64,000 bases of DNA. Source: Candidatus Multivorans sp. GTDB taxonomy: Bacteria > Acidobacteriota > Thermoanaerobaculia > Multivoradales > Multivoraceae. How positions within the stretch are numbered: position 1 is the stretch's first letter; every line of letters starts with the position of its first letter. The DNA lies in contig OZ245033.1 of assembly GCA_965224025.1 (NCBI GenBank), forward strand, positions 480,001 to 544,000, in the 5' to 3' direction. A program made the position numbers and the translations under genes. The notes under the pieces are model-generated. The model had not been told where the DNA came from, searched no databases, and saw only the letters and a program-made list of their open reading frames with translations. Positions 1 through 64,000 of the stretch are shown in pieces.

Positions 1-150
1 TTCGGCGGCTGGAAGCAGTCGCTGTTCGGCGACACCCACATGTACGGGCCCGAGGGGGTCCACTTCTACACGAAGGCCAAGGTGGTCACCGCGCGGTGGC
101 CGGATCCGGCGGAGAGTCAGGTGGACCTGGGGTTCCCGCGGAACCGGTAG
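1..150 (+). CDS. mmsA: C-terminal end of a CoA-acylating methylmalonate-semialdehyde dehydrogenase (partial at window edge)
   Basis: Frame 1 reads [34 protein letters not shown]...*, the typical MMSDH C-terminus. Confidence 0.85.
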
Positions 151-183
151 GCACGCGGCAGTTCCTCCCCGGAGGCGGCCGGA

Positions 184-495
184 TCATGCTGGCCGGGCCT
201 CGTAGCGTTGGACGTCGATCTCCCCTGCGCGAGCGCGTACGCGCGAAGCGTCGTACCAAGCCTGCATCCTCAGCAACGTATCCATGCTCACGCCGAAGGC
301 CTTCTCGATACGCAGGGCCATTTCCGCCGAAAGAGCCGAGTTTCCGTTCAACAGATCCGAGAGCGTAGCCCTGCGCACGCCGAGAATCTCGGCAGCCTTC
401 GTGACGTTCAGGCCCAGCTCCTCGATGATCTCTGTGCGAATGAAATCGCCAGGGTGGGAAGGCGTCATCTTCACGTTGACTCCGGTGCTCGCCAT
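184..495 (-). CDS. higA: HigA family addiction-module antitoxin (HTH)
   Basis: HPGDFIRTEII...AAEILGVRRATLSDLLNG...SAEMALRIEKAFG; its ATG overlaps the upstream TGA (TGATG at 493-497). Confidence 0.9.
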   Translation of the reverse strand: MASTGVNVKMTPSHPGDFIRTEIIEELGLNVTKAAEILGVRRATLSDLLNGNSALSAEMALRIEKAFGVSMDTLLRMQAWYDASRVRARAGEIDVQRYEARPA

Positions 496-584
496 CAGTG
501 GCAGTCCTCCAGATTCAAGCGGTCTACGTAGTCGTCCGTTTCTTCGAACGTGATGCGCCAGTTGCCGGAGACCGAGACGCTCCA
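495..584 (-). pseudogene. higB: C-terminal remnant of HigB (RelE/ParE-like killer) toxin
   Basis: Unannotated frame reads WSVSVSGNWRITFEETDDYVDRLNLEDCH*; the frame is closed by a stop shortly upstream and has no start codon. Confidence 0.8.
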
Positions 585-949
585 TGGGGTTCCTTGCCCT
601 CTTCGGGATGAACCTCGCGGACGGTCACGGACGGGGATTCACCTGCCTCGTACGTGAACGCGTACTTCAGGGCCTTGCGGTTCTCCTCGGGCACCGGGTC
701 CACGTGTGTGGCAAGTTCAGGCCCGTCGAAGACGTTGATCTTGCAGAACTCCTCGCCCTGGCACACGCGCTTCCCCATCTGAACCCAGTCCTCCATCTTC
801 GTGTCGGGCCGAATCCAGGCGCCCCAGGCGAGGCCCGTCAAGCCGACCGGATTGAGCGGCGGCGGGGAACCGCCCTGTTGCTGTCCGAAGGCCGCAACGG
901 ACAGGAAGAAGATCGTGCTGATGGCCAGAACGTGAGTGCGTCGGTTCAC
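524..949 (-). CDS. Hypothetical secreted protein
   Basis: Signal-peptide-like N-terminus ending VAAFG/QQQ; Cys pair CQGEEFC; the last ~20 codons run over the higB remnant. Confidence 0.6.
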   Translation of the reverse strand: MNRRTHVLAISTIFFLSVAAFGQQQGGSPPPLNPVGLTGLAWGAWIRPDTKMEDWVQMGKRVCQGEEFCKINVFDGPELATHVDPVPEENRKALKYAFTYEAGESPSVTVREVHPEEGKEPHGASRSPATGASRSKKRTTT

Positions 950-1169
950 GGAGAGTCACCTCATCGGGCCGAAGTCTGTCGGTAGAAGAGTTCCTGCCTC
1001 GCAACTCTACCCGGGCCGTGCTAGGGGGTCTCCCGCCGTGGCCGGCGACCGCTTCTGAGCATCGGTCGCGTCGTCCTTTCGCAGTTTGCTGGCTGGATGG
1101 CCGCGCAGGAGCCTCGCCGAGCGGTACAGTGCGGCGCACCGGTAGGACGAGGCACGGAGGAGCACGGCC

Positions 1170-2237
1170 ATGGAGTTCTGGACTAAAACCGTCGCCGCAC
1201 CGACCCGCGGCGCCGAGTTCGCCCTCGAGGCCGAGGACCGGGGCTGGGACGGCATCGACGTCGTCGACTCGCAGAACCTCTCCGGCGACCCCTACGTTTC
1301 TCTCGCCCTGGCGGCGACGACGACCAGGAAGCTGGGGGTCGCGACTTCGGTGACGAACCCGGTCACGCGGCACCCGGCGGTTACGGCATCCTCGGCCCTC
1401 TCCGTGCAACTGGTGTCACGGGGCCGGATGGTGCTCGGCATCGGCCGCGGCGACAGCGCGCTGGCGCACCTCGGCCGAGCGCCCGCGCGCCTGGGATGGT
1501 TCGAGAACCACCTCGTCAACCTGCAGGCGTACCTGCGCGGCGAGGAAGTGGCGTTCGAGGACACGAGCATTGCGGACGAAGCCGCGCCGCTTGCCGAGAA
1601 GCTCGGATTGGCGCACGGTCCCTCGGCCAGCTCGATCCGCTGGATCGGCGACTGGCCCAAGGTGCCAGTCGAGGTCGCGGCAACCGGTCCGAAGGTGATC
1701 GGGATCGCCGCCCGCCAGGCCGACCGGGTCATGCTCGCAGTCGGCGCCGATCCGAAACGCGTTGCGTGGGGCATCGAGACGGCGCGCAACGCCGCCGCGG
1801 AGGCTGGCCGCGATCCGGACTCGCTCCGGTTCGGCGCCTATGTGAACCTCGTCTGCTGCGACGACCCGGCAGTCGGCCGCGAACTCGGTCGGGCGACCAC
1901 CGGCCTGTTCGCCCGCTTCTCGGTCATGTACGGCGAGATCGCCGGGCCCGCCGACGAGCGTGAGGCGGACGTGTTCCACAAGCTCCACGACAGCTACGAC
2001 ATGAACGCCCACGGTCGGGCAGGCGGACAGCAGACGGCCGCGCTGACCGACGAGTTCATCGACGGTTACGCGATCATCGGCCAGCCCGATCACTGCGCGG
2101 CGCGGATCGAGGCGCTGCTCGAGCTCGGAGTCGACAAATTCGCGGTCACCGGACCCAACTTCGCGTCGCCGAGCCCGCCGGCCCGGGAGGCCGCGGAGCG
2201 GTTCACGGAGGACGTCCTGCCCCGGTTGCGGGGGTAG
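1170..2237 (+). CDS. LLM class flavin-dependent oxidoreductase (luciferase/Mer-like)
   Basis: AEDRGWDGI..DSQNL, VTNPVTRHP, GIGRGDS, AATGPK motifs; RBS GGAGGAG. Confidence 0.9.
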   Translation: MEFWTKTVAAPTRGAEFALEAEDRGWDGIDVVDSQNLSGDPYVSLALAATTTRKLGVATSVTNPVTRHPAVTASSALSVQLVSRGRMVLGIGRGDSALAHLGRAPARLGWFENHLVNLQAYLRGEEVAFEDTSIADEAAPLAEKLGLAHGPSASSIRWIGDWPKVPVEVAATGPKVIGIAARQADRVMLAVGADPKRVAWGIETARNAAAEAGRDPDSLRFGAYVNLVCCDDPAVGRELGRATTGLFARFSVMYGEIAGPADEREADVFHKLHDSYDMNAHGRAGGQQTAALTDEFIDGYAIIGQPDHCAARIEALLELGVDKFAVTGPNFASPSPPAREAAERFTEDVLPRLRG

Positions 2238-2262
2238 GCGCCGCCGCCGGCCAAACCGTCGG

Positions 2263-2300
2263 TTCGCGCCGGATGCGGGCAGGATGCCCGCGTTCCCAGG
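2263..2300 (+). repeat. REP-like palindromic repeat copy
   Basis: TTCGCGCCGGATGCGGGCAGGATGCCCGCGTTCCCAGG between convergent genes; related copies elsewhere in the window. Confidence 0.85.
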
Positions 2301-2321
2301 AACGGAGCACCGGCCGGCGGT

Positions 2322-3566
2322 TCACGCGTTCCGCTTGATGTCCCGGAACGGGCCCTTGTCGGCGCGGAATCCCTTCGGCATCCCGAGGACGCGCTCGGAG
2401 ATGATGTTGCGCTGAATCTCGTCCGTGCCGCCGGCGATCGAGATCGCGGGCACGGAGACCAGGATCTCGGCGACGATGCCGTCCGCCGCCGATTCGGGGC
2501 CGCTCAGCATGGCGTCAGCGCCCGAGATCATCGTGTGGACCAGCGACGCCTGGCGGGCGATGACGCTGGCCGCGAGCTTGCCGATCGACCCGGCGGGGAT
2601 GATGTCGGTCGTCCCGGCCTTGCGCTTCGCCTCGGCGCTGTCGGACGCGAGTCGCGCCCCGGTGGACAGGCAGATCAGCTTCGCGATCTCCTGCCGCACC
2701 GCCGGATCCTGGATCGCGCCGGTCTCTCGCGCGCGCGGCAGCACGAGATCGACCCGGCCCTCGCGTTGCGGATACCAGGTGTAGGGCTCGGTGGCGATCC
2801 GGATCTCCTCTTCGTACTCCGCGTAGATGGGCCCCTGCTTCGGGCCTTCGAGCGAGGACCCCCGGACCCGGCGGCTGAAGCCGCGGCGTTCGAAGGACAG
2901 CGTGGTCGAGGCGACGTGCCAGCCGGCGCCCTCGCCGCCGATCAGGTCCTCGGGACGCACGACGGCGTTCGACATGAACACCTCGTTGAACGACTGGTGC
3001 CCGTTCATCTGCTTGAGCGGCCGCGCCTCGACCCCCGGCTGCCGCATGTCGAGCAGGAAGTAGCTGATCCCCTGGTGCTTCGGGACATCCCAGTCGCTGC
3101 GCGCGACCAGGAGCCCGAAGTCCGCGTGGTGGGCGCTCGTGTTCCAGACTTTCTGGCCGTTGATGATCCACTTCCCTTCCACGAGTTCCGCCCGAGTGCT
3201 CAGGCCGGCCAGATCGGAGCCGCTGCCGGGCTCGCTGAAGAGCTGGCACCAAGTGTGTTCGCCGGTAAGTATGGGCCGGAGGAACCGCCGCTTCTGGTCG
3301 TCCGACCCGCAGGCCAGGATCGTCTCCGAGGCCAGCCCGCGAGGACCCACCTGGGCGGCCGGGACCACGTCCTTCTCTCTGAAGACTTCGGCGACCACCA
3401 CGGCCTGGTCCAGCGTGAAGCCGCGGCCGTACCACTCCTCGGGCCAGTGCGGCGCCGCCCAGCCAGCCTCGAGCAGGATGTTCCGCCACTCGATCAGGGG
3501 ACGATCGGTACGCCAGTTCGCGTCGAGCCAGGCGGAAACTTCGCGCCGGATCCGTTCCGGGGTCAT
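2322..3566 (-). CDS. Acyl-CoA dehydrogenase
   Basis: WCQLFSEPGSGSDLAGL, NGQKVWNTSAH, IAGGTDEIQRNII; ATGA overlap with the upstream gene. Confidence 0.92.
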   Translation of the reverse strand: MTPERIRREVSAWLDANWRTDRPLIEWRNILLEAGWAAPHWPEEWYGRGFTLDQAVVVAEVFREKDVVPAAQVGPRGLASETILACGSDDQKRRFLRPILTGEHTWCQLFSEPGSGSDLAGLSTRAELVEGKWIINGQKVWNTSAHHADFGLLVARSDWDVPKHQGISYFLLDMRQPGVEARPLKQMNGHQSFNEVFMSNAVVRPEDLIGGEGAGWHVASTTLSFERRGFSRRVRGSSLEGPKQGPIYAEYEEEIRIATEPYTWYPQREGRVDLVLPRARETGAIQDPAVRQEIAKLICLSTGARLASDSAEAKRKAGTTDIIPAGSIGKLAASVIARQASLVHTMISGADAMLSGPESAADGIVAEILVSVPAISIAGGTDEIQRNIISERVLGMPKGFRADKGPFRDIKRNA

Positions 3567-4663
3567 GCCGCGCCCTCGAGCATCGTCATCATCCGTTCGC
3601 GATGGATCGCCGGGGTGCCGAGAAACACCTCGGAGGCCTTCGCGCGCTTGAACCACAGGTGGGTGTCGTTCTCCCATGTGAAGCCGATCCCTCCCCGCAA
3701 CTGGATGCCCGCTCGCGCCGCGCTCATGTAGGCGTCGGCGGCCGCCGCCTTCGCCATGCTCGCGGCGTAGGGTTCGCCCTCGCCGGCGTCCAGGCAGCGC
3801 GCGGAGTGGTAGGTCAGCGCACGCGCCAGTTCGATCTCTACAGCCAAGTCGGCGCAGCGGTGCTTGAGCGCCTGGAAGGAACCGATCGGCCGGCCGAACT
3901 GGAACCGGTCCTTCGTGTACGCGACGGTGGACTCGAAGAGCCGCTGGGCACCGCCGATCATCTCGTGGGCCAGCGCGGAGCAGATGAGGTCCCAGATCCG
4001 GTTCAGGGTTTCGCCGCTCACCGCCCCAACCGGCCGGCCAGGAACGTCGGTGAACACCACCCGGGACAGCTTCCGGGTCGGGTCCAGGACCTCAAGCGGC
4101 TCGATCTCGAGACCCGGCGCGCCGGACTCGACCGCGTGGAGCCCGAGCCCCGAACTCGTCCCGGCCATCACCAGCAACAGGTCGGCGACGTGGGCATCGA
4201 CCACCATCGCCGCCGTTCCCGAAAGCCGACCGCCTTCCGCCGTCCGGAGCGACCCGCCGATACCGGCCAGGCTGTTCAGATCGTCGAGGACCAGCGTCGC
4301 GATCACGGAACCCGAGGCGATACCCGGCAGCAGCTCCGACCGTCCCGGCTCGTCCGCCGCCTCCAGCAGCGCGGTTCCGGCCATCACGGCCGAGGCGAAG
4401 AACGGGCCGCAGAAGAGCGTCCGTCCCATCTCCTCGGCGACGATGCCGAGGTCCACCGGCCCGCCGCCGGCGCCGCCGTGGGCCTCCGGAATGTGGACGC
4501 CGGCAAGGCCCGCGTCGCCGCAAAGCTCCTGCCACACGACCGGGTCGTAGCCGCGGTCGGAGGCCATCAACTCGCGGACGGCGGTCGTCGGCGACTTGTC
4601 GCGGAGCGCCCGCGCCACGATGTCGCGTAGAAGCTGCTGCTCCCTCGAGAACCCTGTTTGCAC
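3563..4663 (-). CDS. Acyl-CoA dehydrogenase (probable partner subunit of a heteromeric ACAD)
   Basis: RFQFGRPIGSFQALKHRCAD, GGIGFTWE..HLWFKRA. Confidence 0.9.
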   Translation of the reverse strand: MQTGFSREQQLLRDIVARALRDKSPTTAVRELMASDRGYDPVVWQELCGDAGLAGVHIPEAHGGAGGGPVDLGIVAEEMGRTLFCGPFFASAVMAGTALLEAADEPGRSELLPGIASGSVIATLVLDDLNSLAGIGGSLRTAEGGRLSGTAAMVVDAHVADLLLVMAGTSSGLGLHAVESGAPGLEIEPLEVLDPTRKLSRVVFTDVPGRPVGAVSGETLNRIWDLICSALAHEMIGGAQRLFESTVAYTKDRFQFGRPIGSFQALKHRCADLAVEIELARALTYHSARCLDAGEGEPYAASMAKAAAADAYMSAARAGIQLRGGIGFTWENDTHLWFKRAKASEVFLGTPAIHRERMMTMLEGAA

Positions 4664-4761
4664 GCTTCCTCCTCCAGTCGCTAGAGATAGAGTCTACGGC
4701 GGCCCCGGAGCCAGCATCGTACTGAGTGGCCAGACACCATCCAACTCGAACCAGGCCAGGC

Positions 4762-5424
4762 ATGCCAGAGTCCAGCCGCTTGAATTCAGGAGCCAGGGGT
4801 CGAGGCGTCACACGTCCACGCCGCACTCAGGCCGAGCGGCGGGCCGAATCCGAACGCGAGATCCTCCAGGCCGCCGCGGTTCTCTTCGGCCGCCAGGGCT
4901 ACACGTCGACCACCCTGGAGCAGATCGGGATGAAGGCCGGCTATTCGAGCGCCCTCGTGTCGCTGCGCTTCGGCTCCAAGGAGGGAATCGCCGAGGCGAT
5001 CGTCGCCCGCCTCCAGACCCGGGCCGGCAGCGAAGTATTCGAACCGGAGGAGGGGGTGACCGGCCTCGCCAGCCTGAACCGCCTGTTCAACGGCTACTCC
5101 GAGCTGCTCCGCAATGCCGAGCAGTGGATGCGCGCCCTGTTCATGCTGATGACCGACTCCCTCGGGCCCCTGAACGGGAAGATCGACCTGTTTCGCGCCG
5201 GCAACGAGAACTTCGCCGCCGCAATCGAACGAGCCGTTCGGGAAGGACAACAGGCCGGCGAGATCCGGGCCGACCTGGACCCAGCCGAAACCGCCTTCCA
5301 GGTTCTCGCTGCGGTTCGGGGAGCGACTCTTCTCTGGTTGCTTGATCCGAGGAAGGTCGACGTCGTGGAGGCGATTCAGAGGCTGCGCGTCAGCACAGTG
5401 GAGCGGCTCAGGCCCGACGAGTAG
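4762..5424 (+). CDS. TetR/AcrR family transcriptional regulator
   Basis: ILQAAAVLFGRQGYTSTTLEQIG..AGYS..LV..FGSKE HTH; divergent from the ACAD pair; start uncertain. Confidence 0.88.
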   Translation: MPESSRLNSGARGRGVTRPRRTQAERRAESEREILQAAAVLFGRQGYTSTTLEQIGMKAGYSSALVSLRFGSKEGIAEAIVARLQTRAGSEVFEPEEGVTGLASLNRLFNGYSELLRNAEQWMRALFMLMTDSLGPLNGKIDLFRAGNENFAAAIERAVREGQQAGEIRADLDPAETAFQVLAAVRGATLLWLLDPRKVDVVEAIQRLRVSTVERLRPDE

Positions 5425-5474
5425 CCCCTCCACGGGAAGGAACTGCCACCCGGAACGGGTTGCTCCAGACGTCG

Positions 5475-6808
5475 AACGCCGTTTTCGTCGACGAAGCCGA
5501 GATCGCCGCGTGGCACGCGAAGTTCCCACAGCCCTATAAGCGCGAGGAGTACCTTGGTCTCTACGCCGACGTCCACGGCACGCCGGAAGAGCCCCACAAC
5601 CGCCACATCCACGAGCTGGCACGCACGGCCTCAAGCGCGTCGGCCGCCACGGCAGGTTCTCCGCCATGGGCGTGCCGCTCGTGGAACTCCCGCGCTGGAA
5701 CGACATTCAGCTACTCACCGCCCAACTCGCCCGCCGGCCGCTGGCGGACGACGATCCGGTCGAAACCGAGTTGGTCATCGGCCCACGGGCGGCCAGGCCG
5801 CTGCGCCTGCGCATCCCTATCTTCGTCAGCGACATGAGCTTCGGTGCCTTGAGCGAAGAGGCGAAGCTCGCCCTGGCGAAGGGAGCGGAGATGGCGGGCA
5901 CCGGCATCTGCTCGGGCGAGGGCGGCATGCTGCCGGAGGAGCAGCAGAGCAACACGCGCTACTTCTATGAACTCGCCTCCGGCAAGTTCGGCTGGTCGCT
6001 CGACAAAGCCGCGCTGGCGCAAGCGTTCCATTTCAAGGGCGGGCAGGGCGCGAAGACGGGTACCGGCGGGCACCTTCCCGGCGCCAAGGTGAGCGGCAAG
6101 ATCGCCGAAGTGCGGGGCCTCGAGCCGGGTACGGCGGCGATCAGCCCGTCGCGGTTTCCCGACCTCGTCTCGCCGGAGGACTTCCGCGAACTGGCCGATC
6201 AGGTCCGTGAACGAACCGCCGGCATTCCCATCGGCTTCAAGATGTCGGCCCAACACGTCGAGGACGACATCGACTTCGCGCTCGACGTGGGCGTCGACTA
6301 CATCATCCTGGACGGCCGCGGCGGCGCCACAGGAGCGGCGCCCGACATCTTCAAGGACAACATCTCGGTGCCGACCATCCCGGCGCTGGCCCGCGCCCGC
6401 CGTCATCTCGACGCGCGCGACCACGGCGAGGACGTGACCCTGATCATCACCGGGGGCCTTCGTACCGAGTCCGACTTCGTGAAGGCCCTGGCGCTGGGCG
6501 CCGACGGCATCGCCGTCGCCAACTCGGCCATCCAGGCGATCGGCTGCCTGGGCATGCGCGCCTGCCACACGAACAACTGCCCCGTCGGCATCGCGACGCA
6601 GAAACCCGAGCTGCGCGCCCGACTGCGAATCGGCTCCTCAGCCCGTCAACTGGCCAACTATCTCGAAGCCACGGTCGACCTGATGAAGGTCCTGGCCCGC
6701 GCCTGCGGCCACGACGATCTTCGCCGGTTCGGCACAGGCGACCTCGTCACCTGGAAGCGCGACATGGCGGACCTCGCAGGCATTCCGTACGCCGGCGTCG
6801 GTGGCTGA
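5475..6808 (+). pseudogene. FMN-binding glutamate synthase-related protein; 5'-truncated and frameshifted near 5623 (barrel ORF 5666-6808 intact)
   Basis: DMSFGALS, GEGG, GQGAKTGTGGHLPG, CLGMRACHTNNCPVGIATQ; the upstream frame (VFVDEAEIAAW...EEPHN..IHELA) joins HGLKRVGRHGRFSAMGVP only after a 1-nt shift. Confidence 0.75.
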
Positions 6809-6820
6809 CGCGGCGCTCAG

Positions 6821-6863
6821 CGGCGCTTCGCGCCGATGCGGGCAGGATGCCCGCGTTCCCAGG
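6821..6863 (+). repeat. REP-like palindromic repeat copy
   Basis: CGGCGCTTCGCGCCGATGCGGGCAGGATGCCCGCGTTCCCAGG. Confidence 0.85.
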
Positions 6864-6901
6864 ATTCCGTGTGGAACGAGCGTCGCCAACGGGCGACGGA
6901 G

Positions 6902-6978
6902 TGGCGCACCCTGGAGGAGTCGAACCCCCAACCTTCGGATCCGTAGTCCGACGCTCTATCCAGTTGAGCTAAGGGTGC
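6902..6978 (-). tRNA. tRNA-Arg(ACG)
   Basis: GCACCCTTAGCTCAACTGGATAGAGCGTCGGACT-ACG-GATCCGAAGGTTGGGGGTTCGACTCCTCCAGGGTGCGCCA; cloverleaf with encoded CCA. Confidence 0.97.
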
Positions 6979-7279
6979 ACGGATCGCCGCGCCGCGCGAG
7001 TGGGGCACCTTACCAGCTTGTGGAGCCAACCGGGACCCCTAGCGGCCACGAGTCAGTCCGTGGCTAGCCCTCTCGGCACCGACGTCCAGCCCAGTCGGGG
7101 CAGGAGGGGTCGGCTCCCGGGTGCCTCTGAACGAGCGACGGACGACGACATCGCCCTAGCCGACGCCCTACCGAAGCGAGTGCAGCGGAGTGAGCGCAAC
7201 CCTATCCCATCTCCTCTCAAGCGCGAACGTCACCTGGGAGCTGACCCTTCTGCCCCAGAACGGGCGGGTCCTGCCAGTG

Positions 7280-8641
7280 CTAGTCGCCGGCCCCAGTCGC
7301 AGCCGCTGCAGTGTGCTCCTCGTACTCCTCCTCCGACAGGAACACGAAGTTCGTCCAACCGATCGCCATGTCGTCGACGGTCCGGTTGCCCCAGCCGACC
7401 CACGCCGTGGGATCCGGGTTGTAGGGGTTGTTCTCCGAGTTGTCGTGGTAAGAGGTCACATGCAGCACGGTGCCGGTGGGAAGCACCGGCGGGTTCTTGT
7501 ACGGATAGGCGATCTGCCAGTTGAAGTCGTCGTTCTCGATGCGCGTGAGCAGTTCGCGTCGGCCGTCGGTGTGGATCGCCTCGAGCTGCATCGCCTTGCC
7601 GCGGTAGTGCATGTGGGCCTGGAAGCTGATCAACTGGATCGGTCGGTCGAGCACGCGGTAGCCGTCGTGACGGACGTTGTCGGCGCCGGGCGGAATGGAC
7701 AGTTCGTTGTTGCGCCAGCCGCGGTTGCTGGGCAGGCCGGCGAACAGCCGTGTCGAGACGATCCGGTGCTTGGGCGCCACGCCGCGTGGATAGAAGCCGA
7801 AGCCGATTCGCGTTCGGTCCCGGATCTCCTCGCCGACCGAATGGTAGTGGCCGCTGAAACGGATTACAGCGCCGGCCATCAGCAGCTTGCCCGTGTTCTC
7901 GGCGTAGACGTCGCCCGTGTTGCCGACCGCGTACTCGATCAGCAGCGATCCCACCGGGTTGCCTTCGGCATCGCGACGGTTCGGATCGTCGTCGCGCTCG
8001 AAGAAGTCCCGGTCCACGTAGTCCGCGTCGTTCTGCATCGCGTAGACCATCGTGTGATGGACGCTCCGCCGGCCCTCCTTGCTCGGCTTGACCTCGATCC
8101 AGCGGATGTAGCGGTCTTCGGTGAGGCCGCTGTCGGCGAGGAAGTTGACGAACAGGTCCGGGCCCTCAGGCGGAACGACCATGTCCTTCTGCATTTCGAC
8201 CACGAGGTCGGGCTCGCCGTACTCCCACGCGTCGCCGTCGGGAAAGTCGATCGGCGGCGGCAGGTCGTCCGGGTTGCCGCGCGGTGCGCCCGCGTCGACC
8301 CAGGAAGTGACCAGGGCGATCTCCTCGTCGCTCAGGCTCGGGTCGGAGTCGTACTCGCCGATCGTGCGGTCGATGTGCCAGGGCGGCATCTCCCGGCTTG
8401 CCACCCGCCGCTTGATCGAGCGCGCCCAGGGCCGGGTCTGTTCGTAGGTGAGCAGCGCCATCGGCGAGGCGGTGCCCGGCCGGTGGCAGCGCTGGCAGGA
8501 GCGCTGGAGGATGGGCGCGATGTCGCGGCTGAAGGTCGGGGCTTCGCCGTCGGCCGCAGCGGCCGGCGAGGCCGCCGGGGCCGCAAGGAAGGCGTACAGC
8601 AGGATCGGCGCCGGAGTCATCGCGTGGAGAGTGCGGTTCAT
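7280..8641 (-). CDS. Secreted c-type cytochrome / copper type II monooxygenase-like protein
   Basis: Signal peptide; PTFSRDIAPILQRSCQRCH (CxxCH); MPPW; VHH, GHYH, AHMH and DDM putative Cu ligands. Confidence 0.75.
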   Translation of the reverse strand: MNRTLHAMTPAPILLYAFLAAPAASPAAAADGEAPTFSRDIAPILQRSCQRCHRPGTASPMALLTYEQTRPWARSIKRRVASREMPPWHIDRTIGEYDSDPSLSDEEIALVTSWVDAGAPRGNPDDLPPPIDFPDGDAWEYGEPDLVVEMQKDMVVPPEGPDLFVNFLADSGLTEDRYIRWIEVKPSKEGRRSVHHTMVYAMQNDADYVDRDFFERDDDPNRRDAEGNPVGSLLIEYAVGNTGDVYAENTGKLLMAGAVIRFSGHYHSVGEEIRDRTRIGFGFYPRGVAPKHRIVSTRLFAGLPSNRGWRNNELSIPPGADNVRHDGYRVLDRPIQLISFQAHMHYRGKAMQLEAIHTDGRRELLTRIENDDFNWQIAYPYKNPPVLPTGTVLHVTSYHDNSENNPYNPDPTAWVGWGNRTVDDMAIGWTNFVFLSEEEYEEHTAAAATGAGD

Positions 8642-9141
8642 GGTTCGCTCCCGGTCGTGGCCGGTTGGGGTTCGACGCAGACCCCGCGCTCGGCGGCGGC
8701 GGTGTCGATCTGCTTCGCGCGGTGGTAGGCCATGGAGATGTTCTCGATCAGGTAGAGGGGATCGATGCCGCCGCGTTCGGTGGTGGTCTGCGTGCTCTCC
8801 GCCCAGGTCAGCGTCCAGCCCAGGTTGCCCTGGTAGTCGTTCGGCTGGACGATGAGACAGACGCTGCGCTGGCGTCCCGGTTCGAAGACGGTCGGCTGGC
8901 CCCGGTCGGCGGGTCCCGGGTCGAAGCCGTTCGCTTCGCCTGCCGGAATCTCGACCGCGACCGAGTTGTGGTTGTAGTAGCCGAATACCAGCACCGCGGT
9001 CTGGTCCTCGTTCACGACGTAGCCCTCGTAAACCGGGTAGATCGGCCGGTTGGGCTGCGCGCTCGCCGGGGCCGCCGGCGCGAGCAGGGCGGCGGCGAGC
9101 AGGGCGAACGCCGGGGCGCGGATCGAGGACGGTTTCGTCAT
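8638..9141 (-). CDS. Hypothetical secreted protein
   Basis: Signal peptide; PVYEGY..NED...FGYYN..GPADRGQPTVFEPGRQ; ATGA-coupled to the cytochrome gene. Confidence 0.8.
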   Translation of the reverse strand: MTKPSSIRAPAFALLAAALLAPAAPASAQPNRPIYPVYEGYVVNEDQTAVLVFGYYNHNSVAVEIPAGEANGFDPGPADRGQPTVFEPGRQRSVCLIVQPNDYQGNLGWTLTWAESTQTTTERGGIDPLYLIENISMAYHRAKQIDTAAAERGVCVEPQPATTGSEP

Positions 9142-9159
9142 CGCACGTAGCGGGTCGAA

Positions 9160-10725
<1,566 letters not shown>

Positions 10726-10785
10726 ACGCAGGCCCTCCCTGTTCTACGCCGTGGACGGAAGGGTCATCTTAGCGCCCGCGCGGCG

Positions 10786-12126
10786 TCACGCCGCCTCCCA
10801 CAACCTTCGAACCGGCACGGCGTACATGCCATGCCCGAAACCCGTACTTGCCTCGCCGTCATAGAGCACGACTCCGCGGACGAAGCGCTTGCCCGCTGCC
10901 CTGGCCAGCTTGCGCAGGCCACTGAAGTCCGCGTGCGTGACGGTGGCTGCGGCCTTGATCTCCACTCCGGCAATGAACCGGGCGCCGCGCTCGATCACGA
11001 GGTCCACTTCCGCGCCGTCCTTGTCGCGGAAGTGGTGGAACCTCATGGACGCGTCGTGCCAACTTGCCTGGCGCCGCAGTTCCTGGAACACGAAGGTCTC
11101 CAGAAGCCGTCCGAGCAAGGAACGGTCGCCGGCGAGCGCCGGGGCGTCCACGCCCAGCAGCGCGGCGGCAAGGCCGGTATCGCCGACGTGCAGCTTGGGC
11201 GTCTTGATCAACCGGCTCAGGCGGTTGCTGTGCCAGGGCTGGAGTCGTTCCAGCAGGAAGAGCCTCTCCAGGAGCGCGACGTAGTCGCCGATCGTGGGCC
11301 GGCTCAGGTTGAAGGGCGAGGCCAGACTGGTGAGGTTGAAGAGTCTGGCGGTCTGTGAAGCAGTGGCACTCAGGAGAGCGGGCAGGATGTCGAACGATCG
11401 GATTCGTGTCATGTCGCGGACGTCGCGCTGGATTTGCGTTTCAACGTAGTTGCGATGCCATTCGGCCTGGCGTTCGGCGGTTGGACGCAGGAGCGCCGCG
11501 GGGAATCCGCCCGCGACGATCCGGTCAATGAGCCGCTTGCCGAGCCGCTCGGTTCGACGCACCGGGAATCCCTCTCCGAACAGGGCGCTCAGGAATCCGG
11601 TGCTGGAGTAGGAATCGCCGCGTACGGCCGGGTCGGCCAGTTCGTACTGCGCCAGCGGATGCAGCGGCACGATCTGCAGGCGACCCGCCAGGGATTCGGA
11701 CAGCGCCGGGAGGAGCAGCACGTTGGTGGAACCGGTGAGTACGAAGCGGCCGGGCGCCCGGCGTCGGTCGACCTCCATCTTGAGCGCTTCGAACAGGCTC
11801 GGAACGTGCTGGACTTCGTCCAGGATGACTCGTTCGGGCAGGTCCGCGACGAAGCCCGCGGGATCGGCCCTGGCGCCCTCTCTGGCGACCGCGTCGTCGA
11901 AGCTGATGTAGGCGTAGTCCCGGTGGCTTGGCCCCCGCGTTGGCCGGATGCCGCTCCAGGCTGCGGAGTCGCCGCCCCAGGTCAAGCGGTGCGAAGCGCA
12001 GGCGTATTGGGCGAGGGTCGTCTTGCCGCACTGCCGCGGACCGTGGATGAGCACGACCGGCGAGTCTTCCAGCGCTTCGGCCAAGCGCTCCTCGGCGCTG
12101 CGTGGATAGAAGATCGGCGTCGGCAT
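10786..12126 (-). CDS. AAA+ ATPase with C-terminal DUF4143 domain
   Basis: GPRQCGKTT Walker A, ILDEVQ Walker B, LTGS, KTPKLHVGDTGL, FRDKDGAEVDLVIE..EIK. Confidence 0.92.
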   Translation of the reverse strand: MPTPIFYPRSAEERLAEALEDSPVVLIHGPRQCGKTTLAQYACASHRLTWGGDSAAWSGIRPTRGPSHRDYAYISFDDAVAREGARADPAGFVADLPERVILDEVQHVPSLFEALKMEVDRRRAPGRFVLTGSTNVLLLPALSESLAGRLQIVPLHPLAQYELADPAVRGDSYSSTGFLSALFGEGFPVRRTERLGKRLIDRIVAGGFPAALLRPTAERQAEWHRNYVETQIQRDVRDMTRIRSFDILPALLSATASQTARLFNLTSLASPFNLSRPTIGDYVALLERLFLLERLQPWHSNRLSRLIKTPKLHVGDTGLAAALLGVDAPALAGDRSLLGRLLETFVFQELRRQASWHDASMRFHHFRDKDGAEVDLVIERGARFIAGVEIKAAATVTHADFSGLRKLARAAGKRFVRGVVLYDGEASTGFGHGMYAVPVRRLWEAA

Positions 12127-12231
12127 TCGGCCGATCGTAACGTTGATGGTCGACTGATTGCAAGGTTGAGGCTCGGCCAATCGAAAGCTTGGGGTTCGGC
12201 CAATCGTAAGGTTGAGCGTCGGCCAATCGCA
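12127..12231. repeat. 4.5 degenerate 23-bp tandem repeats abutting the ATPase start codon
   Basis: Units start at 12127, 12150, 12173, 12196 and 12219; consensus TCGGCCAATCGyAAGGTTGAGgn. Confidence 0.85.
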
Positions 12232-12259
12232 GATCTCTCGATTCCGGAGACCCGATCCC

Positions 12260-15200
12260 TCAGGGCGGACTCCAGAGCCAGTCCAAGTCGGAGAAGGCAA
12301 GTTCCGGGCCGAAGTTCTCGATGTTGTCTTCGACGTTCAGGATCAGGCACCTCTCGGTACCGCCGTTCTTTGGCCCTCGCAAGCCGCGGCCGATCATCTG
12401 GAAGTAAAGATTCGGGCTGTAGACCGGGCGGGCAACGAGGATCGCGCGCGTCTTCGGCGCGTCGAAGCCTTCGCGGAACACGCCGTAGTTCACGAGTGCC
12501 CGAAGGGCCCCGCTGCGGAACTCCTCCACGACCTGGCGGCGAGTCGCGGTGTCGGTTTCTCCGCTGACCGCGCGGGACGGAATGCCCTGACACTCGAGGA
12601 GCGCGGCGAGGGTCTTCGCGTGTTCAACGGATGTGGCGAAGACGAGGGTTGGCCAGTCGCGTTCGATGTGCTTCTCGAACGCGCCAAGGATCCGCTTGGT
12701 GCGGGCGGTGCTGCCGGCGATGCGGTCTTCCACCGCTCTGGGAAGCCAGGGCAGGTTCCACCGCTCGCCGTTCCATCCCTCCCGGCGCATGGGCCGGAGG
12801 TCGTCGTCGCGCAAATGGAAGGTGTCGCCCCGGATCACGCCGTGGTCCACCTGAGAGAGGATTCCCATTTCCTGCAGGTGCTGAACGACGGCGGGCGGGT
12901 CGTCCATCGGGAACGCCCCGTTGTCAAGTCGTCGTTTCCCGTAGCGATTGACCAGCCTGGCCGTCTCCTCTTCGTCTCTCCCGCGGTAGGGCGTGGCGGT
13001 GAGGCCGACCAGGAACGGCTCGTCAGGCTTCGGGTAGCGGGTCAGGCCCGTCTCCTCCATCACGGACGTGTAGGTCGGGGCGATGGACCGATGCGCTTCG
13101 TCGAAGACGACGAGTTGAAGATCGGCCAGGAATGCGTAGTCAGGGTGCCCGAGCCGTGCCCGCAGCGTCTGGATTGAAGCGACCACGACGTGCCGCTTGG
13201 TCAACGGACGAGGACTTTCCTGACCGGCCCACGCTCTGGAGATGCGCAGACGCTCGCCGGAGTCGCCGACGCTCGCCCACACTTGCCGCCACGCCTCGAC
13301 AGCTTGCTCGCAAAGCTCGTCGCGGTCGGCGACCCAGAGCACTCCGCCGGGGAAGTCGCCTTCCCGTGTCGCTTCGACAATCGCCTGCACCGCAACCCGC
13401 GTCTTCCCGGCGCCGGTCGGCAGACTGATCATGGCCCGGCGTTCGCCTCCCGCAGCCGATTCGCCTCCCAGCAATGCCTGAAGATTCTCAGCGACCCGTT
13501 CCTGGTAGTCGTGCAGCGGAGGGAGCTTCTCAGGACCCCGAACTTCCAGCCAGGGGTCCCGCTTGGGGGTTCGCTTGCCGGCCCAGTCGTCGGCGAAACC
13601 GAGAGCCTGGACGAAAGCGATTGCCCGTGATGAACCGGCCCACTGTTTCGGGGGATCGAGGTCGTGCAGTGCTTCACGGTGCCGCCGCAGTGCGTCCGTA
13701 TGCCAGGTCGCGATGGCCGCCTCGGCGAGTCTCTTGCCGCCGAGTTCCTTGCCGTCGACTTCAAGCATGGCGAGCAGCATGTCGGGGAGTTGGTTGCGTA
13801 GAGCCTGTTCGCCGACAGCGGCCAGCAACCGATCTGCGGCCGACGACTTCTGGCGGATCGCGTCGCGGCGGGCTTGGACCTCCCTGGGCGTCCTCCGGTC
13901 GAGGATCTGCTGGAGCGTGTCTTCGGTGAGGTCTAGCTCCAGCTCCCTGGAGACCAGCCGCAGTTGCTTTTCCTCCTCCGCTACGGAGTCCGCGAGGTAG
14001 GCGTTCAAGTGCCTGGCTCTGCAGTCCACGTCTCGACCCGCGACCAGGATCCGCTTGCAGCGGATCAGCAGGCAATCCGACCTGTCCGCCGGCAGTACCG
14101 CGCCGAGACCCGGCCAGACGTCGGTCAGGAAGACGGGCTCCGCTTCTCCGATGAACTCCGGTCTCGGGTCCGTCAGGTCGAAGGCATCGCGGATCGACTC
14201 CCAGTTCTCGTGCCGATAGAGGACATCGGCTTCGCCGTTCTTCGGAGGTTGGCCGTGCGCGTCGCCGAACGAGACAATGCCGGCTGGTGTTCTGATCCGC
14301 CCGTGCTTCATCAGCGTGGGAACCGCCAAGGACCTGAAGCGAGCCGACGGGTATGCCTGACCGTTCGTGCCGCTATGGCCCATCGACCAGTGGGTGAACG
14401 TTGCCTCGAGTTCAAGGAGCTCGTCGGTGTAGGCCAACCGTCCCTCGTCGGAGAGCCTCGCGAGTACGTCGAGCGGGCCCGCCCCCTTGGCCGATCCGAC
14501 GAAGTCTCCGTCGCCGGACCAGTGTCCGAAGCGGAGGTAGCCATGCTGGGGGGTATGCGGAAGGTCATCCCGTTGCCGGTACTTCGCCTCGCACTCTCGC
14601 CGGAAGACCTCGAAGTCGACAGCGAACGAGAGGTTCCAGCCGGGTGCAGGGCGATCGGTGGTGCCCAATTCCTTTAGCAGGTCGAGGTCCCGGCGGTGGA
14701 CGTCTCGTCAATTGTCGCCTCTCCGTCCCTGCTCCCGTCGGATGGCACGATGGGCCCCGGAAACAGCACGGAAGCGAGCGGCTGCCAAGCGTCGGCGAGG
14801 GTTCGCGCCTTGACGCGGTAAGGCAACACGCCAGGGTGGTTCGCTATCTCGGCGGCGATGTCGAATGCCCTGCTTGCGTCGAGTCTTCGAGCAGCAGCCC
14901 AGAACGCATCCCAAGCGTCCTCTGCGGGTTTGGTCTGGCGGCTTCCCAGTCCTACCCGTCGAGCGGCGCGCCTGAAGGTGGCTTCGGGGCTTGGCGTTCG
15001 GAGGCCCAGCGCCTGGAGGACCTTCCTCGTTGGCGGGTCCTGGGCGAGTCGACGATGAACCGTCGATGCCTCTTCCCCATCGACCGCGGCCGCTTCGGCG
15101 GGAAGAAAGACCGAGTCGGCGTCGACCGGCTTCCACTCGTTGGCCTCGGTCAGAACGATGTTGCCCAGGTTCGTCCCTTGGCGCACCGCTTCGGGAATGG

Positions 15201-16750
15201 CCTACGCCGTGCGTAGGGCGGCCCTCGATGCGGCGACTGCCTGCTCGCCCGAACTGCCTTCGACCAGGGCTTCCAGCCACTCCTGCAGAGAGGCGCGGGG
15301 GGCTGGCTGTCGGTAGTAGTTGCCCGGAAACAGGCGGTCGATCCGGGAGAGCCGCTCGCGGGTCAGCGCCGAGTGGCTAAGCCAGTTCGTTGGCCGGCCC
15401 TCGTATGCCGCCCACCGTTTGAAAGGGGCCTCGTCCGTTTGAAAGGGGCCTCGTCGATCCGGTTGCCGGATGTGAGTTCACTGGGCGGATAGCGAAGCGC
15501 GTCAGGTACCTGGACGTCACCGTTCTGGTCGGGCACGATCGGGCGTCGCGACAGATGGCCGAACAGTTCGCGCCGCAGGAGCGCTGCCTGGTCCGTGTCG
15601 CCGGCTTCGTGTCGGCGCGGCAGAACGTCGAGGTGGCGGGCCGGATCGTCCTCGGCCCGGAGCCCGGCGATCTCTTCGGCAACCACCTTCGCCGCAGCCG
15701 GATGATCTCGTCGTTGTAGGGGCCCGACAGCAGATTCTGGCGGTCCTCGTTCGTCTTCCACGGCGCGTTCAGGATGCCGCCGACGAGACTCGCCGTCCGG
15801 GTAGGAAAGTAGGCCCAGAAGTGCCCTACGTCTCGGCTAACGTCGAGCGACGCTGCCCACGTGATCGGAACCTCGTTGCTGTCATCAAGCGAACGGCGGT
15901 CGCTGCGGGCACTCACGGAGAGCGTGTGCATCGTCTGGAAGATGCGCCATCGGCTGGTTTGTTCCGTTACCTGCGAGACGTCCGCCTTGAGCAGTTCGAA
16001 CACCGCGTCCGACTGTTGACGAAGCGTGTAGCGGCTTATGGACTGGCCATCGTCGAGGTGCAACTCCCGGACATGATGGACGAGGAGCAGGAACTCCGCC
16101 GGGAAGTCCCTGATCTGCTGTCTGAGAGCCCCCACTCCTCGCTCCAGGAGCGGCAGGCGTACGATGTTCGTCGCCCAACTCATCAGTTCCCCGAGCGTGC
16201 CGTCCTCGTCCTCGGCGCGACACGGGTCGAGCGATTCGGGCAGCCGAAGAACCGGATAGTCCCGGAACTCGCGCCCGGTTGCCGCCTCGATCACCTGCCT
16301 CGCGTGTTCTCGGCCAAACCGGAACGAAACGGAGCGGCTGTAGAACTCTGGGGCATCGGTGACGCCGAGCACCGACTTGAACCCGAGCCCAAACCTGCCG
16401 ATCGCCGCCGTGTCCCTCTTGCTTGACAAGTGGGCAAACATGAGGGCCGTGATTCCGCTCTCATCAACCGGCAGGCCGTCGTCCGCGCAGTAGAGGTTGT
16501 CTCCAGACAATCTGATGCTGATCCTGCGGCGGCCGCTCTCGGCTTGAAGCAGGGCGTCTGCGCTGTTCTGCACGAGCTCGATGATCTGCCGGTCCGCGTA
16601 GCCGCCGCGGGCGGTGTCGTGTTCCTGGTTTACGTGTTCGTACACGAGGTTTGGTTGGTTCCCGTAGGAGGCCAGGGTGCCTTTCGTCTCCCGCCGAATG
16701 AAGTCGGCAAGTGGGCTCTCTGGACCTGCCCAGGCTTCGCGACCATGATG
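12260..16750 (-). pseudogene. Sacsin-like GHKL ATPase + DEAD/DEAH SF2 helicase fusion (~1450 codons), disrupted
   Basis: N-terminus ELVQNSADA..DDG..IGRFGLGFKSV; C-terminus LPTGAGKT, DEAH, TAT, EGFDAP, QMIGRGLRG; lesions at ~15699 (indel), 15415-15454 (20-bp duplication), 15202 (in-frame TAG) and ~14700 (indel). Confidence 0.85.
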
Positions 16751-16917
16751 GACGCTGGGACTCCCAGCTTCAATGGCGTTCCTCAAGGGGCTCTCCTGGC
16801 CTTCCGGGCGCGGGCTTTCCGCGTTGGTCTCTGACCCTGATCTCACTACAGATTCGAACGATTGATGCCCGTGGCCGCGTGCTCCCACCGGGCCCGGGAG
16901 GTGTCTTGACTTCTCGA

Positions 16918-17940
16918 TCAGACGACGATCCGCGCCACCCGCTCCACGAACCAGAACGCCGCGATGATTCCAGTCGCGTAAATCGGCGTACGCAGGACGA
17001 GCTCCGGCACGACGATCCCTACCCGGTTGACGGCCGCCACCAGTGCCAGCACGACCGCGACGACCAGGAGTTGTCCCACCTCGACCCCGACGTTGAACAG
17101 GAACAGGGCCATCGCGATCGCCCGCTGCGGCAGGCCGATTTCGGCCAGAGCGCCGGCGAAGCCGAAGCCGTGCAGCAGGCCGAAGGCGAACGCGATAAGC
17201 CAGGGGCTCTTCGTCGTGATCGGCGATCGCTGGTCCTCGGGCCGCAGCAGCTCGACCGCCAGGAACAGGATGGACAGGGCGATGACCGCCTCGACGGGCG
17301 CCGAGGACAGCTTGACGACATCGAGGGATGACAAGGCAAGCGTGATGCTGTGGGCAAGCGTGAAAGAGGTGATCACGCCGACCAGGCGCCACGGACTGCG
17401 GACGTAGAAGAGCAGTCCGATCACGAACAGGATGTGGTCGAAGCCGAACAGCAGATGCTCGACGCCGAGCCGGAAGTAGGGCGCGGCGTTCCCCGCCGCC
17501 TCTCGGTCGACGGTGTACGAGGGCGCCTCCGGGCGCAGCAGTTGGGTCAGGCTGTCGCCACCTGTGAAGCTGATGCGGAGCAGGACGTCGGTGAGCGTCC
17601 GTTCGAGCCCCTGGATGGCGAAGATGTCGCCGTGGAACGTGCGCTCCGGGTCGGTGTCCGGCGCCTCGCACTCGACCGTCCAGCGTTCGACCAGGGCGCC
17701 GGCGAGGTTCTCGGGCGGCTGCCGGGCGGTCTCGGTGCAATAGTCCGGGAGGATCGGGTCGAGCAGCAGCAGGAGCGCGCCGCGCCGCGGCTGCTTCCAG
17801 ACGACCTCGAAGCGGCCGGTCTCGACCTCGATCAGCTCCAGGTAGCCGGGGCGGACCTCGTGGCCGCCGGCGGGGGCGGCGGCGAAGAGCCCGACCAGGA
17901 TCGCCGCCGCCGGCAGCCCGTGCAGGCAGCGCCGTGTCAG
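16918..17940 (-). CDS. HupE/UreJ family membrane protein with N-terminal periplasmic domain (probable CTG start)
   Basis: The frame extends past the called ORF: AGGHEVRPGYLEL...GVEHLLFGFDHILF...FTLAHSITL...FGLLHGFGFA...FNVGVEVGQ. Confidence 0.88.
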   Translation of the reverse strand: MTRRCLHGLPAAAILVGLFAAAPAGGHEVRPGYLELIEVETGRFEVVWKQPRRGALLLLLDPILPDYCTETARQPPENLAGALVERWTVECEAPDTDPERTFHGDIFAIQGLERTLTDVLLRISFTGGDSLTQLLRPEAPSYTVDREAAGNAAPYFRLGVEHLLFGFDHILFVIGLLFYVRSPWRLVGVITSFTLAHSITLALSSLDVVKLSSAPVEAVIALSILFLAVELLRPEDQRSPITTKSPWLIAFAFGLLHGFGFAGALAEIGLPQRAIAMALFLFNVGVEVGQLLVVAVVLALVAAVNRVGIVVPELVLRTPIYATGIIAAFWFVERVARIVV

Positions 17941-18854
17941 GGCGCGTCTCCGCCGGCTTCGTCACCTCCTTCGAGTTCGGAGGCGAAGTCGATCTCTTCG
18001 ATCTCGATCTCGTAGCGGTTGCGCAGGTTGTCGTGGGCTTCGCGGTTCGCCGCGTCGCGGGCGTCGCGCTGGGCGTCCTCGAGCACCCGCCGGCGCGCGT
18101 CCTCGAACACGGCCGGCTTCGCCTCGGTGCGAAGAGAAAGGCGGACGATGTGGTAGCCGTAGGCCGACTCCACCGGCCCGGCCCACTCGCCGACCGGCAG
18201 GTCTGCGAGAGCGTCGACGAAAGCGCCGCCGAAGAGCTCCGCGAGGTCGGCGGCGGTGCGCCGCCCGTACTCGCGGCGCAGCATGAAGGGGTCGCCCAGG
18301 CGCCGCCAGAGCGTGTTCTCGGGTTCGGCGCCCCCACCCTCTTCCGTGAGTTGTACGAGGATGTCCGCGGCCACCCGTGCCGCCTCCTCGTCGCTGCCGC
18401 GGCGGTCGGGGCTGACGTAGACGTGGCGAAGGGTGAACCGCTGCGCGTCTCCGTAGCGTTCCGCGTTCTCCTCGAAGTAGGCGGCGAGCTCGCCCTCGGA
18501 TATCGCGTCGACCACGACCGTGTCCTCGATCAGGAAGGACATCTTCTGGGCGAGGCGTCTGCGCACGATCGTGTCGTCGCCGTCGAGGCCCATCCGCATC
18601 GCCTCGCGGACCAGGACCTCCTCCCGGATGTGGTCTTCGACCAGGGAGTCGAGCTCGGCGGCGGTCGGCAGACGCCCGATCTGGGCGCTCCAGAGGGTCG
18701 CCAGCCGGACCACCTGGTCCCGGGTAACGAGAACGTTGCGGCTCTCCGGGTCGAAGACGCCGCCGGCCATGCGGTCGAGGGCGAACACCCCCGCTCCGAT
18801 ACCTAAGAACACCAGCAGGGGGTCGCGAAGGAAGCGGCGAACAGAGTCACGCAT
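17937..18854 (-). CDS. PpiC-type peptidyl-prolyl isomerase (rotamase)
   Basis: EEVLVREA..GLD..DTIVRRRLAQKM, FG..F, WAGPVESAYGYHIV. Confidence 0.88.
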   Translation of the reverse strand: MRDSVRRFLRDPLLVFLGIGAGVFALDRMAGGVFDPESRNVLVTRDQVVRLATLWSAQIGRLPTAAELDSLVEDHIREEVLVREAMRMGLDGDDTIVRRRLAQKMSFLIEDTVVVDAISEGELAAYFEENAERYGDAQRFTLRHVYVSPDRRGSDEEAARVAADILVQLTEEGGGAEPENTLWRRLGDPFMLRREYGRRTAADLAELFGGAFVDALADLPVGEWAGPVESAYGYHIVRLSLRTEAKPAVFEDARRRVLEDAQRDARDAANREAHDNLRNRYEIEIEEIDFASELEGGDEAGGDAP

Positions 18855-18924
18855 AGCGAGGGATACTACGCTCTCACGCTCGCGCCGCTGCAGCGTAGAA
18901 CCGTAGGTGGTCTATGGCCGCCGC

Positions 18925-18969
18925 CCTGGGAACCCGGGCGTCTCGCCCGCATCCGGCGCAGAGCGCCGG
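18925..18969 (-). repeat. REP-like palindromic repeat copy
   Basis: Reverse complement reads CCGGCGCTCTGCGCCGGATGCGGGCGAGACGCCCGGGTTCCCAGG. Confidence 0.85.
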
Positions 18970-19040
18970 TTCTGGTGGCGATAGCCTCCCTCGAACCCGA
19001 GGTCTGCGGGTCGACGTCCAGGAAGAACGGAGGGGTCGTG

Positions 19041-20096
19041 ATGGCGAACGAAGAACGGCGACGCGTGGCAGCGATTGTGCGGGCGGGTTGTCTTGCCGGA
19101 ACCGTGTTCTTGGGCGCTGCGGTTCCGGCTGCCGGACAGACGAAGACCGGCGGCGACGCGGAACGCGAGAAGGTCCTGTTCGACTGCGACATCGGCTCGG
19201 ACATCGACGACGCCTACGCCATGGCGCTGCTCCTGGCGAGCCCGGAGATCGAGCTCGTCGGCGTCACCGTCGGCCACGCGCGCACGCCGGACCGGGCGCT
19301 GCTGGCGCTGCGCATGCTCTACGAGACGGGGCTTGACCACATCCCGGTCTACGTCGGCCGGGAGACGGCGTTGGTTACGCTGCGCGACGGCGAACCTCAC
19401 GACGAGTTCAAGCAGGCGCCGTACAACCGGCAGTTCCACTGGGGCCGGGGCTTCGACGAACTGGAACCGGAGTCGCAGCCGGCGGCCGAGTTCATCGTCG
19501 AGGCGCTCAGCGCCAACCCGGGCGAGATCACTCTGCTGACCGTCGGCCCGGTGACCAACATCGGCGACGCGCTGCTACTCGACCCGGACGTCCTCAAGAA
19601 CGCGAAGCGCGTCCTCTCGATGTACGGCTCGATCCGGTCCGGCTACGACGGCGGCGAAGCCCAGCGCGAGTGGAACGTCCTCGCTGATGCGGCGTCGTCG
19701 AAGGTCTTCGACCACGCGGTCCAGCGCGGCGGCACGGACGTCGTCTACATACCGCTCGACGTGACGGACCACGTCCGCCTCGACGCCGACCGCCGTCTCC
19801 ACCTGCACATGCGCGGGACCCCGATCACCGACGCGGTCACCTCGCTCTACTCCCTGTGGCGAGACGAAGAAAGAGACCAGACCACTCCGCGCCTCTTCGA
19901 CGCCGTCGCCGTCGGCTTCCTCCTATGGCCCGATCTCTTCGGCCTCGAACACGGCCGCGTCACCGTCGACGAACGCAGCATGACCCTCTTCAAACCGGGC
20001 GCAGAACCCACATCCACCGTCGCCCTCACCATCGACGACGCCGAGTTCATCGAACGCATGGTCGTCCGCTACCTGGAACAGACACTGCGCCGCTGA
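19041..20096 (+). CDS. Nucleoside hydrolase (IU-NH family), probably exported
   Basis: DCDIGSDIDDA, VGPVTNI, EWNVLAD, PLDVT; signal-peptide-like N-terminus. Confidence 0.88.
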   Translation: MANEERRRVAAIVRAGCLAGTVFLGAAVPAAGQTKTGGDAEREKVLFDCDIGSDIDDAYAMALLLASPEIELVGVTVGHARTPDRALLALRMLYETGLDHIPVYVGRETALVTLRDGEPHDEFKQAPYNRQFHWGRGFDELEPESQPAAEFIVEALSANPGEITLLTVGPVTNIGDALLLDPDVLKNAKRVLSMYGSIRSGYDGGEAQREWNVLADAASSKVFDHAVQRGGTDVVYIPLDVTDHVRLDADRRLHLHMRGTPITDAVTSLYSLWRDEERDQTTPRLFDAVAVGFLLWPDLFGLEHGRVTVDERSMTLFKPGAEPTSTVALTIDDAEFIERMVVRYLEQTLRR

Positions 20097-20129
20097 GCAT
20101 CGGTACTCGGCGTCGTCCGCACGCCTGCT

Positions 20130-20373
20130 TCAAGTCGCCGCTCATCGAACCGGACGTGCGGTTTTCCCGCATCCGGCTCTCGGACGGGATCAAGCCTTCG
20201 CCCACGGAAAGCGTGCGGTGCGCACGGTCAGGTGAGTGAGGCCGTACTCTTTCCAGAGCATCTCGTCGGGGAAGCGCACGTGCTTCGCCGATCTCACCTT
20301 GTGCTTACGGCACAGCCACTGTCGCAGCCGCCGGGTCGCGTGCCGGTCCACCGCGGAGTAAGACGGACTCACC
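20130..20373 (-). mobile_element. Group II intron fragment: end of RT/maturase ORF plus domain V
   Basis: RRLRQWLCRKHK..FPWAKA* followed by GAGCCGGATGCGGGAAAACCGCACGTCCGGTTCGATGAGCGG (domain V at 20147-20179). Confidence 0.9.
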
Positions 20374-21756
20374 CTAGATCGGTTCGCCCAACTGCTCGGT
20401 CAGCTCGGCTTGGCGGGCGGCGAGCTGTTCGGGCGTCGACGCTTCGAGGACGAGGCGTAGGAGCGGCTCGGTGTTCGAGGGGCGGACGTTGAACCACCAG
20501 TCGTCGAAGTCGATGCGGATGCCGTCGAGGCGGTCGAGGGTGCCGCCCTGACCTGCGGCGTAGCGGTCGACGAGGGCTGCCATGGCGGCGTCCTTGTCCT
20601 CGACTTCAAAGTTGATCTCGCTGCTCTTCGCGTAGCGGCGTAGCGGCGCGGCGCCCTCTGAGAGGGACTTGCCGGAGCGGCGGATCAGGTTGAGGACGGC
20701 GACGACGGCCAGGATGGAGCTGTCGGCGCAGTAGTTCTGGCGGAAGTAGTAGTGGCCGGCGAGTTCGCCGCCGAACAGCGCGCCGGTGCGGCGCATCGTG
20801 GCCTTGACGAAGGAATGGCCGACCCGTTCCGGCAGCGGCGTGCCGCCGTGTTCGCGGATGTACTCGGGCACCGCCCGTGAGGAGCGGATGTCGTGGATCA
20901 CGGCGCCGCCGGGCGCCCGTTCGAGCATCTGGCCGGCGATCAGGGCGGTGATCAGGTCGGACCCGATCGGCTCACCGAGTTCGTCGACGAAGGCGGCTCG
21001 GTCGCCGTCTCCGTCGAAGCTGACGCCGAGGTCCGCCTGGCTGCCTGTGACGAGGCGGCTCAGGTCGCGCAAGTTCTCCGGCAGCAGCGGGTTCGCCTCG
21101 TGGTTCGGGAAGGTCCCGTCGAGCTCGAAATAGAGCGGCAGCAGTTCGACGCCGCAGGCCAGAAGCAGAGGCCGGTAGATCGTGCCCATCCCGTTCGCTG
21201 CGTCGGCGGCCAGTCGCAGCTTCGGTCCGCCTGCGGCCTCGAACGATCGGTCGAGGAAGGAGAGCACGTGCTCGGCGTACTCCGCTTCGATGCTCGTCGT
21301 CTCGACCCGTCCGGGCGACGCGGCCGGCGCCGGCTCCGGACCGAGGGCGTGCTCCTCGATGATCGGGATGCCGTGGTCTCCCGACACCGGCACGGCGCCG
21401 GCGAGGCTGAACTTCAGGCCGTTGTACTCGGCCCCGTTGTGGCTGGCCGTGACCTGGATGCCGCCGGCGGCGCCGAGCCTGCCGGTGGCGAAGTAGTTCA
21501 TCGGCGTGGTCGCGAGACCGATGTCCAGGACATCGAGCCCGGCCCGCGTCAGCCCGTCGCAGAGCGCCTCGGACAGCGGCACGCTGTGCGAACGCATGTC
21601 GCGGCTGACAACGACGGTGCGGGGCCGTTCCGCGCCCTGGTCCCCCTCGAGTTCGACCAGGTGGCCGAATCCCATCCCGATCCGGCGCGCCAGCGCCTCG
21701 TTCAACTGTCCCGGATAGAGGCCGCGGACGTCGTAGGCCTTGAAGATTCCTGCCAT
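20374..21756 (-). CDS. Phosphomannomutase/phosphoglucomutase
   Basis: IFKAYDVRG, TASHN, FDGDGDR, GELAGH, RPSNTEPLLRL. Confidence 0.95.
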   Translation of the reverse strand: MAGIFKAYDVRGLYPGQLNEALARRIGMGFGHLVELEGDQGAERPRTVVVSRDMRSHSVPLSEALCDGLTRAGLDVLDIGLATTPMNYFATGRLGAAGGIQVTASHNGAEYNGLKFSLAGAVPVSGDHGIPIIEEHALGPEPAPAASPGRVETTSIEAEYAEHVLSFLDRSFEAAGGPKLRLAADAANGMGTIYRPLLLACGVELLPLYFELDGTFPNHEANPLLPENLRDLSRLVTGSQADLGVSFDGDGDRAAFVDELGEPIGSDLITALIAGQMLERAPGGAVIHDIRSSRAVPEYIREHGGTPLPERVGHSFVKATMRRTGALFGGELAGHYYFRQNYCADSSILAVVAVLNLIRRSGKSLSEGAAPLRRYAKSSEINFEVEDKDAAMAALVDRYAAGQGGTLDRLDGIRIDFDDWWFNVRPSNTEPLLRLVLEASTPEQLAARQAELTEQLGEPI

Positions 21757-21776
21757 GGAGTTCCCTCGGCCTTTGC

Positions 21777-24700
21777 TCAGTGGGACTGGACTTCGATCGC
21801 CAGGGCGAAGGCCTGACCCTCGATCGGAGCGTCTTCCAGGCCATCCGGTCTTTCGCCTTTTGTGGCCTGGAAGTTGACGGCCAGGGTCTCTCCGCGGATC
21901 CACTCCCGGTGAGCCTCGATGGCCCGTTCGATCTCGTCGTTCGCCCGGTAGCGCACGGCGATGCGGTCGGCGTAGTCGAGGTCGGCGGCGCGGCGCCGGT
22001 TCTGGACCCGGTGGACGACCTCGCGCGCGAGGCCCTCGGCGATCAGGTCGTCGTCCAGGTCGACGTCGAGGGCGACCAGCAGCTCGCTGTCCCCATGCAC
22101 GGCGATCCCGGGACGCTCTTCGAGCCGTACCTCGACCTCGTGCGGTTCGAGGTACGCGGTGTCGCCCTCGAGGTCAATCGCGATGCGCCCGTGGCTGTCG
22201 AGTTCCCGCTTCAGGTCGGCGCCGTTTCGGGCCGCGAGGGCGGCGCGCACGCCCGGCATGGCGCGACCGAACCGGGGGCCGCACTTCGGGTAGTGCGGCA
22301 CCACGTCGAAGGACACGTACTCGGAACTATCGGCGGCCCAGCGGACCTCGTGCACGTTCAGTTCGTCCGAGACGAGGTCGACGTAGGGCTCGACCAGGGA
22401 TTCGAGTTCCGGATCGGCGCTCACCAGGGTGACGGAGCGGAGCGGCTGGCGGATCTTGACGCTGTTCGCGTTGCGCGCGGAGCGACCGTTGCGCGCTACG
22501 CGCAGCACCGTGGCCATCGCCGCTTCGAGCCGGTCGTCGACCCGGTCCGCGGGCGCTTCGGGCCACGACTCGAGGTGGCAACTGACCGCGCCCCTGCCCT
22601 GGCTCGAAAGCAGCCGGCGGTGCAGCTCCTCGGCGACGAAGGGCACGAAGGGCGCGATCAGGAGGCGCAGCGTGGTCAGGACTTCGTACAGAGTCTGGTA
22701 AGCGCTCTCCTTCTCGGTGGCCTTCCCGCCGGCGCCCGGCGCCTCGTTGGGCGCCCAGAACCGGTCGCGGCTGCGACGGATGTACCAGTTCGTCAACTCG
22801 TCGAGAAACGTCTCGATGCCGCGGGCGGCGGGCGCCGTGCTGTAGCCGCGGAGATGGTCGGTCGTGGTTCGAACGAGCCGGTAGAGACGGAGCAGGATCC
22901 AGCGGTCGAGCTGAGCCCGTTCGGCAAAGGAGATCTCGGGCCCGCCCGGCCTCCAGCCGTCGAGGTTGGCGTAGATGGTGAAGAAGGACAGCGCGTTCCA
23001 CATGGGCAGCAGGAAGGTTTGCGCCGCTTCCCGCGCCAGGCGGGCCGAGAAACGGGACGGCTGCTCCGGGTTGTTGACGCAGAAGTACCAGCGCAGGGCG
23101 TCGGCGCCGGTCTCGGCCAGCACCTCCATCGGTTCGACCACGTTGCCGAGGCGCTTCGACATCTTGCGGCCGTTCTCGTCGTTGACGTGACCGAGGACGA
23201 TGCAGTTGCGATAGGCCGGGCTGTCGAACAGCAGGCAGCCGAGAACGTGCAGGGTGTAGAACCAGCCCCGGGTCTGGTCGACCGCCTCGGAGATGAAGTC
23301 CGCGGGGAAGCGGGAACGGAAGGTCTCGCGGTTCTCGAATGGGTAGTGGTACTGCGCGAAGGGCATGGCGCCGGAATCGAACCAGGCGTCGATCACGTAC
23401 TCGACCCGCTTCATGGCGCCGGAACAGCCGGCGCCGCCGCATGACCAGTGGAAGTCGTCGTCGATGAAGGGCCGGTGGGGATCGAAGTGCGAGCGGTCGT
23501 AGGGGTCTTCCGGCAGCGTTCGCCCGGCGCGGCGGAAGAGCTCCTCGAAGGAACCGACGACCTCGGTCTCGCCGCAGTCGCCGCACTTCCAGACCGGCAG
23601 GGGCGTGCCCCAGTAGCGGCTGCGCGACAGGGCCCAGTCGACGACGTTCTCGAGCCAGTCGCCGAAGCGTCCCTGCCCGACATGCTCCGGATGCCAGTGG
23701 ATCTCGCGGTTCTTCTCGATCAACCGGTCGCGGGCCGCGGTGGTGCGCACGAACCAGCTCGTCGTCGCGTAGTAGAGCAGCGGCTGGTCGCAGCGCCAGC
23801 AGAAGGGGTAGCTGTGGCCGTGCCGTTCGCCGTGGAGCAGGCGGCCCCGCTGCCGCAGCGAGCGGACGATCTTCGGGTCGGCGTCCTTGAACCAGTCGCC
23901 GTTGATCTCGTCGACCAGGGACCGGATGGAAGAATCTTCGGAACTTGCGCCGGCGTCGAGCGCGACCCGGCCCTCTGCGTCGACCGCTTGCAGTTCAGGC
24001 AGACCGTACTCGCGGCCGCTGCGCTCGTCGTCCTCGCCGAACAGGGGCGCCGTGTGGACCGCGCCGGTGCCCTCTGCCCGAGTGACGTAGTCGGCGAGCA
24101 GGATGCGGAAACCAGCCGTGTCCGACACCTCGGCGGGCCGGTACGGGCGGCTCGGTTCGACGGGGAACGGCCGGTCGTAGAGCAGGCCCTTCAGGGCATG
24201 GCCGGAGAAGCGGGCCACCGTCGCCGCTTCGCGCAAATCGATGCGGGTCGGCTTGCCGTCGCCGGGAACGAGCGCCGGGACCGGTCGCTCGAGGCCCTCC
24301 GCGATCAGCAGCAGCCGCTCCGGATCGCCGGGGTCCGCCACCGCGCGGTACGTCAGTTCGGGATGCACCGCGATCCCGGCGTGGGAAAGCAGCGTCCAGG
24401 GCGTGGTCGTCCAGGCCACGATGGCGATCGGCCGGTCGGTGCTGAACGCCGCGCTGCCGTCCGCCTCGTCGCCGATCACGGAAAGCGTCTGCCCGGGCCG
24501 CAGCGGGAAGCGCACCCAGATCGACGGGTCCTCCGTGTCGCGGTAGTTCTGGGCCACCTCGTGACTCGACAGCGTGGTGCCGCAGCGGGCGCAGTAGGGC
24601 TGGATCTTCCGGCCCTCGTAGAGCAGGTCCTGCCGCCAGAGCTCGGCGAGCGCCCACCACACCGACTCGATGTAGGTGTTCCTGTAGGTCACGTAGGCGC

Positions 24701-25154
24701 CGTCCATGTCGAGCCAGTAGCCGACCCGATCGGTCATCCGCCGCCACTGCCGTTCGTAGGCGCTGACGCTCTCGAGGCAGGCGCGGTTGAACTTCTCGAT
24801 CCCGTAGTCCTCGATCTGCTGCTTGCCGGAGAAGCCGAGTTGCTTCTCGACCTCGATCTCCACCGGCAGGCCGTGCGTGTCCCAACCGCCCTTGCGGGGC
24901 ACGCGCCGCCCGGTCATCGTGCGGAACCGGGGGTAGAGGTCCTTGACCACGCGAGTGACGACGTGGCCGACGTGCGGCACGTTGTTGGCGGTCGGCGGAC
25001 CCTCGTAGAACGAGAACTCGCGCTCGTCGTCGCCGCCCGACGCGAGAGAGGCCTCGAACACTCTTTCGCGCCGCCAGAACTCAAGCGTCTCGCGCTCGAG
25101 CTCCGGAAAGGGATAGCCGCCCGGGACGGACGGAAACGCTGGATCCCTGGACAC
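21777..25154 (-). CDS. ileS: Isoleucine--tRNA ligase (type 2)
   Basis: EGPPTAN..HVGH, GWDTHGLP, WTTTPWTL, DWALSRSRYWGTPLP, EAVDQTRGWFY, KMSKR. Confidence 0.97.
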   Translation of the reverse strand: MSRDPAFPSVPGGYPFPELERETLEFWRRERVFEASLASGGDDEREFSFYEGPPTANNVPHVGHVVTRVVKDLYPRFRTMTGRRVPRKGGWDTHGLPVEIEVEKQLGFSGKQQIEDYGIEKFNRACLESVSAYERQWRRMTDRVGYWLDMDGAYVTYRNTYIESVWWALAELWRQDLLYEGRKIQPYCARCGTTLSSHEVAQNYRDTEDPSIWVRFPLRPGQTLSVIGDEADGSAAFSTDRPIAIVAWTTTPWTLLSHAGIAVHPELTYRAVADPGDPERLLLIAEGLERPVPALVPGDGKPTRIDLREAATVARFSGHALKGLLYDRPFPVEPSRPYRPAEVSDTAGFRILLADYVTRAEGTGAVHTAPLFGEDDERSGREYGLPELQAVDAEGRVALDAGASSEDSSIRSLVDEINGDWFKDADPKIVRSLRQRGRLLHGERHGHSYPFCWRCDQPLLYYATTSWFVRTTAARDRLIEKNREIHWHPEHVGQGRFGDWLENVVDWALSRSRYWGTPLPVWKCGDCGETEVVGSFEELFRRAGRTLPEDPYDRSHFDPHRPFIDDDFHWSCGGAGCSGAMKRVEYVIDAWFDSGAMPFAQYHYPFENRETFRSRFPADFISEAVDQTRGWFYTLHVLGCLLFDSPAYRNCIVLGHVNDENGRKMSKRLGNVVEPMEVLAETGADALRWYFCVNNPEQPSRFSARLAREAAQTFLLPMWNALSFFTIYANLDGWRPGGPEISFAERAQLDRWILLRLYRLVRTTTDHLRGYSTAPAARGIETFLDELTNWYIRRSRDRFWAPNEAPGAGGKATEKESAYQTLYEVLTTLRLLIAPFVPFVAEELHRRLLSSQGRGAVSCHLESWPEAPADRVDDRLEAAMATVLRVARNGRSARNANSVKIRQPLRSVTLVSADPELESLVEPYVDLVSDELNVHEVRWAADSSEYVSFDVVPHYPKCGPRFGRAMPGVRAALAARNGADLKRELDSHGRIAIDLEGDTAYLEPHEVEVRLEERPGIAVHGDSELLVALDVDLDDDLIAEGLAREVVHRVQNRRRAADLDYADRIAVRYRANDEIERAIEAHREWIRGETLAVNFQATKGERPDGLEDAPIEGQAFALAIEVQSH

Positions 25155-25195
25155 GGCGTGCGGGCGTTTCGAAGGCGCCGGGGTGGATGCCCCGA

Positions 25196-26209
25196 TCAGG
25201 CGGCGAAACGCTGGCGCTCGATGAACGCCGTAAGCGCCGCCGCGAACTTGGCCGGCCGTTCGACGTGGGGCAGATTGCGGCAGCCGTCGAAGACCTCCAG
25301 GTCGGCCTTCGGCAGCTCCTGGAGCCAGAGATCGGCAGTCTCGAGCGACGGATGAGTGGCCTGACGGCCCCATGCCAGCCACAACGGCTGCTGGAGCTCG
25401 GCGCCGAAACCGGCTTCGAGCTGGTGGCCGAGCCGGCCGCAGAGGCTATCGGTCAGGGCGTGATTGGCGCCGGGCAGGTGACTGGCGCGGTACATCGCCT
25501 CGACCGCCGCTTCGCCGAGTCCCTCGGCCCCGAACATGGTCTCGCGACGCAGGTGAGTCTCCAGAGCCCGCCGGCCGGTCACCAGGTTGAGTGCCGAGGT
25601 GCCGAGCAGGGGAGCTCGCAGGAGCGTGTGAAGGACGGGGTCGCCGCGGTCCTGGATGACGTCGGCGCCCAGGCCCTGAGGTGCGATGAGCGCCAGTGCG
25701 GCGACCCGTTGGGGCGCATCCAGGGCCACCCGGACGGCGTATGCGGCGGCGCGGTGAGGGGCGACGAGTATCACCGGTTCGCCGATGACCTCTTCCAGGA
25801 AGCGGTCGAGCAGTTCGATGTAGAGCTCGGCCGTGTAGCGCTGGGCCCTGCGCTCCGAGTCGCCCCAGCCGAGCCAGTCGGGGACGAAGCAGTCGTGGCC
25901 GCCTGCGAGGCGCTCCGCCGCTTCCCGCCAGAGGAGCCCGGTGTGGCCGGGTCCGAAAGTGTGTAGCAGAACCATCGGCGGCGCGGCGCCCTGGCCGGCA
26001 CGGGGCATGTGGATGAAGGCGAGCCGCTGACCGTCGATCTCGATGTGCCGGGTGGCGCCCCACCGGGGTCGGGGCAACCGCGCGGCCCGGCGCGCGACCA
26101 CCGCGTTGATCACGGCGGGCGCCCCGAGCGCCACCCCGCCCAGAAGCAGGCCGCGGGTCACGCGGCGCCTGCGAAGACGCTTCAGTTCCTGATCGGCGGA
26201 GCGTGCCAT
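25196..26209 (-). CDS. Alpha/beta-fold hydrolase, membrane-anchored
   Basis: LLH..G, PDWLGWGDS, WGRQ, PHVERP; no Ser at the nucleophile elbow (VAPHRAA). Confidence 0.75.
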   Translation of the reverse strand: MARSADQELKRLRRRRVTRGLLLGGVALGAPAVINAVVARRAARLPRPRWGATRHIEIDGQRLAFIHMPRAGQGAAPPMVLLHTFGPGHTGLLWREAAERLAGGHDCFVPDWLGWGDSERRAQRYTAELYIELLDRFLEEVIGEPVILVAPHRAAAYAVRVALDAPQRVAALALIAPQGLGADVIQDRGDPVLHTLLRAPLLGTSALNLVTGRRALETHLRRETMFGAEGLGEAAVEAMYRASHLPGANHALTDSLCGRLGHQLEAGFGAELQQPLWLAWGRQATHPSLETADLWLQELPKADLEVFDGCRNLPHVERPAKFAAALTAFIERQRFAA

Positions 26210-26251
26210 GTCGCGGACAATAACAGTGCGGACGGTGTGCATAATGGCTCA

Positions 26252-26725
26252 GTGGCGTTCGAGATAGTCGTGGTCTGGGTTGGTCGCCGGCGTGAGCCTT
26301 GGGAGTCCCTCTGCGGCGACTACCGGCAGCGGATCCAGAGGTTGGTTCCGGTACGCGAGCAAGTAGTGCGCCCGGCGCGTGGGGACGACCGGACTCGAGT
26401 CCGGCTCGAGGGGAACGCGATCCGCGCCGCCCTGTCCCCGGAGACCTGGACGGTGTGCCTCGACCGGAAGGGCCGGAACCTGAACTCGCGCGGCCTCGCG
26501 GTGGAGATCGGGCGGCTGCGTACCGAGTGGCGCCGGCCGGTCGCGTGGATCGTCGGGTCCGATCTGGGCCTCGATCACAAGTTGCTGAAGTCGTCCCGTT
26601 TGCGGCTTTCGCTGGGGCCTCTGACTCTCCCCCACGAACTCGCCCGGTTGACCCTTTTCGAGCAGATCTACCGCTCTTTCACCATTCTCGAGGGAATCAA
26701 CTATCATCGGCAGCCGTTTCACTGA
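26252..26725 (+). CDS. rlmH: 23S rRNA (pseudouridine1915-N3)-methyltransferase
   Basis: LDRKG...S, IVGSDLG, LSLGPLTLPHELARL..EQIYR...G..YH. Confidence 0.93.
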   Translation: MAFEIVVVWVGRRREPWESLCGDYRQRIQRLVPVREQVVRPARGDDRTRVRLEGNAIRAALSPETWTVCLDRKGRNLNSRGLAVEIGRLRTEWRRPVAWIVGSDLGLDHKLLKSSRLRLSLGPLTLPHELARLTLFEQIYRSFTILEGINYHRQPFH

Positions 26726-26745
26726 GCCGCGTGAGGGAAAAAGAA

Positions 26746-28464
26746 GTGGCTAGCGCGGACGAGAGCGCCCGGAGCGGCGGAGCAGACGACAGGAAGGATC
26801 AGGCTGCCGCCAAGGCTCGCCCGCTCGAGGCCGAACAGGCTGCGGCGAAGAAGGCTGCGGCCGAAGCGAGGCGCAAGGCGGCTGCAGCCGAGCGCGCGGC
26901 GAAGTCCGCTGCCGAGAAGAAGGCGGCGGCTCAGCAGGCCGCTCGGGCGGAGAGATCGTCGTCGGCCGCCGCCGCCAGAGCGGAAAAGGTCGCCGAGACC
27001 AGGAAGGCGGCTGCCGCGGCTGCCGTCAAGGCCGCGACGGAACGCCGCGCTGCCGTGAGGAAGGCGAAGAGAGCGGTTGCAGCGGGAAACACGGCCGCGG
27101 AGAAGGCAGCCGCCGCCGCCGCCGCGCGTAAGTCGGCCGCGCAGCAGGCTGCGAAGGACGAGAAGACCACGGCCGCGCTGGTTCTGAGGGCTGAGCAGGA
27201 GGCCGAGGCGCGGAGGGCGGCGCAGGACGAGGCGGTCAAGAAGGCTGCCGAGTTGTCGCGTTTGGCGAAGGCGGCGGCCGGGCGCCTGCGTACCGCGGAA
27301 ACGACCGCGAAGCGAGCGGATCGTGAGGCCGCTGCCAAGGCCGCGGCCGCTGCCAAGGCCGCTCTGGAGGCTGCCGAGAGCAGAGCGGCGCTCGAGGAAG
27401 CCCGGAGCACCGAAGCTGCGGAGCGTGAAGCCGCCGACACCGCCATGACCGCCGCGGTGGAGGAGAAGGAGGCGGCGAAAATTGCGACTCGTGACGCCGC
27501 TGCCTGCAGGTCCGCGGCGGTGCGAGCAGAACGCAAGGCCGTCAGCACCTCCGAGCTCGCAGCCAAGGGACGGAAGGAAGCCACCGCCCGGAAGAAGGAA
27601 GCCGCGCAGTCGGCGAGACTTGCCGTGAGGACGGGCGCCGCTGCCGAGAAGGCCGCGAAGTTGGCGGCCGACCGCAAGGCGGCGGCTCAGGCGGCGGCCA
27701 AGGACTCCGCGGCAAAGGGAGTCGTGGCGCGCAAGGCCGCACGCACTGCGGCGGCCCGCGCAGGGGCGCTGCAGAAGGCGACCAAGGCCGCGGCCGCGGC
27801 CAAGGTCGCGGCCCGAGAGGCTCAGCGGGCTGCCGCGGCCGCCGAGAAGCGGGTGGCCAAGGCCCGGGCGGCGGAGGAAGCCGAGGCGAAGAGGCCTGAG
27901 GTGGAGGCAGCCGCCGCAGCGGAAACCGCCGTCAGGGAGGCTGCCGAACGGGAAGCCGCGCGGCGGCTCGCGGCCAAGCAACGGCTGGCCAGGAAAAAGG
28001 CGGCTCAGAAGAAAGCGCCTCCGAGGAAAGCGCCGACGCTGCTCCTCAGGCCGCAGCGCACGGGCGACGGCCGGGGGAACAACTCTCTTCTCAAGAGCGC
28101 CGACATCGACATGGAGTTGGTGCGGGAGCGGCTGGAGGAGAAGCGGCGGGAGCTGTTCGGTCGCTACAACCGTGACCTCCATGCCGGCCTGAAGGCGTCG
28201 TCGGGCGAAGGGTCGGAGGATCTCGTCGACCGGGCGAACCACGCCTACAGCCGGGAGTTGAACTTCTCACTGTCGGACAGCGACGGCATTCTGCTCAAGC
28301 GGATCGACGAGGCGACGATCCGTCTCGACGACGGCAGCTTCGGGGTCTGCGTCCACTGCCACGCTGAAGTCGGCCGCGCCCGCCTCGAAGCGGTGCCCTG
28401 GGCCTCCTATTGCATCAACTGCCAGGAACTCGAGGAGAAGGGTCGGCTTCCGAGAGAAGAGTGA
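26746..28464 (+). CDS. dksA: DksA/TraR C4 zinc-finger protein with ~430-aa Ala/Lys/Arg-rich N-terminal extension
   Basis: DLVDRA (DxxDxA), GSFGVCVHC..RLEAVPWASYCINCQ; start uncertain. Confidence 0.8.
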   Translation: MASADESARSGGADDRKDQAAAKARPLEAEQAAAKKAAAEARRKAAAAERAAKSAAEKKAAAQQAARAERSSSAAAARAEKVAETRKAAAAAAVKAATERRAAVRKAKRAVAAGNTAAEKAAAAAAARKSAAQQAAKDEKTTAALVLRAEQEAEARRAAQDEAVKKAAELSRLAKAAAGRLRTAETTAKRADREAAAKAAAAAKAALEAAESRAALEEARSTEAAEREAADTAMTAAVEEKEAAKIATRDAAACRSAAVRAERKAVSTSELAAKGRKEATARKKEAAQSARLAVRTGAAAEKAAKLAADRKAAAQAAAKDSAAKGVVARKAARTAAARAGALQKATKAAAAAKVAAREAQRAAAAAEKRVAKARAAEEAEAKRPEVEAAAAAETAVREAAEREAARRLAAKQRLARKKAAQKKAPPRKAPTLLLRPQRTGDGRGNNSLLKSADIDMELVRERLEEKRRELFGRYNRDLHAGLKASSGEGSEDLVDRANHAYSRELNFSLSDSDGILLKRIDEATIRLDDGSFGVCVHCHAEVGRARLEAVPWASYCINCQELEEKGRLPREE

Positions 28465-29966
28465 AGACCTCTGCTGCGATCGACGCGGCGGTCGAGCGAA
28501 TTGAAGGCGGTGACCGCCAGCCGCTCTACCTGGTGATCGGCGAGCATGTGGTGGCGATGAAGGCGGCGACCCGGATTGCGGGCGCCTTGGCTGCAGGCAG
28601 TGGTTGCGAGGTGGCCGTCCACAAACGGCCGGCCGAACTGCGTCCGATCCTGGCCGATCTGTTGACCTTCTCCCTCTTCGATCCGGCCAAGGTCACCCTG
28701 GTCAGCGACAGCGCGATCTTTGCCGACAAGACCGCCGCCGCCGACCTGATCGACGATGCGGAAGCGGCGCTGCCGGTCACTGCCGGCGCCGCGCTCTCGT
28801 CAGCGGGGAAGGAAGCGGCCGGCCGGCTCCTGCAGGCGCTGCGGCTGTTCAGCATTCCCGGCGGCGCGGGTGCTCCCGATGAGGTGGTCGCATCGTTGCC
28901 CGCTTCGACCCTGGATGGAGGCCTCAAGCACCGCAGGCGCAGCAGGCGCCGGCGAACGAAGAAACAGAAGGGCGAACTGGCCAGGGATCTGGCCGGGCTT
29001 CTCGAAGCCGCGAGAGCCGAGGATCTCATGGGGTGGTCGGACAGCGACCTCGCCGAGCTTGGCCGCATTGTCGATGGCGTTCTGCCGGAGGGCCATGCCC
29101 TCGTGTTCGCCGAACGGCGCGCCGATCGCGCCCACCCTCTCGTTCAGCGGCTGTCCGAGAGGGAGGCCACGTTCGAAGTCGGGGCGCTCGAGTTCGACCG
29201 CCGTGGCGGCGTGGGCGGACTCGACTCCGTGGTCGCCGAGCTGGCGGATGAGACCGGCGTCGGCATCGATCGCGGCGCGGTGCAGGAACTGGCTCGCCGT
29301 ACTCTGCGCAAGACTGCGGGCTGGGGCGAGTCCGAGGTCGACGCCGACTCCGCCGCCCGCTTCGCCGCCGAGTACCGGAAGATCGCCGATGCGGTTCGCG
29401 ATCGGGCGGGCCGGATCGACCGGAGCGCGGTGGAAGAGATGGTGGCCGACCGCGGCGACCAGGACGTCTTCCAACTGCTCGACGCGATCGCGGAGCAGCG
29501 ACCCGCCCAGGCGCTCGCACTCTTCAAGCGGCGGCTCGACAGTTCGCCCGACCGGAACGCCGCCCGGCTCTCCTTCTTCGCCCTGCTGGCCAACTTCTGC
29601 CACCAGTTGGCGGCGGCGCATGGCCTTGCGGTGTCCCTCGACCTTCCGGCAGAGCGCAACTTCAATCGCTTCAAGACGCGGGTCCTGCCGAAGCTGACGG
29701 CCGACCTGCCGGGCGGCGCCGCCAACCCGCTGACGCGGATCCACCCGTTTCGCCTCTTCCGCATCTACCAGGCGGCTTGCGCGCGGCGTGACCCCAGCGC
29801 CTCCCGGGCAATCGCCGGTCTGCCTTGGCGGGTGCTCCAGACGGAAGTGCGGCTCAAGGGCGGCAGCGCCGACGGCGATACGGCGCTGGAGGCTCTGGTC
29901 GCGACGGTGGCGGGCGCCGGGCAGAGGGGACCGGAAGGCGGCTCCGCCCGGCGCCGCGCGTCCTGA
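28461..29966 (+). CDS. holA: DNA polymerase III delta subunit-like protein (enlarged)
   Basis: PLYLVIGE, TFSLF..KV, DVFQLLDAI, HPFRL, EVRLKGG; GTGA-coupled to dksA. Confidence 0.65.
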   Translation: MKTSAAIDAAVERIEGGDRQPLYLVIGEHVVAMKAATRIAGALAAGSGCEVAVHKRPAELRPILADLLTFSLFDPAKVTLVSDSAIFADKTAAADLIDDAEAALPVTAGAALSSAGKEAAGRLLQALRLFSIPGGAGAPDEVVASLPASTLDGGLKHRRRSRRRRTKKQKGELARDLAGLLEAARAEDLMGWSDSDLAELGRIVDGVLPEGHALVFAERRADRAHPLVQRLSEREATFEVGALEFDRRGGVGGLDSVVAELADETGVGIDRGAVQELARRTLRKTAGWGESEVDADSAARFAAEYRKIADAVRDRAGRIDRSAVEEMVADRGDQDVFQLLDAIAEQRPAQALALFKRRLDSSPDRNAARLSFFALLANFCHQLAAAHGLAVSLDLPAERNFNRFKTRVLPKLTADLPGGAANPLTRIHPFRLFRIYQAACARRDPSASRAIAGLPWRVLQTEVRLKGGSADGDTALEALVATVAGAGQRGPEGGSARRRAS

Positions 29967-29968
29967 CG

Positions 29969-30793
29969 ATGCCGGAGCTGCCGGAGGTCGAGGTTCTGCG
30001 TCGAAGCCTGGTGCGGCCGCTCGTGGGCGACCGCTTCGAGGAGGTGCGCGTCCACTTCCCGGCCCTGCGCGAACCACTCAGCCCGCCGGCGCTCCGCCGC
30101 CTCGAAGGGCGGACGGTCCGCCGCCTGCGCCGCCGGGCGAAGTACCTGTTGATCGACGCCTCCGGCGGACAGACCCTGGTGCTGCACCTGGGGATGAGCG
30201 GCCGCTTGACCCTGGTCGACCGGGAGGCGCCGCTCGTGGCGCACGAACACCTCGGCTTCGATCTGGCGTCGGGCCGCCGGCTGCGGTTCTGCGATCCGCG
30301 GCGTTTCGGCGTCGCCTTCGTTGCTGCAACCGAGGACCTCGACGGCGACCGGCACTTTCGCCACCTCGGCGTCGAACCCCTGGCGCCGGAGTTCGACGGG
30401 GCTCTTCTTTGGGCGCTGGCCCGTGGCCGCCGCGCCCCGGTCAAGAGCTTCCTGATGGACGCCTCCCTGATCGTGGGCATCGGCAACATTTACACATCGG
30501 AGGCCCTGTACCGCGCGCGGATCCACCCCCGCCGCTCGGTGGCGCGGATTGCCCGCCCGCGATTCGACCGCCTCGCCGCGGCGGTTCGCGCCGTGCTCGG
30601 CGAAGCGATCGAGCAGGGCGGGACGACGCTCAACGACTTCGCCGACGGCGAGGGCAACTCGGGCTACTTCCAGGTCTCGCTCGACGTCTACGGCCGCGAG
30701 GGCGAACCGTGCCCTGCCGGTTGCGGTTTTCCCATCCGCCGGATCGTGATCTCCAACCGCGGCACGTACTACTGCCCGCGCTGCCAGCGGTAG
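29969..30793 (+). CDS. mutM: Formamidopyrimidine-DNA glycosylase
   Basis: MPELPEVE, RRAKYL, HLGMSG, DPRRFG, GIGNIY, zinc finger YYCPRCQ. Confidence 0.97.
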   Translation: MPELPEVEVLRRSLVRPLVGDRFEEVRVHFPALREPLSPPALRRLEGRTVRRLRRRAKYLLIDASGGQTLVLHLGMSGRLTLVDREAPLVAHEHLGFDLASGRRLRFCDPRRFGVAFVAATEDLDGDRHFRHLGVEPLAPEFDGALLWALARGRRAPVKSFLMDASLIVGIGNIYTSEALYRARIHPRRSVARIARPRFDRLAAAVRAVLGEAIEQGGTTLNDFADGEGNSGYFQVSLDVYGREGEPCPAGCGFPIRRIVISNRGTYYCPRCQR

Positions 30794-30896
30794 GTGCACG
30801 GAGGCAACGTTCCGGAAGCACTCCGTTCGCGGGGGTCCTGCTCCCGGGCCGCGCTGCCGGCGCTCGTCCATGGAGCGCGCGGTGTACGATGCCGGC

Positions 30897-31289
30897 ATGG
30901 GTCATAGCCCGCCCGAGAACCTGCCGGACGCTGTGGCTGCCGCGGCAAGAACAACGGTCGGGCTTGAACTGCTCATCCTGTACGGATCCCGTGCGCGTGG
31001 CGATGCACGCCGCAATGCGGACTGGGACTTCGGCTACGTGGCGGACGAGGCCGCGGGCGTGGCGGGCCTTCTTGCCGCTCTCGTCGAGATTCTCGGTGAC
31101 GACATCGATCTAGTCGACCTGGACCGGACGACCGGTCTTCTGCGCTTCAGGTCCTCCTGCGACGGCGTCCTGGTACACGAAGCGGAGTCCGGTCTGTTCG
31201 ACAGCTATCGGCTCGACGCTGCGAGCTTCTGGTGCGAGAACGCCTCCCTCTTCGAGCAGGGCTACGAAGAGACTCTGGAGGCTCTGTAG
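30897..31289 (+). CDS. MntA-like minimal nucleotidyltransferase antitoxin
   Basis: LYGSRARGDARRNADWDFG (GSx10DxD), IDLVDL. Confidence 0.88.
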   Translation: MGHSPPENLPDAVAAAARTTVGLELLILYGSRARGDARRNADWDFGYVADEAAGVAGLLAALVEILGDDIDLVDLDRTTGLLRFRSSCDGVLVHEAESGLFDSYRLDAASFWCENASLFEQGYEETLEAL

Positions 31290-31291
31290 CC

Positions 31292-31723
31292 CTGTCCGTC
31301 CTCGATCGAGCCGTCCTCGCCGAGCGCGTCATGGCGGTTGAGCGTCATCTCGACCGCGTGGCGTACCGACTGCCCGACTCGCCAGACGACTTCCGGCCCT
31401 CGGCCGATGCGTCGGATGCCGTCGTGCTCCATCTCTGGCAAGCGACGCAGATCGTGATCGACGTCGCGATGGGAGCTTGCCTGGCGCTGCGCCTGGGTAC
31501 TCCGCGCAGCTACGGGGATGCGTTTCGGCGCCTTGAGAATGACGGGGTCATCGAGACCGACCTTGCGGACCGCCTCGTCCGGGCCGCGGGATTCCGCAAT
31601 CTCGTCGCGCATGCCTACGAGTCGCTGGACATGGTGCGCGTCCATGAGGCCGCAACGACCGGCCCTGCCGATCTCCTTCGGTTTCTGGCCTGCGTCAGCG
31701 ACTATACGAATCGTCAGAGCTAG
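31292..31723 (+). CDS. HepT-like HEPN RNase toxin (DUF86)
   Basis: P.SYGDAF..L...GVI, GFRNLVAHAY (Rx4H); start uncertain (CTG at 31292 or ATG at 31331). Confidence 0.88.
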   Translation: MSVLDRAVLAERVMAVERHLDRVAYRLPDSPDDFRPSADASDAVVLHLWQATQIVIDVAMGACLALRLGTPRSYGDAFRRLENDGVIETDLADRLVRAAGFRNLVAHAYESLDMVRVHEAATTGPADLLRFLACVSDYTNRQS

Positions 31724-31743
31724 CGGACTTGCCGGGCAAAGCG

Positions 31744-31770
31744 TAGTCCCATCCAAAGTTGAGCCAACGG
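31744..31770. mobile_element. Solo IS end related to the terminus at 39460
   Basis: TAGTCCCATCCAAAGTTGAGCC--AACGG versus TAGTCCCATACGAAGATGAGCCTCAACGG. Confidence 0.55.
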
Positions 31771-31874
31771 GCAAGGCTGGCGACCGCACCTCTTGATCTC
31801 CTACTACGCCGGGTTCTATAGTCAGGGAGCCCCACTTTCACGTTGAGCCCCGGCGCTACAAGGAGACTTGACGC

Positions 31875-32180
31875 ATGGATCGAAGGAAGTGGAACGGCAG
31901 GTACCTGGCCTCCAACGAGAGCTGTTCGTTCGACACGGCCGAGCCTTCCTCCTGTGTCACCCCGCCGCCGCCAGGAGCGGAGCTGCTTGCGGCGGTTCCC
32001 GTGCAACTGCACTCGAGCGGTGATTCCGGCTTGGCTCCGCCCGTGCGGATCGCCCGCTCTTGTTCGGAAGGCGGCGGCTTGTTCGAGGCGCTGGATCCAA
32101 GAGGCCGAGAGATCCGTTCGTTCTCTGCGCCGCTTCGCAGCCGCCCGAGCAGCCTCTCGGACCTGGCCGCAACGCGGTGA
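31875..32180 (+). CDS. Possible small hypothetical protein
   Basis: AGGAG upstream and the stop abuts the next gene's probable start; no recognisable motif. Confidence 0.25.
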   Translation: MDRRKWNGRYLASNESCSFDTAEPSSCVTPPPPGAELLAAVPVQLHSSGDSGLAPPVRIARSCSEGGGLFEALDPRGREIRSFSAPLRSRPSSLSDLAATR

Positions 32181-32181
32181 G

Positions 32182-33576
32182 TTGGCGGCCCTTGGGGCGC
32201 GCACCGGCCATCGGAGGGCGTGGGCGCCTCTCGGCGTCGCTCTTGGCGTGTCTGCCTGGGCGCCCTTGACGCTCCTGGCTCAGGAAAGATCCTCCGGTCC
32301 GATACTCGACGATCTGAGGTCGGTCGCGCTGCCGGAGCGGGTCGCCTGGGCCACCGATGTGCGCTGGTTGGAGGAGGATGTCCTGCTCCTGGGCGTGCCG
32401 GAAAGCGGGATCCACTCCTGGCGCCTCGGTGAGCAAGACGCCGAGCTGGAGGTCACGCTCCTTGGAACCGATCACTCCGCGCCCCGTCGTCAGGACTATG
32501 GACGCTTCGGGGGGGTGCCCGCGGGCGGCGTCGCCTTCGGCAACGGTCTGTTCGGTGTCTACCTGCAGGAGCCGAGCGGCATCCGACTGCTCAAGGATGT
32601 CGAGCTGGTGGGCGACATCGACCGTCGCGGCGCTCTGACCGCGGCGGTCGGCCTCGCCAGAACGGAGGACAGGAACTGGGAGCACCACGTCGCCTGGCTG
32701 TTCGAGGGAACGGCTGTACTGCCGCTCGTGCCGACGCGAGACGAGGGTCTGGCCTTCGCCCGGTCCTTCAGCGTGGACCTCTCGGTGATCCGGTTCATCA
32801 CTGACGATCGCGTGCTGGTGGTTCCCGGCGCCGAACCTGGGGTTTTCGTCTACGACGGCAACGGTGTGCTCCTGGAGAGTCTGCTGTCCGAGACGTTCTC
32901 GGCCGATGCGATCGGCGAGATCGGAGAAGCGGAGGGGTTGCTGATGACGGGGCGCTCCCCCTGTCGGGTCGCCTGGCTCAACCGCTGGCGGGTGATCGAT
33001 GAGGTCGCCGTGGACGGCGCCGGCGGCATCTACTTCTTCGTTCGCAGCTTCTCTGCCGAGACTTCCGGCGTGAGCGGGCCGGCCGCCGCCTCGTCGCGAC
33101 CGACGGCCGTGATCGACGAAGCCGCGAGAACCCGGGCCGTGGCGGCGGATCTGATCCAGCGGGCGAAAGACGGCAAACCTGTCCAGCTTCATGTCGGCAG
33201 CCGGAAGGAAGCCGACGACTTGATCGCGGCGCTGCGTGCGTCGGGCGAACCGGTCGCGAACGAGATTGCGGCAGCCGTCATGGACATGAGGACCAGGATT
33301 GCCGCCATGGGTCCGACCGGGAGCGGAGATCCGCCGGAAGCCGGGGACTATCCGCCGGTGGGGAGGGTCTGTTGGGACCTCGTCCACACTCGCCTGGACG
33401 ACTTCGGGGCTGTAGCCCGCCGTCCCTGTGCCATCGAGTCGGAACTCGGCGACACCCGCCTGCACGCCGACATTCGCGGCGACCGGGCGGTCCTGCTCTT
33501 GAGGAGCGACTCGTTCACTCTGAAGTACGGGCGAGCTTCCAAGATACTCGTGGGCCGCATCGGGGCGCCGGAATGA
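32182..33576 (+). CDS. Hypothetical secreted protein, beta-propeller-like with a helical insert
   Basis: Signal-peptide-like ...LTLLA/QE followed by beta-rich repeats; start uncertain. Confidence 0.65.
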   Translation: MAALGARTGHRRAWAPLGVALGVSAWAPLTLLAQERSSGPILDDLRSVALPERVAWATDVRWLEEDVLLLGVPESGIHSWRLGEQDAELEVTLLGTDHSAPRRQDYGRFGGVPAGGVAFGNGLFGVYLQEPSGIRLLKDVELVGDIDRRGALTAAVGLARTEDRNWEHHVAWLFEGTAVLPLVPTRDEGLAFARSFSVDLSVIRFITDDRVLVVPGAEPGVFVYDGNGVLLESLLSETFSADAIGEIGEAEGLLMTGRSPCRVAWLNRWRVIDEVAVDGAGGIYFFVRSFSAETSGVSGPAAASSRPTAVIDEAARTRAVAADLIQRAKDGKPVQLHVGSRKEADDLIAALRASGEPVANEIAAAVMDMRTRIAAMGPTGSGDPPEAGDYPPVGRVCWDLVHTRLDDFGAVARRPCAIESELGDTRLHADIRGDRAVLLLRSDSFTLKYGRASKILVGRIGAPE

Positions 33577-33580
33577 CGCG

Positions 33581-36500
33581 ATGTCGGTCCGGCTGATCGT
33601 TCCCTCGGTCATCGCCCTGGCGTGGCCTGCGTTGGCGCTGGCTCAAGGGGAGCAGGCGATGCGGTTCGTCTGCCTCGGCGCAGACTACCGCCCTGTTTCT
33701 TCGGAACCTCTGCTTGTCGCATCGCCTCGGCAGGCGTGGGCACAACTGGAGCAACTCGCGGAGAAGGCGCCTCTTGCTCACTGCTGGTCGTGGAACCGTG
33801 ACTGCGCGGTCGCCCGCGTCCTGCCCGGAGAGGACCCCGCTGGCGGCTGCCAGGTGGATCGCCGCTTGCGGCTTCGGGTCGTGTCGCCCCAGGCGCGCGG
33901 GGAATTGGCGGGTCCTCCCGGAAGTGTGAACGTCACGGCGGCGCCGGTTGACATGTGGCGGGAAGTGCCGCTCAGCCTGCTGCCGACGGCGGCTTCGGAT
34001 CCCTCGGGGTTGGCCGTGATGCCTCGGAGCGAGGGGCCATGGCGCGTCCATGCCCGCGTGGGAGAGAAGCTCTCGGCGTGGCGGGAAGTGCTGCCTGAGC
34101 AAGACGCGGTCGAGTTGGTCCTGCAGCCCTCGTTCGGCCTTGCCGTTCAGGTCACCGCGGACCATGCACCCCTGGCGCGGGCGCGACTGTCTCTCGTGCG
34201 GCCGGCCAGGGGGCTTTACCGTCCGGAGGAGCTCCTCGTCTTCGAGCGGGTGGACGACGCCGGCCGGGTCGCGTTGACGGTACCCGAGCAGGATCGCTCA
34301 ATGGTCGTCGTGGCAGGAATGGAACGGCTCGGGGCCGCGTTCCGCGGACCCCGCGAGGTGCCGGCCACGGTGGAACTCGACGCGGGTTTCGTCGTTCGTG
34401 GGCGCGCTGTGAACGACGGCGGCGAACCCGTGGCCGCCGCTCGTGTTGTCGGCTCTTCCTGGATTCCAGGCAATGCGAGGCTGCTGCAGCGCCACGAAGG
34501 GGAGTCGGGCCCCGACGGGCGGTTCCGCTTGTCCGGGTACTCGGCGGGCGCCGCGTCGCTGCAAGCGGAGCGCGGCGAACTGCGCTTCTCGCGGGTGCTC
34601 GACCTGGAAGGCTCCGTGGATCTGGGTCAAGTGATGCTGACGGAACCGAAGTTGCTGTGGATCCGGATTGTCGACAGTCTTCGGCAGTTGCCGATCGGTC
34701 AGGCGAAGGTCCGATCCGAAGACAGCGAGTGGAAGTCGGTCGACGCGGACGGCCTCGTGCGTCTGCCCCTGCTTCAGGGGAGGGAGATCTTTGCCGAAGC
34801 CAAGGGCTATCACCACGAACAGTTGACGTTGCCCAGGGACGTCGGCGTCACAGCGGAGGAACCTTTCGTGGTGGCGCTGGTGCCGGTCCTCCTCGTGGAG
34901 GGCCGGTTCTTAGCGGCGGATGGGCGAACGCCGGCCGTCGGGGGACGGGTCACAGCGCTGCGGGACGTGGACGGCGGCGGGGGCACTGCGTTCGGCCAGA
35001 TGAACCCGGACGGCGCCTTCTCGGTTGAATTGGGAGCGGGATCCTGGGAACTCCAGCTCTCGTCCGGGAACGCCGGGACGCTCCGGCTTGACGTGGCGGG
35101 ATCGGCAGGGGAGACGCTGGACCTCGGAGACTTGACGGCACCCGCGTCAGCCTGGGTGTCCGGTTTCGTCGTGGACCCGGAGTACCGGCCGTTGTCGCGG
35201 GCGGTCGTTTCGCATACGCCGCCGTATGCTTCCGGTCCGCTGATGGCGTGGGCCCTGGGCCAGACGGACTCCGTCGAAACGAACGACGAGGGGTACTTCG
35301 AGTTGTTCGGTCTGGCGGCGGGGGTGTCGACTCTTCGGGTCGAGGCGGAGGGACTCGCACCGCTCGAGTTCGACGTCAGGGCCGAAGAGATGGAGCGGCT
35401 CGACGCCGGCACGGTTGAGATGTCGCGAGGCCGACGCGTCACGGTGCGGTCGGACGTGGAGGGCGGCGTGATCGTGATCGACACCGGAGGCCTGGGCCAT
35501 CCGCGGGATCGGATGACGGCCGAACTGATCGAACGCCGAGCGGTGGTCGATACCGTCCCCGACGGGTCCTTTCGCCTGACGGTCCTCGCCGACGGCGTTC
35601 CGGTTTGTGAGCGGGACGAGGGAAGCGAGACGGGCGATGTGGACGTGCGTTGCGACCGGAGCACGACGATCGTGTCGGGCAGGGTCGCGATGGGAGGTCG
35701 TCCCGGAGACGGCATTCTGCTGTGGCGACAGAAGGGACGCGCCGAGCTGCCGGAGGGCGTGATCAAGACGGTTGGCGGTTTGCCCAGGATCCGGCCGATC
35801 ACGAACCGGCCGCGGGAACGGGACGCCACCCTGGACGTGGAGGGCCGCTACCTGATGGACGATGTGCTTCCGGGCGCCTGGGAAGTGATCTGGATGCCTC
35901 CGGAGGGCGGAATGCAGGAAGTTCGCGAAGTGACGGTGCCTGACGGTTCCGGCGAGGAGTTCGTCCTGAACCTCGACTACAGCGGTGCATCGATCGAGGG
36001 AGTCGTAGCGGGCGCGGCGGGCGAGTCAGCGGCCCACGCAACGATAGACATCTTCCCCGGTCGTCGAGCCGTCGTGGCGGATGCCAACGGTCGCTTCCAG
36101 GTTCTGGGGCTCTCGCCCGGCGCCTATCAGTTGCGGGCGCGGTTGCGTCATCAACGGTCCGCACTTGTCGACGTTCGGTTGCGGGATGTTGCGGACCGCA
36201 AGTCGGTGCAACTGACGTTGACGGACGAGCCGCCGAACGAGGAACTCGTGATCCGCATGGACGGCGGCGACTCGGGCTTCTGCTTCGTGGAGACGGATAC
36301 GGGCGTGTCGCAGATCGTCCGCGTCGACGCGGCGACAGCCAGGCGGAAGCTCTCGCCGCCTCTCGCCGAGCGGGCGCGGATCGCCTGCCGAACGGATGGA
36401 CGGTACGTCCTCACCGGCTGGCGGAATCTCAGGCAGGCGCTGGATCAGGGGGTCGATCTCGACGCACGGGAATCGGAGTCCACGATCGTGCTCGTTGGCG

Positions 36501-36709
36501 ACGCGCCGGGCGCCATGGTGGAAATCACCGGTCCGGGCGGCTGGAACCTGGGTGCGCTGCGCATCTGGTTCGGCGGCGCGCGGACATTCCGGGTCGGAGA
36601 GTCGATCCCGAATCTCCCGGAGGGGACCTACACCGTGCGCTGGAACGAACAGGCGGCTACGGTGCGCACGGAGCGGCGGCGCGTTGCCGAGGTCGAGATC
36701 GTGGATTGA
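33581..36709 (+). CDS. Large secreted protein with repeated carboxypeptidase-regulatory-like (beta-sandwich) domains
   Basis: Repeated GR.V..G.PVA.A.V and ADANGRF...GL.PG.Y motifs; signal peptide. Confidence 0.8.
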   Translation: MSVRLIVPSVIALAWPALALAQGEQAMRFVCLGADYRPVSSEPLLVASPRQAWAQLEQLAEKAPLAHCWSWNRDCAVARVLPGEDPAGGCQVDRRLRLRVVSPQARGELAGPPGSVNVTAAPVDMWREVPLSLLPTAASDPSGLAVMPRSEGPWRVHARVGEKLSAWREVLPEQDAVELVLQPSFGLAVQVTADHAPLARARLSLVRPARGLYRPEELLVFERVDDAGRVALTVPEQDRSMVVVAGMERLGAAFRGPREVPATVELDAGFVVRGRAVNDGGEPVAAARVVGSSWIPGNARLLQRHEGESGPDGRFRLSGYSAGAASLQAERGELRFSRVLDLEGSVDLGQVMLTEPKLLWIRIVDSLRQLPIGQAKVRSEDSEWKSVDADGLVRLPLLQGREIFAEAKGYHHEQLTLPRDVGVTAEEPFVVALVPVLLVEGRFLAADGRTPAVGGRVTALRDVDGGGGTAFGQMNPDGAFSVELGAGSWELQLSSGNAGTLRLDVAGSAGETLDLGDLTAPASAWVSGFVVDPEYRPLSRAVVSHTPPYASGPLMAWALGQTDSVETNDEGYFELFGLAAGVSTLRVEAEGLAPLEFDVRAEEMERLDAGTVEMSRGRRVTVRSDVEGGVIVIDTGGLGHPRDRMTAELIERRAVVDTVPDGSFRLTVLADGVPVCERDEGSETGDVDVRCDRSTTIVSGRVAMGGRPGDGILLWRQKGRAELPEGVIKTVGGLPRIRPITNRPRERDATLDVEGRYLMDDVLPGAWEVIWMPPEGGMQEVREVTVPDGSGEEFVLNLDYSGASIEGVVAGAAGESAAHATIDIFPGRRAVVADANGRFQVLGLSPGAYQLRARLRHQRSALVDVRLRDVADRKSVQLTLTDEPPNEELVIRMDGGDSGFCFVETDTGVSQIVRVDAATARRKLSPPLAERARIACRTDGRYVLTGWRNLRQALDQGVDLDARESESTIVLVGDAPGAMVEITGPGGWNLGALRIWFGGARTFRVGESIPNLPEGTYTVRWNEQAATVRTERRRVAEVEIVD

Positions 36710-36796
36710 TCGCGGCGGTCGGGCAGGCGGCCTCGCTGCTCGAATGCAGCGCACGTTTCGCCGCGGACTGTTGGTGGATCGAGCGTTGACGGCTGC

Positions 36797-38575
36797 TCAG
36801 TCGAGCGGCCAGATCAACGGAATCAGCGGCACGGAGATCACGAAGAACATGATCTTGAGCGGGGCGCCGAACTTCAGGTAATCGCTGAAGCGGTAGCCGC
36901 CGGGGCCGAAGACCATCGCGTTCGTCTGGTAGCCCATCGGGGTCAGGAAGCTGGCGGATGCGGCGAAGGCGACCGTCATCATGAAGGGCTTGGGGTCGAG
37001 GCCCATCGAGGCGGCGGCGGTGCCGGCGATCGGCACCATGAGCACCGCGGTCGAGTTGTTCGAGACGATCTCCGAGAGCAGGGCCGTCGCCAGGTAGACC
37101 AGCGCGATGACCGCCCAGGGCCCGTAGTCGGCGCCGGCGTTCGCGATCGTCTCGCCGATCATTGCCGCGAGGCCGGTCTTCTCCATCGCGATTCCCATCG
37201 GCAGGATGCCGACGAGCAGGAAGATGACGGTCCAGTTGATCGCTTCGTAGGCCTGCTGCACCGAGATGCCGCCGAAGACGATGAGCGCCACGGCGCCCAG
37301 GATCGACGCCTTCAGGATCGAGGTGACGCCGGTCGCGGCGACGACGACGACGATCGGGATGATCACCACGGCGAGCCACCAGCGCCGCGGGATGACGAGG
37401 CGCAGCTTGACGTCCTGCTGCAACGGGATGAAGTCCTCCGTCTCGTAGAGGGCTTCGATCCGGGACCGGGGGCCGAAGACGAGCAGGGTGTCCCAGTTGT
37501 GGAGAACGATGTGGGCGAGCTTCTCGCGGATCGGTTCGCCGGTGCGGTTGAGCGCCAGGACGAAGCAGCCGAAGCGGCGGCGGAAGTCCAGATCGCGGAT
37601 CGTCGAGCCGGTGAGCCGGGAGACCGGCGAGAGCTGGATCTCGGCCATGATGTTGTTCTGGTCCGAAAGTTCGCGATCGTCGACCTTGACGTCGGTCAGG
37701 AGGTGCAGGCCGTAGTGGTCGCGGAAGTTGACGATGTCCTCCATGCGCCCTTCGACTATCAGGAGGTCGCCCCCCTCGATCGGCCGGGCGCGCAGGTCGA
37801 CCGCGATCCGTTCCTCGCCGCGGAGGATCTCAAGCACCGTCAGGCGGAAACGTTCGTTGATGTGGGCGTCGAGCACGCTGCGGCCAATGAGCTGGCTTCC
37901 GTCCGGCACCTGGACCTCGGTCAGAAACGACGACAGTTGGTACTTGGCGGTGAGGTCGGAGGTGGCGGCGCGGGGCTTCAGAAAGCGCATCGGCACCAGG
38001 ACGATGTAGATGAGGCCGACGACCAGCAGGATGAGTCCGAGACCTAGAAACTCGAACATGCTGAAAGCGCCGTAGCCGCTCTCCTCCGACCTCGAGCTGA
38101 CCAGCAGGTTGGTCGAGGTGCCGATCAAGGTGCAGGTGCCGCCGATGATGGAGAGGTAGGAGAGCGGCAACAGGATCCGCGACGACGATACGTCGTAGTG
38201 CTTCGCGATCTGGATGCCGACCGGCATCAGGATCGCCAGCGCGGCGGTGTTGTTGACGAAGGCCGAGAGCACGCCGCAGACCAGGATCAGGGCGATGGCG
38301 CCCGTCCAGTGCGTGGCGCCGGACATCTGGGAGAGCTTCTGGCCGAAGCGGTCGATCAGGCCGGTATGAGCCAGTCCATAGCTGAGGATGAACATCATCA
38401 TCACCGTGATCACGGCGTCGTTGCTGAAGCCCCGGATCGCTTCCTGGGGCGTCACCAGGCCGAACAGCAGCAGCAGACCCAGGCTGGAAAGAGCGACCGC
38501 GTCGATAGGCAGCCACTCGAAGCTGAAAGCCAGGAACGTGAACGCGATGATCGCTACGAGAATCCAGATATCCAT
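36797..38575 (-). CDS. SLC13/CitMHS family permease with TrkA-C domains
   Basis: SAFVNNT, GGTCTLIGTSTNL, SFLTPMGYQTNAMVFGPGGY. Confidence 0.92.
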   Translation of the reverse strand: MDIWILVAIIAFTFLAFSFEWLPIDAVALSSLGLLLLFGLVTPQEAIRGFSNDAVITVMMMFILSYGLAHTGLIDRFGQKLSQMSGATHWTGAIALILVCGVLSAFVNNTAALAILMPVGIQIAKHYDVSSSRILLPLSYLSIIGGTCTLIGTSTNLLVSSRSEESGYGAFSMFEFLGLGLILLVVGLIYIVLVPMRFLKPRAATSDLTAKYQLSSFLTEVQVPDGSQLIGRSVLDAHINERFRLTVLEILRGEERIAVDLRARPIEGGDLLIVEGRMEDIVNFRDHYGLHLLTDVKVDDRELSDQNNIMAEIQLSPVSRLTGSTIRDLDFRRRFGCFVLALNRTGEPIREKLAHIVLHNWDTLLVFGPRSRIEALYETEDFIPLQQDVKLRLVIPRRWWLAVVIIPIVVVVAATGVTSILKASILGAVALIVFGGISVQQAYEAINWTVIFLLVGILPMGIAMEKTGLAAMIGETIANAGADYGPWAVIALVYLATALLSEIVSNNSTAVLMVPIAGTAAASMGLDPKPFMMTVAFAASASFLTPMGYQTNAMVFGPGGYRFSDYLKFGAPLKIMFFVISVPLIPLIWPLD

Positions 38576-38594
38576 GGGCAGCCGCCTCTAGCAG

Positions 38595-39431
38595 CTAGCC
38601 GATCGGCAGGCGGCGGTGGGAAGCCACGGGCATCGAGCGCCGCACTTCGGCGACGCGCCGCCGGTCGATTTCGGCGATCGCGATCCCCGCCGCGTCCCCG
38701 GCGTCGGCGAGGACGTGACCCCAAGGGTCAATGATCACCGAGTGGCCGTAGCTGTGACGAAGCCCGCGGTCGTCGTGTTTACCGGTCTGGGCCGCGGCCA
38801 ACACGTAGCATTGGGTCTCGATCGCGCGGGCGCGCAGCAGCGGGCGCCAGTGGTCCTTCCCCGTCATCAGGGTGAAGGCGGAGGGCACGGTCAGGATCTC
38901 CGCGCCGTCCGCGGCCAGCCGCAGGTAGAGCTCGGGGAACCGCAGGTCGTAGCAGATCGTGAGGCCGAAGCGGCCTAGGGACGTGTCGACGGTGACCGTG
39001 TCCGCGCCGGGCACGGCCGTCTTCGACTCCAGGAACCGCACCGCGTCGGAGACGTCGACGTCGAAGAGGTGGATCTTGCGGTAGGTCGCGACGATCTCGC
39101 CGTGGGGATCGAACAGGACGCTGGTGTTGTAGCAGCGGCTGCCGTCTTCCTCCGGCGAGAGCTCGTTGTAGGAGCCAAGCAGCAGGTAGATGCCCCGGTC
39201 GCGCGCCAGTGCGGCGAACCGCCCGCAGGTCCTTCCCGAGGTCGGCTCGGCCAGTTTCACCTTCTCCTTGTGCGGCCCGAGGTAGTTCGTGTTCTCCGGC
39301 GTGGTCACGAACTGCGCGCCGCGGTCCGCCGCGGTCTCGATCCAGTGCCGGGCCGTCTCCCAGTTGGCCTGCTCGTCGGACGTGGCGCCCATCTGGACGA
39401 CGGCGGCGAGGTAGGTGGATGTGTCGTGCAT
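38595..39431 (-). CDS. Carbon-nitrogen hydrolase (Nit1/deaminated glutathione amidase-like)
   Basis: PEN, YRKIHLFD, ICYDLRFPE, RARAIE triad motifs. Confidence 0.93.
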   Translation of the reverse strand: MHDTSTYLAAVVQMGATSDEQANWETARHWIETAADRGAQFVTTPENTNYLGPHKEKVKLAEPTSGRTCGRFAALARDRGIYLLLGSYNELSPEEDGSRCYNTSVLFDPHGEIVATYRKIHLFDVDVSDAVRFLESKTAVPGADTVTVDTSLGRFGLTICYDLRFPELYLRLAADGAEILTVPSAFTLMTGKDHWRPLLRARAIETQCYVLAAAQTGKHDDRGLRHSYGHSVIIDPWGHVLADAGDAAGIAIAEIDRRRVAEVRRSMPVASHRRLPIG

Positions 39432-39459
39432 GGAGTTGATGTCCTCAGCTCACTGAGCC

Positions 39460-40976
39460 TAGTCCCATACGAAGATGAGCCTCAACGGCGGTTGATCGGG
39501 AGTTGAGCCGGGAGAGTGGGTCGGGCCGGTTTTCTGGTTGCTGATCGGAGCAAAGCGGAGATCAGCACCAAGGACCAACCGTAGCGCGGGGACCGCGAGG
39601 CTGCGGCCAAGTGTAGTGAGAGAGATGGATGAGCTGCTCATGCGACGGTGGCATCGCGGCGTCGGATTTCGGCGAAGAGCGCGACCAGCGCCTCGTTGAC
39701 GGTGGCCGCGGCGGCGAGGTCGTCGAGTGCCAGGGCCTCCTGGTCGAGCTGCTCGAAGGTGACGCCGGGCCGGAGGTACCGGGCAGCGCCGTCGAGCGAC
39801 TTCAGCTTGAGGTAGGGCGTGGTGACGTTGTCGAAGGGGTAGGTTTGCGGATGCGTCCCTTGGCGTTGGTCTTCTCGACGGGGAAGTGGCAGGGCCGGTG
39901 GTAGTTGAGGAAGGGAGCGAGCACGTCGCGCAGGAAGCCGTTGACGAGGGCGGCGTGTGCCGGGGGATGTGGTCGTAGCCGAGGTAGCGCCGGACCACCG
40001 AGGCATTCTTGCTTTCGACCAGGGCGTTGTCGTTGCAGCGTCTCGGGCGGGTCCTGGTGACTCCTCGACGTGCGGCTTGCGCAGCAGCGCGGCCACGCGG
40101 TGGTTGACGTACTCGGAGCCGTTGTCGGCGTGGAAGCCACAGACGACGAAGGGAAAAGCCTCGATCGACCCTTCGAGATCCGGGACCAGGAAACGCTCCG
40201 AAATGCCTTCTACGGCGGCCACAAACTCGTACTGCGTGACCTCGTCCACGAGGTTGATCTCGTACAGACCCTTCTGCCCGTCGAGGTCGCCCTGATGGAC
40301 GGAATCCACCCGCAGGAAGCCCGGGCGACCGGCGGGATGAGGCTTGCGGCGCTCTCCGATGCTCACCTGCGTCGGCCGCGTCCTGGCCACCGTCAGCCGG
40401 CGCCGTCGGTACGTCACGGACTGGCGGAGACGGTACAGATGGCTGTTGGAGAGCCCCGACAGACGCTCGAACCGAGCATCGCCGAAGACCTCGTACTGAC
40501 GCTGCATCAGGCGCCGCGTCACCGCGCCGCACAGACCGCCCAGGGTCTCGTCCACCTCCGCCAGCAAGCCGATGTCCGCTTTCGTGTAGCGCCGGGGAAA
40601 CGGGCGCTTCGGGCCTCGGCGCCGGTCTTCGATCCGCCCCGTCTCCCGGTACTGAGAGATCAACCGCGCGATCTGAGCCCGGCCGAAGCCGGTCACCTTG
40701 ACCAGGAACCGCCGCACCAGGCCCTTGTCCGACCGCGCCAGCCGCAGGTAGCGCGAACGCACCAGTACACGCCGGACAAAGTCATACGCATGAACCCGCT
40801 CCACGAAGCGGAAGTCGACCGGCTCGCTGCCGGCCATGAAGTCGCGGACCTCGTCCAGCGTCCGCAGCCTTTCGATGTCGAGTCGCAAGATCATCCTCCA
40901 ATGATCCCCAACACCCGCTCAGGCTCATCTCTCGTGGGATTGACATCCTCCCTTCAGGCTCATCTCTCATGGGACA
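39460..40976 (-). mobile_element. Degenerate IS with rve-type DDE transposase (39638-40894; IS481/ISNCY-like, family not certain)
   Basis: RVDSVHQ, HADNGSEY and NDNALVESKN split by three 1-nt deletions (~40059, ~39957, ~39845); inverted ends GTCCCAT..AGATGAGCCT, internally repeated at 40919-40976. Confidence 0.85.
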
Positions 40977-41028
40977 TGGCTCACTGGATCCTAGCGTTGA
41001 GGAATACGATAAGGTAGTCCGCACCCAC

Positions 41029-41060
41029 AACCGGAGGTCCTCCATAACCGGAGGTCCTCC
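41029..41060. repeat. Direct repeat AACCGGAGGTCCTCC x2 (17-bp period)
   Basis: Copies at 41029-41043 and 41046-41060, just before ORF 41064. Confidence 0.75.
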
Positions 41061-41063
41061 TAA

Positions 41064-41459
41064 GTGAGGAAAGACAGTTGGTTTCGCGGGCCGTTTCTGA
41101 GCGTGCTCTTCTTTGCGCTGCTGATCGGTCCGATGCCGGCGCTCGGGGACTTCGTACCGCCCAACCTCGGCGAGATGGAGAGGATCATTCAGGACGCAAT
41201 CAAGGCTGCACTCCGGAATGCCGCCAGAGACGTGGGTGACACGGCGGAAAGTGTCTGCGCATCGTTGAGGAGGGAGAATCGAGTCGTTTCGGGCGTGCGC
41301 GCCGCGGTCTTCTTCATGGCCATCGCGTACATCGTCTTGGAGGAACTTGAGGAGGATCCCGACAGGAAAGCCCAGATGCGGGCCTTCCTGGCTGTCGTCG
41401 CGGCGAGCGATCTGACCTACGATGCACTAGATGATCTGTGCATTGCCATGGGGTTCTGA
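41064..41459 (+). CDS. Hypothetical secreted helical protein
   Basis: Signal peptide ending PALG/D, a hydrophobic helical hairpin and two Cys. Confidence 0.65.
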   Translation: MRKDSWFRGPFLSVLFFALLIGPMPALGDFVPPNLGEMERIIQDAIKAALRNAARDVGDTAESVCASLRRENRVVSGVRAAVFFMAIAYIVLEELEEDPDRKAQMRAFLAVVAASDLTYDALDDLCIAMGF

Positions 41460-41465
41460 GCCGCA

Positions 41466-41669
41466 GTGCGGTTGGTTTGGTTCCGGGCGGCTTCCTCGAT
41501 CTTCCTGGTCGTACTCTTGGTGAAGTTCGTTCCTTGGAACGTGGTCACCGTGCTGACCGTTTGGGCGCCTGGCCTTCTTGTGGCCTATGGTTACTGGCCT
41601 TGGAAGCCGGGAGCGGGAAGTCCGCTCGCGCCCGCAGAGAGCCGCAGGAGACACGAGACAGAGGAGTGA
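41466..41669 (+). CDS. Small two-TM membrane protein
   Basis: Two hydrophobic segments; starts 6 bp after the previous stop. Confidence 0.5.
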   Translation: MRLVWFRAASSIFLVVLLVKFVPWNVVTVLTVWAPGLLVAYGYWPWKPGAGSPLAPAESRRRHETEE

Positions 41670-41682
41670 GCGCAGCCCTCTC

Positions 41683-42322
41683 TGCCAACGTACATGACAC
41701 AGCGGCCATCCCGTTGAATAGTGGAGGGCACACGTTGGCAAGGAGGATCAATGTCAAGACGAAAGCAGAGGTTTGGCGGCGGCTCGGAGCTCCCGGCCGC
41801 GGGGGTTGAGGAGCGTAGCGACGAGGCCCCCCCGGCCGGCGCGGCGCCCGCCGGGGCGGTTCCCGACCCGGAAGTGCTGGCGAGACCGACCAGGCGGCAG
41901 TTCACGGCGGAGTACCGGCTGCGGATTCTGGAGGCAGCGGACCGATGCACCCACCGCGGCGAGGTGGGTCGGCTGCTTCGGCGAGAGGGTCTGTACAGCT
42001 CCCATCTGGCCAACTGGCGCAAGGCGCGTCGAGAGGGCGCGCTATCCGGTCTGAGTCCGAAGAAGCGGGGCCGCAAGCCGGCCGAGGCCAACCCTCTGAC
42101 GCCGAAGGTGAAGCGGCTGGAGGCGAAGGTGAAGCGGCTGGAGAAGGAACTCGCCGCCGCACACACGATCCTGGACGTCCAGGGAAAAGTTGCAGGGCTG
42201 CTGGGATTCAGCCTCGAAGACGGGAAGGACTGCTGATGGCGGCAAGGTCCCTGGCCCGGCAGGTGGAGACTGCAGAGACGACTCACTAAATCCAGAACAC
42301 CGCTGTGTCAAAGTCGTTGACA
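41683..42322 (+). mobile_element. Internally deleted IS3-family element (orfA 41751-42236 intact, orfB/DDE missing)
   Basis: Inverted repeats TGCCAACGTACATGACACAGCGG and TGTCAACGACTTTGACACAGCGG; RRQFTAEYRLRIL..LLRREGLYSSHLANWR. Confidence 0.88.
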
Positions 42323-42562
42323 GGTTCCGGCAGGCTCTGGCCTTTGGCTTGGCTGCTGACGGAATCGAGCCGACTGAGGTCGGAGCGGGATGCTGCGAAG
42401 GCGATCTGCTGAGTCTCTGGCGCTTGCCGTCCCGTGGTCCGGAATCCGGCAGCGGGACCCCTTTGTTCACCGGCGGCTCCCGATAGTGCCTTACTGCTTG
42501 GCGACTGCCTGGCAGGAGTGTCCCGTGCAGGCGCAGCGATCCAAGCTAAGCTTCCGCCACCC

Positions 42563-45500
42563 ATGTGCGGGATCGTCGGCATCCTGATGCGCCCCCACCC
42601 CGGGCCGGCGACCTGTTCGCGGAGACTGCTGGAGGGGCTCACCGCGACCGGTCGCCGCGTAGAGGCAGCTATTGGCGACCTGGATGGGACCGATGCGGAT
42701 GCGCTCGCGTCGGCTCTGACCGATGCCGCCTCGGGGATCGCGAGCTGGAACCGGCGGCTGCGCGCCCGTGCCGCGGTGCGCTCCCTGGTGCGGGACCCGC
42801 CGCTGTGCGCCGCGGTAGAGGACGCCCTGGGGCCGACCTTCAAGGCACTCAAGAGGCTGGAGTCGACCCTGGACGCCGGCGGGGCGGCGGTCGGCGACGC
42901 GGGCCTGGAAGTGGTCAACCGGGCGGCGGGCGCCCTGGCGGACGCCGAGTGGGCGATCCGCCGCGACCGGCTGCGGACTGCCGCCGAGGTCGGTGCTCTG
43001 GCGCCGGCCGGCGTCAGCGACGCGGGGCTCGACGTGCTGATCGGCGTCCAGCACGCCCTCTCGTCTCTCGATCGCCTCGAGATCCGCGGTCGCGACTCCG
43101 CCGGCCTGTTCCTGCTGCTCTCGGGACACGGCCTCGACCCGGCCCATCCGGTGGTCCAGGCGGAACTCGAACGGCGGACCGGGGATTCGCTGTTCGGCCA
43201 TCGGGCGATCGTCTACGGCGGCGGACGCCTGAGCCTGATCTACAAGTGCGCCGAGGAGATCGGCGAACTGGGCGACAACGTGCGCTTCCTGCGCGCGGCG
43301 GTGGCGGACGATCCGGTCCTGGCGGCGGCGCTCGAGAGTCCGGATGTCGAGGCGGCCATCCTCGGGCACACGCGTTGGGCCAGCGTCGGCCGGGTCAACG
43401 AGGCGAACGCGCATCCCTTGAACGAGGCGGAGGCGAGTGCCGGCGAAGCACGCTCGGAGCACGCGCCGCAGGTGGTGGCCGCGATCAACGGCGACATCGA
43501 CAACCACGCCGACTTGGCGGTGTTGGAGAAGCTGGACGTCGACCCGCGGATCACGACCGACGCGAAGGTCATGCCGGTACTGATGTCGCGCCGGCTGACC
43601 CGCGGCGACGGGCCGCTCGAGGCGTTCCGCGGCACGGTTTCGGGGTTCGAGGGTTCGCTGGCTGTGGGCGCGCTTTGCGGCGACGATCCGAACCGGCTCT
43701 ACCTGGCGATCCAGAGCAGCGGTCAGGGGCTCTATGTGGGACTCGCGGACCACGCCTTCGTAGTCGCCAGCGAGCCGTACGGTTTGGTGGAGGAGACCTC
43801 CACGTATCTGCGTCTGGACGGCGAGGCGGCGGCCGAACCCGACCGGCCGGGCGTCGCCAGGGGCCAGATCGCGGTGCTCGACGCGCGGCGGGCAGGCGAC
43901 CTGGAGGGTATCGAGCGCTACGGCATGGACGGCTCGCCGCTGCCGGTGGACGGAGAGGAGCTGGAGCGGGCCGAGATCACGACCCGCGACATCGACCGGG
44001 GCGAGTTCCCCCACTTTCTGCTCAAGGAGATCAGCGAGGCGCCGCGATCGGTGCGGAAGACGCTGCGCGGCAAGTTGCTCGAGGATGCTGCCGGACGCCT
44101 CCGGGTGACGTTGGGCCGGCAATCGATACCGGAGGCCGTGGCGCGCGACCTGGGAAGCGGCGCGACTACCAGGATCGTGATCACCGGCCAGGGCACGGCC
44201 GCCGTCGCCGGTTTGGGGATAGCCGCCTCGATCGAGGGGCGGCTGCGGGAGCGGAATCTCCGCGGGCTTCGCGTCGAGGCGATGCCGGCGACGGAACTCT
44301 CGGGCTTCCACCTGCTGCCGGACATGACGGACACCCTGGTCGTCGCGGTCAGTCAGTCGGGCACGACGACGGACACGCTGCGCACTCTCAATCTGACGCA
44401 GCGCCGGGGGTCGCGGGCCATCGCCATCGTCAACCGCCGCGACTCGGACCTGGCGGACCGGGCGGACGGCGTGCTCTACACCTCGGACGGCCGCGACGTG
44501 GAGATGAGCGTGGCGTCGACCAAGGCGTTCTACTCCCAGATCGCGGCCGGCATGCTGCTCGCCGTGACGATCGCCGACTTCGTTGCGGGCGGGACCGACG
44601 AGCGGCCCGCGGCCGACCGGCTGCTGCGCGAGCTGCGGGCGTTGCCGGCGGCGATGGAGCGCACCGTCGCGCTGCGCGACGAGATCGCCGCGGCGGCGCG
44701 GCGGTACGCGCCGAGGTTGCGGGACTGGTCGGTGGTCGGCAACGGCCTCGACCGCATCGCGGCGGAGGAGATCCGGATCAAGCTCTCGGAACTCTGCTAC
44801 AAGGCGATCGCCTGCGACGCGACGGAGGACAAGAAGCACATCGACCTGTCGTCCGAACCGTTGATCCTGGTGTGTGCGACGGGAGTCCAGGGGTCGACCG
44901 CGGCCGACACGAGGAAGGAGATCGATGTCTACCAGGCTCATCGCGCGACGCCGATCGTCATCGCCTCGGAGGGCGCCGGCTTCCAGGCTGCGCCGGCGGT
45001 GATCGAAGTGCCCGAGGCCGCGCCGGAGTTGTCCTTCGTGCTGGCGACGGTCGTCGGTCACCTGTTCGGCTACCACGCGGCGCTCGCCATCGACGATCTC
45101 GCCAAGCCGCTGCGAGCGATCCGCGCCGCGCTCGGTTCGGTCTTGGGCGCCGCGCCGGGCTCCCGACCGGTCGCCCGGCTGCGTGAACTGGCGGCTGCCG
45201 AGATCGACGGGGTTCGTGAAGGTCTGGCCGACGGCAGCTACGACGGCAACCTGCACACCGGCAGGGCGGTGCGTCTGGCCGTGGCGCTCGACCGCCTGGG
45301 AGGCGACGGGTCCGCTGCCGGCGGCGAAGCCGAGACGGCGACGTTGCTGGAGGATCTGCGGAGCGCCCTGAGCCCGGCCATCGACGATCTGACCCGGCAC
45401 GTCGACACGATCAAGCACCAGGCCAAGACGGTGACCGTGGGCATCTCCCGCCACGACCAGACCCTGGGCCGGATGTCCCTGGCGACCGCCCTGCTCGAGG

Positions 45501-46114
45501 CCGGCGCGCCGGAGGAGGCGATTTCGTCCGAAGACCGTCGGACGATGGGCGCGCTCGATCCCTTCGTCGACCAGGTGCTCGGGTACGTTCGCTACCAGCT
45601 CTGGTGCGGAGGCGACGGTCCGGCGCCCGGCGACGCCGCCACGATCCGCGTGCTGCGGGCCGGCGGCCTGTGCCGCGATCTGCAGTCGCGGACCGTGCGG
45701 GAGCCGCTGCTCCAGGGCACGAAGTACGCGGTCGCGGTCGAGGGCCGGTTGATGGCGGCGCGGGGGCGGACGGATGGCCGGGTGTTCATCGGCGTGCCCG
45801 AGTTCAGCGACGGCGAAGTCTCGGCGCTCAACCTGATCCACGTGCGCTTCCGGGAGCGCGCGCCGGCGCCCGAGCTGCGCCGCCTGCTCTCCGGCTACCG
45901 CGAGCGCTACGCCGGCCTGCGCGACCAGGTGCTCAAGAGCGCGCCGGAGTTCGACGACCGGCTGCTGGCGGAACTTCCGGTCGAGGACCTCCTCATCGAC
46001 CCCGTGTCCCAGCTAGCGGAGCGTTGGCAAAGCCCGGGGAACGCGGGCGTCTCGCCCGCATCCGGCGCGGGCCGAGGCCACGACCCGGCCCTGCTCAAGG
46101 TGGGACAGCCGTGA
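42563..46114 (+). CDS. glmS: Enlarged GlmS-like glutamine amidotransferase/SIS protein (1183 aa)
   Basis: MCGI start, LEIRGRDSAG, GHTRWAS, NAHP, NGDIDN, SQSGTT.DT, VASTKAF, KHQAKTVTVG. Confidence 0.8.
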   Translation: MCGIVGILMRPHPGPATCSRRLLEGLTATGRRVEAAIGDLDGTDADALASALTDAASGIASWNRRLRARAAVRSLVRDPPLCAAVEDALGPTFKALKRLESTLDAGGAAVGDAGLEVVNRAAGALADAEWAIRRDRLRTAAEVGALAPAGVSDAGLDVLIGVQHALSSLDRLEIRGRDSAGLFLLLSGHGLDPAHPVVQAELERRTGDSLFGHRAIVYGGGRLSLIYKCAEEIGELGDNVRFLRAAVADDPVLAAALESPDVEAAILGHTRWASVGRVNEANAHPLNEAEASAGEARSEHAPQVVAAINGDIDNHADLAVLEKLDVDPRITTDAKVMPVLMSRRLTRGDGPLEAFRGTVSGFEGSLAVGALCGDDPNRLYLAIQSSGQGLYVGLADHAFVVASEPYGLVEETSTYLRLDGEAAAEPDRPGVARGQIAVLDARRAGDLEGIERYGMDGSPLPVDGEELERAEITTRDIDRGEFPHFLLKEISEAPRSVRKTLRGKLLEDAAGRLRVTLGRQSIPEAVARDLGSGATTRIVITGQGTAAVAGLGIAASIEGRLRERNLRGLRVEAMPATELSGFHLLPDMTDTLVVAVSQSGTTTDTLRTLNLTQRRGSRAIAIVNRRDSDLADRADGVLYTSDGRDVEMSVASTKAFYSQIAAGMLLAVTIADFVAGGTDERPAADRLLRELRALPAAMERTVALRDEIAAAARRYAPRLRDWSVVGNGLDRIAAEEIRIKLSELCYKAIACDATEDKKHIDLSSEPLILVCATGVQGSTAADTRKEIDVYQAHRATPIVIASEGAGFQAAPAVIEVPEAAPELSFVLATVVGHLFGYHAALAIDDLAKPLRAIRAALGSVLGAAPGSRPVARLRELAAAEIDGVREGLADGSYDGNLHTGRAVRLAVALDRLGGDGSAAGGEAETATLLEDLRSALSPAIDDLTRHVDTIKHQAKTVTVGISRHDQTLGRMSLATALLEAGAPEEAISSEDRRTMGALDPFVDQVLGYVRYQLWCGGDGPAPGDAATIRVLRAGGLCRDLQSRTVREPLLQGTKYAVAVEGRLMAARGRTDGRVFIGVPEFSDGEVSALNLIHVRFRERAPAPELRRLLSGYRERYAGLRDQVLKSAPEFDDRLLAELPVEDLLIDPVSQLAERWQSPGNAGVSPASGAGRGHDPALLKVGQP
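46034..46069 (-). repeat. REP-like copy embedded in the glmS-like 3' coding tail
   Basis: CCGGGGAACGCGGGCGTCTCGCCCGCATCCGGCGCG, translated as PGNAGVSPASGA. Confidence 0.8.
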
Positions 46115-47082
46115 GGATCCTGCTCACCGGCAGCGCCGGGTTCATCGGCTTCCACGTCGCCAGGGCTCTGCTCGACCGCGGCGACGAAGTGATCGGGTAC
46201 GACAGTTTCAACCGGTACTACGACCCCAGGCTCAAGGAGAGCCGCAACGCGATCCTCGAGGAGTACCCGAACTTCCGTCTGGTCCGCGCGGACATCGGCG
46301 ATCGCGAGACTCTCGAGGCCGCCTTCGACGGACTCGTCGGCGGTGCGAACGGCGACGAGACCCGGGTCTGCCACCTGGCGGCCCAGGCCGGGGTACGCCA
46401 CTCGATCGCGCATCCGAACGCATTCGTCCGCGACAACGTGCAGGCCTTCACGCACGTGCTCGATCTGTGCCGCAAGAGGGAGGTCGGCGGCCTGATCTAC
46501 GCTTCGAGCAGTTCGGTCTACGGCGACAGCACGCGGGAGCGGCTGAGCGAGAACGACAGCACCTCGGCTCAGTGCTCGCTCTACGGTGCGACGAAGAAGA
46601 TGAACGAGCTGATGGCCTCGGTGTACAACCACCTCTACGGCCTGCGGGTGACCGGTCTGCGCTTCTTCACCGTCTACGGCCCTTGGGGGCGTCCGGACAT
46701 GGCGCTGTTCCTGTTCACCGGCGCCCTGCTGCGCGGCGAGACGATCAAGGTCTTCGGCCACGGCCGGATGTACCGGGACTTCACCTACGTCGACGACATC
46801 GCCGCGGGCGTCGTCTCGGCGATCGACCGCAACCACGAACTTCTGGTCTGCAACCTCGCTGGGGGGCGGACCGAGGAACTGATGGCGTTCATCCGGCAGA
46901 TCGAATCGAGCTGCGGCCGCGAGGGCGAGAAGGAGTTCCTGCCCGTGCAGCCCGGCGATGTCGTTCGCACGTCCGCCGACCTAGCCACGGCCAGAGAGTT
47001 CCTGGGCTACGAACCGACGACAACGATCGACGTCGGCATTCCCCGTTTCGTCGACTGGTACCGCAGCTACTACGGCCTCTAG
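46111..47082 (+). CDS. UDP-glucuronate 4-epimerase-like NAD-dependent epimerase
   Basis: TGSAGFIG, HLAAQAGVR, YGATK, LRFFTVYGPWGRPDMA. Confidence 0.93.
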   Translation: MRILLTGSAGFIGFHVARALLDRGDEVIGYDSFNRYYDPRLKESRNAILEEYPNFRLVRADIGDRETLEAAFDGLVGGANGDETRVCHLAAQAGVRHSIAHPNAFVRDNVQAFTHVLDLCRKREVGGLIYASSSSVYGDSTRERLSENDSTSAQCSLYGATKKMNELMASVYNHLYGLRVTGLRFFTVYGPWGRPDMALFLFTGALLRGETIKVFGHGRMYRDFTYVDDIAAGVVSAIDRNHELLVCNLAGGRTEELMAFIRQIESSCGREGEKEFLPVQPGDVVRTSADLATAREFLGYEPTTTIDVGIPRFVDWYRSYYGL

Positions 47083-47142
47083 GAGTCGAGTCGCGGCGTC
47101 CGCGCCGCGCTGACGCACGGGAAACTTGTTCCATGCAAGGCG
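47079..47142 (+). repeat. Second repeat family, copy A (starts at the CTAG containing the stop codon)
   Basis: First 39 nt identical to 59360-59398, then GGAAAC..TGTTCCATGCAAG. Confidence 0.85.
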
Positions 47143-47171
47143 AAGCCTCGTTAGACCCACCTGCGGCGGCA

Positions 47172-47197
47172 GCGGGCCAGAAGGCCCGCGCACCCAG
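47172..47197 (+). repeat. REP-like variant
   Basis: GCGGGCCAGAAGGCCCGCGCACCCAG. Confidence 0.7.
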
Positions 47198-47491
47198 AGA
47201 TACGTCGGCGATGCCTCGCGTCGCTCTACGCAGTTGCAGCGCGGCGGCGAGCCGGGTGGCGCGATCCGCGCCGTGGCCGTGCTAGCTTCCGTCCCCCCAT
47301 GGATCGGACCCAAGCGACGCGGAACCTGACTTACGGCGCCATGCTGATGCGCGGCGCCCAGGGAGAGGTCCGTCCCGTCGGCCACCATCCGACGTCCTGA
47401 ACATCTGAGACCGGCGGACCTCTCCACTGCCGGAGAGGCCGTCGCCGATAACTCCTCCGGTACACGACCGTCCGGCACCGAGGAGCTCATC

Positions 47492-48916
47492 ATGAGCGAC
47501 AACCCGACTTCACCGTTTCTGGGCGAGGCAGGAGCGTACTACAGGAAATTGCTGCGGCCCGTCTTCGAGGACCGCAGGTTCGTGCTGCCCGGTGCGATCG
47601 CCGTCGGCCTCGGCAACGTGTCGCGCGAACTCCGCCGACTCGGCGCCGCGCGGCCCTTTCTGATCGCCGGCAGCCGGGGAACCGGCCCCGTACCGTCCCC
47701 GGAGGAGGCGGCGCTGCGAGTGCTCGACATTCGCGGCACGGACCCGCTGGACCACAACCGCAACGTGCAGCGGGCCCTGGCCGACCTGCCGTCCGCGGTG
47801 CAAGATGCGGTCGACGTTTGGGATCCGGAGGGCTCGGCGCGGACCCTGCACACGGACCCATTGGCCGAGCCTCGACCAGTTGCCGGACGAGGCGCCTATG
47901 CCGCGCGGCCCGCGGAGTCGATCGCCCTCGAAGACAAGGTCGTCATCGACGCCTTTTGGGACGCCGTCGGCGTACCGCGCGCACCGTCCCAGGTCGTTCC
48001 GGCCCAGTACAGAGCGCTTCGTGCCGCCGCCAGTGCCCTGGACCGCGGCTACGGCACCGTGTGGGCGGCGGACACCCGGAACGGTACAAACGCTGGGGCC
48101 GTCGGGCTGCGGTGGGTGCGTCCCGGCAACGACGGAAGGGAGGCCGCGGCGTCCCTGTTCCGGATTGCCGACCGCGTACGGGTCATGCCCTTTCTGGAGG
48201 GCATTCCCGCGAGCATCCACGGCATCGTGTTCCCGGACGCGGTCGCGGTCCTCCGGCCAGTCGAAATGCTTGTGCTCCGACCGACGGACGGCGACCGGCT
48301 GTTCTATGCCGGCTGCTCGACCTGGTTCGATCCGAACCCCGAGGACCGCGAAACGATGCGCGCACTCGCCCGCCGCACCGGCGCCGCGCTGCGCGAACAA
48401 GTCGGCTTCCGGGGCGGGTTCTCGATCGACGGCGTCCTTGCCGAAGAGGGGTTCCTGCCGACCGAACTCAACCCGCGGCCCGGGGCCGGTATCGCCACCT
48501 TGGCCGGCGCGCTCGACGACTTCCCGGTCATTTCGCTCTGCCTGGCCATCGCGGAAGGCGAACCGCTCGACTACCGGCCGGAACTCCTCGAACGCGCGGT
48601 GGTCCAGGCCGCCGACGCCCACCGCGTCTGCGGTGGCGGCAGAACGACACGCCGGACCCTCACCGACACCGGCAGGATCGATCTGGTGAGAGACGGCGAC
48701 GACTATCGCGAGGCCGCATCAGGGGAAGATCCCGAAGCCGCGATCCTGTTCGGACCCGGCCCGATCGGCGGGTTCCTGCGCTTCACGCTGAATCCCGACC
48801 GCAACGCACCAGGGCCACCCTCCGCACCGGAAGCCGCGCGAGCCTTCCAATTGGCGGATCGTCTGCTCGGCACCGACTTCGGGGTCCTCGAAGCCGCGCG
48901 CGATTTGAGGCCGTGA
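47492..48916 (+). CDS. Hypothetical protein, divergent ATP-grasp-like
   Basis: LEDK, VMPFLEG, GFRGGFSIDG, TELNPR. Confidence 0.6.
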   Translation: MSDNPTSPFLGEAGAYYRKLLRPVFEDRRFVLPGAIAVGLGNVSRELRRLGAARPFLIAGSRGTGPVPSPEEAALRVLDIRGTDPLDHNRNVQRALADLPSAVQDAVDVWDPEGSARTLHTDPLAEPRPVAGRGAYAARPAESIALEDKVVIDAFWDAVGVPRAPSQVVPAQYRALRAAASALDRGYGTVWAADTRNGTNAGAVGLRWVRPGNDGREAAASLFRIADRVRVMPFLEGIPASIHGIVFPDAVAVLRPVEMLVLRPTDGDRLFYAGCSTWFDPNPEDRETMRALARRTGAALREQVGFRGGFSIDGVLAEEGFLPTELNPRPGAGIATLAGALDDFPVISLCLAIAEGEPLDYRPELLERAVVQAADAHRVCGGGRTTRRTLTDTGRIDLVRDGDDYREAASGEDPEAAILFGPGPIGGFLRFTLNPDRNAPGPPSAPEAARAFQLADRLLGTDFGVLEAARDLRP

Positions 48917-48984
48917 CACCTGGTCCGGCCGCTCAACGGATACTCTTGGTTCCTGAGCCATCCGGCAGTTCGCGAGGAGAGGAA

Positions 48985-49806
48985 ATGACCGACGTCGACC
49001 TGACCATCCTGGAAGTCACGGCGCCGTGGGAGTGGCCAAACACTGCAGGCGAGGCCGTCTTGAAGAGACTCCGCGACAAACAGGCCGACGAAGCCGAACG
49101 CCTTCTGGCCGCCGAACTGGCCGGCGAGATCGTCATCGTCAGCCAGGACCTCACGAAGGCGCTGTCGGCGATCGTCTCAGACCCGGGCGCTTCCGACGAA
49201 CTCCGCGGCCGGGCCGCAATCGCGCTTGGGCCGGTGCTCGAGGAGATGGACGTCCACGAACCGCTCGGCAACGAACTGGATCCGCCACCGATTCCGCCAC
49301 ACGAGTTCCAGAGGATCCGGTGGGAACTGCAAGCCGTCTACCGAGCGGCAGACACGCCGAAGGAGGTGCGCCGCCGGATTCTGGAGGCGTCGGTCCGCGC
49401 GCCCGAGGCCTGGCACCAGGGAGCGATTCGGGAGGCGTACGACCGCGACGACGACGAATGGCGGCTGACCGCCGTCTTCTGCATGGGTCGCGTCCAGGGT
49501 TTCACGAGCGAGATCCTGGCGTCGCTGAAGGACCCGGCTGAAGCGGTCCGTTTCGAAGCCGTCCAAGCGGCCGGATTGCGTGAGGTCCGTGCCGCCTGGC
49601 CGCACGTGGCCCGTCTGCTCCGGTCGCCGGACACCGACAGGCAACTGCTGCTCGCGGCAATCGAAGCCAGCGTCGGCGTTCGCGGGAAAGCGACGATCGA
49701 GTTCCTGGGTCATCTATCAGCGTCCAAGGACGAGGAGATCGCCGAGGCAGCCGAGGAAGCGACGATGATGGCGAACGCGCTCTACGGCGATCTCTCTGAG
49801 TGGTAG
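48985..49806 (+). CDS. HEAT-repeat protein
   Basis: LRGRAAIALG, VRRRILEA, LKDPAEAVRFEAVQAAG; RBS GAGGAGAGG. Confidence 0.8.
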   Translation: MTDVDLTILEVTAPWEWPNTAGEAVLKRLRDKQADEAERLLAAELAGEIVIVSQDLTKALSAIVSDPGASDELRGRAAIALGPVLEEMDVHEPLGNELDPPPIPPHEFQRIRWELQAVYRAADTPKEVRRRILEASVRAPEAWHQGAIREAYDRDDDEWRLTAVFCMGRVQGFTSEILASLKDPAEAVRFEAVQAAGLREVRAAWPHVARLLRSPDTDRQLLLAAIEASVGVRGKATIEFLGHLSASKDEEIAEAAEEATMMANALYGDLSEW

Positions 49807-49838
49807 CGGGAGCCTGTCGAGCCCGCACGCCGGCGCCG

Positions 49839-50495
49839 TCAGTCCGGCAGGGTGGTTCGGCAATCCGCCACCAAACTGTCAACGCGCGACCGAAAGTCCC
49901 TCTTGACCAGATCCCACTCGATGTCGGCCAGGAGCCGCAACGGCGGATCGCGTTCTGCGTCGTCAAAGTGAACGAGACTGCGAACGACGTGTCCCACGTC
50001 CCGCACCTCGAACTTCTCTTGGTACAGAGCCAGATACTCCGCCAGCGGACGGTGACGCGTCACCAGTACCCAGAGATCGACGAAGTCCTTGCGACTGCCG
50101 CGATTGGCGATGGCCGACAGCTTCATGGCCGCGATGTCATCTCGATTGGCTAGCCGCATGGCGTCAGTGTCGGACGACACGGTCGGGCCCAGAAGTGGGT
50201 ACTTGTACTCGATCACCGACACCTGGACGCCAAGCACGTCGAGGTAAACGGTACCTGCACTCAGCGACGTGACCGAGTGTTCCGGTATGTGCCGCCGCAA
50301 GAGGCGCAGCACGTCCTCGGTATCCGGCAGCCGCTCGGTGAAGACATCCAAGTCCACCGAGACCCGATGCCCCTCCATGAGGGCGAGGCCCGTTCCGCCC
50401 GCCAGGTAGTAGTCCCCGCCGGCCAGAGCCCGCGAAACGAGGTCGAAGGCGGCACGCGCTTTCGGCTCAAGAGCCTCCCAATGCAGCGTGCTCAT
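49839..50495 (-). CDS. AbiEii/AbiGii family nucleotidyltransferase toxin
   Basis: YLAGGTGLAL..GHRVSVDLDVF, MKLSAIANRGSRKDFVDL. Confidence 0.9.
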   Translation of the reverse strand: MSTLHWEALEPKARAAFDLVSRALAGGDYYLAGGTGLALMEGHRVSVDLDVFTERLPDTEDVLRLLRRHIPEHSVTSLSAGTVYLDVLGVQVSVIEYKYPLLGPTVSSDTDAMRLANRDDIAAMKLSAIANRGSRKDFVDLWVLVTRHRPLAEYLALYQEKFEVRDVGHVVRSLVHFDDAERDPPLRLLADIEWDLVKRDFRSRVDSLVADCRTTLPD

Positions 50496-50797
50496 CCGCG
50501 CCACGCGGCTTCGCGTTTCCGAGCCGCCCGCACCCACTCAGCCGTCCGTTCTTCCGTCACCGAGCTGGCGAAGGCCCAGAAGTTGAGTTCGCGCGGCGGG
50601 AGCACCCTCCGGCCGCGTTCCTCCAGGAAACGCCGTCGCCGTTCCGGGCTGCAGGTCGACAGGAGCCATCGCATCGGCTCCCAGCCTCCGCGAGCCATGA
50701 CACGTTCGATCACGACCTCGGGCAGCTCGGGCTCGGCCCTCAGCGCTTCAAGATCGTATTCCCAGAGTAGACGCTCGACCGCAGTGGGGAAACGCAC
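50492..50797 (-). CDS. DUF6922-like antitoxin partner of AbiEii
   Basis: LLWEYD..L......VIERVMARG, NFW; ATGA-coupled to the toxin. Confidence 0.75.
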   Translation of the reverse strand: MRFPTAVERLLWEYDLEALRAEPELPEVVIERVMARGGWEPMRWLLSTCSPERRRRFLEERGRRVLPPRELNFWAFASSVTEERTAEWVRAARKREAAWRG

Positions 50798-50801
50798 CTG
50801 C

Positions 50802-52595
50802 TCATTCTACCGGGGCATCGCCGCGGCGCCGCCGCTGGTACAGGAAGGAAACGGCCACCAGCAACGCGCCAACAATCAGGAAGGAGAGGATCCGGTAGCC
50901 CTGGTCCAGGAAGGACAGGTCGATGAGGAAGGTCTTGGCGACCACGACCAGCAGCAACGCCAGACCCTGCCATCGGAGGGCGGCGGCTTCGCGGCGGATG
51001 CCCGCGGCAACAAGCACCGCCGCCCACGCCAGCCACAGCGCCGATAGAGCGACCTGCGCGGCGAGATTCAGGTCCAGGTCGAGACTGAGTCCCTGCACGA
51101 AGTCCCACGTCTCGAGCGACACGGCGATGAGCGCGGCGACGTTGGCGATGCCGAGACCGATTGCCCAACCCACGCGCTCCAGGGGCAGCGGCTCTTCCAG
51201 GATGCGGCGCGCGGTGAACCCGGCTACGGCAAGCCCGATCGCCGCCCCGGCCAGGGTGAGGAACCGGAGGTTGACGAACAGGATCTGATCGGCCTGCCCG
51301 AGGAGCGCCTGCGGCGCCATCAACAGGACGACGCCGAACAGCCCCACCGAGAAGACGCGCATCCACAGCGATGGCAGGCGGGCCCCGGCGATCGCCAGCG
51401 CGACGGCTTCGGCCGTCCAGGCCACCGTGGTCCAGTCGCTTTCGAGCCGGATCGGGAAGGCGATCGTCGCCAGCAACGCCGCCTGGACCGCGAACAAGTC
51501 CTGCAACTGCCGTCCCTGGCGGTCTTGGCCGGCGCTCCGGCTCCCGAACACGCGGGACAACACGAAGTAGAGAGCGGCCAGCGCCAGAACGGCGCCGGTC
51601 AGCAGCCAGCGGTGTTCGTCGTACAGAAGTTGCTGCAGCAGCAGCACGTAGAAGCCGAGCGCCAATGCGAGCACGCCGATCTCGCTCGGGTGCAGGCGGC
51701 GCGCGAGACGCACGCGGGCCAGAGGCAGTGCGATGTAGACGATATAGAAGAGCGTCCCGAAGAGAGCGGTCGAGAGCAGCCGGTCGGGTTCGTAGAACTC
51801 CGCGTGCCAGGCGACGAAGTAGACGACCGTGGCGACCAGGGCCGCGGGCGCAAGAACGCGAAAGCCTCGCAGGAGTGCCAACGCGAGCAGGCTGGCGCTG
51901 AGCAGAGCGAGGTAGCTGAAGAGAACGACCTGCGCGTCGTCGCCGGTACTCAGAAGCGTCGGCGTCAGGTACCCGCCCGCGAGCGCAAGAGCCGCCAATT
52001 GCTGCGAGTCGCGGCGCACCGAAAGGCCAATGACCCCCGCGGTGACGAGAGCGAGGAAAACGAACGCGGCCAGCTGCGGCACGAGGGCGTAGAAGTCCCA
52101 GGCGGCATAGCCCGCGAGGTAGACGACGCCGGCGCCGAGAGCCGTCACCCCCTCGGCGAAGTACCGCATGCCGCGCGCGGCGAGCCACTCGCCGTAGACG
52201 CCGAGCGCCACGCCGCTGACGAGCCCGATCAGGACTCTTCCCGTCGGCCCGATCCACTCGTTCTCGAATGCGTAGCGGAGAAAGAAGGCCGCGGCGAACA
52301 GGAGCGTGAGGATGCCGAGGCGGTTCAGCCAGCGACCGCCGATCAGCGCCTCCAGATCGAGATCGCGCCAGGCAGCGGGCTTGGCTTTCGGAGCGTCCCC
52401 AACGCGAGGGCCGGCCTCGGCTGGCGTCACGGTGCGCGCGGCAGTCGCGTCGGGAGTGTCCACCGCCGCAGGCGCCGATTGCGACGGCGCCTTTTCGCCG
52501 GCGCTCCTCAGAGCCGCCACCTCGCGCTGCAGTTCCAGCACGCGGGCTTCAAGAGCCAGCACACGCTCGTCGAGTGGTTCTGGCGGCTCTGTCAC
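50802..52595 (-). CDS. DUF2339 family membrane protein
   Basis: LEALIGGRWLNRLG, WIGPTGR, KTFLIDLS.L...YRILSF. Confidence 0.9.
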   Translation of the reverse strand: MTEPPEPLDERVLALEARVLELQREVAALRSAGEKAPSQSAPAAVDTPDATAARTVTPAEAGPRVGDAPKAKPAAWRDLDLEALIGGRWLNRLGILTLLFAAAFFLRYAFENEWIGPTGRVLIGLVSGVALGVYGEWLAARGMRYFAEGVTALGAGVVYLAGYAAWDFYALVPQLAAFVFLALVTAGVIGLSVRRDSQQLAALALAGGYLTPTLLSTGDDAQVVLFSYLALLSASLLALALLRGFRVLAPAALVATVVYFVAWHAEFYEPDRLLSTALFGTLFYIVYIALPLARVRLARRLHPSEIGVLALALGFYVLLLQQLLYDEHRWLLTGAVLALAALYFVLSRVFGSRSAGQDRQGRQLQDLFAVQAALLATIAFPIRLESDWTTVAWTAEAVALAIAGARLPSLWMRVFSVGLFGVVLLMAPQALLGQADQILFVNLRFLTLAGAAIGLAVAGFTARRILEEPLPLERVGWAIGLGIANVAALIAVSLETWDFVQGLSLDLDLNLAAQVALSALWLAWAAVLVAAGIRREAAALRWQGLALLLVVVAKTFLIDLSFLDQGYRILSFLIVGALLVAVSFLYQRRRRGDAPVE

Positions 52596-52659
52596 TACTT
52601 GGTTACCTTCAAGGCAGCATCAGACGGTACCACTCCCCCTGACGGTGGCGGGCGCTAGA

Positions 52660-52710
52660 CCAGACCGGCGCTTCGCGCCGGATGCGGGCGAGACGCCCGC
52701 GTTCCCAGGG
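52660..52710 (+). repeat. REP-like palindromic repeat copy
   Basis: CCAGACCGGCGCTTCGCGCCGGATGCGGGCGAGACGCCCGCGTTCCCAGGG. Confidence 0.88.
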
Positions 52711-52813
52711 GCCGGATCCGTCTGAGCGCAACCCCTAGTTGGGCCAGTAGATGTGCTCATCGTCCGGAGCGCACCCGTCGCCGGCGCGAGCCGCCAGTGT
52801 TATCTTGCGCCGC

Positions 52814-53165
52814 ATGATCGACCTCTACTACTGGCCCACCTCGAACGGCTGGAAGGCCTCGATAGCGCTCGAGGAGATCGAACTGCCCTACAGCGTCGTG
52901 CCCGTCAACATCGGCCGCGGGGACCAGTTCAAGCCGGAGTTCCTGCGCATCAGCCCGAGCAACCGGATGCCGGCGAATCGTCGACCATGAACCGATGGGC
53001 GGCGGCGAGCCGCTGGCGATGTTCGAGTCCGGCGCCATCCTCCTCTACGTTGCGGAGAAGAGTGGCCGCTTCCTGCCCCAGGGCGTCCGCGAGCGCTGCG
53101 ACGTGACACAGTGGGTGATGTGGCAGATGGGCAATCTCGGCCCGACGCCGGGCCAGCACAATCAT
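52814..53165 (+). pseudogene. YfcG-like glutathione S-transferase, frameshifted (~52976) and 3'-truncated
   Basis: [51 protein letters not shown], after which homology ends. Confidence 0.88.
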
Positions 53166-53403
53166 GGTCTTCAGGCTGTTGTGTGGGCATGGAGCTGCAA
53201 GAGAGGCTGCCGATCGGCCTTGGACTGGCGAGATGAAGAGTGCCAAGACGTTCGAGAGGCTGTTGGGGGTCAAGCCGCCGTGGCGTGTGCGGGAGGTGGT
53301 GCTTGGCATGGACGAGCGGCATCCGCGTCGCCGGGGTCCGGTGGTTGGCGGCACGGTGGAGATCCACGTCGAGTTCGGAAAGACCTCGCCGACCGGCGAG
53401 TGA
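53166..53403 (+). mobile_element. 5' fragment of a probable ISL3-family element
   Basis: Begins GGTCTT at the GST breakpoint; ATG at 53233 gives [22 protein letters not shown]...VEIHVEF. Confidence 0.6.
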
Positions 53404-53434
53404 CGCCCGAGGCGCGACGATAGAATCCCCACCC

Positions 53435-54100
53435 ATGAGTCGGTTCTTCGACAAGACCCGCCTGCCGAAGGCGGGCGAGGCGCTTCCGGGGCGCGCCGAG
53501 ACGATTCCCGTCGCTCCACGCCACTACGTGCTCAAGGCGCCAATCGGGGAGCCGTACCCGGAAGGCAGCGAGCTGGCGATGTTCGGCCTCGGCTGTTTCT
53601 GGGGCGCCGAGCGCAAGTTCTGGGAAGCTCCCGGCGTGATCACGACCGCTGTCGGCTACGCCGCCGGGGCAACGCCGAACCCCACTTACCGCGAGGTCTG
53701 CAGCGGCATGACCGGTCACAACGAGGTCGTCCGCGTGGTGTTCGACCCCGAACGGATCTCGTACGAGGAGCTGCTTCGCATTTTCTGGGAGAGCCACGAC
53801 CCGACCCAGGGCATGCGTCAGGGGAACGACATCGGCACCCAGTACCGCTCCGGCGTCTATGTCTACTCCGAGGACCAGCGGCGGGCCGCCGAAGCGTCCC
53901 TCGGGGCGTACCAGCAGCGGCTTTCCGCCGCGCGCTTCGGCCGGATCACGACCGAGGTCTTGGATGCCCCCGAGTTCTACTTCGCCGAGGACTACCACCA
54001 GCAGTACCTGGCGAAGAACCCCGGCGGATACTGCGGCCTCGGCGGCACCGGTGTGACCTGTCAGACGGGACTCGAGCTGCCCGCGAGCCAGGCGGTCTGA
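53435..54100 (+). CDS. msrA: Peptide-methionine (S)-S-oxide reductase
   Basis: [43 protein letters not shown]. Confidence 0.97.
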
Positions 54101-54121
54101 GAGCGGCAACAAGGGAGAACG

Positions 54122-54358
54122 ATGGCGGACTCTACGGCCGCGCTAGCACGCGCTATCGGCTGGCTGCTCCTGATCGGCGGGGTGCTGGCGCTGGGCGGCT
54201 TCGCCATCTACGCGCTCATCGTCGACCGGGAAGCGCCCCTCTACATCAAACTCGGCGTCGGCGGCGTCTACGGCGGTCTGGCGCTGCTCCTGCTGTCGGT
54301 GCTGCGGCAGCGGCTGATCGCCCGCAAGACCGACAAGTACAAGGACGTGCAGATCTGA
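54122..54358 (+). CDS. Small two-TM membrane protein
   Basis: Two hydrophobic helices and a KTDKYKDVQI tail; RBS GGGAG. Confidence 0.8.
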   Translation: MADSTAALARAIGWLLLIGGVLALGGFAIYALIVDREAPLYIKLGVGGVYGGLALLLLSVLRQRLIARKTDKYKDVQI

Positions 54359-54375
54359 CCGCAGGGAGATCCCGG

Positions 54376-54690
54376 ATGCTGATTGCGACCACAGAGACGA
54401 TTGCCGGCCGGAACATCACCGAGACTCTGGGGCTCGTGCGCGGCAACACGATCCGCGCGCGACACGTGGGCAAGGACATCACCGCGGCCCTACGCAACCT
54501 GGTCGGCGGCGAGGTCACCGAGTACACCAAGATGGTGGCCGAGAGCCGCGAGCAGGCGCTCGACCGGATGGCCGCCCAGGCCGAGAGGCTCGGCGCCGAC
54601 GCCGTGGTCGCCGTGCGCTTCACGACCTCCGTGATCACGAGCGGCGCCGCCGAGCTGCTGGCGGTGGGGACGGCGGTGAAGCTGGACTAG
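54376..54690 (+). CDS. YbjQ/UPF0145 family protein
   Basis: LGLVRG, LVGGEVTEYT, REQALDRM...A..LGADAVV, GTAVKL. Confidence 0.93.
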   Translation: MLIATTETIAGRNITETLGLVRGNTIRARHVGKDITAALRNLVGGEVTEYTKMVAESREQALDRMAAQAERLGADAVVAVRFTTSVITSGAAELLAVGTAVKLD

Positions 54691-54692
54691 AT

Positions 54693-54738
54693 CCAGACCG
54701 GCGCTCCGCGCCGGATGCCGGCCGGAGGCCGGCGTACC
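54693..54738 (+). repeat. Left part of the REP-like copy interrupted by IS110 (right part CCCAGC at 56445-56450)
   Basis: CCAGACCGGCGCTCCGCGCCGGATGCCGGCCGGAGGCCGGCGTACC aligns with the 52660 copy. Confidence 0.85.
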
Positions 54739-54802
54739 TGTACCTTTCTCGGGTGGATTCTGGTGGGTCGTTGAGAGAGGTGGAATCGACCAGTAGCCGT
54801 CG

Positions 54803-54898
54803 CGGCTGCGGTAGCTGTGGGAAACCGGCTTGCCGGTTTTCCAAGGTCCGGCGGGAACGGTCTGCCGTTTTCCGCGGGACCGGCAGCTTCCGCAGCCG
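54803..54898 (+). ncRNA. Three-way-junction structured domain in the IS110 5' non-coding region
   Basis: Outer stem 54803-54817/54884-54898 (14 of 15 pairs) enclosing hairpins 54818-54843 and 54845-54881. Confidence 0.55.
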
Positions 54899-54947
54899 AG
54901 ACCGCCGGTCGGTTGCGTCTCCGGCCTGCCGGAGTCACTGAAGGAAA

Positions 54948-55102
54948 GTCGGCAAGCAGCCAGGAGCGACCACCGGCGTACTGTGCTTCGAGCACCTGGC
55001 TGGGACCCGTGCCCTGGCTGCTTCGCCGCGTTGGACGCCCAGTGGAGAGTCAGTGCCTTAGAGCACCAGTACAGGTACGGGCAGGCAACGCGGCATGCCG
55101 AC
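54948..55102 (+). ncRNA. IS110 bridge RNA core (target-binding and donor-binding loops)
   Basis: Guides CCGGCGTAC (54973-54981), GCTGGG (54999-55004), GTGGAGAGTC (55042-55051) and GTACAGG (55069-55075) match the target flanks and element ends; closing stems present. Confidence 0.9.
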
Positions 55103-55137
55103 CAGGCAACACTACCGCAAGGGAGAAGGAGGACGAG

Positions 55138-56390
55138 ATGACCAGGACGTGGTTCGTCGGCGTGGACTGGGGGTCCGAGACCCACCACGTGTGTGTGCTG
55201 GATCGGGACGGCAAGGTGAGGGGGGAGCGGGCGTTCGACCACAGCGGCAAGGGACTTGCCGCCATGGCCGACTGGCTCCTTGGACATACCCGACCGACGT
55301 CTCCGGACGAGATCGGCGTCGCCATCGAGGTGCCGCACGGACCGGTGGTCGAGACTCTCCTGGAGCGGGGCTTCGCCGTGCATTCGATCAACCCCAAGCA
55401 GCTCGACCGCTTCAGGGACCGCTTCTCCGTCGCCGGCGCCAAGGATGACCGCCGCGATGCACGGGTGCTCGCCGCCGCGCTTCGCACCGACCCCGAGTGC
55501 CTGAACCGCGTGCAACCATCCGATGCCGCCATCGTCATGCTGCGCGAGGTGTCCCGCGCCCGCAAGCAGTTGGTCAACCAGAAGAACCGCCTGGAGAACC
55601 AGGTCCGCGACCAGCTCTGGCGCTACTACCCGCAGTTTCTCGCCGTGGTCAAGAACGAGGTGTCGGCGCCCTTCGCGCTGGCCTTGTGGCGACTGGCGCC
55701 GACCCCCGGCAAGGCTCGACGGCTGCGCGAAGCCACGCTCGCCAAACTGCTCAAGGAACACCGCATCCGGCGCCTGACCTCCGCCCAACTGCGCGATCAA
55801 CTGCGGGCCGAGCCGATCGCCGTTTCCCCGGACACCGTTAAGGCCGCCGTCGAACACATAGGACTCCTCCGGCCGGTGCTCGACACCGTCTGCCGCCAAC
55901 TCGCCGACGCCGACAAGCGGCTGGAGCGGATGACCCGCGCACTCGAGGCCCCGGCCCAACGGGAAAACGACGACGACTCCCCTAAGCCGAGCGACGCCGC
56001 CATCCTCAGGTCGCTGCCCGGACTCGGCAAGGTCGGCCTCGCCACCCTGCTCTCCGAGGCCGATCAAAGCCTGGGCCGCAGAGACCACGAGGCACTGCGT
56101 TGCCTCTGCGGAGTGGCGCCGGTGACCGTCAAGTCCGGCAAGAAGCTCATCGTCATGCGACGACTCGCCGCCAACGAACACCTCAGCGACGCCGTCTATC
56201 ACTGGGGACGAGTCGCCATCCAGCACGACCCGATCAGCCGCGCCAAGTACGACGCCATGAAAGCCCAGGGAAAGACGCACGGACGCGCCATCAGACAACT
56301 CGTCGACCGACTCCTCGGCGTCGCCTGCGCCATGCTCCGAGGCCGACTCTCTTCGACCCCAACAAGCGATGCCATGCCCAGGTCGCATGA
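55138..56390 (+). CDS. IS110 DEDD recombinase/transposase (1-nt frameshift near 56345, in the last ~15 codons)
   Basis: VGVDWG, AIEVP, KDDRRDA, SLPGLG, GVAPVTVKSGK; RBS AGGAGG; the likely native tail TLFDPN..* is in the shifted frame. Confidence 0.93.
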
Positions 56391-56425
56391 CCTCCCTGAC
56401 CCGCAGCAGCCTCCCCAAAACACAC

Positions 56426-56431
56426 TTGCTA
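56426..56431 (+). promoter_or_regulatory. -35 half of the IS110 circle-junction promoter
   Basis: TTGCTA lies exactly 17 bp from TACCTT (54741-54746) once the ends are joined through CC. Confidence 0.75.
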
Positions 56432-56451
56432 AAGGGTGGAGAGTCCCAGCA

Positions 56452-57585
56452 TCACTCGCCGCTTCGCGGCTCGTTGCGCAGGCTCATCCGCTCCAGCACG
56501 CCCGCGACGAGCAGCGGCCACACCAGGGTGGCATCGGCGGGAACTTCGGCGAAGCGGCCGCCTTCGGAGGCGGGGACGAACTTGCCCCAGGACACCCCTT
56601 CGCTGTAGCCGCAGCCGGAGAGGCCGCCCCAATGCTCCGGTTCCGGGCAGATGCGGACGCCGTAGCGGAAGCGCTGGGGATCGGCTTCTTCGCCGTCCCG
56701 GCGCGCCGCCGCCTCGAGATAAGGCGCGACCTGCTGCGCCCAGTTCCGCGGCACGCCGCCGCCGATCGTGAAGATGCCGAGCCGTACAGCGCCGGAGACG
56801 AGGTCCGTGTAGTGCTCCAGGTCGAGGAAGGGATCGAAGCGAACCGGCGCCAGCCCGCGCTGGCGGCGCGCCCGATTGAACAGCGCGAAGTCGAGTCCGA
56901 TCTCCGAGTCCGTGAACGCGGGCACATAGACGGGGACGCCACGGCGCCAGGCGGAGGAAAGCACACCGCGCACCGGCCGGTTCTGGCCCGGCTCCGCCTC
57001 CGCCGGTGAACCCTCGCCTTCGCCCAGCCACCGCCCGAACGCCTCGTTCAGAGTCCGCGAACAGGCGACCTCGCCCTCCGGCCACTGCTCCAGGATGGCG
57101 TGGACGATGAGCTCAACCCGGTCCAGGTTGCTCTCCAGCTCCAGCGTGTCGTAGATGCGGTCGAAACCGGCGTAGTACGCGGAGCGGTCGTCCAGCGCGC
57201 CGTCGCCCGCCGGGACCTTGAAGTGGACCATGCCGGCGGACTCGACGAAGCCGTGGACCATCAGGGCCCCGGTGCAGACGATCGCGTCGAGCAGCCCGTG
57301 GTCGATCATGTCGCACAGGACGAGCCCCTGCTTGGCCGCGGTCAACGCGCCGGTGAACGTGCCGACCACCAGGCAGTCCGGATCCACAGCCATGTCATGG
57401 AGCACGTCCGCCGCCTCGCCAAGCTGACGGCCCCCGAAGGAGGTCGACTTCATCGCCGCGAGCAGATCCGAGAAGGACTCGACGGAGCCCAGATCGAGAG
57501 CCTCGAGCGGTTCCAGTCCTTGGCCGTCGCCGAACTCGGTCGGGCGACGCGCGCCGCCCGAGGACTTGGAAGGTCGATCGCTCAT
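56452..57585 (-). CDS. Deoxyhypusine synthase-like protein
   Basis: SFGGRQLGEA, CTGALMVH, DRIYD, VPAFTDSEIG, GGGVPRN, GGLSGC..SEGVSWGK, DAT. Confidence 0.9.
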   Translation of the reverse strand: MSDRPSKSSGGARRPTEFGDGQGLEPLEALDLGSVESFSDLLAAMKSTSFGGRQLGEAADVLHDMAVDPDCLVVGTFTGALTAAKQGLVLCDMIDHGLLDAIVCTGALMVHGFVESAGMVHFKVPAGDGALDDRSAYYAGFDRIYDTLELESNLDRVELIVHAILEQWPEGEVACSRTLNEAFGRWLGEGEGSPAEAEPGQNRPVRGVLSSAWRRGVPVYVPAFTDSEIGLDFALFNRARRQRGLAPVRFDPFLDLEHYTDLVSGAVRLGIFTIGGGVPRNWAQQVAPYLEAAARRDGEEADPQRFRYGVRICPEPEHWGGLSGCGYSEGVSWGKFVPASEGGRFAEVPADATLVWPLLVAGVLERMSLRNEPRSGE

Positions 57586-57824
57586 GAAGTCGCAGTCGAA
57601 GCTATCGCGGCAGGGAGTGGTGCACGACGCCGGTTTCGGCCCGTTTCTTGCTCAATGGAGCATCCATGTCCCGGTCAACTCAGGCTGTGACAGGATCCGC
57701 ACGCAAGGCAACGTACGTTTCGCTGCCGAAGGAGGGAGCTGCCGGCAGCGATTCCGAGGTTGGCCCCCTACCACTTCGGATCCGGATTCCGGCACGGGCG
57801 AGCCGAGTCCCGACTACGGCAGCG

Positions 57825-59363
57825 ATGAGCTGGACAGTTGTGAACTCGCGCGAACCCAGGGAGCTGGAACTCCTATACCGCCTGAGCCAGACGCTCGGTG
57901 AAAGCCTCGAGCTGCGCGACGTGACCCAGCCCGCGCTCTCCACGCTGGCGGAGCACCTGAACCTGAAGCACGGCACGATCACGCTGCTGAACCGGAAGAC
58001 CGGCGAGATCCACATCGAGGTCGCCCACGGATTGAGCGGCCAGCAGACCTCCCAGGTCCGCTATCGCCTGGGCGAGGGCGTCACCGGCAAAGTGATCGAG
58101 ACCGGCGAGCCCGAAGTGATCCTGAAGACGAGTGAGTCCGAGACCTTCCTCGACCGCACCCGCCGCGGCAAGAGCGCGGAGGTCTCCTTCCTCTGCGTGC
58201 CCATTCGCACGGGCAACGAGACCTACGGCGCGCTCAGCGTCGATCGGTCCTACGATCCGGACCACGATCTGAATGGCGACGTCCGCGTGCTCCTGATCGC
58301 CGGCGCCCTGATCGCGCAGGCGGTCAAGCTGCGCCGCACCGCGGAGGAGGAAAAGGAGCAACTCGAGGAGGAGAACGAGCGCCTGCGCGCCCAGCTCCGC
58401 GACCGCTTCCGGCCCGCCAACATCGTCGGCAACTCGCACGAAATGCAGGAGGTGTACGACCAGATCGCCACCGTCTCCGGCAGCAACACGAGCGTTCTGA
58501 TCACCGGCGAGACGGGAACCGGCAAGGAGCTCGTGGCGCAGGCGATCCACTACGACAGCGCCCGCGCCACCAAGCCGTTCGTCAAGGTCCACTGCGCGGC
58601 GCTGCCCGAGAGCGTGATCGAGAGCGAGTTGTTCGGCCACGAGCGCGGCGCCTTCACCGGCGCGATCCACCAACGCAAGGGCCGCTTCGAACTCGCCCAC
58701 ACCGGCACCATCTTCCTGGACGAAGTCGGCGACGTGCCTCTGCTGATCCAGATCAAGATGCTGCGGGTGCTGCAGGAGCGGGAGTTCGAACGAGTCGGCG
58801 GCAGCCGGACCCTGAAGGCGGACGTACGGATCATCGCCGCCACCAACAAGGACCTGTCCCACATGACCGCGCACGGCGCTTTCCGGGAGGATCTGTTCTA
58901 CCGCCTGAACGTGTTCCCCATCCACGTGCCGCCGCTGCGCAAGCGCAAGTCGGACATCGTCCAGTTGGCCGACTTCTTCCTGGAGCGTTACGCGCGCGCC
59001 AACGGCGCCAACGTGCGCCGGCTCTCAAGCGCCGTGATCGACATGTTGATGAGCTATCACTGGCCCGGCAACGTGCGGGAGCTCGAGAGCTGCATTGAAC
59101 GCGCGGTCCTGGTGGCAAGGAACGACGTGATCCACCCCCACCACCTGCCGCCGACCCTTCAGACCGCGGAGAGTTCCGGCACCGAGCCGCCGGGCAGCTT
59201 CCGCTACCTGATCGAGAACTACGAGCGCGACCTGCTGCGCGACGCCCTGAAGAGTGCCCGCGGAAACGTCGCCGAGGCGTCGCGCAAACTGCGCACCACG
59301 CCGCGGATCACCGGCTACAAGATCAAGAAGTACGGCATCGACGCGAACCGCTACGCCGGCTAG
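57825..59363 (+). CDS. Sigma54-dependent activator, GAF-AAA-Fis HTH (NifA-like architecture)
   Basis: GEGVTG, GETGTGKE, ESELFGHERGAFTGA, FLDEVG, WPGNVREL; start uncertain. Confidence 0.93.
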   Translation: MSWTVVNSREPRELELLYRLSQTLGESLELRDVTQPALSTLAEHLNLKHGTITLLNRKTGEIHIEVAHGLSGQQTSQVRYRLGEGVTGKVIETGEPEVILKTSESETFLDRTRRGKSAEVSFLCVPIRTGNETYGALSVDRSYDPDHDLNGDVRVLLIAGALIAQAVKLRRTAEEEKEQLEEENERLRAQLRDRFRPANIVGNSHEMQEVYDQIATVSGSNTSVLITGETGTGKELVAQAIHYDSARATKPFVKVHCAALPESVIESELFGHERGAFTGAIHQRKGRFELAHTGTIFLDEVGDVPLLIQIKMLRVLQEREFERVGGSRTLKADVRIIAATNKDLSHMTAHGAFREDLFYRLNVFPIHVPPLRKRKSDIVQLADFFLERYARANGANVRRLSSAVIDMLMSYHWPGNVRELESCIERAVLVARNDVIHPHHLPPTLQTAESSGTEPPGSFRYLIENYERDLLRDALKSARGNVAEASRKLRTTPRITGYKIKKYGIDANRYAG

Positions 59364-59427
59364 GAGTCGAGTCGCGGCGTCCGCGCCGCGCTGACGCAGA
59401 GGAAACAGGGCGTGTTCCATGCAAGCG
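59360..59427 (+). repeat. Second repeat family, copy B (starts at the CTAG containing the stop codon)
   Basis: CTAGGAGTCGAGTCGCGGCGTCCGCGCCGCGCTGACGCA identical to 47079-47117. Confidence 0.85.
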
Positions 59428-59645
59428 TGCGCCACAGAACATGGGGTACGCCGATCTTCCTGCCGCGCACGCTGCTAGCGCCGCAGATCGCCGTGTGCGC
59501 CCACGTTTGTCTCCCCTTCATGCGGCCTGCAACAAAATTGTACGAATCAGGTGTGACTCCTGATCAAGACCGGCCACAACACCACGGGGGCGAAGCCCCT
59601 GACGCGTAACGGTTTGACGCCGCAACAGCCGGCGCCGGCCGCGGT

Positions 59646-59661
59646 TGGCACCCGTGTTGCT
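59646..59661 (+). promoter_or_regulatory. Sigma54 -24/-12 promoter
   Basis: TGGCAC-CCGTG-TTGCT, 44 bp upstream of the porin ATG and next to a sigma54 activator gene. Confidence 0.85.
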
Positions 59662-59704
59662 ACCCCACGCGCTACCAGCAACCATGCCCTAGAGGAGGTC
59701 ACCA

Positions 59705-60397
59705 ATGATCGGGAAATCAGCAATCTTCGTTTTACTCGCTCTGCTCAGCCTGGCCGCCGCCCCGGCGTCGGCCGACGCTGAATACGCCCTCGACTTCGCG
59801 TCGGCCTACGTCTGGCGCGGAATCACCTTCACCGACGGCGCGGTGTTCCAGCCCTCCGTCACCGCCTCGAACGACAGCGGCTTCGCCATCAACGTCTGGG
59901 GCAGCCTCGACATCGACGACGCGAACGACATGAGCGGCGAGTTCAACGAGATCGATCTCACCGCCTCCTACGGCTTCGGTTCGGACGCCGTCTCGGCCGA
60001 AGTCGGGTTCATCGAGTACCTGTTTCCGAACACGCCCTTCGACGGCACCCGTGAGGTCTATCTGACCGTCGGCTGGGACATCACCGCCTCGCCCAGCGTT
60101 TCGCTCTACTACGACATCGACGAGGTCAAGGACTTCTACGCGAACGTCGGCGTCTCGTTCGGCGGCGACGTGAGCGACGCTCTGGCCTGGAGCATCGACG
60201 TCTCGGCCGGCCACGCCGGCGACGACTTCGCCGCGGCCTACGACGGCCTTTCCGGCGGCATGTACGACGGCAACGTCACCTTCGGCCTCTCCGGCGGCGC
60301 GTGGTCCGCGTTCGTCAGCTACGTCGACGCTCTGGACAGCGACGCGCTGCCGGAACAGCCGGTCGACTTCCTGGCCGGAATCGGTTTTTCTTTCTAG
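59705..60397 (+). CDS. TorF/TIGR02001-like outer-membrane beta-barrel protein
   Basis: Signal peptide, SAYVWRG, QPS, EIDL..SY, terminal Phe; RBS GAGGAGG. Confidence 0.8.
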   Translation: MIGKSAIFVLLALLSLAAAPASADAEYALDFASAYVWRGITFTDGAVFQPSVTASNDSGFAINVWGSLDIDDANDMSGEFNEIDLTASYGFGSDAVSAEVGFIEYLFPNTPFDGTREVYLTVGWDITASPSVSLYYDIDEVKDFYANVGVSFGGDVSDALAWSIDVSAGHAGDDFAAAYDGLSGGMYDGNVTFGLSGGAWSAFVSYVDALDSDALPEQPVDFLAGIGFSF

Positions 60398-60551
60398 AGC
60401 GGTCGGCGCTCCGCGGCGCGTTGTTGTCCGCGGGTCAGAACCCGGGTGGCGCGATCCGCGCCACCCGTGAACCAGTCCGGGCGCCCGTCAGCGGGCGCAC
60501 GGATGGCAGACCCGCGGCTACATCCGCTACGCCAGTCCCCGGGCGCAACCA

Positions 60552-60585
60552 GGCGCCCGAAGCTCGACGAGCTTCGGGCGCTTTC
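60552..60585. terminator. Strong hairpin between convergent genes
   Basis: GCGCCCGAAGCTC-GAC-GAGCTTCGGGCGC-TTT. Confidence 0.6.
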
Positions 60586-60588
60586 CCG

Positions 60589-61410
60589 TCATCGACCGGT
60601 GAACTGCGGCGCCCGCTTCTCCATGAAGGCCGTGACGCCCTCGCGGTGGTCGTCGGTCTCGCCGCAACGGATGTGCGAGATCGCCTCCCGGTCGAGGATG
60701 GACCGGAAGTCCTGCGTGACCGCCAAGTTTACGTTCTCCTTCATCCAGCGGTAACTAACCAGCGGCCCGTGGGCGAGCCGCGACGCGAACTCCATCCCTT
60801 CGGCGTGAAAGCTCTCCGCATCGTAGACGCGGTTCACCAAGCCGATTCGCCGTGCCTCTTCGGCATCGATGATGTCGGCCGTGAAGAACAGTTCCTTGGC
60901 GATCGCCGGGCCGACCAGGCGGGTCAACTGCCAGGTCGTCCCCCAGTCGCCGCCGAAGCCGACCTTCGAGTATGCGGTGCCGAACTTCGCCGTGCTCGAG
61001 GCCAGCCGCAGATCGCAGCTTGCCGCCAGGCCGAGACCGGCGCCCATGGCGAAGCCGTTGACCAGGGCGATCGTGACCTTGGGAACGGAGTGAACGAGCC
61101 AGGCGGCCTCCTGACCTTGCCGCAGACCGTCGATCCGCTCTTCGAGCGTCGCCGGAGCGCGGCCGCTCGACTTGCCCATGCCGGAGACGTCACCGCCGGC
61201 GCAGAAGGCGCGGCCTTCGCCGGTCAGCACAATCGTGCCGACATCGGGATCGGCCGCCAGCCGCGGCAGCTCCTCGTGGAGGCCGCTGGTGATCTCGGCG
61301 GACAGGGCGTTCAGCTTCTTGGGACGGTTGAACGTCAATAGGGCGACGCGATCCTGGACGTCGACCCGCAAGTCCGGTTCGGGAGTGCTCTTCATCTCGG
61401 CCACGGTCAT
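60589..61410 (-). CDS. Enoyl-CoA hydratase/isomerase
   Basis: NRPKKLNAL, AFCAGGD, NGFAMGAG, DHREGVTAFMEKRAPQFTGR. Confidence 0.93.
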   Translation of the reverse strand: MTVAEMKSTPEPDLRVDVQDRVALLTFNRPKKLNALSAEITSGLHEELPRLAADPDVGTIVLTGEGRAFCAGGDVSGMGKSSGRAPATLEERIDGLRQGQEAAWLVHSVPKVTIALVNGFAMGAGLGLAASCDLRLASSTAKFGTAYSKVGFGGDWGTTWQLTRLVGPAIAKELFFTADIIDAEEARRIGLVNRVYDAESFHAEGMEFASRLAHGPLVSYRWMKENVNLAVTQDFRSILDREAISHIRCGETDDHREGVTAFMEKRAPQFTGR

Positions 61411-61639
61411 CTCGCGTTTCTCCTGGCTCCTGTTTCTCAGAGGAAGACCCGGAGTGTAGCCCGTCGAAGCGGATGCCGGCCTACGGCCGGCACGTTTTTT
61501 CTGGCCGCCCGCTTACGGGCGACGCCGCCAAGCGGCGAAACCCGTTGGAAACCAGCCGCCGGCCATAGGCCGGCGACCTTCTCTCATCGCGGCGCGCCAC
61601 ACGCGAACCAATGCGTGCGCCCGTTGGGGCGCACGCATT

Positions 61640-61664
61640 GGAACACTTCGCGCGCTCGCGCGTT
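61640..61664 (+). promoter_or_regulatory. Putative ECF-sigma autoregulatory promoter
   Basis: GGAAC-N16-CGTT directly upstream of the ECF sigma gene. Confidence 0.6.
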
Positions 61665-61675
61665 GTAAGGGTGAA

Positions 61676-62341
61676 ATGCCGGTGGCCGCTCTCAGGCCCG
61701 ACCCGCTGGCGGTGCCGACGAAGCTCCGAAGCACCCCGGCGAAGATGACCGCCCCTGCCGGCGCGGCCCCCAGGGACCGCGCTGCGGACGACGGACGGCT
61801 CATGGCGCGTGTCAAGCAGGGCGACGAGCAGGCGTTCGCCGACTTGGTGGAGCGCTACAAGAACCGCCTCGTGAACTACCTGACCCAGATGACCCGCAGC
61901 CGCGAACGCGCCGAAGATCTGGCCCAGGACGCCTTCGTACGCGTCTACCGTTCGGCGGGCCGCTACCGGGAACGGGGCCAGTTCCAGGCGTACCTGTTCC
62001 GCATCGCCACGAACCAGCTTCGCAGCGAGGAACGCAAAGCCGCCCGCTGGCGCGGACTGCTGCCATCCCTGGCGGCGGAACACCGGCACCGTGCGCCGGT
62101 CCCCTCGCCGCAAAGAACAGCCCTGGGCGCCGAGGCGGTGGACGCCGTCACCAGAGCCATCCGACGGCTACCCCTTCACTACCGTGCACCGGTCGTGCTG
62201 AGGGAGATCGAAGGCTGGCCATACGCCCGCATTGCCAAGACGCTCGGGTGCCGAGAAGGAACAGTCAAGTCGAGGGTCCACCGCGGCAAGAACCTGCTTC
62301 GCGAAGACTTGTGCGAGTACTGGAACGGAGGACAGAGATGA
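61676..62341 (+). CDS. ECF RNA polymerase sigma factor
   Basis: AEDLAQDAF, YLFRIATN, LREIEG..Y..IA..LG...GTVKSRVHRG. Confidence 0.93.
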   Translation: MPVAALRPDPLAVPTKLRSTPAKMTAPAGAAPRDRAADDGRLMARVKQGDEQAFADLVERYKNRLVNYLTQMTRSRERAEDLAQDAFVRVYRSAGRYRERGQFQAYLFRIATNQLRSEERKAARWRGLLPSLAAEHRHRAPVPSPQRTALGAEAVDAVTRAIRRLPLHYRAPVVLREIEGWPYARIAKTLGCREGTVKSRVHRGKNLLREDLCEYWNGGQR

Positions 62342-62769
62342 AGGACTCTGACGGAGTCCATCGCGGACTCCCGGATCTGAAACGCCTGCCCCGCGTCGAT
62401 GCTTCGGCGGACTTCACCGCCGGGGTTCTACGGCGTGTCCGGACCGATGAAGCCCGCCGGCCTGTGCCGCGTTTGCGTCTGGCCGTCGCCTGCGTCGCGG
62501 TCGTCGTCGCCTCGGCCGCCGCCGGTGCCTGGTGGGCACGGCAGTCGGCGCCGGAACCGGCGCCGATCACGGCTGAAAGCATCGAGCAATTCAAGTTCGA
62601 GCATCAGGAGCTGATCCAGGAACTGGAGTCCCTGCGCCGCCTCGCCGAAGACACCCAGCCCTTCGTGCCGGTGTCCATCGATCCTCAGACTGAGGTCCTC
62701 TTCGACCTGCGTGACATCGAACCGCTTCCCGTTCGCTACGCGGCTGCTTCCAGCCGGAGAATTCAATAG
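62338..62769 (+). CDS. Putative single-TM anti-sigma factor
   Basis: ATGA-coupled to the sigma gene; DFTAGVL, one TM helix, short periplasmic coil. Confidence 0.7.
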   Translation: MKDSDGVHRGLPDLKRLPRVDASADFTAGVLRRVRTDEARRPVPRLRLAVACVAVVVASAAAGAWWARQSAPEPAPITAESIEQFKFEHQELIQELESLRRLAEDTQPFVPVSIDPQTEVLFDLRDIEPLPVRYAAASSRRIQ

Positions 62770-62779
62770 GAGATCCGTT

Positions 62780-63664
62780 ATGACCACGACCCGTTTCTTC
62801 GTTCCCCGTCTGCCATCGGGCACCGCCCGCCGACCCACCCTCGCGACGCTCCTGGCCGCGGCCCTGGCCTTGGGCTTCGGCCCCGCGACCTTCGCGCAGG
62901 AAGCCGAAGAAGAGGAGCGCTCCGTCCGCGTCATGGTGCTCGGAGACGGGCAGGTCGAGGTCCTGGAGGATGCCGAGAACGCCCGCGTCCTGGCAGTCAA
63001 GCTCGCCGCTTCGGCCCAGGAGGCTCAGGTGAAGGCCCGGGAGATGGCCCATCGGTTCCAGCCGACACTCGCCCTTCATTGGGGCGGCGCCTATCTGGGA
63101 GTCGAACTCGTCAATCTGAACGAGCCGCTGCGAGCCCACTTCGGAGTCCCCGAAGGCAGCGGAGTCCTGGTTTCCAACGTCGTCGAGGGCAGCCCGGCGG
63201 CCCGCGCAGGTGTCCTGGTCGGCGACATCCTGACCGGCTTTGACGGCGAGGACGTAGCGAGTTCCCGGCGACTCACCTCAATGGTCCGGCGCGCCGAGGC
63301 CGGCGACCCTGCCGATCTTGAGATCTGGCGCGACGGCAAGGTCGAGACGCTCAGCACGACCCTGGACGAACGACCTCGCCCCGACCTCAGAGCGGATTCC
63401 TTCTCCTTCTCCTTCCGTGGCCGTGAGGATCTTGACGGCGACGGCGAGGTCGACGTGTTCGTAGGACCCGAGGACGTGCACGAGAAGATCCAGGAGTACT
63501 TCAACGGCGACGAGTGGAAGGAGCGCCACGAACACGTGCAGCGTTTCCTCCACGAGCGGCGCCCCGACATGACAGCACTGGAGGAGCGCCTTGAGACCTT
63601 GAAGAAGCGGCTGGCAGAGCTAGAACAGCGGCTGGAAGACAGGCGCCCCAACAACGAGAACTAG
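62780..63664 (+). CDS. Secreted PDZ-domain protein with coiled-coil tail
   Basis: YLGVEL..L...LRAHFG, GVLV..V..GSPAARAGV..GDIL; no protease domain. Confidence 0.85.
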   Translation: MTTTRFFVPRLPSGTARRPTLATLLAAALALGFGPATFAQEAEEEERSVRVMVLGDGQVEVLEDAENARVLAVKLAASAQEAQVKAREMAHRFQPTLALHWGGAYLGVELVNLNEPLRAHFGVPEGSGVLVSNVVEGSPAARAGVLVGDILTGFDGEDVASSRRLTSMVRRAEAGDPADLEIWRDGKVETLSTTLDERPRPDLRADSFSFSFRGREDLDGDGEVDVFVGPEDVHEKIQEYFNGDEWKERHEHVQRFLHERRPDMTALEERLETLKKRLAELEQRLEDRRPNNEN

Positions 63665-63691
63665 GCCGCCACACCTTTCTCCAAGGGCGCG

Positions 63692-64000
63692 CTAGTCCTG
63701 CTCGAGACCGACACGGCGCCGAAGGGCACCTAGCAGCTCGAGATGCCCTTGGCCATGGTCATGATGTCGGGATCGATGCTGAAGTGGTCCATGGCGCACC
63801 ACTTGCCGGTGCGGCCGAACCCGGTGATGATCTCGTCGGTGATGATCAGCAAGCCGTAGCGGTCGCAGATTTCCCGGATCGGCGATGGAGGGGTGCGTGT
63901 AGGCGTAGTTCTCGAGCTGGGCCGCGATGGCCCGCTTCATCCTCGGGTGGTTGTGCGGCAGGTTGACCGCGATCGGCCCGCCCGAGGCATCGAAGTAGCG
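63692..64000 (-). pseudogene. Class III aminotransferase remnant
   Basis: RYFDASGG..VNL.H.HP joined out of frame to IREICDRYG..DEIITGFGRTG..PDIMTMAKG; TAG at 63730, truncated at ~63692. Confidence 0.85.

Follow-up and report, generated by a model that had tools for sequence, protein, structure and literature searches.

Probable bridge-RNA-guided insertion of an IS110-group element into one REP subtype of an acidobacterial genome

The locus described here raises the question of what directs an insertion sequence to a single nucleotide of a multicopy host repeat. Within the window (the whole stretch of 64,000 nucleotides that was analysed, taken from contig OZ245033.1 of Candidatus Multivorans sp.), an IS110-family element interrupts a doublet of a REP-like repeat, and a preliminary description of the DNA had proposed that the element is programmed by RNA against that repeat. 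It is very probable that the element at 54739-56446, one of 14 near-full copies in the genome, moves by bridge-RNA-guided recombination into one subtype of the host REP family. The features of the site and its surroundings are as follows.

52660-52709, plus strand: uninterrupted REP doublet of a non-permissive subtype, with the tail CCCGCGTTCCCAGG
54376-54690, plus strand: gene of the YbjQ_1 family on the upstream side, ending in a stop codon at 54688-54690, 2 nt short of the REP
54693-54738, plus strand: left part of the interrupted REP doublet, a first hairpin and then a second hairpin (arms 54717-54723 and 54727-54733)
54729-54738, plus strand: left target and core, CCGGCGTA-CC, within the left part of the REP doublet
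54739-56446, plus strand: IS110-family insertion sequence, 1708 bp, delimited by junction alignment and the empty orthologous site
54739-55137, plus strand: left non-coding end (LE), 399 nt
55138-56390, plus strand: transposase/recombinase gene with DEDD RuvC-like and Tnp domains (Pfam, NCBIfam)
56447-56450, plus strand: tail of the REP unit, CAGC, which serves as the right target (RT)
56452-57585, minus strand: downstream convergent gene, deoxyhypusine synthase family, with its stop codon 5 nt past the right end of the element

The element starts with TGTACC at 54739 and finishes with GAGTCC at 56446, termini in which no inverted repeats are apparent by eye. The dinucleotide core, CC, is found at both junctions of the element and once in empty sites, and there is no further target duplication. 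When 54693-54738 is joined to 56447-56450, a 50-nt REP doublet results that can be aligned gap-free with its empty counterpart at 52660-52709 (42/50 identical), which bears out the earlier statement that excision of 54739-56446 regenerates a repeat collinear with its empty neighbour; the target-equivalent 14-mer of this neighbour shows 3 differences from the 14-mer defined by the guides. The same reconstituted site is observed in a genome of the same genus (G016, locus L082), where both flanks, which are ~89-91% identical to those of the window copy, abut directly and form exactly the expected junction. At the 9 orthologous loci compared (L082-L090), no match of at least 100 nt to the element is present. 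The site itself lies in a 53-nt spacer separating two convergent genes, and the first ~200 nt of the LE contain extra hairpins, which are deleted in two copies.

The recombinase gene is assigned by Pfam matches to PF01548 (E = 9.5e-35) and PF02371 (E = 1.3e-12), as well as by a score of 174.1 bits (cut-off 140) against the NCBIfam model NF033542, 'IS110 family RNA-guided transposase'. Alignment with the IS621 chain 8wt6_A (phmmer E = 3.1e-10) places the motif pairs GVD/GID, IEV/IEA, DRRDAR/DTVDAR and KSG/ESG in common columns, with identical D, E, D..D and S-G residues. These are the residues of the IS621 recombinase that are named as catalytic in PMC11208158, and their assignment to the numbering of 8wt6_A is a probable one made by alignment. 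In the window copy, a 1-nt deletion near 56346 causes a frameshift after about residue 402, with the consequence that the ancestral stop codon (56388-56390) is no longer in frame and translation could continue as far as 57009. The full 417-aa reading frame is retained in ten copies, each of 1710 bp, and the frameshifted window copy may depend on other copies. A second IS110 lineage in the genome, missed by tblastn with the transposase and found by a Pfam search, targets a different site.

Between the extra hairpins of the LE and the recombinase gene lies a predicted bridge RNA, the features of which are listed here.

54947-55108, plus strand: predicted bridge RNA, made of a target-binding stem-loop module (5') followed by a donor-binding one, both with a large internal loop
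54973-54981, plus strand: left target guide (LTG), CCGGCGUAC, with the top-strand sequence of the left target and the first core C
54999-55004, plus strand: right target guide (RTG), GCUGGG, antisense to CC-CAGC (core and RT)
55042-55051, plus strand: left donor guide (LDG), GUGGAGAGUC, the same sequence as the final 10 nt of the right end through the first core C
55069-55075, plus strand: right donor guide (RDG), GUACAGG, antisense to the core and to the opening 5 nt of the left end

The predicted fold is more stable than expected (z = -3.29; 0/200 shuffles as stable), and a consensus fold of 22 relatives contains 36 pairs, 11 of which show compensatory changes; the stems are kept, and most of the variation falls in the target loop. 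In the window copy all four guides match exactly (LTG 9-mer, RTG 6-mer, LDG 10-mer and RDG 7-mer), the target loop spelling the occupied site, CCGGCGTA-CC-CAGC, and the donor loop spelling the joined ends of the element itself. The strand logic of the LTG follows the definition given in PMC11208160. Such matches are not readily obtained by chance: when the 399-nt left end was simulated 20,000 times under a first-order Markov model, the left-target 9-mer alone arose in 58/20,000, but its combination with the reverse complement of the core and RT, 8-45 nt further on, arose in 0/20,000, and the donor pair likewise in 0/20,000. The LDG is invariant across all 14 copies, and the LTG varies at position 54979, where 5 copies have U and 9 have C. 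The last core position is non-Watson-Crick in both the LTG (U) and the LDG (A), each of which pairs only the first core base in Watson-Crick fashion; for IS621, a strong preference for core pairing is reported (PMC11208160). An Rfam scan of 52000-58000 (E <= 1) returned no bridge-RNA family, the single hit being a sub-threshold match to sroD.

By analogy with IS621, the element would excise as a circle, the joining of the right and left ends would create a sigma-70-like promoter with its -35 box in the right end and its -10 box in the left, and this junction promoter would drive both a bridge RNA of ~160 nt and the recombinase. The two candidate hexamers are each located at one end of the element.

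56426-56431, plus strand: -35-like hexamer TTGCTA in the right end, with TTG at the same position in 26/26 distinct junctions across the family
54741-54746, plus strand: -10-like hexamer TACCTT (TAnnnT) in the left end, with TACnnT in 26/26 distinct left ends

They are predicted to come together, with TTGCTA 17 nt upstream of TACCTT, only once the ends are joined in the circle. No circle junction, excision product or transcript was seen; in three public runs the contigs are short and break at the repeat, with none spanning the element or connecting its two flanks at the element's termini. A back-joint from 56473 to 54711 lies outside the ends of the element, in REP-like sequence, and was read as a repeat artefact. 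At sequence level, the donor loop pairs with the joined ends (GUGGAGAGUC and GUACAGG around the CC core), and the partners of the target loop are CCGGCG[U]A-CC (bottom strand) and CC-CAGC (top strand) in a host REP tail. This pairing very probably accounts for integration at a single nucleotide and in a fixed orientation, between the CC core and the following CAG of a single REP subtype group, with the REP serving the element as one of many equivalent landing sites in the genome.

The repeat is a genuine REP family, composed of a short GC-rich palindrome (7-bp stems) with a conserved tail, often in doublets. Its tail pattern has 271 matches in the genome, among which several tail subtypes coexist, and the two REP units of the window that were examined stand beside or between gene ends. 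In the genome itself there is no match to PF01797 and, among the matches listed, no match to a Y1 domain; with no RAYT found, its REPs are probably no longer propagated. PF01797 matches are present in 25/42 genomes of the genus, and two of the loci concerned (L092 and L091) carry a single-copy-like Y1-domain transposase gene flanked by inverted units of the REP. Against NF047646 (REP-associated tyrosine transposase) the L092 protein scores 80.9 bits (cut-off 80), and the L091 protein, at 76 bits, falls just short. The target 15-mer is found in 40/42 genus genomes and the element family in 13/42; the host REP family predates the element and has a wider distribution.

The genomic copies provide a census of site choice. 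The 14 near-full copies (96.9-100% identical) and 3 solo left ends are all inserted at the same nucleotide of CCGGCG[C/T]ACC^C[A/G]G[C/T], and a 10-nt flank is common to 17/17 left junctions. Copies in unrelated sites outside REPs, set beforehand as the outcome that would count against RNA-guided use of the repeat, are absent. The permissive group, CCGGCG[CT]ACCC[AG]G[CT], comprises 14 occupied and 51 empty sites, compared with 0 occupied and 172 empty sites for the CCCGCG subtypes (Fisher p = 4e-9); these differ by a G-to-C transversion at target position 3, which is never used. In fact, even the CCCGCG-subtype sites that differ from used sites at position 3 only are 0/23 occupied. Within the permissive group, occupancy is 4/5 for the perfectly matching T..C subtype, 9/47 for the abundant C..T subtype and 1/6 for CGGT. 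The corresponding tests gave p = 0.011 within the permissive group, 4e-9 for the CCCGCG subtypes as a whole and 0.017 for the 23 sites that differ at position 3 only. The C..T subtype differs from the perfect one by two transitions that are wobble-compatible (G·U/G·T) and holds 9/14 copies, and one perfect-match site, C1:2400423, is empty. The substitutions found in used sites are C for T in the left half, T for C at the last position and G for A in the right half, each of which keeps an rU·dG or rG·dT wobble with a U-bearing guide.

The specificity for one REP subtype that had been put forward in the preliminary description, to be checked by listing all copies and comparing occupancy by mismatch, is upheld by this census, with the amendment that wobble-compatible subtypes are used in addition to perfect matches. 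Two of its generalisations hold only in part. The statement that empty copies read CCCGCGTTCCCAGG is correct for the neighbouring unit and for 118 genomic copies of this tail, of which 0 are occupied, but not for the 51 empty sites of the permissive group; and the occupied copy is a perfect guide match in the window, but 10/14 occupied sites are imperfect relative to the guide of the window copy. The REP units may, as was also suggested, represent a 'safe harbour', a property checked directly at the window copy alone.

Also significant is the behaviour of the guides in relatives. All features were found in 64/80 related loci, which together with the 14 resident copies give 21 guide classes. 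For 7 independent target types, picked by hand, cognate guide/flank pairs score 14-16 of 17, compared with 8.8 on average and at most 12 for the 42 non-cognate pairs. Both guide arms change along with the flanks, the RTG following the right flank through its CCCAGC, CCCAGT and CCCGGT types. RNA guidance, as originally proposed, is supported by the conserved RNA with two internal loops in the left end, the exact complementarity of its loops and this covariation.

It is very unlikely that the recombinase protein itself recognises the hairpin or sequence of the REP and that the resemblance of left-end sequences to guides reflects REP leftovers within the element. A perfect 7-bp hairpin does overlap the left target in 10/14 occupied sites, and a target stem-loop boosts integration of ISPpu10 (preprint 10.64898/2026.03.19.712850), but the hairpin is missing at 4/14 occupied sites, is present at 30/51 empty permissive sites, and makes no significant difference to occupancy (10/40 with and 4/25 without it, p = 0.54), with no dependence shown on a 'dual-match' stem-loop of the ISPpu10 kind. 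Recognition by protein is also difficult to reconcile with guide arms that both covary with the flanks over 7 unrelated target types in relatives whose proteins are still 56-93% identical, or with an RTG that is the reverse complement of the target, rather than a copy of it, within a conserved internal loop.

A harbour made by selection rather than by targeting, in which insertion is broad and survival restricted to harmless REP tails, would agree with the position of the window REP unit between gene ends and with the presence of a coding-like frame across the site at only 1/14 insertion points (by a crude, weak frame/GC3 heuristic). It would leave unexplained the identical nucleotide and orientation in 17/17 junctions, the avoidance of 172 equally intergenic CCCGCG-type units and the guide match itself, and is regarded as extremely improbable. 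No more credible is the notion that the REP and the element form one composite mobile unit, or that IS-REP blocks were multiplied through duplication or homologous recombination rather than targeted insertion: an identical 25-nt left flank (hairpin and tail) is shared by four T..C-type copies, but beyond the REP the sequence is different at every copy, and hairpin loops and stems are as variable at occupied as at empty sites. Furthermore, an intact REP lacking the element occupies the orthologous site in G016, and the REP subtype is found in 40/42 genus genomes, many without the element.

Guidance by a bridge RNA, which is preferred here, invites comparison with IS621 of Escherichia coli, with which the element shares a two-domain DEDD and Ser recombinase, a dinucleotide core and natural targets in REP elements (PMC11208160, PMC11208158), as well as a left-end bridge RNA whose target loop precedes the donor loop, an LTG in top-strand sense and an RTG complementary to the top strand (PMC11208160). 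The most used natural site of IS621, ATCAGGCCTAC, and its loop-encoded target, ATCGGGCCTAC, are likewise one transition apart. In contrast to IS621, the core is CC rather than CT, the target (compared with ATCAGGCCTAC) and the REP family are unrelated, and the protein is only distantly related (the phmmer match given above), which shows that the element is not IS621 itself; the left end is 399 nt long, with ~200 nt of extra hairpins ahead of the RNA, the last core base is without Watson-Crick pairing by the LTG or the LDG, and the host is an acidobacterium. The parallel drawn earlier is not special to IS621: several members of the IS110 family have been described as targeting REPs (PMC1525189; preprint 10.64898/2026.03.19.712850).

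ISPpu10 and ISPpu9 of Pseudomonas putida, and other IS110 elements that recognise REPs, similarly occur in multiple copies that are all in one REP subtype (PMC1525189, PMC12288879 and the same preprint), and have a GC-rich stem-loop overlapping the left target (preprint 10.64898/2026.03.19.712850). They also tolerate G·U/G·T wobble at particular guide positions, as established there by mutagenesis and suggested here by natural site variants. They differ in phylum, repeat sequence and core, and the RAYT that normally accompanies REPs is missing from the present genome. The repeat itself resembles REP/RAYT systems (NF047646) in its short GC-rich palindrome, conserved tail, multicopy state and doublets, and in the Y1 gene flanked by inverted units in congeners; it departs from them in that no RAYT was found in this genome and several tail subtypes coexist.

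A more tentative reading concerns the origin of the present site range. The variable base of the LTG is C in all more distant relatives, and U in the 5 resident copies noted above and in the copies of one close relative. Possibly, a single C-to-U transition in the LTG widened the reach of the element, with U reading the rare T..C subtype by Watson-Crick pairing and the abundant C..T subtype through rU·dG and rG·dT wobble; the near saturation of the T..C subtype (4/5 occupied) forms part of this same, rather doubtful, reading. In the genome itself, guide and site variants are not evidently associated (T sites hold 2/5 U-guide and 2/9 C-guide copies, p = 0.58), and pooling with the genomes of two relatives gives p = 0.027 for copies that are not independent. 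The two C-guide copies in T sites would form an rC·dA mismatch, and their explanation needs either a trans-acting RNA or later mutation.

Guidance by bridge RNA and the use of REPs as targets by IS110 elements have already been published, and the element is a clean but ordinary case that leaves mechanistic understanding unchanged. A library search yielded no paper combining Acidobacteriota, IS110 and bridge RNA; natural IS110 targets are tabulated in the supplement of PMC11208160, where this lineage could already appear. What the locus offers is a complete view, obtained from sequence alone, of how a bridge-RNA element is organised in Acidobacteriota, and a natural titration of guide-target mismatch within one genome, in which occupancy is almost complete at perfect sites, partial at wobble-compatible sites and nil at sites with a single transversion. 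This pattern of occupancy agrees with the mutagenesis reported for ISPpu10 and the site preference reported for IS621, and could aid the choice of CC-core orthologues for engineering. If the widening of the guide is real, and the RNA acts in trans, the system would represent a natural and ongoing co-evolution of bridge-RNA guide and target with a REP population that, without a RAYT, is no longer self-renewing.

The insertion sequence lies between two convergent genes and is followed here through its ends, its predicted guides and its target repeat, a short palindromic host repeat with a conserved tail (REP).
54688-54690: stop codon of a YbjQ-family gene, on one side of the element
54739-56446: IS110-family element, starting TGTACCTTTC and ending GGTGGAGAGTCC
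56452-56454: stop codon of the convergent gene on the other side (deoxyhypusine synthase family)

The single long gene of the element (start at 55138) encodes a product that matches the Pfam families DEDD_Tnp_IS110 (E = 9.5e-35) and Transposase_20 (E = 1.3e-12), as well as the NCBIfam model NF033542, 'IS110 family RNA-guided transposase' (174.1 bits; cut-off 140). Alignment with the IS621 recombinase structure (8wt6_A) is distant (E = 3.1e-10), and the two proteins share residues in the D, E, D..D and Ser-Gly motif columns, which are described as catalytic in IS621 (PMC11208158; how the numbering of that paper maps onto the PDB chain was deduced in this analysis). The window element shows each of the defining IS110-group features that could be tested.

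Excision of the element had been predicted to regenerate a 50-nt string, and this is indeed formed by 54693-54738 together with 56447-56450; its claimed collinearity with the empty unit at 52660-52709 holds as a gap-free alignment with 42 of 50 positions identical (manual count). The strongest check on the element boundaries is an orthologous empty site in the same-genus genome G016 (locus L082), where the flanks, ~89-91% identical to those of the window, abut and the junction reproduces the reconstituted window site exactly. None of the nine orthologous loci examined (L082-L090) contains an element match of 100 nt or more. Because occupied and empty sites were compared, a CC core could be assigned: the target is LT-CC-RT (left target, core, right target), the joined ends read ...GAGT-CC-TGTACC..., and the core is present once in the empty site.

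The window's genome (5.14 Mb in 3 contigs, the main contig 67.6% G+C) holds 14 near-full copies of 96.9-100% identity, in addition to fragments. Exact end motifs, 19 for the left end and 17 for the right, resolve into 14 paired copies, 3 solo left ends with further element similarity, one 5'-truncated copy and 4 isolated matches (two per end) without such similarity. Copies in unrelated non-REP sites, the outcome named in the preliminary description as fatal to its reading, were looked for and not found: CCGGCG[C/T]ACC stands before each of the 17 genuine left junctions, and CAGT (9), CAGC (4) or CGGT (2) comes after the 15 genuine right ones. The full 417-residue protein is encoded in 10 of the 14 copies, one copy is disrupted close to the N-terminus, and in three, the window copy among them, the alignment stops at residue 409, a limit caused in the window copy and one other by a 1-nt deletion near window 56346. 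Relative to the other copies, the window copy lacks 1 nt at 54855, in the left end, and another at 56340-56350, close to where the transposase gene ends; the copy at C1:3855042 has the same ORF deletion and the same open frame through the right end, a frame that extends to 57009 in the window. The recombinase of the window copy may be impaired, and its bridge RNA region is intact.

Several remnants were also observed on contig C1 of this genome. At 550060, a 14-nt left-end remnant stands behind a T-type target half-site (T in the left target half) and is followed by unrelated sequence, which may be a deletion scar. A solo 201-nt fragment without transposase (4322373-4322573) is 97.5% identical to the bridge-RNA region and has the right target guide context of a congener (CTAGCTGGG), unlike the 14 resident copies. 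Four orphan modules (3672584-3672706, 4048787-4048918, 2474161-2474283 and 1301954-1302035) are 84-87% identical to left-end positions 53-186, the hairpins upstream of the bridge RNA, and the four have in common a preceding ~60-nt stretch with TGTAC.

The predicted fold of 54945-55110 (-80.2 kcal/mol, z = -3.29; none of 200 shuffles equally stable) consists of two stem-loop modules, both of which contain a large internal loop. According to the definitions of Durrant et al., the left target guide has the sense of the left-target top strand including the core, and the right target guide is complementary to the core and the right-target top strand, with the donor loop arranged likewise (PMC11208160); the window guides were assigned on this basis.
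54973-54981: left target guide (LTG), CCGGCGUAC
54999-55004: right target guide (RTG), GCUGGG
55042-55051: left donor guide (LDG), GUGGAGAGUC
55069-55075: right donor guide (RDG), GUACAGG

Together, these guides encode the site in which the element sits, CCGGCGTA-CC-CAGC, as well as the joined ends of the element itself. Among 20,000 left ends simulated with a first-order Markov model, neither the target-pair nor the donor-pair arrangement occurred (0 each), and the LT 9-mer alone was found in 58. The second core base has no Watson-Crick partner, with U in the LTG (a possible wobble) and A in the LDG, in which respect the element differs from IS621. At the joined ends, TTGnnn and TACnnT are separated by 17 nt in all 26 distinct junctions, an arrangement that matches the split promoter reported for IS621 (PMC11208158), here as a sequence motif only; no circle was seen, and public sequencing runs yielded contigs alone.

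Guides and flanks vary jointly across relatives, in both arms. One genome per species was scanned, and the best 80 of 178 encoding stretches (56-93% identity) were taken, from source records mostly titled Candidatus Multivorans, Thermoanaerobaculia or Vicinamibacterales; the target-loop pattern was located in 77 of these 80, and the 64 with target loop and both ends, plus the 14 resident copies, make up 21 guide classes. The LTGs GGGGUCCC, GCGAUCCC, GUGGACGC, GUGAUAGCCC, UUCGUCCC and AAGCGGAUCC are exactly the sequences directly before the respective elements, and the RTGs of those relatives are reverse complements of the sequence after the right ends. Within the REP-targeting clade, the RTGs GCUGGG, ACUGGG and ACCGGG accompany the tails CCCAGC, CCCAGT and CCCGGT, respectively. 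Cognate guide/flank combinations score 14-16 of 17 positions for seven target types, versus 8.8 on average and at most 12 for 42 non-cognate combinations, with one hand-picked representative per target type and with all redundant classes and the loci L058 and L059 excluded, the latter two because the right flank resembled another left end. In these two distant relatives, left-end-like CTGTAC... directly follows the right end, which could reflect tandem copies or a donor-mimicking target. When 22 representatives, chosen from 27 distinct sequences, are folded jointly, 36 pairs are retained, 11 of them with compensatory changes; the variable columns are those of the target loop, and the donor loop is conserved. 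The predicted internal-loop RNA, the guide matches and the guide/flank covariation all point to RNA guidance, as first proposed.

The family pattern CC[CG]GCGNNCCCAGN occurs 271 times in the window's genome, and occupancy was compared by mismatch, as the preliminary description had suggested.

Occupancy of target-family sites in the window's genome (CCGGCG-type tails form the permissive group; CCCGCG subtypes have C at position 3)
Site: occupied, empty
CCGGCGTACCCAGC (perfect for the window guide): 4, 1
CCGGCGCACCCAGT: 9, 38
CCGGCGCACCCGGT: 1, 5
CCGGCGCACCCAGC: 0, 2
CCGGCGTACCCAGT: 0, 2
CCGGCGCACCCGGC: 0, 3
CCCGCG subtypes pooled: 0, 172

Occupancy falls from 4/5 at perfect sites, one of which is empty, to 9/47 for the abundant subtype (Fisher p = 0.011) and 0/172 for the CCCGCG subtypes (permissive versus CCCGCG group, p = 4e-9). 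Of the CCCGCG sites, 118 read CCCGCGTTCCCAGG, and for 23 the position-3 change from G to C is the sole difference from used sites; the comparison of the permissive group with these single-transversion sites gives p = 0.017. Judging from the strand assignments, the deviations at occupied sites would all be transitions at which the U-bearing guide can still pair by an rU·dG or rG·dT wobble. The same wobble tolerance is described for ISPpu10 mutagenesis (preprint 10.64898/2026.03.19.712850, section 8), and IS621 likewise uses a site that deviates from the loop-encoded one, mostly ATCAGGCCTAC where the loop encodes ATCGGGCCTAC (PMC11208160).

Some observations, the empty perfect site among them, fit less well. 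The LTG is polymorphic among the 14 resident copies (U in 5, C in 9), and within this genome the guide that a copy carries is no predictor of the site it occupies, since T sites hold 2 of 5 U-guide and 2 of 9 C-guide copies (p = 0.58), the latter two with a would-be rC·dA mismatch. Both the unpredictive guides and the C-guide copies in T sites would be explained if the RNA acted in trans on the circle of another copy, as reported for IS621 (PMC11208160); later mutation would account for them as well. Pooled with the genomes of two relatives, guide and site are associated at p = 0.027, with copies that are non-independent. Moreover, 10 of 14 occupied permissive sites and 30 of 51 empty ones have a perfect hairpin that overlaps the left target, and therefore no dependence of occupancy on the hairpin is demonstrable among these sites.

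The REP units consist of a 7-bp GC-rich hairpin and a conserved tail, with doublets common and several tail subtypes. The window's own genome has no match to Y1_Tnp (PF01797), and the REP-associated tyrosine transposase (RAYT) appears to have been lost from it; PF01797 matches occur in 25 of 42 genus genomes. In two congeners a Y1_Tnp gene is flanked by inverted REP units: those in G008 (L092, 1-1300) belong to precisely the element's target subtype, and those in G016 (L091, 1200-3100) are of the CCCGCGCACCCAGA subtype, which recurs in a downstream array of ~265-nt period. Both proteins match PF01797, and that of L092 also matches the NCBIfam 'REP-associated tyrosine transposase' model (80.9 bits; cut-off 80). 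The inverted units around these RAYT-like genes mark the repeat as a genuine REP/RAYT family of this genus; in sequence it is unrelated to enterobacterial REPs, in agreement with the earlier claim of an unrelated repeat family. The target 15-mer is found in 40 of 42 genus genomes (1 to 330 copies where present, against 0 or 1 per strand for a reversed control pattern), whereas recombinase relatives (E <= 1e-20) are confined to 13 of 42, so that the repeat is wider than the element and presumably older. Several genus genomes have more than 200 copies of the 15-mer yet no element relative.

A second IS110-family element was observed outside the window, at C1 ~111512-113177 and 13 further places, as 14 near-identical ~1.67-kb copies and one diverged copy; it was detected with PF01548 and missed by tblastn with the window transposase. 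Its ends read CTAGGAGTG...CCATGCAAG, its right flanks share nCTGCGC(G/C)GCAG, its left flanks are variable, and in 2-3 copies the right flank adjoins an inverted REP tail.

For IS110 members, the targeting of REPs has been on record since 2003-2006 (PMC1525189; reference list of PMC11208160) and guidance by bridge RNA since 2024. The window element appears to work in the same mode as IS621 and ISPpu10, but its core, target and protein differ from those of IS621, and it is thus not IS621. A literature search returned no paper joining acidobacteria, IS110 and bridge RNA, and large published target tables may include the lineage. The overall interpretation of the preliminary description is supported, and the main added value of the system is the natural series of guide-target mismatches that it provides.

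What the first reader, a model, noticed from the sequence alone, without database searches (positions are those of the whole stretch)
54948..55102. Readable bridge RNA: one loop encodes the target, the other the element's own ends
Seen: stem AGCAGCCAGG/CCTGGCTGCT encloses CCGGCGTAC (identical to the left flank, 54729-54737), hairpin GTGC-TTCGA-GCAC and GCTGGG (reverse complement of the right flank CCCAGC, 56445-56450). Stem CCGCGTTG/CAACGCGG encloses GTGGAGAGTC (identical to the right end, 56436-56445), hairpin GTGC-CTTAGA-GCAC and GTACAGG (reverse complement of the left end CCTGTAC, 54737-54743). GTCGGCA/TGCCGAC closes both loops. Established: IS110 elements such as IS621 use such bispecific RNAs for programmable recombination. 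Inference: this is a distinct orthologue with a CC core rather than the CT of IS621, target CCGGCGTACCCAGC and donor GTGGAGAGTCCTGTAC, and it should be reprogrammable.
Basis: partly seen in the sequence, partly recalled or inferred. Interest (0 to 1): 0.95.

Follow-up and report, generated by a model that had tools for sequence, protein, structure and literature searches.

The report
Bridge RNA of an IS110 element
This is a real bridge RNA gene inside a jumping gene of the IS110 family in a soil-type bacterium, working by the RNA-guided recombination mechanism described in 2024, so it is a further example rather than a new kind of system.

Summary
Window 54739-56446 is an IS110-group insertion sequence with a CC core. 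Its recombinase has the DEDD and Tnp domains. Its 399-nt left end holds a 155-nt two-loop RNA at 54948-55102. The host genome has 12 full-length copies, and the RNA model finds 16 hits. The target is a REP-like hairpin foot with 51 unoccupied sites.

Of 92 loci from this and other genomes, 83 gave both flanks, in 21 guide classes. Left guides match left flanks at 135 of 147 positions and right guides at 85 of 105. None of 20,000 re-pairings reached either value. Thirteen of 36 stem pairs show compensatory changes. The handshake bases described for IS621 are present and co-vary.

Expression, protein binding and reprogramming are untested. The window's copy has a frameshifted recombinase tail, and 10 paralogues are intact.

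Verdict: observation confirmed and interpretation supported. It is a new member of a known kind (Durrant 2024; Hiraizumi 2024). Modest points of difference are the CC core, a stem closing both loops, and a natural one-base guide polymorphism.

The parts
54739..56446 (+). IS110-group insertion sequence, counted with one copy of the CC core (the other core copy is 54737-54738). No terminal inverted repeats and no target duplication beyond the 2-nt core.
   Evidence: 12 full-length copies in the genome share exactly these ends. The overlap of occupied junctions with empty sites is CC.
54717..54738 (+). Left half of the target. REP-like hairpin GCCGGCC-GGA-GGCCGGC (54717-54733), whose 3' arm runs into the left target CCGGCGTA (54729-54736) and the core CC (54737-54738).
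   Evidence: 10 of 13 occupied sites and 31 of 51 empty sites have a perfect stem of 6 bp or more ending in the left target.
56445..56450 (+). Core CC plus right target CAGC.
   Evidence: It is the reverse complement of the right target guide GCTGGG.
54739..55137 (+). Non-coding left end (399 nt). Holds the right-donor sequence TGTAC, a roughly 123-nt leader module, and the bridge RNA gene.
54948..55102 (+). Bridge RNA gene (155 nt). A closing stem (54948-54954 with 55096-55102) encloses the target-binding loop module (54955-55022), a 3-nt linker, and the donor-binding loop module (55026-55093).
54973..54981 (+). Left target guide CCGGCGUAC. Position 54979 is U or C among the paralogues.
54999..55006 (+). 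Right target guide GCUGGG (54999-55004), followed by the 2-nt handshake guide AC (55005-55006). AC is complementary to donor positions 6-7 (GT) and not to the element's own target.
55042..55051 (+). Left donor guide GUGGAGAGUC, identical to the right end 56436-56445.
55069..55077 (+). Right donor guide GUACAGG (55069-55075), followed by the handshake guide UA (55076-55077). UA is complementary to target positions 6-7 (TA) of this copy's own flank.
55138..56390 (+). Recombinase gene, with a ribosome-binding site AAGGAGG at 55126-55132. In this copy a 1-bp deletion near 56345 shifts the frame for the last 17 codons. The normal stop at 56388-56390 is then out of frame and the frame runs on into the flank.
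56426..56446 (+). Right end: a -35-like hexamer TTGCTA (56426-56431), AAAGG (56431-35; inverted repeat of CCTTT at 54743-54747), the left donor GTGGAGAGT, and the core CC.
   Evidence: TTG stands at this fixed distance from the core in every one of the 83 right ends recovered.

Best explanation
Window 54948-55102 encodes the bridge RNA of an IS110-group insertion sequence (54739-56446).

Inferred mechanism, by homology with IS621:
- The element excises as a circle, which joins the right end to the left end across the CC core.
- The left end is transcribed into an RNA with two internal loops.
- The DEDD/Ser recombinase binds this RNA as two dimers.
- The first loop pairs with the target. [quoted passage not shown]
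- The second loop pairs with the donor junction. [quoted passage not shown]
- The top strands are cut after the core and exchanged.
- The 2-nt handshake bases (AC after the right target guide, UA after the right donor guide) then pair with the incoming strand and drive the exchange forward.
- The Holliday junction is resolved.

The natural target is the 3' foot of a GC-rich REP-like hairpin that is repeated about 60 times in the genome.

Shown here: the anatomy, the protein family, the copy number, the target family, the stem covariation, the guide-flank covariation and the handshake complementarity. Inferred: transcription, RNA-protein binding, circle formation, catalysis and reprogrammability.
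For: (1) Protein.
- Pfam DEDD_Tnp_IS110 at 1.1e-34 and Transposase_20 at 1.3e-12.
- NCBIfam NF033542 'IS110 family RNA-guided transposase' at 177.2 bits against a cut-off of 140.
- phmmer finds the IS621 transposase of PDB 8wt6 at E 7.6e-12. D10, E64, D104, D107 and S333 align to its DEDD and Ser residues.

(2) Anatomy.
- Left end 399 nt, right end about 54 nt, RNA in the left end, 2-nt core.
- This is the IS110-group layout described in PMC11208160.

(3) Guide geometry.
[quoted passage not shown] Guides of 6 and 7 nt are its reverse complement on the 3' side.
- The paper gives 8-9 nt and 4-7 nt.

(4) Structure.
- 13 of 36 consensus pairs carry compensatory changes.
- 97.9% of cells are paired, against 33-42% in slid controls. 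0 of 500 shuffles reach four of the five measures, and 3 of 500 the fifth.

(5) Guide-flank covariation.
- 92 loci were examined, 90 parsed, and 83 gave both flanks, in 21 guide classes.
- Left: 135 of 147 matches, against a mean of 81.6 and a maximum of 112 in re-pairings.
- Right: 85 of 105 matches, against a mean of 43.1 and a maximum of 68.
- 0 of 20,000 re-pairings reach either observed value.
- Examples: GAAAAGG with CCTTTTC, GGGGAGG with CCTCCCC, GGGAGGG with CCCTCCC, GACAAGG with CCTTGTC.

(6) Conservation pattern. The donor guides are nearly invariant while the target guides vary. PMC11208160 reports the same.

(7) Handshake bases, for the 84 of the 90 parsed loci that gave a reading.
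- The target-loop handshake AC is the reverse complement of donor positions 6-7 in 73 of the 77 loci whose right end was found. The other 4 have AU. In 7 more loci the right end was not found.
- The first donor-loop handshake base pairs with target position 7 in 83 of 84 loci, through U:A, G:C and C:G.

(8) Activity.
- 12 full-length copies at 97-100% identity, 10 of them with an intact 417-aa frame.
- 16 RNA-model hits in the genome.
Against: - There is no evidence of transcription. No RNA run holds the stretch.
- The strict sigma-70 scan finds no promoter in the integrated element, nor at a natural right-end/left-end junction in L087.
- The junction hexamers are weak: TTGCTA, a 17-nt spacer, then TACCTT, which matches TATAAT at only 3 of 6 positions.
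- In this lineage the RNA starts about 210 nt inside the left end, behind a leader of foreign origin. An internal start or RNA processing would therefore be needed.
- The window's own recombinase is frameshifted near its end.
- Some copies sit in sites that do not fully match their own guide. L002 has C in the guide and T in the flank. Most right flanks read CCCAGT against a guide that predicts CCCAGC, which needs a G:T wobble.
- Three loci break the right-flank rule: L103 at 0 of 5, and L104 and L087, where the right end is followed by a left-end sequence.
- Rfam 15 has no family that matches, so no curated RNA model backs the call.
Confidence: 0.93

Rival explanations
1. A relic copy. The RNA gene in the window is intact, but this copy can no longer move by itself because its recombinase is frameshifted. 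It would depend on the recombinase of the intact paralogues, or it is simply decaying. This rival concerns the copy, not the nature of the RNA.
For: - Compared with 11 paralogues, this copy has a 1-bp deletion near 56345, which replaces the last 17 residues and removes the stop.
- It also has a 1-bp deletion at 54855.
- Every contig that covers these places in three public runs carries the extra base.
- PMC11208160 shows that a bridge RNA can act in trans.
Against: - Both deletions lie in A-runs (AAA to AA, and AA to A). They could be consensus errors of a long-read assembly.
- The change spares both Pfam domains, which cover residues 7-165 and 288-371.
- The RNA itself differs from its paralogues only at positions that are also polymorphic among them.
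Confidence: 0.35
2. The folded region is only a regulatory 5' leader of the recombinase mRNA, for example for translational control or stability, with no role in choosing DNA sites. Target choice would be made by the protein.
For: - It lies directly upstream of the ribosome-binding site and no terminator separates it from the gene.
- Small RNAs have been proposed to modulate recombinase expression in ISPpu9, as cited in PMC11208160.
Against: A leader has no reason to carry host flank sequence. Yet the loop sequences change together with the flanks in 21 guide classes, and 0 of 20,000 re-pairings reach the observed match. This holds on both strands in the published geometry, and includes the handshake bases.
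Confidence: 0.03
3. The matches are chance, or a by-product of GC-rich REP-like repeats that occur both inside and outside the element.
For: The genome is 67.6% G+C. Motifs like CCGGCG are common, and the target is itself a repeat.
Against: - In other lineages the guides are not GC-rich repeats (GAAAAGG, CAAATGG, GTGATAGCC) and they still match their flanks.
- The permutation control keeps composition and still fails to reach the observed matches.
- The stems co-vary.
Confidence: 0.01

Closest known systems
IS621 of Escherichia coli and its bridge RNA (Durrant et al. 2024, PMC11208160; Hiraizumi et al. 2024, PMC11208158; structures 8wt6-8wt9)
   Same: - DEDD plus Ser recombinase.
- RNA encoded in a long left end.
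- Two pseudo-symmetric stem/internal-loop/hairpin modules of similar size: 68 and 68 nt here, 65 and 68 nt in IS621.
- The first loop reads the target and the second reads the donor.
- 5' guides pair with the bottom strand and 3' guides with the top strand.
- A 2-nt core, and 2-nt handshake guides after each 3' guide.
- A conserved donor loop and a variable target loop.
- The target is a REP-type repeat.
- A -35-like hexamer sits in the right end.
   Different: - The protein is only distantly related (phmmer E 7.6e-12, 48 bits).
- The core is CC, not CT.
- A 7-bp stem closes both modules into a three-way junction. Two of its three modelled pairs show compensatory changes in 7 of 30 sequences each. 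The linker is 3 nt, where IS621 has an 11-nt linker (nucleotides 99-109) and an open arrangement, as far as the text read tells. I could not see the figures.
- The RNA starts about 210 nt inside the left end, behind an acquired leader.
- The recombinase is longer: 417 aa, against a 328-residue PDB chain.
IS622 / ISCro4 of Citrobacter rodentium (Perry et al. 2025 preprint, 10.1101/2025.05.14.653916; structure 9t56)
   Same: Same system. It uses 14-nt target and donor recognition around a core at positions 8-9, with handshake guides (passages read). The protein is found at E 4.3e-10.
   Different: ISCro4 uses CT or GT cores and has been tested in human cells. Nothing has been tested for the present element.
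ISPpu10 of Pseudomonas putida (preprint 10.64898/2026.03.19.712850, abstract and outline read)
   Same: It inserts into many copies of one conserved intergenic sequence whose GC-rich 5' extension forms a stem-loop. Here too the left target is the 3' foot of a GC-rich hairpin, in 10 of 13 occupied and 31 of 51 empty sites.
   Different: Whether the hairpin contributes to recognition here is untested. 3 of 13 occupied sites lack a perfect hairpin of this kind.
IS1111-group elements and seekRNA
   Same: The same recombinase family and RNA-guided site choice (PMC11208160).
   Different: IS1111 elements carry the RNA in a long right end and have long subterminal inverted repeats. Here the RNA is in the left end, the right end is short, and the subterminal repeat is at most 5 bp (AAAGG/CCTTT).

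Membership tests
IS110 family (IS110 group) bridge-RNA recombination system | Recombinase with an N-terminal DEDD RuvC-like domain and a C-terminal Tnp domain | tested here: met
   PF01548 at 1.1e-34 (residues 7-165) and PF02371 at 1.3e-12 (residues 288-371). NF033542 at 177.2 bits against a cut-off of 140.
IS110 family (IS110 group) bridge-RNA recombination system | Catalytic D, E, D, D and Ser residues conserved | tested here: met
   D10, E64, D104, D107 and S333 of the intact paralogue align with the corresponding IS621 residues in the phmmer alignment to 8wt6_A. The IS621 residue numbers D102 and S241 come from PMC11208158. The remaining IS621 numbers are recalled.
IS110 family (IS110 group) bridge-RNA recombination system | No terminal inverted repeats. 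Insertion by conservative exchange at a 2-nt core present in both target and donor. | tested here: met
   Occupied junctions overlap the empty 14-mer by exactly CC. All 83 recovered right ends finish in CC and all left ends follow CC.
IS110 family (IS110 group) bridge-RNA recombination system | Left end longer than right end, and RNA encoded in the left end | tested here: met
   Left end 399 nt, right end about 54 nt, RNA at 54948-55102.
IS110 family (IS110 group) bridge-RNA recombination system | Two stem-loops with internal loops, supported by covariation | tested here: met
   13 of 36 pairs compensatory, 97.9% of cells paired, and the slid and shuffled controls fail.
IS110 family (IS110 group) bridge-RNA recombination system | The first loop's guides match the target and co-vary with it. 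The 5' side pairs with the bottom strand and the 3' side with the top strand. | tested here: met
   135 of 147 and 85 of 105 matches, with 0 of 20,000 re-pairings reaching them.
IS110 family (IS110 group) bridge-RNA recombination system | The second loop's guides match the joined right end, core and left end, and are more conserved than the first loop | tested here: met
   In one search the right end was located by searching for the left donor guide, so that match is partly by construction. Independent support: the ends found this way coincide with the ends of paralogue similarity.
IS110 family (IS110 group) bridge-RNA recombination system | Handshake guides: mismatched with the cognate DNA, and complementary to positions 6-7 of the other DNA | tested here: met
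   84 loci read. AC matches donor GT in 73 of the 77 loci whose right end was found. The first base of the donor-loop handshake pairs with target position 7 in 83 of 84. Both bases pair in 40 of 84.
IS110 family (IS110 group) bridge-RNA recombination system | A promoter is rebuilt across the circle junction | tested here: inconclusive
   TTG sits at a fixed distance in all 83 right ends, and reads TTGACA in some. But the -10 is weak (TACCTT), and the strict scan finds nothing, including at a natural junction in L087.
IS110 family (IS110 group) bridge-RNA recombination system | The RNA is expressed, binds the recombinase, and is required for and reprograms recombination | not testable with these tools
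   No RNA run is listed. No wet experiment was possible.
IS621-like subgroup | CT core | tested here: not met
   The core is CC in all 83 loci. This excludes membership of the close IS621 subgroup, but not of the family.
Rfam RNA family | Match above the gathering score to a curated covariance model | tested here: not met
   only chance-level hits (E 0.39-9.1, all far below the gathering scores). Nothing reached threshold for any family of Rfam 15.

The most novel reading that the evidence does not exclude
This acidobacterial clade is a distinct architectural subtype of bridge RNA. It has a strictly conserved CC core and a closing stem that ties both loops into a three-way junction.

Within one genome, a single U/C polymorphism in the left target guide tracks a T/C polymorphism of the REP target:
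- Copies with guide U sit in T sites 4 times out of 8.
- Copies with guide C sit in T sites 1 time out of 26 (Fisher p = 0.007; the copies are not independent).
- The fully matched site variant is occupied in 3 of its 4 copies. The major variant has 38 empty copies and 7 occupied by full-length copies.

This would mean each copy's own RNA is used preferentially in cis, and that one mismatch measurably shifts site choice in nature. The clade would also offer a natural CC-core enzyme for sites that CT or GT tools cannot reach.
Probability: 0.3. Interest if true: 0.45.

Novelty: new member of a known kind. Interest (0 to 1): 0.3.

Why it matters
The finding confirms that a reader working from raw sequence alone can recognise a bridge RNA and read off its four guides correctly.

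Biologically, it shows an active RNA-guided insertion sequence family in Acidobacteriota. Related copies are found in MAGs named Candidatus Multivorans, Thermoanaerobaculia and Vicinamibacterales, plus one Azospirillum. I found no paper in the library that discusses bridge RNAs in this phylum.

Practically, it offers a distant orthologue with a natural CC core, intact paralogue genes and a well-defined natural target. This could widen the set of addressable core dinucleotides. The IS621 work tested CT, AT, GT and TT cores.

It does not change the understanding of the mechanism.

Tried and rejected
- Rfam scan of 54600-56600 at E up to 10: only chance-level hits.
- Strict sigma-70 and terminator scans: no promoter in the integrated element or at the natural junction in L087. 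Only two weak terminator-like sites, on the opposite strand inside the gene.
- Search of the whole genome for a right-end/left-end circle junction: 0 hits.
- Public runs: no RNA holder listed.
- Contigs of four runs laid on 54500-56700: fragmented at the repeat, with no contig bridging an empty site or a circle junction. The back-joint 56473 to 54711 is a REP-to-REP arrangement, not an element junction. No use is made of cover or depth.
- Within-genome guide/flank association alone: weak, at 2/1/2/8. It becomes suggestive only when two related genomes are added, and the copies are not independent.
- The subterminal inverted repeat AAAGG/CCTTT co-varies in L072 (AACGG/CCGTT) but not in several other lineages. 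I treat it as weak.
- Helix 4 of the consensus (2 pairs inside the right target guide) shows no compensatory change. I regard it as a folding artefact.
- Supplementary tables of Durrant 2024 and Perry 2025 are closed. They list thousands of IS110 orthologues and 72 tested ones, and may already hold this clade or other CC-core elements.
- Literature searches: 'CC core' with 'bridge RNA' gave 0 papers. 'IS110' with 'Acidobacteria' and 'bridge RNA' gave 0 papers.

Full report
OBSERVATION.
- The outer stem is GTCGGCA 54948-54954 with TGCCGAC 55096-55102.
- The first module is closed by AGCAGCCAGG 54955-54964 and CCTGGCTGCT 55013-55022. It holds CCGGCGTAC (54973-54981), a GTGC-TTCGA-GCAC hairpin and GCTGGG (54999-55004).
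- The second module is closed by CCGCGTTG 55026-55033 and CAACGCGG 55086-55093. It holds GTGGAGAGTC (55042-55051), a GTGC-CTTAGA-GCAC hairpin and GTACAGG (55069-55075).
- The four loop strings equal, or are the reverse complement of, the left flank (54729-54737), the right flank (56445-56450), the right end (56436-56445) and the left end (54737-54743).
- The 155-nt stretch folds into exactly this shape at -79.2 kcal/mol, z = -4.14 against 200 shuffles.

WHAT SURROUNDS IT.
- A frame starting at ATG 55138, behind an AAGGAGG site, encodes a protein with Pfam DEDD_Tnp_IS110 (1.1e-34) and Transposase_20 (1.3e-12).
- The intact paralogue scores 177.2 bits on NCBIfam NF033542 'IS110 family RNA-guided transposase', against a cut-off of 140.
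- By phmmer it finds the IS621 transposase of PDB 8wt6 (E 7.6e-12) and the ISCro4 transposase (4.3e-10). D10, E64, D104, D107 and S333 align to the catalytic residues.
- The neighbours are ordinary genes: a YbjQ-family protein upstream and deoxyhypusine synthase downstream on the other strand.

COPIES AND ENDS. The window is part of a 5.14-Mb, 67.6% G+C genome in 3 contigs.
- The element has 12 full-length copies at 97-100% identity, plus truncated ones. All share the same two ends.
- The other full-length copies are 1711-1713 bp, against 1709 here.
- The window's copy lacks one A at 54855 in the non-coding left end. It also lacks one base near 56345, which replaces the last 17 residues and removes the stop.
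- Ten of the 12 copies keep an intact 417-aa frame. The twelfth (L012) has a 2-bp insertion early in the gene, and my script did not score it.
- Both deletions in the window are in A-runs, so an assembly error cannot be excluded.
- Of 81 variable alignment columns among the 12 copies, only 3 fall in the 155-nt RNA. One of these (54979, T/C) lies inside the left target guide.

TARGET.
- Left flanks read GCCGGCG(T/C)AC and right flanks read CCCAG(C/T) or CCCGGT.
- The genome holds 51 unoccupied sites matching CCGGCG[CT]ACCC[AG]G[CT]. Of these, 38 are exactly CCGGCGCACCCAGT.
- Occupied junctions overlap the empty site by the two bases CC, which is therefore the core.
- The left target is the 3' foot of a GC-rich hairpin (in the window GCCGGCC-GGA-GGCCGGC, 54717-54733). 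This holds in 10 of 13 occupied and 31 of 51 empty sites.
- The element therefore targets a REP-like repeat, as known for IS110 elements (reference list and text of PMC11208160; ISPpu10 abstract).

HOMOLOGUES AND THE DECISIVE TEST. The intact recombinase retrieved 80 loci from other genomes at 93% down to 56% identity. The hosts are MAGs named Candidatus Multivorans, Thermoanaerobaculia and Vicinamibacterales, one Azospirillum canadense, and one MAG labelled Gammaproteobacteria.

The region upstream of each gene aligns over the whole RNA.
- The donor guides are nearly invariant (GTGGrrAGTy and GTACAGG), while the target guides differ between lineages. This is the pattern reported for IS621 relatives.
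- I built a covariance model from the alignment. On its alignment of 50 hits (30 distinct sequences), 97.9% of cells are paired, against 33-42% when the partners are slid. 0 of 500 shuffles reach four of the five measures, and 3 of 500 the fifth.
- The closing stem has two pairs with compensatory changes, each in 7 of 30 sequences.

I then parsed 92 loci: 12 from the window's genome and the 80 from others.
- Two failed: L076 has a disrupted first loop and L105 has no second loop.
- In 7 more the right end was not found. That left 83 loci with both flanks, in 21 guide classes.
- Left guides match the 7 non-core flank bases at 135 of 147 positions. Re-paired classes give a mean of 81.6 and a maximum of 112.
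- Right guides match 85 of 105 positions, against a mean of 43.1 and a maximum of 68.
- 0 of 20,000 re-pairings reach either value.
- Exceptions: L103 (right flank 0 of 5), and L104 and L087, where the right end is followed directly by a left-end sequence.

HANDSHAKE BASES. Hiraizumi et al. describe 2-nt handshake guides just 3' of the right target guide and the right donor guide. These must mismatch their own DNA and pair with positions 6-7 of the other DNA after strand exchange.
- In the window, the right target guide is followed by AC, the complement of donor GT. The right donor guide is followed by UA, the complement of TA in this copy's own left flank.
- 84 of the 90 parsed loci gave a reading. 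AC matches donor GT in 73 of the 77 whose right end was found, and 4 have AU.
- The first donor-loop handshake base pairs with target position 7 in 83 of 84 loci, through three pair types (U:A, G:C, C:G). Both bases pair in 40 of 84.

WHAT IS NOT SHOWN.
- No RNA run holds the stretch, and laid contigs were uninformative.
- A junction promoter is plausible. TTG stands at a fixed distance from the core in all 83 right ends, and reads TTGACA in some lineages, followed by a 17-nt spacer and TACCTT in the left end. It fails the strict scan.
- In this lineage the RNA begins about 210 nt inside the left end.
- The intervening roughly 123 nt are 84-87% identical to sequence next to an istB (IS21-type) gene elsewhere in the genome. 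They are missing from two otherwise complete copies and from the Vicinamibacterales relatives. The module therefore looks acquired and dispensable.

COMPARISON AND NOVELTY.
- The system matches the IS621 bridge RNA paradigm feature by feature (see the membership table).
- It differs in three ways: the CC core, the closing stem with a 3-nt linker, and great sequence distance.
- The RNA model finds 16 copies in this genome. It finds matches in 4 of 151 sampled genomes of the phylum, this genome included, so the subtype is patchy.
- PMC11208160 states that bridge RNAs were predicted in 85.7% of ISfinder IS110 elements and gives thousands of RNA-target pairs. Another member is therefore expected.
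- I found no paper pairing 'CC core' with 'bridge RNA'.

A SMALL NATURAL EXPERIMENT. This pools the window's genome and two close relatives.
- Copies whose left guide has U lie in T-type sites 4 times out of 8. Copies with C lie there once in 26 (Fisher p = 0.007). The copies are related, so the figure is only indicative.
- U can pair with either variant, using a wobble with the G of the bottom strand. C pairs with only one.
- The site variant that matches the window's guides perfectly is occupied in 3 of its 4 copies. The major variant has 38 empty copies and 7 occupied by full-length copies.
- This hints at preferential use of each copy's own RNA and at single-base discrimination in nature.

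VERDICT. This is a genuine bridge RNA, a new member of a known kind, with modest interest (0.3). What I read of each paper:
- PMC11208160: passages.
- PMC11208158: passages.
- 10.1101/2025.05.14.653916: passages.
- 10.64898/2026.03.19.712850: abstract and outline.
- All others: search listing only.

Noticed in passing
window 54791-54913 (element positions 54-176); G000:C1:3672584-3672706, 4048787-4048918, 2474161-2474283, 1301954-1302035 (L018-L021): A roughly 123-nt module in the left end carries two tandem hairpins (GGGAAACCGG..CCGGTTTTCC and GGGAAACGG..CCGTTTTCC). It is 84-87% identical to sequence at four other loci. At L018 it lies about 50 nt after an IstB_IS21 gene (2.6e-77), in the opposite orientation. 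It looks like a piece of an IS21-type end captured in the IS110 leader.
   Followed up: partly
G000:C1:3853425-3854994 and 598908-600480 (L013, L014): Two otherwise complete copies lack about 75-80 nt of the left end, including the hairpin module, but keep the bridge RNA and both ends. The module therefore seems dispensable.
   Followed up: partly
G000:C1:4322357-4322573 (L017): A solitary bridge-RNA fragment (98% identity to element positions 158-358) with no recombinase gene or element ends beside it. Its right donor guide reads GTGCAGG instead of GTACAGG.
   Followed up: partly
L087 and L104 (right end about 1829 and 1656 nt after the left end): The right end is followed directly by CCTGTAC, which is a right-end/core/left-end junction in a chromosome. 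This suggests tandem copies, or an insertion into a donor-like site.
   Followed up: no
L062, L065, L068, L070, L080 (about 3.79 kb) and L084 (about 2.55 kb): In some Vicinamibacterales loci, the first right end matching the donor guide lies 2.5-3.8 kb from the left end, instead of about 1.8 kb. These could be elements with extra cargo, or nested or tandem copies. Compare the listing of preprint 10.64898/2026.08.14.744561.
   Followed up: no
whole genome G000; for example window 54697-54733: A REP-like repeat family: a GC-rich hairpin followed by GCACCCAGT. It has 51 unoccupied 14-mers, often preceded by a second palindrome (ccggcgc-ttc-gcgccgg). A second hairpin type (CCGTGCGCCCG..CGGGCGCACGG) precedes the same 14-mer at several sites.
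   Followed up: partly
L076 and L105: Two Vicinamibacterales copies have the 5' part of the bridge RNA replaced by unrelated sequence, while the recombinase gene still matches. They are probably decayed or rearranged copies.
   Followed up: no
window 54855 and 56345: In three public runs, every contig covering these places carries the extra base that the window's copy lacks. The contigs probably derive from the other copies, so this does not settle whether the deletions are real.
   Followed up: partly
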